Part shown: piece after piece, positions 1 through 64,000 of the stretch
Position numbering within the stretch: position 1 is the stretch's first letter
How the letters are laid out: every line of letters begins with the position of its first letter
Assembly (NCBI GenBank): GCA_964035545.1
Contig: OZ037770.1
Span: 10,174,973 to 10,238,972, forward strand
DNA length: 64,000 nt
Source: Bugula neritina
Taxonomy: Eukaryota; Animalia; Bryozoa
Reading direction: 5' to 3'
Position numbers and translations under genes: made by a program
The notes under the pieces: generated by a model
Database searches by the model: none
What the model was told of the DNA's origin: nothing
The model's input: only the letters and a program-made list of their open reading frames with translations

Positions 1-723
1 CAACATAGAAAGTATAAATTAAGAAAGTCGAAGAGGCCTGCACTAAATCACATAGTAATTGAGTTGATAAATCAATCTCACGGCATCCTGTTTACATGAA
101 CACACATTGGAGCTAAATGTCAGGTAATGCAACTGAATACATTTACAACTTGCAGATTGATAAACTATTATGGCAATTACTATGCGGTAATTAACAAAAA
201 TAAACTATAAACTTTATCTGAACATTATAACCAACTGCAAAATAAATAAAGAGGCATGCAGCATCCTCAAAAAAAAACAAAATTGAGTCAAAATCTACCT
301 GTGAATGATTCATTGAAATAATTACAGAGCAACAACACACATAGTAAACAGTAAACAAATATAATATAGTAACATGTGTATCCATTCACCATCTGATTGT
401 TGTGAAAACTGCACTGCTGCCTTTAGATATAAATTTCACAGGCAGCGTAGCGACATCACATACGTGGAGACATCTTGTACATAATTTTGTAACCTGGATT
501 CACCAGATGTTAAACATATAAATAGAAAGCAAATCTCAATAAGTGTACCTAGCACCTGCTCAAACACAATGAAGTCCTTAGCCAAAGAAGTGGTGTCACC
601 GGTGTGAGTCACATGATCAGAGATGTATAGTCACATGACGCGAGCAGAGGTCACATGACATCTTCATGCTTTCTACCTAGCCTTTGTTCTAGAGTTGATG
701 CAGCCTGTCCATTGTGACGGACA

Positions 724-3700
724 TCACATGCCCTCTGTGTTGTCATATGGACTGGGCAAAGGCTCTAACACAAATCCTGTCTGAGACTACAATATAAATA
801 TATTGTAGAGAAGACAACTCTTGAGAAATCAAATGGTATGAAAAATTAAACTACTCCCTCCCTCTATATCTCACTAAGCTAGGGGCCCCAAAAACTTCAA
901 TGACAGGCGAAAAGCAGCACACATGTACTGACATTGAGAATGATGTTGACGATAAACTCATTAGGTTTTACCTGAATTGGCCTCTGCAAGGGATGACCGA
1001 GCATCTTGGCAAACGCATCAAACACTTTGGTCGGAGTTCGAGCAAACTGAAAATACACAAATAGTTCAGGAATAAACATGCAGCCCAGCTTATGAGTTGA
1101 GATTCAATAAAATAAAATAAATTTCCTTGTCAGAAAGGCAGAACATAAAAAAATTAAAATTTTTTAATTAAACTGAGAAGCAAATAAAACATCAGCGAAT
1201 TACAGTGCTCCCTCCATATCTCACTAAGCTATACAGTGCTCCCTCCATATCTCACTAAGCTATGGGTCCCGAAACTTTAATTCAAGACATATTACAATAC
1301 CAGATTTGAATCACAGATCAGTTAAATTTGGCCATTTTGTCCCTATACATGTACATAAGCAACAAAATAGAGTCCAAGCCCTTCCCTTGACCTATGGAAT
1401 TTCGTGAGAACTGGAACCGTGAGATATAGAGGGAGCACTGTAGTTGTAAAATTTATATTTATGAAGCAAGCAAATGTATACATGGCCAGTACTTGCTAAC
1501 TACAAGATTAATAGATATCTTACGTCGAATATGTAAGAGAACCCACGAGTGTCAAGGAAACATAACTCCTGGAAAATATCTTGAGCCTGATTGTAATTGG
1601 CTGGTGGTTCGTGGAAATAGACTATATCCATAAAGAAACAGGGAGACCCAGACAGAAGGTTCTGGAAATAGTCAACACTTACAAGTTAAAGGTTACATGA
1701 TAGTACTATATTATATAACTATTGAAGGTAGCAAGATACAATAATTTAATGACTCAACATTGTTAGTCAATTGTTAGTCATAACTTACTAAAAATTATTC
1801 TAATCAATGCATCTACGATAAATTGCATTGATATGGGGATTCCCAAAGTAGCAGTTGTATTGCATTATTGCAAACGTAATGTTATGAATTGTTATGTAAT
1901 ATTAAAATTTTATTTCAGAAATCCAACTATTGTTGTAAATAATTTAAATTCTGTGAATTCAAGATCCACTTGATATTTTTACGAGGATCAGAATTAGAGT
2001 GGAATCAACTCAGTAATAGATCTGGTATTGCCTGTACACAGTAACACTCAGTAATAGATATGGTATTGCCTGTACACACCTGAGACTCATGACTGTCGAA
2101 TATAGGCAAGCAATGAGACCTGCCGTATATAAACACAACTCGTACAGTATATGGAGGAGCTGTGTTTTTCTCTATGGATATCAGAGGGGGCTTCGCCTGC
2201 AAAAATTAAACAAAATAAAACATATCAACTGTTAGTGAAGGTTAATAAGGGATGTACATGTGGGTCATTTCACTAATTTAGTACACGATATATATCTCTG
2301 GCTTTTGCTATTTATCACATGATTTGCTGCTAATGCATGTAATTTCTTGAATCGAACTGGTTAAATAATAACAAATACAACTGAAAGGTTTTTTCTTAAT
2401 TTCGCTTGATTTTCTATGTTTTATCCTATTTTTTAGTGAATTTGGGTGTGCGGACGTGATGAAAATTGCACGAAACTACATACATTAGCTATTAAACTGT
2501 GCAAAATAGCTAAAGACTAGATATATAGTGTGTACTAAATTTAGTAAAATGACTCATGTATACATAGTAACATGACTAGTGGAAAAATAGTAAAACCTAA
2601 AAACTTAACAGTTTACTTTTCAACTAAAAGATTTAAATAAAATAAATCCACACAATTAACTTCTCTTAATCATAGCATAAATATACTAGAGTCGCTTAGA
2701 GGTCTAGTAGAGAGCTGCTGTATATGCAAAGCCTAAAGTAAATTATACAGTTACACCTACTAAACTGATAGTGTACACCAGCATTATATACATATATCTA
2801 CAATACGGCAGCCCAATTTATGAAGACGAACTATTTTTGTGCTGACACAAAAGTAGAACTAGTCTAGGTTGCTGTCAATTTAACATTTAAAGTGCATGTA
2901 CTTTTTTCAACTAGACCTAATTTTTAATGTAAGTGACCTAATTCCTAGTGTAAGTGACCTAATTCCAAGAGTAAGTGACCTAATTCCTAGTGTACGTGAC
3001 CTAACTATGCCACCACCCCCACATTTATAAACATCACTTGGTAACAATACTCCCACTTTCTCATTAGCATAGCTGGAAACAACAGTCTACACTTTCAGAG
3101 TGTGAAATAGATTTAATGACTTAATGTAACAACATTGTTAGTACATTATTAATCATAACCTACAAATAATTAATCTATTAACCGTGGCAAGTAAATAACT
3201 TGCAGTGTAAAAAGGCAGAGCTTATGACTGAACACTACTTTGAACTGCAGTTGACAGAATAATCAAGAGAGACTTTTATGAAGGGAATTATCAGCACTTG
3301 CTAAGGAAACACTAATGATGGTAGTAATCGTGGCAATAGCAATTATTATAGTGGGGATAAAAATAATAATTTTAATTCACTAATAGTAATATACTAATTA
3401 TTATTATTATTGGTTGTATCACAGCTATTTTTGTTGGTGTAACCTTCTACCATAGGCCTAGTTCTACTAAGCTAGGATGGACAGAACTTTCCTCAAGATG
3501 TGAGCTGATCCTAGTAAGGCTGTCTGTTGAATCAGTGAGTAATCAGTATTCAATTATTAATAATATTGTTAACAAGAGTAGTTATATAGGCATATTACAG
3601 AGTGAACTGCATCACTCACCTTCTCAAGTATTAAATCAAACAGCGTGCTCATATCAAACTCGTCATCATTCTCCTGCAAGCAGTCCATGTTATCTATCTG

Positions 3701-6437
3701 CGTGAACAGTTCTTGTATGTCGGAGGTAAAATCCACTAGCCACAGAGCCTCATCTACAATCAGGCAGGGGAAGCAAATTCCTAAAGCATTGATGATGTCA
3801 CAGTAATTGAGTAATATTTCAAATATTTATAAACTTGGCTTCGCATAATTCTTTAGCAAAAATTTAAAAAAATGATACAAAATATGAAAAAATGTAATAG
3901 AAATGATCTTCAGAGTCATCAACTATACTTTTTCAGTTTTAATCAGAGTTGAAGTTTGATAAATTATATTTTGTGTTTCAGCAAGTTACATATTTCTATA
4001 CAAAAATCAAGGTCCAATGAAGCGTGTGGACAGATGATATCTAAGTAATACTTAGACTGCTAGATAATCATAGTGATTACTGCCATACCTAACATGAGTA
4101 CCATAGCAAAGGTATGCTTATTCGCCGGGTCGCATACAGAGAGCTTGTTGGATATAAACAGTTTCAGGGCTTTCTTTACGATCTCCATCGCTAAAACACA
4201 GAACTCAATTATTAACTTGCATTGCCTTTCTTCAAAAGTCACATCTTCTGTACATGTATATCGATGGCGCCGATAAACATCCTGTCACAAGGGGCAAATT
4301 ACTCCACAAACCAATAGCAGAGACTTCCCACAGGTGGAAAAATTGAGCTGTTGGTGCAGATTTAAAACATTCAAATCTAACTGCCTGAGTACTGTTTGAA
4401 CATTTTGCTTCTCACTGTTGAAGTTTTATGTTTTATTTCAATCAATTGTTCCCTATTGAGAATCATGAATGAGGCTTCAAAATAAAAAAATAAAACTTTT
4501 GGCAGTAAAGTAAGGGGCGAATACAGATTTTGTTTCGGCTAGAAAGTGTGTGACGGGTAGCTCCCGCAGCGGGTTTTCACTGCGTAAGGTTTCTCATCTG
4601 CTATGACAGGACTTTGAAATGTACTAAAACAGTTGGAAAGTAGCATCCACACCAGTAGACAATCACATGATACAACTCGGCTGTTATACTAGAGTTCTGC
4701 ATTAGCCTCAAGTTGATCAAAGTGGCAGAAAGCTGCTCAGACATTGAATGGCTTATAACAACAAATATAGACAAAGATGTCTATTCTAACAGTTCAAAGT
4801 CAAATCCGTGGAAAATCTATTAAAACAACGATTTGCAAATTTAAAAAAACTTTTTTTTGTCAAGAAAAACTCAAGCTATAAACACTTCAGTTTAAATAAA
4901 GTTATATATTCTTGTAGAGTTGATCACCTGAGAAAGAAGTACCAGCTTTAGCCCTGTACCTCCGTTCATTCATCTCGGATGATATATCCACACATATGAC
5001 TATCTTCTCAGCACAGTTGACTTTGGACAGCTTCTGTGTGGGTAGTTCAGTGCTCTGTGACGAAGATAGAGATTCTTCTAGATCCTCTTCTCTGGCAGCT
5101 TCTACCGTGAAACATTAAGTCATGTGACTAAACATGAAATCATGTGACTAAACATTAAGTCATGTGACTGAACATTAAGTCATATGGCTCAACAATAAGT
5201 CGTGTGGCTAAACATTAGGTCACATGACTCAACAATAAGTCATGTGACTAAACGTAAGAGTTCACTAAACTCTATAATTAAAGTAAAACTTGGCTACGTC
5301 ATTGATTGCAGTAATAAAGTAAATAAATATACAAAGTGCTTCAGCTTCTGCTCTTTATTTCAATGGTAATGTTATAAACACATTACTATTTTATCATTCT
5401 AAAATATTGCAACTTTGTATTTTTTGTACTGTGAGTAAAATTGAAATTTTTATTAGTGCCTTTTCAGTTTTGTGGTTTCACTCGTTTACTTGTACACTGT
5501 AATACAAGTATAATGAGTATAGTTTTATTCCTTGGATTCCTAATAATAGGAGACAGCTGCCCTATTTGCAGCTAAATGGGGGCAAACTTTTCGACTGTGG
5601 CCAAATGCAACAGAAGTTTATCACTAAGTATGCCTAATTCTGCTAACGGCTTAAACTTGAAAAGATGTTTTTTTCTAAGTGAGTAGCTTAATAACACAAC
5701 TAGAATCTGCATACTCTTGGTTTAAATAAAAAATTATGATAAAACTGATGCACTGTGGCAAAATAACAAAATATCTATTTTAACACACTTTCAAATTGAA
5801 ATATTTTTTTACTTTTATTATTATGATCTAATTGTGAAACTGAATCGATTTGCATACTATCCGACAACTAAAACACATATAAAAAAACCAACGCTGTTAT
5901 ATAGTCACCATCCCTGTGAGAAAACCCCTGATGGGAAAGGATTTTGTTAAATAGGGCTATAGACTCATTCAGATGGGCAGTGGGCACAGGAGCAATTATG
6001 ACTGGATGCTCTTCCTAACATCACCAATGGCCTTTGCAGGGGTTCGAACCCATGACTTTGTGTTTACTAAGCCAAACGCTCCAACCCCTAGATCACGGCT
6101 GTTCCACCTACTATTAGACAAGTAAAGCACATACAATATTATACAAACCACTTTCCAGGTGATCAGGTACTGCTGTGTGTTGGTTGTCTTCAGTAACTGT
6201 GTGAGCAGGTAACCTCTCAGAGGTGGCTGAGCTACCTACTGCATTTGACTTGATTGTATTACTAGATTCTCTATAAGAGTATGAGCCTATATTCTCTTTG
6301 ATGTTAGTTGTTACGGTGGGCTGAGTCTGGGAGACTGTTGCCTTTGAGGGAGATGTCTTGCTAGTGCTTGCAGCATTATTTGTTTCATTAACATCATCCG
6401 AACTTGGTAATAAATTCAAATCTTCATCGATTTCCAT
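724..6437 (-). CDS. BABAM1: BRISC and BRCA1-A complex member 1 (MERIT40/NBA1), VWA-like domain, 363 aa
   Basis: Phase-consistent GT-AG exons 6149-6437, 4928-5101, 4089-4190, 3620-3753, 2080-2196, 1524-1661, 972-1046, 724-786 (1092 nt). Peptides VNCAEKIVICVDISSEM, PPYTVRVVFIYGRSHC, PCFFMDIVYFH and AKMLGHPLQRPIQ resemble BABAM1 motifs as I recall them (VNCPEKVIICLDLSEEM, PPYVVRTILVYSR, AKLLAHPLQRP). Confidence 0.93.
1203..1440. mobile_element. Tc1/mariner-type MITE (CAGTGCTCCCTC termini, TA flanks), left end duplicated
   Basis: TA-CAGTGCTCCCTCCATATCTCAC...GTGAGATATAGAGGGAGCACTG-TA; the 31-bp end unit is present twice. A related copy lies inverted at 18074-18333 and a fragment at ~856-900. Confidence 0.8.
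2255..2560. mobile_element. Degenerate MITE with ~55-bp terminal inverted repeats
   Basis: Left TACATGTGGGTCATTTCACTAATTTAGTACACGATATATATCT versus reverse complement of right end TACATGAGTCATTTTACTAAATTTAGTACACACTATATATCT. Confidence 0.65.
2928..3004. repeat. 21-bp minisatellite (TGTAAGTGACCTAATTCCTAG) x~3.7
   Basis: Direct tandem copies visible in a BABAM1 intron. Confidence 0.85.
5110..5253. repeat. 20-bp minisatellite (AAACATTAAGTCATGTGACT) x7
   Basis: Tandem copies next to the acceptor of BABAM1 coding exon 2. Confidence 0.9.
5897..6105 (-). mobile_element. tRNA-derived SINE, family A
   Basis: Reverse strand has an A-box-like head (GTGATCTAGGGGTTGGAGC), B-box GGTTCGAACCC, body GGTGATGTTAGGAAGAGCATCCAG and tail CAGGGATGGTGACTATA, shared with copies at 23225, 38532 and 19594. 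Confidence 0.8.
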
Positions 6438-7419
6438 ATTTCAGACTATTTATAACTTTTGAATCCCTAAAAAAGGGCAACAGAACTTAAAACAAGATTA
6501 AATGTTTATTTATTTTAAACTTTATATGATGTTAACTAAAAAATGTCAAAAGGAAGCTTTGTTTGTTGATCGGTTTTGATAATACCTATAGATAGAAGCA
6601 AAATATTGCTAGAATATCACCACATTATCACGCTTCTACTCATGCTACTAGTGATACTAGTAACTTCTATACATAATTGTTTTTAACACCAGAGCTATTA
6701 CACCTTCAACAAGAACAGCTTTTGCACAACTGTCCATATAATATGTGGACAGTTGTGCAAGAATTAAATTATTGGATACCCACTATGACTATCAGTGACT
6801 ACACATTTAGCCTTACACTACCATTGACTATGATACTCATTATGACTAGGCTACCACTCTAACTATGTGACAATTAGTTCATTTCAATTGCCAACATATT
6901 TGACCTTTGAGTCAACTTGAAGGCTGGTGTAAAAGCTTACATTAGGCCTACTTAATCTTAATATCAGTATTTTTATCAAAGAATTATACCAACAATAATA
7001 TTGTAGTAATAATACTAATATACTTTAAATTTCATAATCAAAATTAAAAAATATGTTCATTTTCAGAATGACAAAACCTATTATTGTGACTATACTAACA
7101 AGTATCAATTATAATAATAATCACTGAATATCATAATGATAATGCCGATGGTACCAGGAAACCATAATGATTCATGGTATACTAAATAACTAATGCTTGC
7201 CCTTATACTAAGTCTAATACAGTTACTATTACTGTTGGTGCTACGCGATATCAATAATCAATATGAACACAAGTCGTCAAGCGGAATGAATTAGTTTTTG
7301 AAGTAAATATTAATACTAATAGACTATGATTCTTCTGCAACTGGGCCAGAAAAATATCAAGAAGATTAAGTTCAAAGTCAAAAAGTAAATATCAAACCGT
7401 CTAAAGCCGAAGGTAAAGG

Positions 7420-8460
7420 TTGAAAAGCTAAAGTAAAACTAAAACGGGAAAACTTAAACTAAAAGTAAAAACAAAAGAAAAACTAAAAGCAAAAGGAAAA
7501 AGCTAAGCTTACAGTTTGAGTTACTGAACTGTTTTACACCGTAGGCGTAACACGAACTGTAACTGTAAGTTTAGCCTTTGTCTTTAGTTTTACTTCTACA
7601 GCTACAGTTAGTGTTACACTGTAAGTGTAACACTAACAGTAACTGTAACTGTAAGTTTAGCTTTTGTCTTACGGAGTGAGAGTTACACAGGTTGAGGTTA
7701 CAGTGACTTACAGTTACAGTTAGACTTAGTGTTACACTTACACTAAAACTGATATACAATTACTATTACTATTACTATTAGTATTACTATTAGTATTACT
7801 ATTAGTATAAGTATTAGACATTAGTCATTACTATTACTATTACTATTACTATTAGTATTACTATTACTATTAGTATTACTCTATTAGTATTAGTATTACT
7901 ATTACAAAGCGAACCACAAAACTAATCAACGCTCAATTATATATCACAATTAAATAGTATTATCAATAAGAACAAAAACAACAAAATTATCAATAATAAT
8001 GGTAAATTACACAAGCAGGGTCAAGGTATTAAACTAAAAGTAAACAGTTGATAAATCATAAATGTTTAAACTTAAAGAGAAAGGGGAATATTCTAGCGGA
8101 AACGGAATATAAATATATCACAGCGATTAGTTCTTTAACCTTTTCCGTCCCTATGGAAGCGTCATATCCTTACACAACATGGCCGCACAAGCACTATAGC
8201 CATTGATAACGATACTGATGATAATTTTATGTTCATTAACATGACATTAATTATAATATTACTATTACCTATTACATTTATTATCACAATGCTTATTACT
8301 ATTATTATTGCTAAAACTATTAGTATTACTGTTCTTATTAATGTAGCTATAAGCATAAAGTTATCTTTATAACGAATATCAAAATTCAATATCATAATGA
8401 TAATCATGATATTCAATATGAATATGCTTTTACTTTTAAGTTTTAGTTTTACTTAACAAA
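7420..8460. repeat. Low-complexity tri/hexanucleotide tracts (AAAACT, ACTGTA, (TAC/TAT)n) flanking a short CpG-containing core
   Basis: Periodic sequence seen directly between the divergent BABAM1 and repeat-protein genes. Confidence 0.7.
8090..8190. promoter_or_regulatory. Candidate (bidirectional) core promoter
   Basis: CpG-containing island between head-to-head genes, with ETS-like GCGGAAAC/GGAAGC and YY1-like CAACATGGCCGC (8175-8186). Inference only. Confidence 0.35.
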
Positions 8461-9865
8461 CTAACACTGCTGATTACAGTCACAGTGTGGGTGTTGATGT
8501 TGTCGGAACTGTTAAAATTTAGTATGCAGTCAAAAGTACATATTTTTGAAATCTATTGTAGTTTTGGGCTTTATTTTAATGAGGATATCATTACATTTAG
8601 TTTTACTGATCATAAATTTCATAATGATAATGATAATCTGAAACCATCTTGGCTACATGTATTGATAATGGTGCATGATAATTATAATATAGTGTAAATC
8701 AGAGCTGGGTGAAAGTCATTGCTACTCCAGGTGAATGGCTAGGCAATTCAAGTCGAGCTTTTCTAGTCTAAATCAAGACAAGATACAACTTGAGTCGATT
8801 TAAATAAGCTTGAACTTGTTTTTACTTGCACAACCATTTACTATTTACTAAAGGTTGCATACAATTGATCAGTAGCTAAATGCCTTTAGCATTTAACCGA
8901 AAAAATGGTATCTTTTAATATAGCTATGTCCAAAAAACAATAATCAAACTAAAAATAACTTTGGCAGCAATAAATATAATTTTCAAACACCATTGAAAGG
9001 CACTGATGACTTAATTTATTAAAGCTGTTTCAATTAATGTATATTTGATAGCTAAAGTAATTTGAGTTAATCTTCAGTAAAACTGTATTAAACCAATTGT
9101 GTTTTGTAACAGGTTCATTTAAAATTTATACACTGCAAGTCATTTTAGTCTTCAATCAATATAATACTGAAAGAAGCTGTAATACTTGGTAACAAATCAA
9201 AACTGTTTCATGAATGAAATGATACTGAGTCATTTATAAACATAACTATTATTACACAGTAAAAATAAATAGATATATATGTGAACTACTAACTAGGAAT
9301 CCTAAGTTCTCGCCCCAGGAAGTATTTAAATAATTGTGATTTGGATTCAACTCTGATTTTAATTTAATATGTGTAGCATTCTACAATTATTTACATTAAT
9401 TTTTTAAAGTATTTTTTTGTTTTAGGTTAAGCAGTTAAGCAGTTTAATTTATTATAACTTTTAAAAATACAAACTGTAGGAAGGGGAAATGATTTCGAAT
9501 GTCAGGGTCTCAGTCTCTATCTACTACTCACAAAAGTGAAAAGAGCAAAGATCTTAAATGATTTAGCTGATTAGGGTTCCATCATGGTCTAGCATCTGAT
9601 GATATGTTTAGTTTTCACTACATATTTTAAACACACTTGTGCAAAACTGTCGCCGAAAACTACTGATTATATTTGTGTAGGTTTCTATATTCACTGAAAA
9701 AAAAACTGTGACTGCAATTATTTAGAAATAAATGCAAAATTTTCAGTATCCCATTTTCATTAGTTTGGTTTTCCCTAGTATAGAAAATTGCTAATTACAA
9801 ACTATAACATGTATACTACTTTTTTCCTTTCAAGTATTGGAACTACAAGCATTCCGTGCTCTAAA

Positions 9866-12800
9866 ATGGCCTCATCAAGGATAACCCTTCAAGGGGAAGC
9901 AAATCTAATTAGAAATCGTGGAACTATGGGATCAATTTTTAATATGGAAGACAATGTATCTAATGGGTGAGTAATCACTTGCACTGATTTATCCTTAACT
10001 TTACCTCAATTTATAGATTTTCATTAGATAGTGCGTCACAGCTGTTTGATTTGTATTGATTCTTTATTGATGATATTGATTATTTTGCATTCACATTAAA
10101 TAGTATCATAATATGTTTTTTATTTTAAATTATTATGTAATGATTTTTTTAAATAGGATCAGTTGTAAAATTAGTGTTTTGCTTGTGCAATATGGCAACA
10201 CTTGAATAAATATCCTAGGTAAGACAAAATAGATTAAACATTGCTGATGATAGATGAATATTATAATAAACTCTCTATTATATGTGGACATTAGATAAAA
10301 TTTATTCTTTTCTCCTAGATTTAACATTATTTTAGTTCCAGCACATTATAACTTGAACATAATTTAAATATCACTCATCTGACTGGTGTTGTATGCAGGT
10401 TTATTATATCTACTTGCTATCATTTGTATTTGATAATTATTTAAGTGTGAAGGTCATTTAAAGTTCATTCTCCGAGTTGTTTACATAATAAATATACCAA
10501 CCAAGGTTGAGAGTTGCTTTTAACAGAAGCAGATTGAACTTGCAGGGATTTATATATTTTAGTAATTGTTTTCTCTTTCTTTGAGCAAATATTGCATACC
10601 AAACACATGCCAAAAGTATATTGTTATTAGTAGATCACAACTTATTTACAGGGCAGATAACTCTTGCATTTGTCTTACTTTGTGTCATATTTTACAGTTT
10701 TTTTATAAACCAGCAACATAATCATGTTAAAGAGCTTACTGTTAGTTAGTAACATGAAATACGATTGGAACTGAAAGCCTTTTCAAAGCTATAGACATCT
10801 GTTCAAGTGCCGAGTCCATTTTCACCATTTTAGATATTTGTCTGCTCGTCCCTGCTCGCGTCTGACTACTCAGTCACATGACAACCAAGTAAGGTCAACT
10901 AAGGGCACAATGGAGAAGTTTTTGAAGGCAGATAATAATGTACACCAGGGCTTTGATAGCACTCCATGCGCTAGAGTGACTAACCAATCAGAGCCCAACT
11001 ACATCAAAGGTCAAGGTAAACTTATTCACGGTTAAAATTTTATCTCTTTGCAATCGGTATAATATAACATACACGGACTAGTCATAGTTATACTAGAATT
11101 ATGTCTAGGTTCATGGATTTATCTTATTATTTTATCGCTACTACTACTAGTCAGTAATTCATTGTTTCAAGAGAGAATTTAAATTTAAAAAATGAGGCAA
11201 CAAGACTACTTTCTGTAATAAAAAACTGTTTTAGGTACCATGGCCAAGTGGTTGAACGTTGAAGAGAACGTTTCATCAGGGTACGAATCTGCTCGTCCCG
11301 CACCAAGAGCCTGTCCATCGGAAACATCTCAAGTTATGAAAGAGAAATCCAAAGGTTGGAACAAACATTAACATAAACATTTTTAAATAAAAAATTTGTT
11401 TTATTCGAAATATTTGTGTTATGCATAACAAAGTAGCCTAAATTAACAAATGAACAATAACAAATTTTTGGTCCCAATTGGGATTGTAATAAAACCCAAA
11501 ATTGAAAGTTAAAATTTAATTGATTATACCAAACATTATTAGTTCATCTTTTGTTTGCTCTCAAAATCTAAGTAAATAATATTATTTTAAGGAGTGACGG
11601 GGGGGGGGGGGGGCGGTGGCGTCACTGACGTTTATCCTTTACAAGAATATTTTGCGCTTATACAATATTCTTACTGGGTTCATGTCATTATAACTATCTT
11701 AGAGAATTTGAATTTTGTTATTGAATAACTTTATACCCGTAAACTTGCAAAAATTTGTAGTAAAAATGACTTAGTATTGTGAAAAGCTGTTTGACTGAAA
11801 AATAATGATGAACTTAAGTTACAAGTTTTTCAGATAAAGTTACATGATAAAACAACTTGTACATTTTGGGTTTAGACATATACTATGTTATTTTGTGATA
11901 TATAGTTAATTATTGGTATTATTGTTTTAAATGTGTGCGGGTGTCTGTGCATGCGTACACACGTGGGGTTTATGTATTTATCTATAAACATATTTGTATT
12001 TTATTGTAAATACAGCTTTTAGAATGATAATTTTGACTAGTTTTTTTAGTATTGACTGAAAACTTTAGTATAAAAAGTCGAATTATTTGATTTTTTATGT
12101 ATTATAAATGTGTACCATAAAATAGAACACGTTTTATGTAGCTAGGGTTTCATTAGTTTTTAAGATTGCTTAATTAGCAAAATGTTATTTCAGATAGAGT
12201 AAATAACTCCAAATCTATTTTTGCAAATACGCTTTCTGCTAGTTTTGCATTATATAGGCCTGTATTTTACCTAAAATTTGCATAGCAAAAGGTTGCTAAG
12301 CTTTTGTATTATTCTCACTAAGCCTAGGGCCACACTGTGCGTATTTTCGCATGCGAAAATTGAAACCACAGGTAGCAAAGGTGTCCACTGTAGAGTCAGT
12401 GACGCGTGATAAATAAAGCTTTCATTTTTAAATCGCACTCGCTTTTAATAAAACACAATTTACTGGAATATAGCACTAAAATAAAAGAATTTAGCTCGCT
12501 AAAAACTACCAGCCAATTAGGTGACGACGACAGAGACGATTCGCACTTGCGTTCAGAATGCTGAGCGACAAGTGCAAATGTTTTCTCAACGCATAAAGTG
12601 GACACCTTTGCTACTCGTGGTTTAAATGTTCGCATGCGAAAATACGCACAGTGTGGCCCTAAGCTAAATCTTGGAATCATTTGAATTGATGCTGTACAAT
12701 GAGCAGACGACTCTCATTAGCATATAATATTTCTACCAGGTGTGATGTCAGAGTACATCGGAACCGACTCTGAATACAGATCTCTAGCAATAGAGAAGAA

Positions 12801-15800
12801 GATCCACCCGAGAGGAGTGCCAAGCACTGCCCTAGCCAATTCAGAACCTCACAAAGGTTAGTTGCAGATCCTAAACCGATGTCAGGGAGGGGGGTGGGGG
12901 GCATTTTATGTGTATTGCAAACTGGACTCATGAGCTATGTGGAGTAACATGAACTTCAGCCCCTTACACTTGAACGCATTAACATATATAATCCATAATG
13001 TCTACCTGTTGAAAACAGATAGTCTGTCTGTTATAAATTAAGTGACAGCTGACAGATAATTAATCACAGATTAAGTAAGACAGCTACCTAGGATTCAGCA
13101 ACCAGACTCTCATACAGTAAGAAGGCGTCGGTGGTGTAAAGGTTAGCATTGTTGCCTTCCAAGCAATAGATCCGGGTTCGATTCCCGGCCGACGCACATT
13201 TTTTCGTTCTGTCAAAGTTTACCATGTAGCTGGAACACTTTGCCAGACCAACAAAATGATTTTTGCTATCACTCAGAGATATTTTATTTAGCATATGAGT
13301 TTGCCCTTAAATTTCCCTATTTTACTTGCTGCAAAATTTTAATCAATTTCCTGGGCCAGCTGAGTGGCTCATGGTGGTGCTGCATGCAGACGAATACAGG
13401 GTTGTGAAACTGGTTAACTAGAATCGTTCTATGCACAGCTTCGAGTCTGAGGTGATAGAGTGCACTAGTTCGAAATTTTCGAGTTTGAAGTTGGGGATTT
13501 AAGTTGGAACTTTGCAACTATGCTCTTGCGAGAAAACCTTTCTGTATAGACCAGCGTTTATGTTATGCAGGCTGCAAAACGTAAATTTTCGAATTTGAAA
13601 GTCAAGTCGAGGAACATCAAAAATAATGCTGAATGTAGAAGAGTGAATTTTAAGAGCTTGAAAAGATTTTTGGGCAAACAATAATATTATGAATGTTGTA
13701 AGCATGCCGTCTGCACTTTGAATCACTGCGTTTCCATGAATCCATACGGATGCTCGTACGGATTACATTGAAGGAAAAGCACACATTCCTATGCAATCCA
13801 TACGAAGTTATCTTCTCTTTGCGATTGTGCTAGCTGAATTATAATGTTAATTAGTATGACCAACTTTGAGTCAGTGTTCATGCCCAATGACAATTTAATT
13901 ACCAATTCTGTCCCGATGTTTTATAGATTAAATTAATTAAATACACAAACTTTCAGTCAATTTATTTTAAATTAAAAAAGCATAAACTAATGAAAGCATA
14001 AAGTATTTTGTGACCGGTAAACTAAGTCAAGAGTAATTTAAATTTTTAAAATGAAAATAGCTGTTAATTTATTTTTAGCTTGGGAATGCTTTGACTTACA
14101 GAAAAATCTTATAAATTTAAGATGATTGATAATTATTTTAAATAATAGCAGCTAAGATAAATAAAATAATTTAAATTATGAGATGAAATATACTTTAGGG
14201 TAGGTTGTAACCTATAATTATTGTTTACATCGAGTAACTATGTAACTAGCCGCCACAATCACTGATCTCTGTCCCCGTCACAATAGTTTTCACTCGATTT
14301 AATCGAAGGACACATTTTCATCATTTACATAATGCGAAGGAAATTTTTCATCAAAGGAGCCGTTCGAATGAATTTTCGGCTCCAGTTTTGCTTCCCTGCA
14401 ACTATTTTCATAGGGCAAATAAAAAAATTCATTCGCATAATGCGATAATGGAAACATAGTGCATGTCAGCTAATGAATTAATTTCTCAGAAATAGTATCA
14501 TGTTGTCACAGCTGACAGGTAATTAATCACAGGTTAGGTTTAACAGCTACCCAATGTGAAATCTGTCAAATTTCTGTTTAATATGAAGGCGTCGGTGGTG
14601 TAAAGGTTAGCATTGTTGCCTTCCAAGCAATAGATCCGGGTTCGATTCCCGGCCGACGCACATTTTTGCATTCTGTCAAAGTTTCCCACTGACAAACTTA
14701 AAGTTTTTCAGAAGAACAAAATAGCTTTTTGCTACAGTTGGTGGTATTTTATGTAGCGTATGGGTTTTCCCTGATATTTGCTAGTTTTACTTGATTTGAA
14801 CATATAAATGTTAATTGGAATGGTACTGCATGCAAACGGATGCAAGATCGTGAAACTTTTTAACTATGGTTTCGCCTTTTAAGCTTTCTGCGGACCAGCT
14901 GAAGCCAGGGGTAGTACAAAACCGAATTCATCTTTTGTTGAACAATGTAAAATTTTAAATTTGAAGATTAAACCATTTAAATATATCAAAAGTAATGCTC
15001 TGTATGTAGAAGTGTGAATTTTAAAAGTTAAAAGAACATTTCTTAGCAAACGATATTTTAGGTGCAGTGGTTGGGGAGGGGTTTCGTGTTTGGAGTTGTA
15101 TTCAGTCACCCCCAACCCTGCGCTGCTTCTAAGGGGATTCGATTTTTTTAAAAGTTGTCAGCATGTTGTCTGCAATTTATATGTCAGCTAATGAGTTAAT
15201 CTCTCAGAAATACTAGTATGTTGTCTCAGCTGACAGATAATTAATCACAGGTTAGGTTTAACAGCTACCCAATGTGAAATCTGTCAAATTTCTGGTTAAT
15301 AAGAAGGCGTCGGTGGTGTAAAGGTTAGCATTGTTGCCTTCCAAGCAATAGATCCGGGTTCGATTCCCGGCCGACGCACATTTTTTGCTTTCTGATAGAA
15401 TTTCTGCTATTTATATACGTTCTAGTACAGTCATCTTACTCCAACATTAACTATTTTTTTCAGGACAATTTGCTTTGGCCTTACTAGTTTTATATTAATG
15501 AGCATCTCGTAGTGCCAGTACTTGCAATCATTTTTTAAACTAAGTTTACTACACTGTCATTTCTAGCGCTAAGAAAATGGAAATTGAACGTTAGTTGGAT
15601 TTTTTCTAACACTAATTATTGTTTTTATATACGTTTTAGTGCTATTTTTTGCGTGACTAAATGTAGTGATACATTGAAAATATCAAAGATGTATTTTGTT
15701 ACAAATTTGGTGCTCAGACCTGCCCCAAGACTTTCTGTTCCATGCCAGTTGGGAACAACTTATGTATATACATTTTGCTTTCATGTATATGTTTGCCAGT

Positions 15801-18800
15801 TCTACTTGCTGCAAGCATATAATGTATGGCACCCAGTCAAATAGGTGAAATAATTATCATGCTACATGACTTGTCTGACGGCTTATGTTGGGGGAGAAGG
15901 AGTTTTCTACTAAACAGACACAAGAGTAGAAAATAAAGTATTGTGTAGCCTCTTTTTTCCAAAAGTGACACTTAAGATTCGTACCCATAGCTCTCTAGAC
16001 TGAAAAAACAGGTGATTTATCAACAGCATCATCATGAATGATGCAAGCTTGTAGTCATGCATAGTAAATCATAATTTCCTTTTTTTGATCAGCTACACAA
16101 CCATTTGCTGTCCATGTGATAAGAGTTGTTGCTGTTGACGATTTATTTGAACAGCTAGATTCTAAAACAGGGGTGTCCAGCCTTTTTCAGAGCAAAGGCC
16201 ACTGAAATGGAATATTTTGGTGGTGAAGGCCACATTGTAAAATTTAGCTTGAGCTGGGGATGTCTCAGTAACAGTATTTTTCAAATTAATTTATCCCAAA
16301 TTTCTATGAATCATTACAAGATGAAGTCCCAATAATTACTGCAGGCTGCATGCTTTTAGTATGTATATAAACAAGATATTTAAAAGGTGGTTTTTCCACT
16401 CTAATTCGTATGTGTGGGCAAAATAATTTTATTTGTTGTGCCTTTGAGGGCCACATGAAATATGTAGGACAGCCCTGTTCTAGAATATCTGTTTCAAAGA
16501 TCAGCAATGTTGCATAGCAACAGCTAAAAGGTAGTTAATCGCAGGTAAAACATCACAGCTACTCAATCTCAAACTTATCCAATGGTCAAAATTCAAGAAG
16601 CGTCGGTGGTGTAAAGGTTAGCATTGTTGCCTTCCAAGCAATAGATCCGGGTTCGATTCCCGGCCGACGCATATTTTTTTTCTATATACCAAAATTGTTC
16701 TCCAGGTTACTGAATACTTGATAATGTTTTAATATATTTATATGCGACCTTGATTTACTTTCAAATGTTTTACAATCATCAATAAGGCTGTAGTGCATGC
16801 GCTTTAATTATACTAATTTGAGACTGATTGTCCAGTAGTAATGTGAGTTATGTAAAGCTTGCAGTAATTAGCAAAATCAGAAAATCTCTGTTATTTTCTG
16901 AAATCACGCTTCACTTTGCAACATCTACTTCATAACTCTATCTGACTCACTGACTCACTGACACTCTTTTTCTTCAGTATAGGAGTCATAAATAACTATA
17001 TTTTAGTGTTGCAAGTTGATTGCTATTGGAAATTCAAAAATTGTATGCTTTTCTCTGTTGTGATCAACGCATCATTGTAAAGCATGCTTTTACTTAACAA
17101 AACTAAAATGTAAATCGTTTTTAATATATAATTTTGCTTTAAGATACAAATAATGAACAAATCTATCTCATATAGTTTTGAATTATTTAAACCATGTTAT
17201 TTATATGTGTTTAAAATAGTAAAATGAAAGCTTAGCTAATTGTGTTTCAATATAATTATATTATAACTATACCACTAGTTAATTCAGCGTATTGTCATCA
17301 TACTGCAGGTAAGAGAATGGAAATGATTCTGCATTCAGCCGAGAAAATGCCGGATTCGCCAAAGCGGTGTGGCCGTACTATTAAACCCGAGACTGAGCAC
17401 ATTGCAGCCCGTCATCAAGGTATTTCTTCAACCACTTTTTTTCATATTATTTTATGTTGTATTGTTTTATATTATGTTATTTTACATTATTTTTTTTTAT
17501 ATCATGTTATTTTATATTATACTATTTTATATTATTTTCTATTTTGTGTTATATTATTTCATATTATATTATTTTATGTTATATGTTTTTTGAAATATTC
17601 TTCTATATATTCTATTTCTATATTCTATTATTTTGTATTATATTCGTTTAAATGTTATGTCACCGAGGCGCAGATATTTTATCATGTTGTATTATTATTG
17701 TTACGTTTCATAGGTATTCATTATTTTAAAAGTCACGTTGACCGAAGTTTTCCAACTCCACAATTTGGAGTTATGCCACTGAAATATTCACCTCATTTCA
17801 GAATATTTTATATATCGTTTCCATGTGATGTAGGAAAGCCAGTGGCTAATTTGATAACCAACTATGGTTGTTTGGGGATGTCAGAACGAGCCCCTAGAGT
17901 CACTGTGTGGGGGGAAGAGAATATGGCTTTGGATCGAGGGGGACGAATGAAAACACTAATTGATGAGCAGCAAAGGTGAGAGAATACAACTCCTGTGATG
18001 TGATATTTTCCTTACTGCACTGCTTTTATTACAGCGTTAGATCTAAGAGCTTACAGTCTGATTTTAGTATATACAGTGCTCCTTCCGTAGCTCATAAATC
18101 CCATAGGTCACAAGAAGGGCTTGGGCCCCGTTTTGTTGCTTATATTTGTATGCATAGGGACAAAATGGTCGACTTTAATGGATCGGTGACGTGAATTAAG
18201 TCTAGTGTTCCACTATGTCACGAATTGAGGTTTCGAGACACGTAGCTTAGTGAGATATAGAAGGAGCACTGTACAGCTTAGTGAGATATGGAGGGAGCAC
18301 TGTATAGCTTAGTGAGATATGGAGGGAGCACTGTATAATAATTGCTAATTCGACGAACTACAGACTTGTACAAGCAACAAGCTCTTTGATAGGCTGATCT
18401 CATTGTATTACTCACAGCTGCCGGCATCAATCTCGCACTAATGTAGTTATGCTGAGAATAATATTTAGATGAACAAAAAATTACCACAAGATATTAGGCG
18501 TCCCAGACTATAGACATTTCACAGATTTTGTAGCTTTTTTGACGATTTTACGTTCTCCATATTTTTATTCATTTCGAATATAAGTAGGCTGTCTATTTCT
18601 AACAGGGCTGTATTATAGCAAATGTATTTGTCTGGTACATATCTTCTGATGAACATGCTTAAGAACTTGCTAGTAGCATTCCTAAGGACATATACTGGTT
18701 CACAACGTAGTGTAGCGAAAATAATATTAGCAAGCAAATATGAAACTTCAAGGAATTTATTACAATTCCTACTATAAATATTAACTTTAATGGTAGTATT

Positions 18801-18975
18801 TGTCCAATAACAACATATCTAATGTTTTAGACCTCGGACTGTTTGGCCAGCAAGTGGGGCGTTACCAGGACAACCCTCTACATATTCCATCACTGGAGAC
18901 CAAATCTATGGAACACGAGTAGATAATTACAACAGGAGAAATGGGACCCAATGGGACCAATCATGGAAGGCCTAA
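9866..18975 (+). CDS. Uncharacterised tandem-repeat protein (~305 aa, ~7 repeats of 35-40 aa)
   Basis: Exons 9866-9966, 10834-11015, 11235-11354, 12740-12856, 17309-17419, 17834-17975, 18831-18975 (918 nt), all GT-AG and phase-consistent, ending ...QWDQSWKA*. Internal repeats: GTMGSIFNMEDNVSNGYLSARPCSR / GTMEKFLKADNNVHQGFDSTPCAR / GTMAKWLNVEENVSSGYESARPAPR. The true start may lie upstream (open frame back to an acceptor at ~9834). Confidence 0.8.
12322..12664. mobile_element. PIF/Harbinger-type MITE, TAA target-site duplication
   Basis: TAA|GCCTAGGGCCACACTGTGCGTATTTTCGCATGCGAA...TTCGCATGCGAAAATACGCACAGTGTGGCCCTAAGC|TAA; ~70-bp near-perfect TIRs. Confidence 0.88.
13125..13196 (+). tRNA. tRNA-Gly(TCC), copy 1
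   Basis: 72-nt cloverleaf: acceptor GCGTCGG/CCGACGC-A, anticodon arm GTTGC-CTTCCAA-GCAAT, T-loop GGTTCGATTCC, followed by an oligo-T terminator. Confidence 0.97.
13724..14461. mobile_element. Non-autonomous DNA transposon with short CACT(G/A) TIRs
   Basis: Left CACTGCGTTTCCAT, right ATGGAAACATAGTG (12/14 inverted match). Absent from the paralogous unit upstream of tRNA copy 3 (empty site GCATGTTGTCTGCAATTTAT|ATGTCAGCTAATGA). No clean TSD. Confidence 0.65.
14589..14660 (+). tRNA. tRNA-Gly(TCC), copy 2
   Basis: Identical to copy 1; CATTTTT terminator. Confidence 0.97.
15307..15378 (+). tRNA. tRNA-Gly(TCC), copy 3
   Basis: Identical to copy 1; CATTTTTT terminator. Confidence 0.97.
16168..16477. 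mobile_element. hAT (Charlie-like) MITE
   Basis: TIRs CAGGGGTGTCC / GGACAGCCCTG; 8-bp TSD TTCTAAAA versus TTCTAGAA (7/8, NTCTAGAN-type site). Confidence 0.8.
16600..16671 (+). tRNA. tRNA-Gly(TCC), copy 4
   Basis: Identical to copy 1; TATTTTTTTT terminator. Confidence 0.97.
17435..17705. repeat. Degenerate (TATTT/TATTA)n low-complexity tract
   Basis: Pentamer periodicity inside intron 5 of the repeat-protein gene. Confidence 0.8.
18074..18333. mobile_element. Tc1/mariner-type MITE, same family as 1203-1440, inverted, one end triplicated
   Basis: TA-CAGTGCTCC... ending in three tandem AGCTTAGTGAGATATRGARGGAGCACTGTA units; the internal sequence is the reverse complement of the 1203 copy. Confidence 0.82.
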
Positions 18976-19593
18976 CATTCAAGTTTCATTACTACATATT
19001 TTATTGATACATTTTTCTATACAAAAATGACCTAAATTGAGGAATTGCTGTATTCTTTTTTATGAGTTACCTCTACTGTGTATATGGGTATCACAACTCC
19101 CAATGCTACCTGATATTTCAGCATTTAACCTTTTTCATTTATTCAATCTCTAATAGGTGATCTCTTGCCATGTTTTTGTTACTTGATTACATTGTGCTGA
19201 TAACTCTTAAAAAGAACTGGATCTTTGTGTAAGGCTGTTAGAACAATGCTTTGGTTTTGGAAATGTTCAGTTAATATAGTTCAGCATGTAGCTCAGCAAT
19301 TCTTAGGTTATTGCTAAGGCTTTCTATAGTTAAGAATTATATTTGTGCATCTGAATGGGTGTTAGTATTTATCCGCTAACCATGAAGGCGAACATGATTT
19401 AACTTCTCTCTGATGACTTAGTCTTTGGTGTTGCTATTTTATTTGTAGTCAGATTTTCTAATTATCTTCTTGGCTATAACTATCAAAAAGAGTTTGATTT
19501 GTAAATTTTTAGGCTATTTCAAAATTTCTCTGTGAAAAAATTGATGATTAGGAACCATAATGCTAATATTGGGCTAGTATTTTTAGTATGATA

Positions 19594-19722
19594 GGAGCAG
19601 CTGCAAGGCGTAGTAAAGTGGTCTGGTGATTAGAGCACTAGGTTAGTGAGCACTAGGTCATGGGTTTGAATCCTGGTATGGCCATTGCTGATGTTATGAT
19701 GAGCATTCAGTTTTAATTGCCA
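19594..19722 (+). mobile_element. tRNA-derived SINE family A, partial and diverged
   Basis: GGAGCAGC head, GGTCATGGGTTTGAATCC B-box-like motif, GCTGATGTTATGATGAGCATTCAG body. Confidence 0.6.
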
Positions 19723-20754
19723 CAATAGAAATAACAAACTTTTAGCTCATTAAAAACCTTTACCTTCACAAGGATAAAGGTAAAGGTTTTTAATGAGCTA
19801 GATGAGCCAAATTGTAATTATTTCATATTTATTTTGTGTTTTTGTAGCTTTTCTTTATATATCAATTGTAATACATTCATTATCTTGGTACTGTGATACT
19901 TTTTTAAAAATGTTTTTAAATATTATGTAAATTTCGTTCATCGCAATAAACTTGGCTAAAGGCCATCAATTTAGTCAGCATAGCAGCTTCTCTCTCACAT
20001 GCATGCTAAACTGATCATGACGTCACCTATATAAGCAATAGGTAGACTTTTACATGTAGAGCTAATTTATATTAGTTTTAAGAGGCCCCTTAAATGGACT
20101 ACTATGAGCAAAAGATGGTAATTATGAATGGCAAAGGTACCATGTTAAACCTGATCATTGCTAAATGCAGCAGAAGCGGGTAGTAATGAAAACTTGACAA
20201 AGTTTGAATAATATTTTGCCCCAATTTGTATATAGAAAACTTGAAACTTGCAGCTAATCAACTTATCTGCAGTTGTGAAGTTCTTTCCAAGTAATTAAGA
20301 GGTTTATAATTTCTTACAGTATCAAATCATCTTGCAGTTTAAATAAAAATGCGCTCCATAATGCCAAGTTATTTTACACTTCTTAACAAAACACTTTGGT
20401 CTAAAATTTGAAACTATTATATTATTTACAACTTTATATACATAGTTGAACAAAAATAGTCTGATACAAATTACTATTTGAAATATAAATACAAATCTCA
20501 ACACTTTGTACATTTGTGTAAAACATCAAGGTGATACTTAAAACCATGAAGTGCAATTGTTTAAAAAATGTTTGTTTTACTGAATTAAGAAATCGCTTGA
20601 ACATTTTTCAATAAATAGTAAAATGCTAAAAAATAGAACTTCTCACTTGTGTTAAGTGAATGCGTATGGCACTATGACTTATAATACATGCTATATTATT
20701 TTATTTATAGATAAATTAGAATTACTCATTGCCTGGAATTTGTTCTTTTATACT

Positions 20755-23700
20755 TTAAACGTCACTAATCATATTGGAGTAAATGGTTCTTTTTGGTGCT
20801 GGAAAAACTAGTCCATAGTTTGCTTGATGTCCTGAACTTATTGGCCTTTCATTAGAAGTAGCCCCATTCACAGGATGCTTAGCATAGGCTGGTTGGACTC
20901 GTGACTGGACCACCCGTGAAGTGTCACTTGCAGCCAGTTCATGGTTTGGCCGAGTGGTATATTGTGCTTTGCTACTCATTTTTGGGTTTACTGCGGAATC
21001 ATTCTGGTCAAAGAAACTATTTTGGTTATTGTGATTACCATTTCTATGCCGATGGTTATTAAGCATCTGAGTTGCATTCATCTTCAAAGCAGCCGATTGT
21101 AAGCTTTGCTGATACCATGACTTCTCAGAAGGTGAGCCGTTTGTATTGCTATCATAGAAGTTCCCTCCGTATCCTGAATCCAAGTTGGAGCTCGAACAAA
21201 TAGAAGTAGAATCCACTACCGTGGTATGATCGCTGCTCGGTTCATGAACTGATAGACTCCGATGAAGACCTGGTGTGGTTTTCTCAGATTGCTTAGCAGT
21301 TACTCTTTGCGCAAATGCATCATGGAATGAGTGTGTGGTATTCGAATAACCGGGTGGAGTCTTGTTATACAGAGGAGGTGGTTGTCGTGTAGGTTGCCCG
21401 GCCCTGTTGGATTGTATTTCTTCATAACTCGGTAGGGGAGCACGTCTCTGACTTTCAGCCACACTTGTAGAGGCGGTACGCTGTGGTGGGCGTGGTAAAG
21501 AAGAGGTTGCATATGATTGGTTTGTGGGCGCTGCAGAGCTCAATTGGCTTTCCTTCTGAGAATGCTGAGCGCTGCCATTAGCATAATGAGAGAATGGAAG
21601 TGCTGTTTGCCTCTGTGGTGGCTGCTGCACAGCATCTTGGGACTTGTAAAAGTTAGAACTTGGATCACTGGATGAAGATAGTTTAGGTTTATTAAATAGT
21701 CGATTCAAGCCGTTGGGATATGGTGCAGTATTCAAGCTCTTTGACGGGTCTTCAAACACAGGTAGCACATCCGATCTATGACTATTGTAGCCTTCTGTTG
21801 GTTTAGAGGTATCAGATTTGTTGCGTGCCAGTAGCTCATTCCTTGTATTAACAATTGTTTCTCTCAAATCGCTTGTGTTGTCATTTCCGTAGGCCAACGG
21901 CTTACTACTAACAGTAGCCGGTGGTGGAAGATATGGTGGCTTTCTAATGACTGAAATGGACTGATAGCTAGGTAGTGGCGGCTTTACATTTTCTGAGTAT
22001 TTGTCATCGTGACCTCCTATAGGTGTTTCACGCTTACCAGGATGCAATGCCTGCTCCATTTGAGTCGAACTCAAACTAGAAGTTGGTGGCTGATCCTGGG
22101 CTATCTCTTTAGACTTGACTGAGTCATCATAGTGAACCGATTTCACAGGTTTTCTCAGCTCTATAGCCTCATTTCCTATGTTGAAAGCAACTTTAGAGTC
22201 ACGGGGTAAACTATTGGATCGACTGACTGCATACTTTTTGACATCAAAGTTTCCCGACAACCTTGGCTGTCTCAGCGCTGACTTCAAAGGCATAGAAGAT
22301 TTGTGGTCTGGTTTCTGCTCAGGTCTTTTATGACTTTCACGTCTACCCAGCACCCGGTCAATGATCGGTTTACCGTTGCCGGTTCTCGTGGCAAATGACT
22401 CTGATCTGTGATTAGCCTGAGGTACTTCATTGTTCGACGTATTAGTTTGAGGAGTACTTGGTGAGTCACAACCTGTATCAGTCCTAGAGTTTTCTTCATC
22501 TAAATGATCTCTGCTAACCCATAGCCCTAAAACAAATTGAACAACACATTATTTTGACATCCAACAATTGATAAGACTTCCTCTTACTAGAAATATATAC
22601 AACCAGAAATATTTTTATTATAATAATGACAAAACATGAAACTTTATACAAAGGCTATTGATTTATTCATATATATTCAATATACTAAAGTTTTTTTACG
22701 ATGTCACTTTAATTTACTAAGTTGAAGGCTAAATATGATCAGATGGTATAAATATAGGCTAAATAAGTTTTCTTCAGTAAACTACTCACCAGGTATTTGC
22801 TTCTTAGCTGCCTCTGCAATAATGTAATTATTGTTTTCTGTAAATTTATCAGAAGATAAAGCTTCCACATGTATGCCAGCACGAATTCGTTTTCTTCTCT
22901 CTCGAATCTATAGAAATAATAGACATAAGTAATAAAAGCAACACACTTTCATCTAAGGTTACTCAATTATATTTACTATTTTTAGATAGATTTCCTAGTA
23001 GTGTTCTCTTACTTCTTCATGGTGTTTTAGCATCTTCAACTCCTCCATGGCAGCTTCTCTAGATTTAAACGCTCGCCCATGAAAGCTGTACTCGGAGTGA
23101 GTGAGAGTCTCATCAGATCGAGATCTGAACAGTCTGGGAGGAGGTAAATAGTTCTCAGAGTTCATTGTCTGTGTAAACAGAAATAACTAAATTATAAAGT
23201 CATCAAGTAATACGATGCAGTTTTGGGAGCAGCCGTGGCCTAGAGGTTAGAGCGTTGGCTTAGTAAATATGAAGTCATGGATTCAAACTCCAACAAAAGC
23301 CACTGGTGATGTTAGAAAGAGCATCCAGTTATAAATGCTCTTGTGCCTCATATGAATAAATCTTTAGCATGCTTTTAAGAAACCTTTTCTATCAAGGATT
23401 TTTCACAGGGATGGTGACTATAAACTTGCATGAATTGTTTATGATACAGTGCCGATTCAAGTTTACCGCTAAGACTAAACTGTTCATCAAAAAAAGTTGT
23501 GAAGTTGGAAAGCTACAATTATTTTTTTTCTTTTACTAGGGTTCGGCTAAACTATTTGGCAATGTTAAATGATGACAATCCCCCTTACTAAAAATCGAAC
23601 CTCAGACTTTTAACTTGTAAGCATACACTATGGGTGCTACTGGGGAGTCTCAGCCAACACGTATATCAAACACTTGTTAAAGTTTATAAGAAAACATGGT

Positions 23701-26700
23701 TTCAACCACTTACTTCATATCTAGCAATCCTCTCATGGTCAAAGTCATCACCAAATCTCTGCTGTTTGCTGGCAATAGAATATCCAAATGGATCCGCTTC
23801 TCTTGTGTCAGAGATTTGAGTGGCCAACCAGGAATGAAGATCCTCTCTCAGGTTGGTTTCAGCCTATCAAAGACAGGTAGTAGGTACTTGGTGAAAGTTT
23901 GAGTCACATTGGGCACAAAAAGATCTGTAGTTTAGTAGACTTAACTCATAATTTACATAACTTCAAATTATATATAATTAAAAGGTTTTTGTAAGAAAGT
24001 GAAATAGGAACATACAAAATACACACTCTCATCAAGATTTTCTTTTAAAAGATGCAATTTATTGCAAGAAGCACAAAATTATTTAATAAGCAAAACCAAG
24101 ATTTCAGTTATAAATAAGATGACAATTTTACAGTTCCTAAAATCAATTTGAAAAATTAAAATTTTGGTCCAATTAATAAGAATTATAACATTATTATTCT
24201 TGTGAAGTTTCAATATAAAACTCTTAGCTCAATTGGATAGTTTAGATGATACCAATCTATATTTCTAAGCTGCTGTATTATAAAGTAAATGCATAAGTCA
24301 CTTTCCAATTATAGCTATGGTAATTTTTTATGTTTTGAAATAACTTTATTACATTTGTGAAACTAAAAGCAATTGACTAAAATAGCTTGTTTTGCAGCAT
24401 TTCTCTAACCTCTTCAAGTTGTTTAGATGACATATTTCGCTCTTGTGCACTAAGTTTCTTTAATCTCTCTAAGCATTCTTGTTTTTCGGCCTTAATTCTC
24501 TCTTCTGGAGTCATCTCCTCACAGAAACCCTACATTATAGCATGCCAAGTATTATATACAAACCCTACATATAGCGTGTCACGTATTATATATAAACCCT
24601 ACATACAGCGTGTCACCTATTATATATAAACCCTACATATAGCGTGTCACGTATTATATATAAACCCTACATACAGCGTGTCACGTATTATATATAAACC
24701 CTACATATAGCGTGTCACGTATTATATATAAACCCTACATATAGCATGCCAAGTATTATACATAATATAAAAGTTGTTATAAAACCTAGCATGTGCCCCC
24801 AAACTTTTTAAAGTAAACTTGACTTTTTGCTTTGAAATAAATTCATGTAGAACCTCCTACTTCCCAATAATTGTGATAATGACTTAGCAGATGGCACTTT
24901 GATTAAACCTTATAGGTCCTGCCAAATATTTTCACAAATATTTTTACCAATAATTACATAACTCACTTTGATATTTTTTACGAGTTAGTAATTTCATTCA
25001 AAATAGATAAACAATAAACATTTTATTACTTTATTTATATAAAAACAAAGCAAACTAATTTAAAGATGAATACAGCAACAATCAAAATATCAGATTGTCT
25101 TGCTTTATATAAAGTAATGATGAAATGTTTCCTGTTAATTAATTTCTAATAAACACTTACTTTATGGTTAGCATACAGTTCGTGATTGGGAAGTCTTTCA
25201 TTAGACATCAGCTGGGGATAATTTCTATGAGTAACATGATGGTCTAGCCCTGGTGCTAGTTTACTAGCTTCACACTGACAGTTTGGGACGTATCCTACAG
25301 GCCCTTGTCTTACATTTCCTGCAAAAATATAATTTATCTCTGTATATAGAGTTTTCTTCATTTTAATGAAAAAGGTTTGTAAAATCATATAAAATACATC
25401 AAATATAAATATACAAAACTAATAGTTTTTAGTTTTATTTTGTTAGTAAAAACAAATTTGCACAGAATCTACGTTTATTAAAACAATATTGAGCTTACTA
25501 TACTTTTTTAAAAAAGGTCACAGAGCTTAATAACATGTATAACTAAGTTTAATTTTATTTTAATGTCGTCGTGTCAACATCAAGTAATACAAAATAATAA
25601 TTGTATCGTGGGCTGCCTTATGCCCAACTACATTGAACTAATAGTTATTCTAATCCATTAATTTTATTTCATCACTTAACAGATAAATTAACTATCCATA
25701 TAAATAGTTTAACACTTTGGGGGATTTCCGAGGCAACTGATGAGATATTAAACTAGCTATGTCTGTCTGTCTGTCTTTCTCTCTATAAAAATGTAGTAAA
25801 AGTTGAAACAGGAAGTAGTAAATGGAGAAACAAGAAGTAGCTATGAGTCTCACCAGCTAAGTCTCTGTATGACACAAAGCCCTGTCTCCTGACATACTGA
25901 CTAAAGAGACCCTGGCTACCATCAGCTGCAGCGAAAGATTTGGAGTTATATATCCCTGATCTGCCAGCTCGCTCCCTCTCCATCTTCTCCTGTAATAGTG
26001 GCATTCATACAATAAGTTTTTGTTGAGAAATTTATAGTCATAATCACACCTCTCCATGAATCTTTCAATTTTTAGTAAGGAATTTATGTACGTAGATATT
26101 AACAGTATTATGATATTAATGTCAATAACTTTTTACATAAAGCATACATTTTAAATTCAATTAACAAAATATTATCTGTTATTTTTCTAAATTTAGTCAT
26201 GCTATTTTTTGATGCATTTTTATATTTATGGTGAACAATTTTTGGAGAAATAGTATTTTAGAGACTTTTTTAACTAAAGCGGTTCACCAGAATATCTACA
26301 CAGAATATAGAAGTGTATTCTGATATTGTCATTTGAAATTAATTTTAAATATTAAGACAAAAGTATATATATTCTTAAAATTATAGTACTATAAATAACC
26401 ACAGATAATAAACCTGGAAAGATATAGAATTTGAGTATTTGTCATCCGCAATACTAGCATACGCTTTTACAAAAAATTGCGTTCATCATATAGGTGTGAC
26501 GATTTTTGCAAAAAATTGTAAATGTGTTGCAAAACTTACTTTAGCAAATTTTCTCTTAATCCAGGATACAAGTCCTGAAGATTTTTTCTTTTCTCTTGTT
26601 TCTGGAGTCGTCTCTCTGCTTTTTACATGTTGACTGTACTGACTGCTGTGCGTTGTGTTATCCAATGAGTAATTTAGTAACACCCCATTGGTCGGCTCAG

Positions 26701-29700
26701 CGTGCTGAAACGTCATTTGAATGGCGTGTATGAGGCACATATTTTACAATTAAAAACATTTTACAAAAGAGACTAAACAATAAATATGTAGAAATACTAC
26801 ACAACTAAATTAATTTATAATTTTCTTTTATTTTTTATATCCAACATTAAGGATTAATTATAATACAAAGGGAAGTTCTATTTTCAACTTTTTCCTAAGG
26901 TAAATTGCTTTTTATTAAAAAATTACTATCCCTTTTTGAAGTAATACTGTATCAACATTATGAGAAAAAGTATCAATATGAAAAACACTTTCCTAGATCA
27001 GGAACAAGAGTTGCAGAACAAAACTTAGATGTTAACTTACTCCATGATGTATAATTTCTATTATTGACATGTGCTCTTTACGCCGAGCAATTTCCGTGGC
27101 AGTTTCTTTCTGTTTATTTGCTAGTTGAGGATTTATGCCTCCCTCAACTAACAGCTTTGCTATCTTTCGTCGTTTGAAGGCGGCAGCAATGTGAAGAGAT
27201 GTGTCGCCATTCTAGAAAATAAATAAAAAAATAAATAAAATATTAAATTGTTTGCTAAAAAATGTGCAAATTCACTGATAGTACTGTGAAATGCTTCAGA
27301 TTTTTATTAAATTCATTAACCAAATTTGTGAGTTGATAACTGAATAGGAGAAGCCTTCGAAAATGTATTAACACTTCATCAAAATATTATATTAATACTG
27401 CTAAAACCCATGATATGCATAAGTAGCTCATCTACTCACTTACTTACCCATTCACTTATTCTTTTACTCATTCACCCAATTATTCACTTACGAACACACT
27501 CATCTACTCACTTGCTCATTCACTCACTCACTCACTCACTCACTCACTCACTCACTCACTCACTCACTCACGAGACTCTTATAAATTCAAAAATAAAAAG
27601 TAGTAGCTATTATATTCTATTTAGACTTGTTATGCCTCTCCATCCCCAGCTGTGAGCTCACCTTATTTTGCTCTGATATGGAGCACCTTGCACTAATCAA
27701 TATCCGGGCTATGCCCGCATGTCCGTACCGGGCAGCAGTATGCAGGGGTGTGTCCCCATACTACAAAAGGTCAAGTGATAAAATACTAAGGCTGAAACAA
27801 GAGAACACAACTCTTGAATGGCAGCAAATTTTATTCTTTTACTTTCAGACAGTTATGGATTACATTGCATAATATCAGAGGTATTGATTTTATCACATAC
27901 TTTAGAGGATTAGACATGGCCAGTGGGGCTTATAAAAGATATTTTAGATTAACTAATCTTGTTAAATAGAATTCACTTTTGAAACATATAGCATTGTATA
28001 CATCAACTCAAATTCTACTGAGTCAAAGTTTAAAGCTTAAATTAACTTCAACTGCTAAAGTAACTCAGTAGATAGTAATTTGCAGTGCTTTAGAAGATCA
28101 ATTTTGACTTCCAAGTAGCAATTTTTGAAAAACAAACCTTAAAGTGAATATGTAAGTGCTAGTGAGTTTTAGCAACATATAATAATGAATTTTCATTTTC
28201 AAAAATTTTTAAACTTTAAAATTGAGTCTGCATCATTTAGACACAGACTTATAATCCCTAACTGTAAGTACTTACGTTATTCTTCACGTCAGGACTGCAT
28301 CCAGCATAGAGAAGTGCCCTGCCTGATTGATTGTGCCCAGATTGTGCAGCGAGATGGAGGGGTGTGCAGCCAGCCTGTAACCGCACAGCAGTTCTCAGTC
28401 AACAACATGCACTACTAAGGCTACTTTACATAAGAGACACTTCAAGGAGGAACAGGTGAAAAACAGTTGAGACTAAAAGATTTTATGACCGGATTTTACT
28501 GTCAAATTCCTTCTACATCAATCACTTCTTTAGCAGTATTTAGTGGATTTATCAATGGCTAGTTTCACTTTTTTTAGCAACAGATGTAGTCTTAAGTTGT
28601 GTAATCAGGCAGTTGATGCCTAGGTATTATGGAGAATTACGATTTTATAATATGGTTGTGTAACAAGATGAACTTTCTACGTCTCATCAATGTGCATACT
28701 AAAACAACATTGTTGTGGTGGTATTAAATGTTAAACTCCAATAAGCCCTGTAGTCTTCAGGTTATCTCAGAGATTTTTAAGCTAATAATATAACATTTTG
28801 CAGGCTTAGCAAATAAGCACAGTCATAGATATTTTATATATTTAAAGCCGATAGACAAAAAGCATGAAAGGACATACAATTTTAATACATTTCTTGTCTA
28901 AAATACGTAGAACAGTTTCAAGTTTGCCTGCTAAGTATGTGTAATCTTAATAAAACTATTATTTGACCTATATAACACATGTAGATGCCCATTAGTAAAA
29001 TTACTATACTGTATGCGCTGAGAGCAAAAACTCAGCTAAAGCTTGTGTTGTACTAATATTTCAATATTACAAGAAGTTAAGAAAGTTAAATTGAGATGTA
29101 ACTTTACATCTAGTCTAATAAATGTGCTTGAAGCATAAAGCAATTACTTTGCTATTACTAATTTGCTGTGGATAACTACTTGGATGCTGCTAGCTTGCTG
29201 TAGATAGCTACTTTTCTTTTACTAACTTTTTGCATGCAAATAGCTATTCTGTTATCATTAACATCCTTCCTATGACTTTGTTTTCAAAAAATTGCTTTCA
29301 CTTTTACCCGAGAAATGAAGACTGTAAAAAGCTTGAGCATATTCAATTATGATTTTCAGTTGCAATGCTCTAGTGCTATTTCTATTAATGTACATTTATA
29401 CACTTATACTTACACCAAAACTTACTTACTTACACAAGAACTTACTTACTTACACAAAAACTTACTTACTTACACAAAAACTTACTTACTTACACGTACA
29501 CCTACATACTTATACACGTAATGTATTTAGTTACAGTCAATGTACTTACTCTGTTGGCAATAAAAGCATTAGACTTGTTTTTCAGTAAGAGGTCAACAGA
29601 TTTGCTCCATCCATTCCAAGCTGCCTCATGCAAAGCTGTATTTCCATACTACAAAATAATATAAACAAAATGATAAACTTTATTAAACTTGAATTTAATT

Positions 29701-32700
29701 TGCTTACATATTAATTTTGCTTTCAAAATAGCCACACTCAAGAGACAGTTTTAAATCAGATATACAGAAACAGTAAGTTTAATTTAAGAATTATCATTTA
29801 CTGTGCAGAATTCTCAGTCTATACGGAATTTTCTAGGTTTAGTGTACAGCTAGACCTACAGTCTGCTAATTAAACCACAATTCTAAGTCTCTGAAACTAA
29901 TCAATATTTATTTCAGCTAATAATATTTAATAAAGTTTTATTAGTTATGGGATAACTAGTAATATCTTGCATTTATAGCCATAAATGTCAGTTATTAGCT
30001 GAATAAGCTTCAAGTTATATTGACTGCAGCAACTGCTTTTAGCTACTAGACAAATTTTCTCTTTGTTTCAGTTTTTCATTTGTTTGGCTCTCAAGTTTAA
30101 AGCATGTTTTCCAGTTTAATAAACGAATAAAAAGCTTTTTACATGAAAACCATGCAAAAAATTGCACCAGTCACATAAAAGCAAGCATTGAGTGCAGAAT
30201 TTTAGCACCAAAATTATTTTAGACAATCACTGCAAAGAATTGGGAGGGGGGGAAGAAAGTTGAATTTCATTTTTGACTGGATCGAAAAACTTTATAGAGT
30301 TTAGCATGAGCCTCAGATTTAGCTGTAGATAACAAACTTTCACAGGGGGGTTTTCAGTGCAACCCATTAAAAGCTATCCACTAGTATTTATGGCTTAGCC
30401 TACAACCTACAGCACTGGTCTTCTGCAGTTTGTAGTGGTTTACATAGCTCACACTAATAGCTAAGGTAGGCCCTGGGTTTACCTCAAATACCATAAATAT
30501 AAGAAAATTTATGCTCACATTGACAGCTATATTAAACATAAGTAAAAATTATTGCTTCAACTTCATTCTTTAACCTAATTTCTGCTACAATATATCTTAA
30601 AATGAAGCAAAATATTATTTCTACATTAAATTATGTTTAAGTGCTAGATATTTTGATACAGGGTTCAATGTTTTATAAATTGCTTTTATCTTTCACACTT
30701 ATAGATATATGGACTAAAAATAATATTTTTGATTGACAAATTGAATATTAAATCAAAGGAATTTTATTATCAGATTTTGTCTGTCATTGTAAAGATGTAT
30801 GGGCATTCAGTGGGTTGTTAACTTGCTACTTCTGAATGCAAACTGATTGAGTTTAGGCAGCATGATGGATGGAGGAGGTCAACATTTTACTCAATGTAGA
30901 AGTTATTACAGCTGATTAGATGAATAGAAAAAGAGACAACATCAAATTTTGCTTCATTTATGGTCAACTTTCAGGGTATATTATGGTTGGCGTAAAAGTT
31001 TAAGAAAGCTAAAAATTGGTGCTATCAAACAACCTTATGATTCAACATTTTCCAAGTAAAAGTCACAAAACATTCGATAAAATACTGGGTTTGGGTATTT
31101 AGGTATATTTTTTGTTTTCTAAGATGTTTGTTTTTTTATTTTAGTCTGAAGTGCAGGAAGAATTACATATAAATGAAACAGAGAAATATTGTAGAGGAGG
31201 TAATAGCATTGCATAGCTAGTGGAGTCACTTGAACCATGAATATTTAACAGCCGGTAACAACCTTTTTTCAGCAGTGCAAAGTCTTTTTTCATTTATTAA
31301 TGCAGATGTAGATGTAACAGAAAAGCTCAGAATAGAGACTAGTTTATTACACTCTTTGAAATATGTTATATTTGAACTTTGCATAAAAATAGAGACAGTA
31401 TACAAATTTTACTTACAGTGTCGTCCTGTATGTCAATATCACATCCTTCATTGATAAGTAGCCCTAGGACACATAAATGTCCCTTGGCAGCGGCTTTGTG
31501 CAGCGCTGTGTACCCACCCTGTAAAATAGGCAAAATATTCGGTCAAACTAATGCAATACAGAGTCCTTGTGAACATTCGGATTTGTCATTCCTTGCCATA
31601 AGTTGTCATTTATTGTCAGCTAATAACAACAACAACTAGTAAACAATGGTGCATAATTATTAGTTCTCTCTCTGCATTTATTTGCATAAACCAAGACTTC
31701 CTTAACAAGCTGCTATACTTAACTAGAAAGGCAACCTAAAGCCAAATGTGACTTACAGTAACTCAATAACTTACAGTAACTCAGTGACTAACAGTAACTC
31801 AGTAGCTTACAGTCACCCAGTGACTTACAATAACTCAGTGACTTACAATGACTCAAACAACTATGACAAATTTCCAGCAGTATAACACAGCTTTCAGCAA
31901 GCATAGAAATCCAATTCATTTAAATCAACGTCACATCACACACACATATTATACTAGATTCTAGTTTTTCTGGCACTTGGCAGATTGTTTGGCAGAGCTT
32001 CTGCATGCTGTACAAGAGGACACACATAGCTAATCAATCTTTACCACAATACTTCAAAATAGTAACTGAAACTATTGCAAGCCATCAAGGAACTTCTGTA
32101 CTATACAGCCGGTTTAGTATGTAGTATAAGTGTATATAGTAATCTAAAAGGGCTGATAGTATTGCAAATGTAGCGAGAGCAGTAATTGCTTGATAAGAAC
32201 AAATTTATATGTTTCCAGAAAGATTTATCACAAGATTTACAAGTTTATAATGTGATAAGAAAATCCCAAATGTCTTTTATAAGGTTTAATTTCTTTTAAT
32301 TCTATTAAATGATTAAACCCTACTATACAGCACTTGTATAATTCAATATTTACTGCTAAGGCTTCACTCTTGCAGGTTAATAGTTACACTATAGTTCATT
32401 AACTCCAAAGGAGCTATAGAGGTAGCCATTTAAACTTTAATTTTATTCACTATGGCGAGTAAAGGTCTATTTCTCACTTCATTAGCTCTAAAGTATAATA
32501 TTTTCAACCTGCTTGAACCTATTGACAATATTTTATTTTTCCTTCTACGTGTCAGTAGAAAACTGAAAGGTAGACAAATTGCTTTATTCACTCTACGCCT
32601 GCGCTGAAGCCTGTAAGTTTATAATATTCACCATGTACACAAAATATTAAAGTAATTGACAAAATGATAAACAAAAGCTCAAATAACTGAAAGGCCTATC

Positions 32701-35700
32701 CTAGTTGGCTGTGTTTATGACTAATGGCTTGTATAAAAGTGGTTATTGTAAAAATAGTTTTCAATTTTAATGTTTCCATATCTCCAATAGACTACACCTA
32801 TTAGGAAGTGTATTTTTAGTTTAAAAAATGTATTACAGCTGTATTCCGCAATAAATTAAATCATTGAGTCCGCAACATTGCAAGTTTCTGCGGCATTCTT
32901 GTGCAAACAAAAGAGTAAACTTTACACCAATAATATTTAACTATAAGTACTCACGCTATCTGGAAGGTCTATATCTACACCGTAGTCTAACAGAATTCTC
33001 ACCACTTCAGCAAAACCTCCCTGGGCAGCTTGATGCATGGCAGTTGAACCATTCTACAAGCACATTCTTTATTTGGTTAGCATAAAATTATAATATTATA
33101 ATTTATTGTGTTACATTAAAAGCTTAAGATGGCAACCCTAGAACTGTGGCATAGGATCAGTCATAAAGTAGTGGGTTACTGGGTATCTGTCACTAAAGGT
33201 ATGCGAAATATCAAGGGGATGGCAAAGCCTGTGTTCCATTAATAATAGCCTAGATTCTGACTCGGTTTCTTAAAAAACTCATACCAAAGAGTCTCTGGAG
33301 CTAAACCTTAGGCTATGTTAGACCGTAGGTTAAACTCCCTAGATAGAAAGTTATCAGTTTATTCCAACTATAAAATTCCCAGACCGGAAGATTTGCAAAA
33401 AATACTTCTTGGTAACTTATTTATAGTTTACTTTGTAGGTTCTATTACTAAACAGCAGGGGATTTGAGAGGGTCATGAACTTTTCACTCTACCCCCTCAC
33501 AAACTCACACATCAATTAAATGCATTCCATTCTAAATAGTAATAAATTGAAGCAAAAAAGCACTTTTGTTTTTTGTTGTATAACTTCCCAATGCTATGCA
33601 AAACCTATTCTTTAGTATGCAAAGATCTTTCAACCTACGAAACCTTATATATACAGCGTTTTCACTTTTTTGTTATAATTAATCACAGTTGTCATTAGGA
33701 TGTATATACTATACATTAGTAAAACAGTATTATATAATAGTATAACAGTAGTACATTACTAGCTAAATGTTGCTACTGCTATATGCATACTACAATGCAT
33801 ACTACAATGCATATTACAATGCATATTACAATGCATATTACAATGCATATTACCATGCGTTTGTATATATACTACTTCGGTATGCGCACATAAACTATTT
33901 ACTGCTTGTATATTATTGTACAGAAAGATATGTTGCAATTCAAGTGTGTAAAGGAAACATTCCCACGTGTCAATCAATACAAACAAAAGCTAATGAGAAG
34001 TAATTTTTTAAATTGTAGCTACTCTTATGTTCTTATAGCCAACACCTTAATAAGGTACAATTTGCTCATCTCATATTTCAGTCAATATATTCTATTATTG
34101 TTTTGTAAAAACAAATGGGAAATATTGAGTGAAAAAGCTATTAGCTAGTTATCCTGTACGTCATGCTACATTGTGTTGTATATATATTAAACATAATTTC
34201 TGTATTTTTCTAACAATTGCAAATAACATAAAACAAGAGCTTTTTAAAGAACATATTTGAATTTTGGTACTATAATTAGAGCTCATTTTATTGAAAATTT
34301 CAGTACCATGAAAATGTACTTTCTGCTAATATAATAACCTATCTACTCAATTGAAAGTTTGGATTATTCTTACAAACACAGTTGTAAAACTGTCTTTTTT
34401 GCCAGATGTTTGTGCATTTTAGTTCATGTTCAATTGTTTTAAGCCATTTAATATTCTGGAAGAAAACTGCTATAGTGTTATCCCACGTTGAGGATATCAA
34501 ACCATTAATCTATTCAGCTCTGTTTGATGATAGAAGAAAACAATCAACAGCATTGAAGCAAGGAGAAGCCTTTTATCTTGTTTGGTAAACAATACTAGTT
34601 GCAATCAATATCTTATATTGTATTCTCTAAGTCAGAGCAGGTATCTTCTTTGAAGCTAATAATAAATAATTGAACTAGAAACAAGGTTTTGTGGGTTATT
34701 GTTACTAACATTGATCCATTGGGGCTACACAAGTAAAACATTGCCTAAAGCTTTATGCAACTTTTAGAGTATCTATTTGGTGAAGGTAAACTTAACGCTA
34801 GAATATCTATACTTTCCAACAAAAGTGTGCTAAAACCTGTGAAATAAACTCCAGATACAACAATTATAACTTAGTATGTCAGATGTTTTACACAATATCA
34901 CCAACTTGGGACATATTTGCAATAAAACAGCAAATACAAAAGAGTACAAGTTGTAGCTTAAAATTAGGCAAGCTTTCTCCCTAATTGCTTTGAAATAGAA
35001 TACATGTTCAATATATGTTGAAGATTTGAAAAAATGTGTAGAATTTGAGGAAAACCACAAAGCCGAGTAAAACTTAGTGCATATAGGTTATGCAATACAA
35101 AGCCTGCAGTAGGTTCAGATTAAACTGTTTATACAGCCTTTACAATGTGTACAATAATGTAGTGTTGAGATTGCCCAGTAGCCTTTGTAGTGTAATGGTT
35201 AGCACCGCAGCTTGCAAGCCAGAGGTCTGCAGTTCGAATCCCAGTGAGGGCAAATATTTTTACAAATCATAAATTTAATGCCAAGTTTCAAAAGCAGCAT
35301 GAAAACCTGTAGCCTAAAAACTTGTATCCTGTTGTAAATTTTTAAGCTCTATGTAAGGGTGGAACTATAAATTCTTCTGAGTTGTTGCCTTGGAACTCGT
35401 ACTAATGATGGTGTTAATTTCAGTCAGAGAGAGAGCAGTTAAAGTATTTTTGCTGCCTTGAGTTGTATTATATAATTTATATAAGAGTATTTACTATTTG
35501 TCTGCATAAATAAGTTGAAATACTATACCGCAAAGTAGCTTGAATACAAGATAATCGAAAAACAAACTAAAAACTATGTTTAAGTAAATAGTCTAATCAA
35601 TGCCAGTGTAATAAAGCTATGTCGTTTCTCACTTAGGAATTATAAATACCATTAAGATACCTATCAAATCTACTCAAATAAATATAATTCTGCTTACAAA

Positions 35701-38700
35701 ACACAGCTGCTGCTCCGAGACTTGAGATTGCATTTTGCCTGAACACAATTTGAAAAGTTTCTAATTACTGCATGAGAAATGCTTCTTATCTTAGAATCTA
35801 TATCATTTCAAGCTTCAATTAAAGTAATTGCTACTTTGCTGCAAAATATCAATATAATTTGCTTGCATAACAAACTAAAACTAGCCCAATATATTTCGTC
35901 TAAGCTTTTCTTCACCCGGCATTTTAATATAGAAAATGACTTAGAAAAACAAGTCAAAAATCGTTTCTTTTATATTACATATGCGGAGCTCGGCTAGCAT
36001 TATTATATTTATACTATAGCAGCATTAGTGATAGCAAGAGATGGTATTATTTGTAGTAGCGATACAAGATAGTATATAGACTCTAGCATGCTACTAACAG
36101 CATTGCATGGCTGAATACCAATACACGTGATTCAACCTCAACTTTCATCCAAAAAATTCAGCATGATTAATTTGTATTCTCAAATGCTGTGTGAAAACAG
36201 CTTGAAAGCAATTCTCCAAATATTATCGAACAATAAATTAAACTGTCAAGTGTGATATAAAGCATTATTATTCACTTGTGATTGACAGATTGGGTTAACT
36301 GATTTACAGCTCTGACAGTGAAGCCCTTGCTTAACTATGACACACTTTGATGTAACTTGCTTTCTCCAATTTTATGGCCACCAACTGTTTCTATTAAAAT
36401 AGTTGGGAACCGAAATTCTTTTGTGTAGTGTGGACGTAACATTGTTTGACCAAAAATTTGGGTGACATATTATATTATGCATGTATGCAAGGTTTCCCAA
36501 CCATCACGTATTTAATGAAGTAAACAAGTTTCCTATAAGGAGATGTTATATAAAGTTTATATGGATCTGTGGTGTCTCGCCCACTGAGTAACACTTAATA
36601 ATCTGCCACTAAATCAATTGTAGAATCTTAATAAGCTAGCTACCTGGAATAAAGCTATTGGAAAACTTTTTTTAAACTCTTCAAACAGCAGTTGTTGGAG
36701 CTTATTGGATTTGACTTAAACAATTTTGAAACTTTGTAATTTAGTTATAAATGATTTGCAAGTGATCAGTTGGTCATGGAACATAAGTTGATTACTTCAT
36801 GCTGTTCAAGTGAAGTTAATAATTTAGTTTCAATTTATTTTTAGCTTAATTTAGCTGGTAGCAATATGTGCAATGGTAAACAAAAATTCTACAGCATTAA
36901 CTTGAAAAGCTTGCTTAGCATTATCATTTAAAAACAAATGTATATAAACCTTACTCAGCAGTGCTTATAGACGGATAAAATAACTCATTAAGTGCCGTCA
37001 GTTAGACTGACTAATTTTTATTGCTTGTCTTTTATAAAAGGCTCAAAATGCCAGTTTTTATAGTATTCTACAAGATTATATTCTTACTTATATAAGTATA
37101 AAATAAGTTTAATAGTTCAATTGACAGAAAGGTAGAAGTAGCTACTAGCTTATAAGCTACTGCAGTCAATGCAGGAGCCAAGGCAAGTGAAAGGCTTTGA
37201 ATGAATTATTATTTCATAATTTCCTGATTTATAAGTAGGAAAATACCAGAGTGTCGCAATATAGAAAAGGTTTAGTTCAATATAGGCATATATACCAAGG
37301 GTATAATTACACAGTACTACTACCTATGTGTACTAGTTTTTGATATAAAAAGGAGGATGTAGTTAAGATAATTTTATCTGGTTTCAACCATTTGGATAAT
37401 TGTATTTGCAAGCCAAGTAAAAGTTCTGTATCAACATCAGCTGGAGTTAGCTCCCCTGCCTCTACTATTCATGAATTATTTACATTCACCATAAATTTCA
37501 ATCTAAAGCACATCTCTGCTTAGCGGTCTTTACAATCAAATTTATTTTGGAAGGTAGGAGACATATCAGAGCTACAATAAACTATTTTCTATAAAGAAGC
37601 AGAAGTTGACCAGTAGATAAAAACTTAGATTTGCACTGATTACTTTCACTGAAGTGAATTTCAGGCTCAGTAATAACTTTGCATTGAAATGTTCAGTGTT
37701 TGAAATGACTCGGCGCCACTTTCGTGAGCTTTTACAACGTAGCTATAGATTTGGTTCAAGAATAGATGCATGACTGTATAATCAAATAGCTAAAAAGACT
37801 ATATAGACTATAGAGAATGGGAGACTGAATATAATTATAGTAAAAAAGTGTTTATGGTCCCTAAACCAGTAAATCCTAAAGAAGGTGGTGAGATTTTAGG
37901 GGATCATTCTAGTCTAATTAAATGAGAAATACTGCCGATAATTCTACAAATCTTTCCAGGCCTCGAACTCTAATCCTTTTGTAGCAAGTCATCGCTGATG
38001 AAGCAAAAGAATATTTGTAATATAACTCTGCTTTATTCCTTGACGGAACTTGCAAAACCTAAACCTGGCCTACTTCATACAAGCCATCAGTTCTGTACAG
38101 TTTATAACTTCCTGTTGGTGAACTATGAATACTCTATACTTGGTCTATAACCAAGCTGAATGCTAGCTGTTATGTTAGCTGAATGAACTATAAACTCTCT
38201 ATACCTGATCTATGCTGACAGGAACTCCCTGTGCCAGCAGGTCTCTCACAAGTTGACCTTGACCTAGCTGAGCAGCAGACTGCAGTTTCTCTTCAGCACT
38301 CATCTCCTCCAAGAGCTTGCTCGGCAGCTCCTTCTGATTACAAGGCAGCACCTCGTCTTCGTCACTCATACTTAATCCTTCTACAATCAGAACCAACACT
38401 TCTGTTACTAAACTTTAGGCTATGTTACTCCCTTTACTTGGACAGCAAAACCTGAAAATGCAGTTTTACCAATAATTTGGTTTGATTTTGCACGCTCCCA
38501 TCTTTAAAGCACGTATATGTAAGGTGACCAAGGGAGCAGCCTTGACCTAGGAGTTAGAGCACTCCCTGGCTTAGTAAACAGGAAGTCATGGGTTCTATCC
38601 CCAGTATAGGCCATGGTGATGTTAGGAAAAACATTCAGTCATAATTGCTCCTGTGCCACATCTGAATAGGTCCTTGGTCCACTTTAAACAAAATATCTTT

Positions 38701-40147
38701 CTATCAGGAGTTTTTAGCAGGGATTGTAACTATAAACTTTCGTGAGTTTATATAAGGTGACCAGTATTAAATGTTATATAGTTTGTTTGTTTGTTTTATT
38801 TTGTCGTAGTGGGGGGGGAAATTAATTGAAAAAAAATAAACAAAATGACAGGGCCTATGGCGCAATAGCACTGTAGCTAGTCGAGGCACCGAGCCAGTGG
38901 TACTGACCAGTACTAAATGTTATATAGTGGTACTGACAGGGCTGTAAATATATCTAGTTTTACACGCTGGAACTGCATATAATGAAATGCACTCTGATTT
39001 TTATATACTAATAGATTTGTCTGGGACAGGGCTAATGGAACATTAGCATCTAATTGAGAATGTTATTATAGTTTTAAACTTATAAGCTTATTAAATATTA
39101 TAATGTATTACATTGGTGTACCATAATAAAGTATAAGCTAGGGCTACCGCTATTAGAATTATAATTACCTTATAGCAGTTTAGATACAAACCAATAAGAG
39201 AAACCTCCGTAGGCCGTGGTCACTGTACCAATTCTAGAAGCTATTTAAACTTATGCCCAATTATTTGTTATTTACATGTTATCAACTTTTTAGTTAGTCA
39301 GGCTGAAAAAATTTACTTGGCAACAACAAACCCTGAATAAAATTTAAAAAATAACTCAGAGAGGTCATGGGCAACCAAGTTTAACTGGAGACAAGATCCC
39401 GTAACAGTTAGAAGAGGTAAGTCGGAGATTTATCCCAGGTAATGAGGCATGAAGGTTGCCATAAGTTATATAACTTTTAGCTAATAGAAGTGAAGTTTTG
39501 AGAGCAAAAAACTTAAAGTACTTCTATGTGAAATACACCAGCAATCTAAAGGCATATTCCAGTTTGGTAATTTTGAAATGTACTTCATTTATAATACTTG
39601 GGTACACTCCCATAGCAGCATGGAAAATCAAACTGAGAGGTGAGCATTGGTTGTAAATAACGGGCAAGGCAACACTACTGTAGCCTTTTAAACCGTGTAC
39701 ATCTAGAAACATTCGCAACTGAAATTGTATTGGTAGAATTAGAGCAGCAGCACTAATTGAAAACACAATTTTCAACTTTGAAGGTTGCTTCTAAGGTTTT
39801 ATATTCTGTTTAGAAGGTATGGATCTTCTATAGAAGGCATTTAAATGTGCTCCTCTGATGTACAAAATAGCACATCAAAATAGTTATATCTTTAGGGTAG
39901 ATAATGAGTTTAATGATGGGCAGAGTTTTGATTTTAAGAAAACCCAAATATCACAAAATTCAACTTGACAGTTTCTAGAGAAAAACCAGCAACAACCCAT
40001 GTTACATAATCAATAGATGCTAGCAAACACATCAAGTACAAACTGAATCATGTGGGAGCACCACCAACTCTGCTGTTGGTATCCAAGCACTAGAGAAAAC
40101 TCACCTGCAGTAGGATCAGTTGCGTCACTCATTTCAGCGGCAGACAT
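20755..40147 (-). CDS. ANKRD6: Ankyrin repeat domain-containing protein 6 / Diversin / Diego-like, ~1220 aa
   Basis: Exons 40105-40147, 38205-38380, 32955-33053, 31417-31518, 29550-29648, 28276-28374, 27662-27760, 27041-27211, 26540-26704, 25854-25989, 25161-25318, 24410-24529, 23714-23863, 23013-23168, 22790-22907, 20755-22526 (3663 nt). Ankyrin exons of ~99 nt encode GNTALHEAAWNGWSKS, GCTPLHLAAQSGHNQS, GDTPLHTAARYGH and GDTSLHIAAA in the ANKRD6 order, followed by the family motif YRDLAGNVRQGPVGYVPNCQC. Confidence 0.88.
23225..23425 (+). mobile_element. tRNA-derived SINE family A
   Basis: GGGAGCAGCCGTGGCCTAGAGGTTAGAGCG...GGATTCAAACTCC...GGTGATGTTAGAAAGAGCATCCAG...CAGGGATGGTGACTATAAAC. Confidence 0.82.
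23581..23661 (-). mobile_element. tRNA-like repeat family B, diverged copy
   Basis: Reverse complement GTGTTGGCTGAGACTCCCCAGTAGC...GAGGTTCGATT resembles the 35159 and 48716 copies. Confidence 0.45.
24525..24763. repeat. 34-bp minisatellite x7 overlapping an ANKRD6 splice acceptor
   Basis: AAACCCTACATATAGCGTGTCACGTATTATATAT tandem units, no spacers. Confidence 0.92.
27521..27571. repeat. (CACT)n microsatellite with degenerate extension to ~27425
   Basis: Direct. Confidence 0.9.
29410..29513. repeat. 20-bp minisatellite (TTACACAAAAACTTACTTAC)
   Basis: Direct tandem copies just inside an ANKRD6 intron near a donor site. Confidence 0.85.
31749..31855. repeat. 17-bp minisatellite (TGACTTACAGTAACTCA-like) x6
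   Basis: Direct. Confidence 0.8.
33789..33853. repeat. 12-bp repeat (TACAATGCATAT) x5
   Basis: Direct. Confidence 0.88.
35159..35260 (+). mobile_element. tRNA-like repeat family B (pseudo-tRNA head with shared leader)
   Basis: GTAGTGTTGAG leader, A-box TAGTGTAATGG, B-box GTTCGAATCCC; stems not paired; homologous copy at 48716-48812. Confidence 0.6.
38532..38737 (+). mobile_element. tRNA-derived SINE family A with probable 11-bp TSD (TAAGGTGACCA)
   Basis: Full-length match to the 23225 copy; TAAGGTGACCA occurs just before the head and again shortly after the tail. Confidence 0.82.
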
Positions 40148-41371
40148 TTTGATTTAAATGTGTAAAAGTTATAATCTCATGGCAGACAGCACCATTAAAC
40201 ACCAACGGTATAAACCAGCGTGATACTAATGTTTACGGAAAACTGCAAGACTAAAAAATCTAGTGAGCCAATCTACGCTTCACTGCGTCAACCACTAATG
40301 AACTCTTTAAATCAGCCACCGTGCCAAGTAATTATGTGCAACGCTCCATAAAACTACGACAATCCATCATTCCGTTCAACTGCCAAATCTCTAAACCAAT
40401 ACAACACTTGGAGAATCAAAAATTCAATACTCAAACTACTAGCATTTTTTAGTTTTAACTTTTATAATAGACCTAGTCATGCAAGAGTCAGCGTGGTTGC
40501 ATTATCATCAGGCATCACTCAAACTAACATAAAGCATCTAGAACTTTGACTCAACAGAAATGTAAAATTGTCTAGTAGGCTAATACTTGTGTGAGGGTGT
40601 AGCAATATTGAACAAGAATTAGAAGCCAAAACAAAGTTTAATATGAAATTGAATAGGCTTATACTTATAGCAATATTAGTTCAGTAACACTAACTAACAA
40701 CTGTAAAGGTAGCAACTAGCAATCATGATCTTGAGGTGAAAATAATACATTAGTCGTCATTCGAACAGAATTCAATTCGCACGGACCCATTCAGCTATCC
40801 TATACTTTTTATATAAAAAGCCAAAATCCTGACATTCACTCTAAGTCTATAAGTTACTGTTGGTATAAAAATAAAATTAGAATATTTCAAATACCTCGGT
40901 TTAATTTTCCTATTGACAGTGCGACTGTAAGTGTGTACAACTCATTATCCTAATGACAGACTAGACAGCACGCATTTTAATCAATGTGATTATTAGTGAT
41001 TGAATTCCGTAGCTACTGCCAGACCCCGTGATAATAACTTTACTTCTAGCTAATGATTTTTCTATGTTGACCAATAAGTGCAGCGTAATGTATTGTGAGT
41101 AGCTTGTAGCTGTAAGCAAACAAAACTAGACAATGGCTCACATTATTGCGTATTATATCACCACATAATGGGAGTTGGTTCCCCTTCGCATAACATGAAC
41201 ACGTTAGTTAGAGGTGCGTCAGTTCTGACAATTTTAGTTTCTTTACCTATTGCACGTACAGAATGTGTTAGTTGCTATTAAAGTTATGGCCTTGTTACCT
41301 ATTTATTTATTGGTAAGATAATTGTTTAAAATTTAAATGGATCTATTAGGAAAAGTAGTTTTAGATGTTAT

Positions 41372-41450
41372 TGGCTACTTCTACTTCTACTACTACTTCT
41401 TACTACTGCCTTCTACTGCCTTCTACTGCCTTCTACTGCCTTCTACTCTA
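41372..41450. repeat. (CTA/CTT)n and 10-bp CTACTGCCTT repeat
   Basis: Direct. Confidence 0.8.
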
Positions 41451-44400
41451 CTAACTATATTATACTATAGTAATGTGTTGATTGGTCTATAATTTATCAG
41501 ATTCGTATTAGTATCACAACAGTTATAGCTTGTTTATTTAGTCGCTAGTGAACAGTTTTGTTGTAGGTTAGTGAAGGAAAATGGGCAGCTGATGGAAACC
41601 ATACCCTAACTGAAAATCTACAATCGTTGACTTTAGTATAAAATGATTGAATTATCTAATAATATCAGCTCATTTCTGGCTAATTTATTCGATAGAGTTT
41701 ATTAATACAATGCAAACAATTCAACATCTGTGGGCAGATTGTAAACAATAATAAAGTATGAACAAAGTATAAGCAAATTAATTATGGTAATTGAGGCAGT
41801 TTGAGGAAATATCAATACTGTATATAAAAGTGACTTTGTAATTTTCTAGCTCGACCTTACAGCAAATGGCTCTCAGAAATCAACTTTGTTTTATTTAATT
41901 GAAGCTAATTATAAAACAAAGCTACCATCTTAAGAATATTTATATATATTATGGTAGAGAAAAGCTCTAGGTATATATAGACACATTAGAGCATTAGAAC
42001 ATTTTAGCACAATATAGAATAATGTGAAAGTCAACATTTCTACAGGAAAATTTTTTATATAGGCATTCCAGTAGTTAAAAGGAGTTATTCTTTCTATGCA
42101 CCGAAATTGAATAAAATCATACTGAAGCATGCTTGTTACTATTACTAATCTGGCTGTAGGTTGTAGCCCTGCATGTGCTAATCTACATGATCAGAGTTGA
42201 ATTATTGCATCATCACTATGCACCTCTTTTATCCACAAAGTTGCAAAACATCTCCAATAGGAGATAAAAAATTATATCACTTCCACAATTTCACTACTTG
42301 AAAACACCACTTGTATAATTTTAGGTTTGCTACTAGATTTTGATGAAGTAGATATCAGCACAGCTCTAACCTCTTAGATTTAGCTCGTGTACATATTTGA
42401 ATTGATGATTAAGTAAATATGAAATTAGATATTATATTAACGTTTAACTGTTTGCTTCAATAGCATGCATCTCCACAGCAATTTTGTATTTTTTACATTT
42501 ATATTTATTGAATCCCGTTTTTTACAAGAATGCGCAGTAAATCTCTTACTACCCTGCACAAATATTGTGCAATCTATGGTAACATTAAAAGGTCAAGTTA
42601 AACTTGCTTCACTGTGTTTGATCAACAAACCTACAGACTCTGAGTTATTTATTACAATGCTTATGTCTGGAGTATGACATTATATAATTCGGTACCTATT
42701 TCTATTTTACAAAGCATCACGTTTTCTTGTAATGTAGTTGTTTCTATCATTTAGGAAAAGCAATATTAACTAAGATTTTAAACAGAAAGCTGGCAATTGT
42801 AGAATTTATGTCAATAACGTAGAGAAGTTATTAGAAGACAACATACAGCATCTAATATTCATATTGTGATGAGTTAAGAAAACAAGGTTGCAATATGCAT
42901 GTGTGATAGTACACAGTATAGCCTTGAAAACAATAACTGGGTGTCAATTATTAGATTAACCATCATTTACATTATAGTACCACAATAATACCATCCATTT
43001 ATAAGCAATTAAGGACAATTCCAAAAATACATAAATTTTGCACTCTACAATGCAGTCCTAGCATACTTCAAGTATGCAAATTCTTGTTAATTTCAAAGTG
43101 TCTGGTACAATCTTATACAAGCATGCCTAATTATGTAAAAATTATTATTGTGGAGTAGTATAATGTAGTTACTACACCAACTTTCAGCTTTGAAAAATAT
43201 ACATTGTTATATTGAGCTAGTATTCTTCTAGTTTTGGACTCAAAAAGGTATTAAGCTATCTAGCTCTAAATAACTTTAATGCATAGCAGTTAGCACAATA
43301 AAAAGTTTATAGAAGTAAAACAATACTATAAATGTGAGACCATATTTTCCATCTCTATTCTAAAACTAAAATTTTTTTTTACTCTACTTAGAACTGTTTA
43401 GACCAATTATTTGGTAATTTGCATTATTGGTTATGTGGGGTGAGTTTTGACACAACGTAGTGAGGATTTATACATGCAGCTGAAATTTACATCCTTTAAA
43501 TCTCTCATATTTTGGAAAACACTACCACATTGTTTTGTGGGTGTAACCAGGTTATCAGGCAGGAAGATACATCACATACAATGTGATTTGAGAGTTTTAT
43601 TATGTTGCAATATTATGACCAGATGCCCCTTCAACAGCACTAATGACACTGCCTAGATTTGCTTAAACAACTGCAACATGCATGTAAGTGGGCCAGAACC
43701 TTGTAACAGTTGGCTCTAAGCCATTCCTAGTACATTTTATATACTAATAAATAATTTTATGTAGCAACACCTATTACCTTGTACAACTACAACTATAGTA
43801 CACATCATGCAGCACTTCACTTGGTACACATACATATGATACTAGTGTTGGTGTGCTAAAAGTACGGTTGTACAATGCTTTAGGTTGCTATACCAATGAA
43901 ACTAGCTACTGCTAAAAGGATAAAACATGTATATTTTTACCTTGTCTAGTAGCAAGCGCTCAATATCCTTTTGAGTAACCTAATGCAGTGAAAAAGAATT
44001 TTAAATTAAACTGAAATACCAGCCGAAAGGTTTTATAAGCCTTTCCTCTCCTTTATAAATTGACTGCTTTTACTAAAACACTAACGCCTCTCACCAATTA
44101 GTATATGCATTTGTAACTGTTACATCAAACAACACAAGCCTTAACTAACTAACTTACAACTTTCAACAAAAGGTCTATTGAAAAATTGAAACCAATTGCT
44201 GATTATATGGTAATGATTGAGCAGTAAACTAATTATAGTAATAACAATACAAGCTAGCAGAGACAATGCCTGGTAAGTTTAGTAGCTTGGGTTAATGCAT
44301 TGCAACACGATATCAACTGATGCAATGTAATCCTAACGCCCTGGTGATTTTAATACATAATATGTAGCAGCATTGAAATGCTTTATCAAAGTATGCAGGC

Positions 44401-44956
44401 TACTGTACAAAGGCATTGCTATCAATAATATGGGGTCAACAGCAGCAACAAGCTGTAATAGGTTGAAAAGAAATTCAATCAAATTTATGAATGCAACTAA
44501 TTTCAGATTCTGTAGCTTAACAGCTAAAGTTACATTTTTCTAGAACTTAAAATTAATTATTTGGTGATAAGATAACTCTGGTTTTTAAAGAATAATTGAG
44601 ATGGAGTCCAGGAGAAAACAATTCCCAACTTTTACAGATTGCAAACTAAGTTCCCCTGTGTTCATTTGCAGAATGACATAATTTTTTTAATATTTAGTAA
44701 TTTTGTCGTTCAATTCTTTTACTTAAAAAGTTTTAATTAGAAGAAAAACACATAATAAATATTAACCCTTAAATTTTAAGTATGATTATTTAAAAAGTGA
44801 CTTAAGCATAGAAAGAAATACTTAATAAACTATTTCTTATATTTTAAGATCCCTGTTGCCTAATAAGTATGTAATACCAGAATTAGAGTGCTTTTGAGTT
44901 CTTACATAGTGGCTTAGTCATAATTATAGCACAGTTCATCAAGGATCTTTTTGGTG

Positions 44957-45032
44957 TATTTATAAAAAACTTTCGAGATGAAAACTCCCAACTATAGTTG
45001 GGAGTTTTCATCTCGAAAGTTTTTTATAAATA
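44957..45032. repeat. Perfect 76-bp loopless palindrome
   Basis: TATTTATAAAAAACTTTCGAGATGAAAACTCCCAACTA|TAGTTGGGAGTTTTCATCTCGAAAGTTTTTTATAAATA; 38-bp arms checked base by base. Confidence 0.95.
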
Positions 45033-48000
45033 TACAAAGTATGGATATCGCATATAAGTATTATAGTTGAGTTTAATGATAGCCTAGTTTTTTAAAACAG
45101 AGCTAAAGTTCTAGTTTGGCCCTGTGTTAAGTTCTTGGTTTTCTTTATTTATGAAACATGAAATGCCATACCGTAGCCTTTATTCTAGTGGTTGAAACTA
45201 TGGAGAGTTATCTACTTTTCAAAGCATTATAATTTGTTTTAAAAGGATATATTTTAAACAGTGCCAGTGGGGTAGCCAATGCTAAAGGCTACAGAACTTA
45301 TTCAATAGTATCTCTGATATGTTTAACAGATATTCTAAGAAGGGGTGATCTAAAACTACCCCAAATTATATCAATTATGATAATAAGTTTAGCTTATGTC
45401 AAACTCGTACACAGCGAAGTATTTCAAATAGGATATCCCTAAACGTGCAAACTTCCTACTGAATGCAAAGTATATAACAAATAGTTTTTCTATATTGGCA
45501 CCCATACAGTGGGATTATGGAAAATCCTGCAGTCTTTTGAATTTTAACTCTGATATGATTATAAATCATCATCAAGCTTTTCAATTTATCAGTTTGATTT
45601 GGTTAGATTACAGTTTGTCAGACTTTAACTTGTAATAAGTTCTAATATTAATTAAAATAAGTGCATAAATACATCAAGATAATATTACTTGCACTCTAGT
45701 GTATAAAATGTTTGCACACACAAAAAAACACAAAGAAAAAACCAATTACATTTTTTCTTTGTTCAAACCAGCAATATGTACAGTAATATTTGAAATTAGA
45801 AATATTGGTACTCTTTTGAAAAACTGGTACAGGGCAATGCAGTACATGTACCAGTAATGCTACTTCAATTCCCAACACTGAAGCATTAGCAACTTGGACA
45901 AAAGGAGTATATAATACTCAAGAAAATATTTCAGATTTAATTAAGTATTATAAGTGTATAAAATAATAAAACGTAATGATGTATATTATTTTGAAAGATT
46001 GCACAACTATAAATAATAATTAAGGGTGTAGAATGCAACTATAGCTTATGTAACACGTATACATGTAAAAGTAGGTCAGTACTTAGGCTTAATTACTGTG
46101 TAGAATCAGCCTACAACTTGTACAAGTCAATAAAATCTCAATCTGTGTTTTTTTCAAAGATGTATTAGCTAGTTTAGGCTTAGAATAAGCAGGCTTTTGT
46201 GCTTAAAATAGTTCATAACTAGTGCATTGAGACTTCTTACAAGATTATTAACTGGAATGATAACTCTTGATGACAATTCACTAAGTATAATTTTATGTTG
46301 AAAAAAACTTTGCTTTCAGTGAATGATTTTGTTTGTTTCACTTTAATTAAAAGTTTTCTTATAATTGCAGACTTTTAATATGAAATGACAAAAGATATGT
46401 AGATGGCACATTCAATGACACTTAAATTAACATTTGCACTATGAATTATTTAAATTAATAAATAAATAAGGGTGTCCAAAGGAAAGAGACAGACTTGCAA
46501 TTAATATATTTTGGTACTCTTTATATTAAATACAAATTAATAAATAACTCAAAGCATTTTTAGGCTCTGAAGATTGAGGGTGTGTGAAATGTCCAGGCAA
46601 TGGTGTGGCTACCACCACCAGCCACCACTGTCTGTCAATGTGGATCTCTAACAATTATTTTTCAATTAACTGAAAGTCAGTGACTTCACTCATTTCTTGT
46701 TTTAATTATAATAAACGTAAGAGTTGGAAATGCTGTTTCAACAAAATGAAAGTGTTAGATGATAGTTCCTATTACAAGGTATAGGTATTAAAAATTTTAG
46801 CAAAAGGCATTAACTAAAATGAAGTTACATTAATGAGACAAAAACTTGGTTTATAATTGTGAGTTTTTCTGAAACACTTTTGACATTTAGCATCCTGTTA
46901 ATTATAGACATGAGTTATGACAATATTTATTCTCTAATGATGTTTCAATTAGATCGATTGCAGGATTACATGTGCCAGCTTGCTGGTCAAGAGGTCAACA
47001 TCTTAGCAAGGAATAAGTTATGAGCTCTCTGCTATATTATCTAAATTGCAACATAAATTTCATTACACAACACGGAGACATCTTGAAAGCACACCAGCAC
47101 CATGTTTAATTCATGTTTCTAGATAGACTGTGATGGAGTAGCTGTAATTTGTGTAAATAGAAAATTGGTAGCAAAAAAATTAATTAGCTATTAACATAGT
47201 AGTGCTTCAGTCTACTATATAGACTTATTTATCAATACTTGACAGATAATTCATATTCTATATCTCTTACCAATGATAATATAATTATTTATTAGTTTAA
47301 AAGAAAATGATTGAAAGTTGCAAAAAGTTATTCAATTAGCTTTAACAAAAAAAGGGAAATAAATTAAATTTAGGCCTAGATTCTGGAAGATTGAGTCTAT
47401 GATTTATAGCCAATCAGCATTCCGGTAGCTGGAACAGTCAGCGGTAGTGTTAGTTTTACATTCAATAAGTAATATAATGACAGCAACAACATGTCATGCG
47501 TAGACATCCTTGTAAGAGTTATAAAACACGTGTTATGTTTTTAAAAGTTATCATGATTGAAAAAGGTGTCATCATATTTATGAAGATGGCATAGAGGTTT
47601 TTTCAAGAATTATACGAATGAAACGATTATAAAAATATTATAATATAATATATAATAGTTTAATAATTTAAAAATATTATACCTTTTATAAACCATATAC
47701 CAATGTTGTCTCTTAATTCGCAGCATTTTATTTACTTAATTTACTTCTGCAATGTAACTTATAGAAATGTGTTATTCACAGCAAGTCAGTTTCTTTTGTT
47801 TTGCAAATTTACTTTTCATTATACATCAATCAATATAATTGAAAATTGGTGTTGACCCATTACTGTATGTAAATTATTGCCGTTTGTTTTATGACATTGC
47901 ATCAATTGTTTATTAATTAATTAAAGTTTGCCAAGCACACCCTTTCTCGGACTAATTGGACCTGACTCGCACTGATCACGTATTTAAGTGCTTACCAGCT

Positions 48001-48715
48001 TAGCCAAGCTTCAAACTTATTTTTAACTGCAAATTGCCTTAGTTAATTTTTTTTCTTAAAATATACAAAGCAGTCACCATTTCTAGAAACGTCTGTTTAA
48101 CCGTTTATCAGTCTTTTAAAAGTATTTTCTTTTCCCGTGCAGATCAATTGTACTATTTAAAAACTCATCTAATTAAATGATGGGTTTATACTCAGTATTT
48201 CCGACATTGAGCTTAACAATAAATATCTCCAGCATCTAAAAGTTTTAAATCTGCACTTCCTTAAGTTCAATAGTTTAAAAAGTAATAAGACTGAGCAAGT
48301 TTCAGTAAAGCTTTCAGCGTTGTAGTTGAGATAAAAAATTTTCAAGTTTGTGTGATTGTATTTTGCAGCATTTGACAATCAAAAATGAGAATCGATAGCA
48401 TTAATGTCCAAAATGCATTTTCAACATATTTTGCAGCTTTTTAAAAATAAATCTACATTTTTATGAAAATGACACAAAATTAAAGCATGCAAAGTCTTAT
48501 CTGCAAATTATTTTTGTAGGAAACCCATGTGTTATAAAATATTATTTTGCTAATTTGATCAAAGTGGCAACCTTATATAAAATAATTATAAAATAACATT
48601 GCTTGCTTAAATAAACTGCCCATAATATTATAATCCAAGCAAACAATGAAAGCCAAATAGCAACAGAAAACTTAACTTTGAGGTTTTGTGGTCGACCTGC
48701 AGCAATCTATAAAAC

Positions 48716-48812
48716 TTTTTCCGCCACAGGGATCTAAACCCGAGACCTCCAGCTTGCTAGCAGATGCACTAACCATTGCACCACAGCAGCTATTAGGCTA
48801 ACTCAACACTAC
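48716..48812 (-). mobile_element. tRNA-like repeat family B
   Basis: Reverse complement TGTAGTGTTGAG...TGGTGCAATGGTTAGTGC...GCAAGCTGGAGGTCTCGGGTTTAGATCCC aligns with the 35159 copy. Confidence 0.6.
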
Positions 48813-48868
48813 ACAGACATCATATCAATTAAATGTAACTTTTTGCCAAATTCAACGTCTGCACTTAC

Positions 48869-49142
48869 CATCTGAGTCATACTCATCGTCCGTCTGCTGA
48901 ATAAGCAACTCCTCATAGTCTCCTGCACCAGAGTCCAGAAAATACTTAGAAAGCGCTGTGCTTAACGAGCCAATAGCGTAATAAGGCTTTTCTTCCGTAT
49001 TCTGCCGCCAAGAACTGCTTATGTCACTTTCTGCTTGATAGCTGGTCTGTCTGACGACAGCATGGTTTATTTGAGACAGGCGTTGCTGCTCTTCAGATGT
49101 TAGAAGCTGTGTGCAATTTGTTATGGAAAATTTCCTAATCAT
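48869..49142 (-). CDS. Candidate alternative first coding exon of ANKRD6
   Basis: 91-codon open frame with higher GC than its surroundings, ending in a consensus phase-1 donor G|GTAAGT that is compatible with the phase-1 acceptor at 38380. Confidence 0.45.
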
Positions 49143-51208
49143 CTTTAGAAGATCCTTTTAGTCTATCAACTAAACTTAGAATTATTTGCAATTAAACGTG
49201 ATTTATAATAAGAAGCATAATAATTATTATGCATCGAGAGTTTTTCCACTGATTCGCTGTTTCTTGAAAACTTACTTTAAACTTCCAGCAACAACCTCTG
49301 AAGAAAGTTCAGATTTGAATTTCTTCAAAGTATCTCCTGAAGCTATTCATGGATCTCCATATAAAATATCTTTAGCCTTAAAACCATTCAACAAGAGCAG
49401 CCCTAGTCGTAGTCTATAGTCCAGGAACTTAGTACTTTTCACCTCTCAGCTGAAGTAGTCTTTATCCGAAAATGGTATGACTAAGAAACTTTTCGGAGGT
49501 CATTATTGTGCGATTAGCTAACTGTAAGTGATAATCTTAATGCAGTTGTAGAAATGTGGTCAGATGGAAGAAGAATTGCCACGATGATTGTGCAGTGATC
49601 CGATGAGGGTTTCTCAGAAGTCAAGTGTCTAAATCAAGATGGTGTGTAGTTTATATCCTCTATGCTAAGACTCCCTTTAGTGATTGATAGATATGACACG
49701 GTTCAGTGGCTACACGTCTTGAACTGTGGCTAAGATTTCCACTCGTGTAATAATTTACTACTTCACAGAAGATTATATAATGGGTCTGCTACTTCATATG
49801 AAACTTATACTGATAAACTATTTGCAACTTTTTAAGAATAAATAACAAGTAACTAAAGGGTTTGAAAGCTAAACACTGGACTATTTATTCAAATAATAAC
49901 TTGATTAATTTTTGTCACGAGCTCTCAAATTCATATTATTTCTCAATATATAATTAAACAATGCTATATAGTAACGATAACTATAGTACGTGTTGCTGTT
50001 TTTGTTGATTTATAATGATAGTTATTGTAGTAAAATTTAAGGCATAACTTATAATATATAAATTATTTTCAATAGCTTCATAAATTTACACGGGAGCCAA
50101 ATGGCAACAAACTAAACCTATTTGCAAACTAAATAATAATATATACTGCATAGCTGTTCAACATCACTTTCAAAATTACCCATATGCATATATTTATAGT
50201 GGTTTGCCTGCCCATATTAATGGTTTTGAGGCACCTTTGATTTACTATAACATTATTTTTCAGCTATATGCATAGAGTCGTAGACCATCGAAACTTTTGT
50301 ATCTTGACTGAATAACAAAGTTTCATCAAGTACAGCCAATTTTTCTTGAGCAGAAAACTCCAACTTTATAAGTTGAAATAAATATTATAACTGTCATCCT
50401 ATTTGCAAAGTTAACCGCAAATTAATATTTTTTAAATTGTATTTTATGAAAAGATACGTTGTAGTCTCTACAGCACCTACGAATTACAACTATTTGGAAA
50501 TATATGCTGTTTTAAACATATTTGAAAACATAAGCATTTTTTCTTTAAATACTAATTTGCATATAATACATACAACATTATTTTCTAAAATTCCAATGCA
50601 CTAAGTATATGCATTAAGTTATTTTGCTAATGCAATAACTAATATTTTTTAACTTCGAGCTAAAAAATGCCACGTCATTTTATATGTAAGATTTTAAGAA
50701 TACATGGTACATGGATACTGACACCCTTGGACGTTTTCAAAAAATAAGCTCCATAGGTGATGTTGTTTACAAATTGTTTGCTGAAAACTTAATGTTTAGC
50801 CTTATGACTGTGAAAAAATTTACATTTGAAATAAAAACACGTAAAAGAGTAAGGTAAAAATCATATTAAACATGAAACCATCTATTATATGTGTCAAAAT
50901 CTCAGATGTCGTTTAAGGCATATTAGTACAATTTAGACAGCTATATAATACAATTAAATGTACTATATTAACTATTATATGGATGTGTAATACATCATGT
51001 CCAATTTCAACTAAACTGTAAAGCAATTTTCATTTGTGTTAGAATATTTGGCAAAACATTCAGTTTTTAAATTTGAATTTTAGAGAGTTACAGTCATTCA
51101 GCTTCAAAACTCTTTAGATATTTATCAATTGTGGCTCAATCCATTTGACTGATTTTAAATAATATGAAAATGATTATTCTATAATTTAATACAACCTATA
51201 TAGGCTTA

Positions 51209-51316
51209 GCAGATGCTGAAGATCGAGTTCGATGGAGATGTCTGGTAGAACTTGGTATCAAGCAAAAACCCGCCACCCAAGCAGGACCATGGCAGTGAAA
51301 GGTGACCAAGGTGACC
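51209..51316 (+). mobile_element. 5'-truncated RTE-type LINE 3' end with 11-bp TSD
   Basis: Encodes ADAEDRVRWRCLVELG...* (A-x-D-R-x-x-W-R motif typical of RTE ORF C-termini), has an (AAGGTGACC)2 tail and is flanked by ATATAGGCTTA at 51198-51208 and 51317-51327. Confidence 0.8.
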
Positions 51317-53368
51317 ATATAGGCTTACTCAACACTAAATAAATTGGTAAATTGGTAGCTAAGAGCCTAAGACTATAATATGCTTGCTATATACAGTAAA
51401 AAAATATTAAAATTTATTTGCAGTAAAGATGAATTTTGTGTCCAGAAATATTGTATAGTAGCTTGAAACTGAGATTTAAACACCAACACTGCATGAAAGA
51501 GAGTAAGTAAGAATGCAGAAGAAAATTAACATGATTTTAACTCCATTTAAGAACTTTTGAATGATACTTTGTTTACTAGAAGAATCCTCAATTTACTGAG
51601 CCGATCAGCCAAAATAGAACCATTTACAAACTTAAATCAGATATATTTTATAAAATACACTCAGTTTTGCAATATAATACGCAACTGAAAGATTTCTGCC
51701 ACTCAGCACTTTCTATCACTAAAAAGTTTGAAATGATTGTCTAAACTCTAGATCATGCAGTTTGTGCAGTAATACAAGATGTTCCATTTTTACTAACACT
51801 CAATTTGATCTAATTCAGGATTACGGGTAGTAGATAGTAAACATAATAGTATGCTGATATCAAAAGCTTAAAAGGTCCAACCAACTATTTTATAGAGGTG
51901 GTGTTAACGATCCAAAGCACTAAACTAACTGCTTATTTTAAATTACAAATACTGAAAAATGGAAATATAAAGATTTTGCAAATATTCTACTTTCTATCTT
52001 ATTTAGCAGCTACAGCCAAATTAGAATAATATGATATAAATTACATATTTTAAAAGCAAGTATGAAAAGGTAACGCACCTGACTGTTGTTGATCTACCAT
52101 AGTAAATTCAAGTCTGACTCAATAATCCTGACTTCTGCCAAGTGTAAAACTACAGTTATGAAATCAGCGGCAATAATTCCTAGCGTCAGGTGGACTATGT
52201 ATTGTAGTACAAAGTAGAAACACTCAATGTTCATATCACACCTACTGCTTGACTCCAGTTGATGAGGGAGTCAGCAGGGTGGGATTTAAATTTTACTAAA
52301 GGGGTTGAATTGAAGCTGAAACTTTTAAAGTTTTTCAGATCAATGTCCTAATACTTTGTAGTGGATTTTTGGAGGTTTTCTATCTTGCATTTTTTAATGT
52401 AACATTTGAACAGCGTTCAATAATTAAAGGTTTTCTTCATAAATTGTCTAAATATATAGGTATAAAATTACAATTTCTCTAACTACCCCTAGCTACCTAC
52501 ACCCTTGGCAGGTAAACAAGGCTGGGGCCAGTCACAACAATTTCTCAAAAGCTATAATAACAATGAAAATTTTCTAAGGTTGCAATCTAAACTAGGAATA
52601 AAAGAGAAAACTCACTGCAAACACTAGAATGCATTGAGCTCTATTGAAGTAATACGAGACAATCGGTGAATGCATTGTATAAAGTACTGTTATATTGAAT
52701 ATGAATATACATTTCGACAAAAACTCAAATACATTACAAACAAAACATTGAACTGTTTTTGATACTCAATGTTGTTTCACATTTGTCTCAAAAACAACTA
52801 ATACTGTGAAGTATGACCTTTCTTGAGATCATAATAGCTAACAATTGACAAGTCAAAGTAATGCCTTAAAACCAGAAACAAAAAAAACTTTTTTGTTGCA
52901 ATGATTTTTGTTAATTGTGTGTTATTTATGAAAATATTCTTGGAGTTTGTCATAATGATTATGAATTTGATGAAGCCAATCACACTAGAAACCAAGAAAG
53001 TTGTAAAATTCAGTTGTAATGTAACTAACCTCTCATTTCCATGTTATAAATCACTACTAAAACATAATATAAAAAGCATCGCAAACAATATAAGTCTTAA
53101 TTGCAAGGTAGAACTATGCTATATTTTTTTCTATTTTTCTTAAACTTTTAGATATTTTGAGTGATTGTATAGCAGAAGGCATATTTTTATAGGTTTGTAA
53201 GAGTTTAGAAAGTAAAATTTTGAAACGAAATCGTTTTCTTTTAAGTTCTCATGCTAAGGCTACTGATTGCTGCCCATGATAAAAAAGTTATTAGCAATAT
53301 AAAAAATGTCAGCAATATGTGTGCTAAAAATAACGTTAAGGAAATTATGAAAACCAACTTGTGATAGT

Positions 53369-53370
<2 letters not shown>

Positions 53371-53447
<77 letters not shown>
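53371..53447. repeat. (TA)n microsatellite
   Basis: Direct. Confidence 0.97.
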
Positions 53448-53451
<4 letters not shown>

Positions 53452-54623
53452 GCATGTTATAGATACAGTAAAATTACAATATATTACAGAGCATGATTGG
53501 TTGAGGATAATCTATGTAATATATTTAAATATTTTAGGCATTTACTTTATAGAAAACGTGCGAGATGGTTAAATTAAAGAGCAGCGCATTGTATGATTTT
53601 ATATTTTACTTTTTTTCCTGTTTTTGACATATCTAATAACTTTTAACAAATAGATAATTAGGGTTTAAAAATTAATCAGCCCGTTTTTAATGACCAAAAA
53701 TGGAAAGATAACTCTTTCATGTAGTATCTTCATGTGATTAATAGTTGATAAATTGTATTTTACAAGAAAAAATGTAAACTTTTACTGCAACTTCGTATAC
53801 TGAATAGTGACAGAAGTACATCGCTTTTCACAAATGGAGGCTAGGTGAGGAAGGTTGATGTAAGACACCCCTAGACCTACAAGCCTTCATTAATTTGCAC
53901 TAATATAGTTGGTATAACTATATATTCATACAAATACACATTCTCTACAGAAATTGATACATTTCACCCAAAATAACATTTTAGGAGCTTCGAACTAATT
54001 ATAAAATAAAGCAGTGACTCAATAATTAAGGTCTGAAGATTTTATTCTTAAAAAATATTTACATATAAAACATTTATGATTTGGAAAGTTTCACTATAAA
54101 TAACAAATGATAAAACTTCATAGTAAATATCATAGTTACAAACTAAGTTAAAACAACACAATTAGGCTACACAATGAAATCGACATAAAAACAGACAAAT
54201 TTGAAAAATTCTAAAATATTACTTAACAAATATAAAAAAATTAGCTTTGTATAACTTCAAAAAAAAGATAAACACAATTGGGATCACCACACTATTCACA
54301 GACAGATGTTAGACCTAAAGTAAGTTTTGCTTACGCGAAGCAAGATATTTTTCCTAATGATTACTTTAATAAAAAATGATAACAATTTTCTGATATTTAG
54401 AAAAATCTTGAACCAAATACTGGCATCAAATAAAAATGAAAAACCATGACTCCATTTTCTACAGGAAGATTATTTAACAAAAAATCCCACAACTAATGTT
54501 TTCAACATCAAACTGTGTTGTGGATCCTACGATCATTTCTGACAAAGGCTTTGGCATTTTTTGTAAGAGATGAGTGTGTAAGAGTAAAGATGGAGGAATC
54601 AATTGTGTGGCTGTCTCATGAAA

Positions 54624-61181
<6,558 letters not shown>

Positions 61182-61753
61182 TTTATAAATATTGGTTTCA
61201 ATTTAGAACAAAAAGGTTAGCTTGAGCAGATTTAGCTGGGTTAACAACTACTAAACGGCTGTGTTATTTGAACGCTGTGATTAGTTTGAATGAATATCAC
61301 TGAGAAGAAAATTTTCATTCGGTTCTCATGTAACCTTTAGCAGCATACTTTGAAAATATATTTGCTTTACCGAGAGCTATAAATATAGCCCGTAAACGTT
61401 TTAGAATATTTTAGTCTACATGACTCGAGGTGAACCGATGGAGTCTGCATATATGTAACCCCGCCCATCGCCTGATACAACAGTGCATCGACAACTGTGC
61501 GGCATGCATCAACTGCGTGCGTCAACTAAAAAATAAAGCCATGCAGTGTGCACATAATATTATCCATAACATTAAGTTTTGTGTCCTTTGTGTGATATAA
61601 TGTCAGGCCTCACAATATAAAAACACAACCATTAACAATGTGCTACCAGCAGAATCATAATATTATGAATGCCAACTTTGCAAAAAACTTGACTAAACTA
61701 ATCTCTATTGAAGCATCATAACAAGCCAAGCAATAGCAAAATTGTCTTTAAGC

Positions 61754-62147
<394 letters not shown>

Positions 62148-62956
62148 ATTCAAAGTATATAATATAATGATGCTTTTTTTAAGATTTCGTATAAGTAATT
62201 ATTTCATGCAGGTACCATATGCAGTAAATATGTTTCTTCTTTCAAGTTGTGTCATTCACAATATGCACATGTTTGCAAGAAAGATTAGGTATAGTTGAGC
62301 ATAATAATAATTATTTATTGTGAACAAACTCATGAAAAAGTGATAGTGGTAAAATTTGTTTAATAAAAATATTAGTTTTAGAAACCTGGTTAAAATATTA
62401 TTAAACAAACAGATTATTTTGAATATCACTAGATTTCCTAAGTTGTTGGTAAGATGTGTAATCAGGTTAACCAGCTGGAACACAGACAAGTGAATAAATA
62501 TCAACTCTTGATTGGTTAATTCAAGCGAACAAAAACAATTTGTGGCAGATCTGAGCAGATGAGATGATAAATCAACTACACGACTAAGAAATATTATAGT
62601 ATGTAGTAAATGGAATGCATTTGGAATGTTTATGGCCAACTAACATAAATATGGCCGAGATTTTTAAAATTTGCATAAAATAAGCAACAAATAGAACATA
62701 ATACTATGCCTTGTACAGCCAATGGAATGCATGAGCTGCTAGAAAATAAAGTACAGTAATTGAAAAGGAACTACAGTACCTGCATAATTAGAAAAAATCA
62801 AAAACCTATCAACTATATAAAAACAATATTTACAGTTGAGATATTACAGGCTGACAAAAATATCGAATTGGGTTGCTCATGTTATACTTTATAAAATGGA
62901 AGATGATTAATGAAATTATTTTAATGCTATTATATAATATAGTGGATCAGAAATCA

Positions 62957-63966
62957 CTATAACTTTTTCCCAAAATATTTGGGCCAGCCAAAGTTTTTTC
63001 CAATGAGCTCTTCAAGTTTCTTATTATAAGGTTGAAAGTGATTCTGGAGAGAGGACAACAGCTGGGGAGACAACTCCGGATGCGCCCTACCTTTGGTAGA
63101 CTTGTCCATGCACCATTTGGAGTTGTCTGATGACCGAAAGCAATAGTACCCTCTTCCTTTATCATAATACACATTTCTGTCGGTTACACTACCAGGCTTG
63201 CCTAGAAAGTCTGTCACTTTGTTGATTTCTACTAAGGGTTGGGTGATGAGGTCCTCCCCGCTGATAAATATCATCTGCTCTAGTGGAAAGAACTCAAGCC
63301 ACTGCGACACAAAGACTGAGTACTTCCCGCTTTCAAGAAATGGCTGAGAGGGTCGCGGGTGCACATTCTCTATCAGCTTCCCGTCCTTAAGTTGAATTAT
63401 ATCAGAGAACGGTGGCAATGGGTCTGAGCCATCTGGTAGTTTGTATGAGTTTATATGAGAGTACAGAGAGACTAATCTCTTCACTGGGTCACACAGTACC
63501 ATGATTATCTTCATGTCTAGAGTAATTCAATAAAAACATCATTTAGAATTGAGTTGAAAAAACTAACAATATAATTAATTGCACTTGTCAATGGTAGTTG
63601 TAGTGACTAACTATAAAAGAGTAGCATAAACAAACTACATGTTTAAACTTGGATAGTTCAATTCCACCAATAGGATTTCTTAATACTAATTTCGCTTATA
63701 GTGAATCAATCATCCTTCAGGATCCCATATATCCTGTTGATGTATTTAGCTTATACCACTTTTCAGACATATTTTTCTTTCAAAATTTCAATGCAGTGTT
63801 ATTTATTTTATAGAATCACTTCTTCTATGTATTCCACACGAGTTTGAAAACTATACCTTGCTTTGTTTGATGCACTCTAGCAGGTACTTGTGGGTTCCAC
63901 ATGTATGGAGCACATTTCTCTATCAACACCTGACTAGTGCTGACAGGTGGCATCTGATCAATGTAC
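62957..63966 (-). CDS. Heparan sulfate glucosamine 3-O-sulfotransferase-like, last two exons (5' part outside window)
   Basis: Exons 63857-63966 and 62957-63516: YIDQMP...LIEKCAPY...VPARV...KIIMVLCDPVKRLVSLY...WLEFFPLEQMIFISGEDLI...RGYYCFR...WCMDKSTKGRAHP...FQPYNKKL, matching the HS3ST/NDST-type sulfotransferase C-terminal half. Confidence 0.88.
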
Positions 63967-64000
63967 CTGCATACAATAATATAAACTTTTCATACATCTG

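Follow-up and report, generated by a model that had tools for sequence, protein, structure and literature searches.

A seven-exon bryozoan gene for a basic tandem-repeat protein and its probable unnamed family in Spiralia

Spiralia comprise about eleven phyla, and to our knowledge very few conserved proteins specific to this lineage have a known function. Several described systems share features with a basic tandem-repeat protein. SAXO/MAP6 proteins (PF05217) are basic and disordered, carry short tandem modules at a spacing of about 30 to 40 aa, and have as their hallmarks a Cys-rich N-terminus and S/T-x-Y-x3-F/Y modules. Tau/MAP2/MAP4 and Jupiter/JPT are also basic and disordered, tau with tandem units of 31 to 32 aa and Jupiter/JPT with the motif '...NR/K-M-A-S-N-I-F...', and nebulin-type rulers combine basic charge with a tandem module of 35 aa. 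Basic disordered repeats occur also in nucleic-acid binders and scaffolds.

A described gene with the repeat unit analyzed here is oyster CGI_10028829, one of the 37 genes with spiralian-specific motifs in a list published in 2020; the screen behind that list asked that a motif occur in molluscs, annelids and flatworms and be missing outside Spiralia (PMC7441323, Supplementary Data 1). In that study, 18 of the 20 spiralian-motif genes assayed were ubiquitously expressed, and CGI_10028829 was given neither an expression pattern nor a name (PMC7441323). Its published sequence is, by eye, all but identical to P0037, a protein that our bryozoan profile found at E 1e-10. Like the bryozoan protein, CGI_10028829 is basic, has no Pfam domain, and carries the unit G-x-M-x2-L followed by S-P/A-R-P-x-P-R-V-K-P-E-A; unlike the bryozoan gene, it is a paralogue rather than an orthologue, with 389 aa, a long non-repeat tail and introns outside the repeats. 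Identity of the family with lophotrochin or trochin was considered and rejected, the alignments in the supplement of PMC7441323 being unrelated. Here we describe the bryozoan gene, which lies in a window of 64,000 nt (the whole stretch of DNA analyzed) from a bugulid bryozoan whose genome is close to the GenBank Bugula neritina assembly but not the same.

Gene structure and transcription

The coding sequence at 9866-18975 of the plus strand consists, by a script run on the window, of seven exons (E1 to E7) of 101, 182, 120, 117, 111, 142 and 145 nt, together 918 nt or 305 codons plus the stop (Table 1). GT..AG borders were present at all six introns, whose phases are 2, 1, 1, 1, 1 and 2. Introns 2 to 5 cut Gly codons after the first base (G/GT, G/GT, G/GT and G/GA, the slash marking the splice junction), intron 1 cuts a Gly codon after the second base, and AAG closes each of exons 2 to 6. 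E3, E4 and E5 are symmetric phase 1-1 exons of 40, 39 and 37 codons, so that the phase-1 splitting of Gly codons by four consecutive introns and the single symmetric repeat in each of these exons, both reported in the initial annotation, were confirmed on the window sequence.

RNA contigs from two RNA-seq libraries covered only exons in the part of the locus examined (introns 1 to 3), where intron depth was 0. Their joints, 9966/10834, 11015/11235 and 11354/12740, all have GT..AG borders and fall exactly at the predicted sites, and a DNA run over the same stretch was continuous, without such joints. An in-frame alternative donor at 11009, in exon 2, was not used in the RNA contigs. The locus is thus a transcribed, spliced gene. 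For junctions 4 to 6, support came from the orthologue profile, which matched the window genome exon by exon in collinear order, and from the database proteins P0001 and P0002; the seven window exons tile positions 1-307 of the orthologue profile in order. The proposal of seven small exons that splice to 305 aa was therefore borne out by the script, by exact RNA joints at introns 1 to 3, and by the orthologue profile and database models at introns 4 to 6.

It was also fair to call the gene hidden from the open-reading-frame track, because the sole long open reading frame of the region, 17242-17979, is a chance frame running through exon 5, intron 5 and exon 6. In the database searches, the exons were searched singly, the stop-free frame 17236-17976 across the same three elements served as a length-matched reference, and P0001 and P0002 served as full-length proxies. 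A read-depth spike formed part of the basis for the tRNA and inverted-repeat content given for introns 3 and 4 in Table 1.

Table 1. Exons and two repeat- or tRNA-bearing introns of the locus, in window coordinates (a slash marks a splice junction)
Feature	Position	Strand	Content	Boundaries	Support	Profile positions
Exon 1	9866..9966	+	Start codon, N-terminal lead, first half of repeat 1	Ends GG/, phase 2 in Gly codon	RNA joint 9966/10834	1-37
Exon 2	10834..11015	+	Second half of repeat 1, whole repeat 2	Ends G/, phase 1	RNA joints 9966/10834 and 11015/11235	35-101, E 2.6e-34
Exon 3	11235..11354	+	Single repeat, 40 codons	Phase 1-1	RNA joints on both sides	96-136
Exon 4	12740..12856	+	Divergent single repeat, 39 codons	Phase 1-1	RNA joint 11354/12740	136-176
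Exon 5	17309..17419	+	Single repeat, 37 codons	Phase 1-1	Junctions placed from GT-AG sites and orthologues P0001, P0002	164-213
Exon 6	17834..17975	+	One repeat and beginning of the last	Ends AG/, phase 2 in Arg codon	Word search matches P0001, P0002	211-267
Exon 7	18831..18975	+	Pro-rich tail, C-terminal aromatic-x2-RRN-x-T-x-W motif	Stop TAA 18973-18975		259-307
Intron 3	11355-12739	+	Houses a high-copy inverted-repeat element
Intron 4	12857..17308	+	4452 nt; houses four tRNA-Gly(UCC) genes, same strand

The repeat unit and its family

Local alignments of exon pairs, compared with 500 shuffles, were significant for E1-E2, E1-E3, E2-E3 and E1-E6 (z 5.3-9.2, with 0 of 500 shuffles reaching the score), and no significant alignment was found by this test for E4, E5 or E7. 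The tandem array first proposed holds as a modular repeat protein, with E4 and E5 below significance in the exon comparison and E7 a non-repeat tail. In P0001 and P0002, the stretch equivalent to E5 and E6 (residues 165-264) contained three matches to the family repeat profile, at 22-47 bits. E4 obtained no score in that profile and was placed via its variant, 'YIG...IHPR', whose conservation extends to relatives in other phyla (P0003, P0004, P0012, P0016 and P0037).

Taken as a whole, the bryozoan protein is basic and contains six to seven units of 35-40 aa. The consensus of the family unit is G-x-(R)M-x2-L, then Y/G-x-LP-x-S-A-R-P-x-P-R-V-K-P, then E-A-E-x2-A-x3-K; the motif is visible directly in the exon peptides. 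In the family repeat profile the canonical unit is 35 aa long, and the repeat HMM found 4-7 units in other members versus 3 in P0001 and P0002. In an alignment of 58 units, the R, E, G and R columns are near-invariant. The unit occurs in two flavours, and the C-terminal motif is conserved among family members. The family protein is strongly basic and of low complexity and low hydrophobic content, and pI values across 21 members range from 9.1 to 10.5.

AlphaFold with two sequences was uninformative (pLDDT 35, pTM 0.11). With a 30-sequence alignment it gave a mean pLDDT of 62 (70-85 in the C-terminal repeats), a pTM of 0.22 and a helix-Gly-helix in each unit, in which an acidic helix, a Gly and an amphipathic helix are followed by a basic Pro/Arg linker in extended form; no globular fold was modeled. 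The prediction is thus of short helices and Pro/Arg linkers strung into a non-globular chain. The amphipathic helix and Pro/Arg linker that the initial annotation had envisaged are both present in this predicted model. Foldseek returned 0 matches for the better AlphaFold model, as expected because that model is non-globular.

A word search with exon 6 found P0001 and P0002 at E 6.5e-22 and 2.8e-21, and the sequences of both proteins are collinear with the exon peptides. By sequence, the orthologues of the gene are EB796_005972 in B. neritina and, in Watersipora subatra, an 'uncharacterized protein'. Compared with the GenBank B. neritina locus, 272 codons of the window contain 23 synonymous and 4 non-synonymous changes and the introns are 85-89% identical; judged at the codon level, the locus is under purifying selection.

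An exhaustive HMMER search with the profile of P0001 and P0002 found 72 relatives at E <= 1e-3, 35 of them at E <= 1e-10; the best two matches (3.1e-51 and 6.0e-37) each form one collinear stretch. The named relatives are all spiralian, coming from bivalves, gastropods, a chiton, Lingula, bryozoans and the flatworm Macrostomum, and all are annotated "uncharacterized" except for automatic UniRef labels on two Macrostomum members, 'Microtubule associated protein SPM2' and 'Microtubule associated protein 6', which we treat as a lead only. The SPM2 papers offered no sequence features usable to test the first of these names. Members of the family include CGI_10028829, EB796_005972 and LOC106155590. 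Word-index searches returned P0001 itself and P0002 when started from P0001, and further uncharacterized molluscs only when started from the family alignment.

Pfam was blank for the seven exon peptides and gave chance-level matches only for P0001, P0002 and 48 family members. An ESM Atlas feature search gave no usable match, and a literature search by gene identifiers and motif strings found no papers. The earlier statement that no named family could be assigned therefore stands, and the search with the profile of P0001 and P0002 led to these 72 relatives and to no characterised family. It is very probable, from these profile matches, that the bryozoan protein is a member of an unnamed family whose conservation spans molluscs, brachiopods, bryozoans and flatworms.

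Candidate partners of the repeat chain

The chain of units would probably follow a periodic polymer, each unit matched to one subunit, and would probably fold on binding; the microtubule lattice would be the most likely such polymer. Binding of this kind is plausible from the modeled unit, yet unproven, and microtubule binding in particular seems a doubtful, if possible, attribute of the family. The explanation as a whole, in which a spliced gene of an unnamed spiralian family encodes a unit chain that runs along a periodic polymer, is held tentatively, at somewhat less than an even chance.

A narrower version was suggested in the initial annotation, namely an axonemal protein resembling microtubule inner proteins such as SAXO/MAP6. 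Such a chain would run inside the doublets of cilia and place one repeat on each tubulin period. The likeness in spacing and disorder, together with the two automatic flatworm names, is the basis of this analogy: the period is 35-40 aa, the pI is basic, the predicted structure is extended and non-globular, and a basic, disordered, periodic protein resembles many microtubule binders. Motile cilia are found, as far as we know, in all spiralians. However, the Pfam SAXO1-2 model matched 0 of 48 members and none of the exon peptides, P0001 or P0002, and in the window genome the SAXO1-2 profile found above its cut-off only another locus, on contig C2 at 1833141-1834946. The module sequence also differs, the N-terminus is not Cys-rich, and the S/T-x-Y-x3-F/Y modules are missing from the sequences.

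Many ciliary inner proteins have solved structures, yet when P0001, the repeat profile and the family profile were compared with all PDB chains by phmmer and hmmsearch, no match had an E-value under 0.7 and none was to a cytoskeletal chain. The X-box near the transcription start marks RFX-regulated ciliary genes; here, close to the 5' end, its strict consensus with <=1 mismatch was not found in 8300-10900 (-1.5 to +1 kb of the ATG), a search of limited power as the transcription start is not mapped, and one-mismatch matches to the loose consensus occur in that interval at about half the window-wide rate. These observations speak against the SAXO/MAP6 assignment, which we now consider very unlikely.

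The other filament binders were compared in the same way. The unit start in exon 1, 'NRGTMGSIF', resembles the Jupiter/JPT motif, a likeness of motif only. The tau, JUPITER and nebulin Pfam models had no match in the exon peptides, P0001, P0002 or the 48 members. A search of the window genome with JUPITER (PF17054) found nothing, and since its controls were likewise silent it is uninformative. A ruler of thin or other filaments that works in principle as nebulin does, each actin subunit taking one 35-aa unit, would agree with the length of the canonical unit, which equals that of the nebulin module, and with the basic charge of the protein. The family nevertheless has neither sequence nor Pfam similarity to nebulin and no SDxxYK-type motif, and its six to seven units differ from the nebulin array, six units covering only a short stretch of filament. 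It seems that such a ruler is scarcely probable.

An alternative to binding along a polymer is a disordered protein unrelated to the cytoskeleton, such as a broadly expressed scaffold, regulator or nucleic-acid binder whose repeats provide multivalent weak binding. Its basic, disordered character with low hydrophobic content, and the lack of any match to a cytoskeletal family, are consistent with this reading, as is the ubiquitous expression of most assayed spiralian-motif genes (PMC7441323; pattern of CGI_10028829 not given). On the other hand, unit length and motif are strictly kept across phyla, which is easier to reconcile with a periodic partner than with generic multivalency, and the Pfam scans contained no RGG, KH-like or other nucleic-acid motif. 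We regard a non-cytoskeletal role as a serious possibility, to which we would give roughly a third of our belief.

Intron positions and the exon-per-repeat layout

The exon-per-repeat structure had been taken as the signature of growth by exon duplication. Comparison with relatives makes this reading insecure, since in scallop, chiton and two Lingula genes the differentiated repeat array is the same but lies in a single, unbroken coding exon. Therefore, either the array predates the bryozoan exon pattern or introns were lost elsewhere. In a snail gene, a phase-0 intron at K143/G144 aligns with the phase-1 intron 4 of the bryozoan gene, one base apart; a flatworm paralogue has a phase-0 K/G intron; and in a paralogue of the window genome, introns interrupt the unit at three different points, only one of which lies in the Gly codon.

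Together with the AAG at the end of each of exons 2 to 6, these positions would agree with repeated intron gain at the proto-splice sequence AAG/G of the conserved Lys-Gly codons, in place of duplication of an intron-flanked exon. The alternative is an ancestral exon-per-repeat gene with wholesale intron loss in molluscs and brachiopods, for example by retroposition, and the comparison covers few genomes and the layout of one bryozoan species. We put the chance of intron gain at about even. The fullest combination of these ideas, in which spiralian-specific binders of the microtubule lattice or of cilia use one helix-Gly-helix-linker unit of 35-40 aa per tubulin period and introns were inserted in parallel at the Lys-Gly proto-splice sites of successive ancient repeats, is unlikely.

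The family, with its sharply conserved 35-aa unit, appears to have persisted since molluscs, brachiopods, bryozoans and flatworms diverged, and has no Pfam model, no match to a solved structure and no name. Now that the unit, its two flavours and the C-terminal motif are defined, the family becomes searchable and testable. Meanwhile, the single-exon relatives, set against the bryozoan exon-per-repeat gene and snail introns at most one base from the same Lys-Gly codons, would offer a compact case for weighing proto-splice gain against exon duplication followed by loss.

Gene model, transcripts and orthologues

The window consists of eukaryotic, AT-rich sequence (GC content about 0.29-0.38), and a three-frame scan of 9700-19100 with inspection of the junctions placed the seven exons (E1 to E7) of the repeat-protein gene. 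Together they comprise 918 nt, corresponding to 305 codons and the stop, and introns 1 to 6 measure 867, 219, 1385, 4452, 414 and 855 nt, all six bounded by GT..AG, with phases of 2, 1, 1, 1, 1 and 2. Each of introns 2 to 5 interrupts a Gly codon after its first base, every exon from 2 to 6 terminates in ...AAG, and E3, E4 and E5 are symmetric. The scan thus reproduced the exons, protein length, repeat lengths, phase-1 Gly introns and symmetric exons 3 to 5 of the initial annotation. The sole long mechanical ORF at the gene (17242-17979) runs through E5, the T-rich intron 5 and E6, and is a chance open frame.

Features of the window and related loci in the same genome
Feature	Position	Strand	Details
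E1	9866-9966	+	
E2	10834-11015	+	
E3	11235-11354	+	phase 1-1, 40 codons
E4	12740-12856	+	phase 1-1, 39 codons
E5	17309-17419	+	phase 1-1, 37 codons
E6	17834-17975	+	
E7	18831-18975	+	stop TAA 18973-18975
tRNA-Gly(UCC) copy 1	13125-13197	+	intron 4
tRNA-Gly(UCC) copy 2	14589-14661	+	intron 4
tRNA-Gly(UCC) copy 3	15307-15379	+	intron 4
tRNA-Gly(UCC) copy 4	16600-16671	+	intron 4
532-aa open frame	20755-22353	-	GTG start; GC 0.385 (higher), strong GC skew
Sulfotransferase PF00685 match	62957-63514	-	E 6.3e-17, profile positions 92-250
Second family paralogue	contig C3, about 2700800-2704000 (locus L017 6816-9988)	-	PRVKPEAE...KGKRM units, at least 5 exons
SAXO1-2 homologue	contig C2, 1833141-1834946	+	PF05217, 35.3 bits, above cut-off

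A "symbiont metagenome" study provided two RNA-seq libraries whose contigs align to the exons and leave the introns uncovered, and the exact GT..AG joints at 9966/10834, 11015/11235 and 11354/12740 bore out introns 1 to 3, while a DNA run covers the full stretch without these three joints. A 572-nt RNA contig extends 266 nt past E4. At the end of E2, in-frame GT donors stand 6 nt apart at 11009 and 11015 (AAAG/GTCAAG/GTAAAC); the distal one is the only E2 donor used in the RNA contigs, 11009 being unused.

A word search with an E6 query (residues 200-247 of the stop-free frame 17236-17976) returned two database proteins: P0001 from Watersipora subatra (306 aa, "uncharacterized protein") and P0002 from Bugula neritina (276 aa, "hypothetical protein EB796_005972"). 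Both align to the seven exon peptides in the same order and span every predicted junction, and their joint profile matched the seven exons in order in the window's own genome, tiling positions 1-307. They served as full-length stand-ins for the window protein in searches and structure modelling, and the exons were searched separately. The window gene is already predicted in GenBank for sister species.

Against the GenBank B. neritina locus, the exons show 94-99% identity; of 272 codons compared, 23 differ synonymously and 4 non-synonymously. Identity in the introns is 85-89%, and indels there are numerous. The mostly synonymous exon changes and the more divergent introns indicate purifying selection on the gene, and the comparison likewise indicates that the window sequence represents a bugulid lineage near, yet distinct from, the GenBank B. 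neritina assembly. The 3' end of P0002 (locus L005, VXIV02000840.1) differs from both the window and Watersipora, ending in '...GQPLHIP' without the conserved C-terminal tail common to E7 and the Watersipora protein; the 305-aa model is therefore the better one there, and the last exon of the EB796_005972 GenBank model was probably mis-called.

The four tRNA-Gly(UCC) genes of intron 4 share the strand of their host gene at spacings of 1464, 718 and 1293 nt, a conserved 47-nt element (13042-13088 and copies) ends about 35 nt upstream of each, and the GenBank B. neritina locus has several tRNA-Gly(UCC) copies too. Intron 3 holds a 345-bp element (12321-12665) whose 72-nt terminal inverted repeats show 92% complementarity; its copy number is very high, with a depth, summed over contigs, of about 1e5 (DNA and RNA-library runs) versus about 100 in the flanks, and it looks like a MITE. 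The same intron contains a tract of about 17 G, interrupted once (11597-11614), with an extra G in one DNA contig. Elsewhere in the window, the 532-aa open frame had no Pfam match, and the frame matching PF00685 probably represents one exon of a sulfotransferase gene nearby.

An unnamed spiralian family

The HMM and Pfam searches proposed in the initial annotation led to no named family. An exhaustive HMMER run against 1.84 billion representatives found 72 relatives at E <= 1e-3; of these, 35 passed E <= 1e-10 and 2 passed E <= 1e-30. Pfam gave no match for the exon peptides, P0001, P0002 or 48 family members. Every relative with a named source is spiralian, and wherever those sources name the protein it is "uncharacterized" or "hypothetical". 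The family occurs in bivalves (Ylistrum, Mizuhopecten, Mytilus, Mactra, Ruditapes, Saccostrea, Crassostrea), gastropods (Biomphalaria, Patella), a chiton (Liolophura), a brachiopod (Lingula) and a flatworm (Macrostomum), and a second family member, closer to the canonical form, lies on contig C3 of the window's genome. Neither of the two Lingula paralogues (loci L004 and L020; LFEI02000031.1; 307 and 490 aa) has introns; about 18 kb separates them, and the 490-aa one lies within the range annotated for a P5-type ATPase gene.

On visual comparison, P0037, a paralogue from the oyster, is almost identical to CGI_10028829 as printed in Supplementary Data 1 of PMC7441323. Wu et al. (2020) tabulated 37 C. 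gigas genes, CGI_10028829 included, that were detectable in molluscs, annelids and flatworms and absent from outgroups and nr (PMC7441323); it is neither a lophotrochin nor a trochin, and 18 of 20 tested genes were ubiquitously expressed, the paper being silent on whether CGI_10028829 was among them (PMC7441323). The description "unrecognised" holds for a family without name, domain model or solved structure; the gene itself has its GenBank prediction, and a paralogue was flagged in 2020 as spiralian-specific.

Repeat units and intron positions

When the exon peptides were aligned locally in pairs and scored against 500 shuffles, E1-E2, E1-E3, E2-E3 and E1-E6 were significant (z 5.3-9.2, with 0 of 500 shuffles reaching the score), and E4, E5 and E7 gave no significant alignment. 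A 35-aa unit HMM built from relatives (PRVKPEAE-x2-A-x3-KG-x-RM-x2-L-x3-YG-x-LP-x-SARP) detected three units in both P0001 and P0002 at residues 165-264, which correspond to E5 and E6 (22-47 bits), and four to seven in other members. The units of E1-E3 are of a second flavour (G-T-M-x2-L-N-x3-N-x2-Y-x-S-A-R-P-x-P-R), and both flavours and intermediates are adjacent within relatives such as P0017 and P0018. E4 is a divergent unit of the "...YIG...IHPR" form, which members from other phyla (P0003, P0004, P0012, P0016, P0037) have at the equivalent position; this recurrence indicates that the array with differentiated units is old.

Introns were compared in a small sample, in which the scallop, the chiton and both Lingula genes carry the array on one uninterrupted coding exon and the oyster paralogue has 2 introns, both beyond the repeats. 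The comparison is compatible both with an ancestral exon-per-repeat gene that underwent wholesale intron loss in several lineages and with repeated intron gain at one proto-splice site; we lean towards gain. Macrostomum has 3 introns, one in phase 0 at the unit's Lys/Gly boundary. Biomphalaria has 2, the first in phase 1, splitting a Gly codon whose position is not homologous, and the second in phase 0 at K143/G144, which aligns to Gly174 of P0001, the site of the bryozoan phase-1 intron 4, so that the two lie one base apart. This phase difference at an orthologous site argues for gain, as does the scatter of introns over three unit positions in the second Bugula paralogue, where only one splits the Gly codon. 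That intron is in phase 1, as in the window gene, and the others are at PR/VKPE and KP-E. The conserved Lys-Gly codons spell AAG/G or AG/GT, the classical proto-splice site. The exon-per-repeat layout is real in this gene, but by itself it is not evidence for the growth by exon duplication that the initial annotation had read from it.

Predicted function

A SAXO/MAP6-like axonemal role had been proposed, and tests of membership in that family were negative. PF05217 (SAXO/MAP6) matched no family member scanned, and over the window's own genome its profile found a different locus, on C2; thus, the bryozoan has a real SAXO gene, which is not the window gene. The C2 homologue was matched exon by exon, the tabulated score being the best. 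Searches of PDB chains gave no meaningful match to P0001, the unit profile or the family profile, and Foldseek with the AlphaFold model found nothing. The region from -1.5 to +1 kb around the ATG contained no X-box; this test is weak, the transcription start being unmapped.

AlphaFold modelling with a 30-sequence alignment gave a pLDDT of 70-85 across the C-terminal units. In the model, Gly joins two short helices in each unit, the first acidic and the second amphipathic, and an extended linker of Pro and Arg follows; the pTM of 0.22 indicates that a globular fold is absent. In UniRef, one Macrostomum member bears the name "Microtubule associated protein SPM2" and another "Microtubule associated protein 6"; these labels are automatic, the underlying similarity could not be reproduced, and sequence features for comparison were not found in the SPM2 literature. 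Throughout the family the pI is 9.1-10.5, Pro makes up 5-13% and hydrophobic residues are few, which, with the non-globular model, would fit a polymer binder. From these general properties we infer microtubule binding tentatively and regard it as rather doubtful; a putative mechanism of binding to microtubules or other filaments is plausible.
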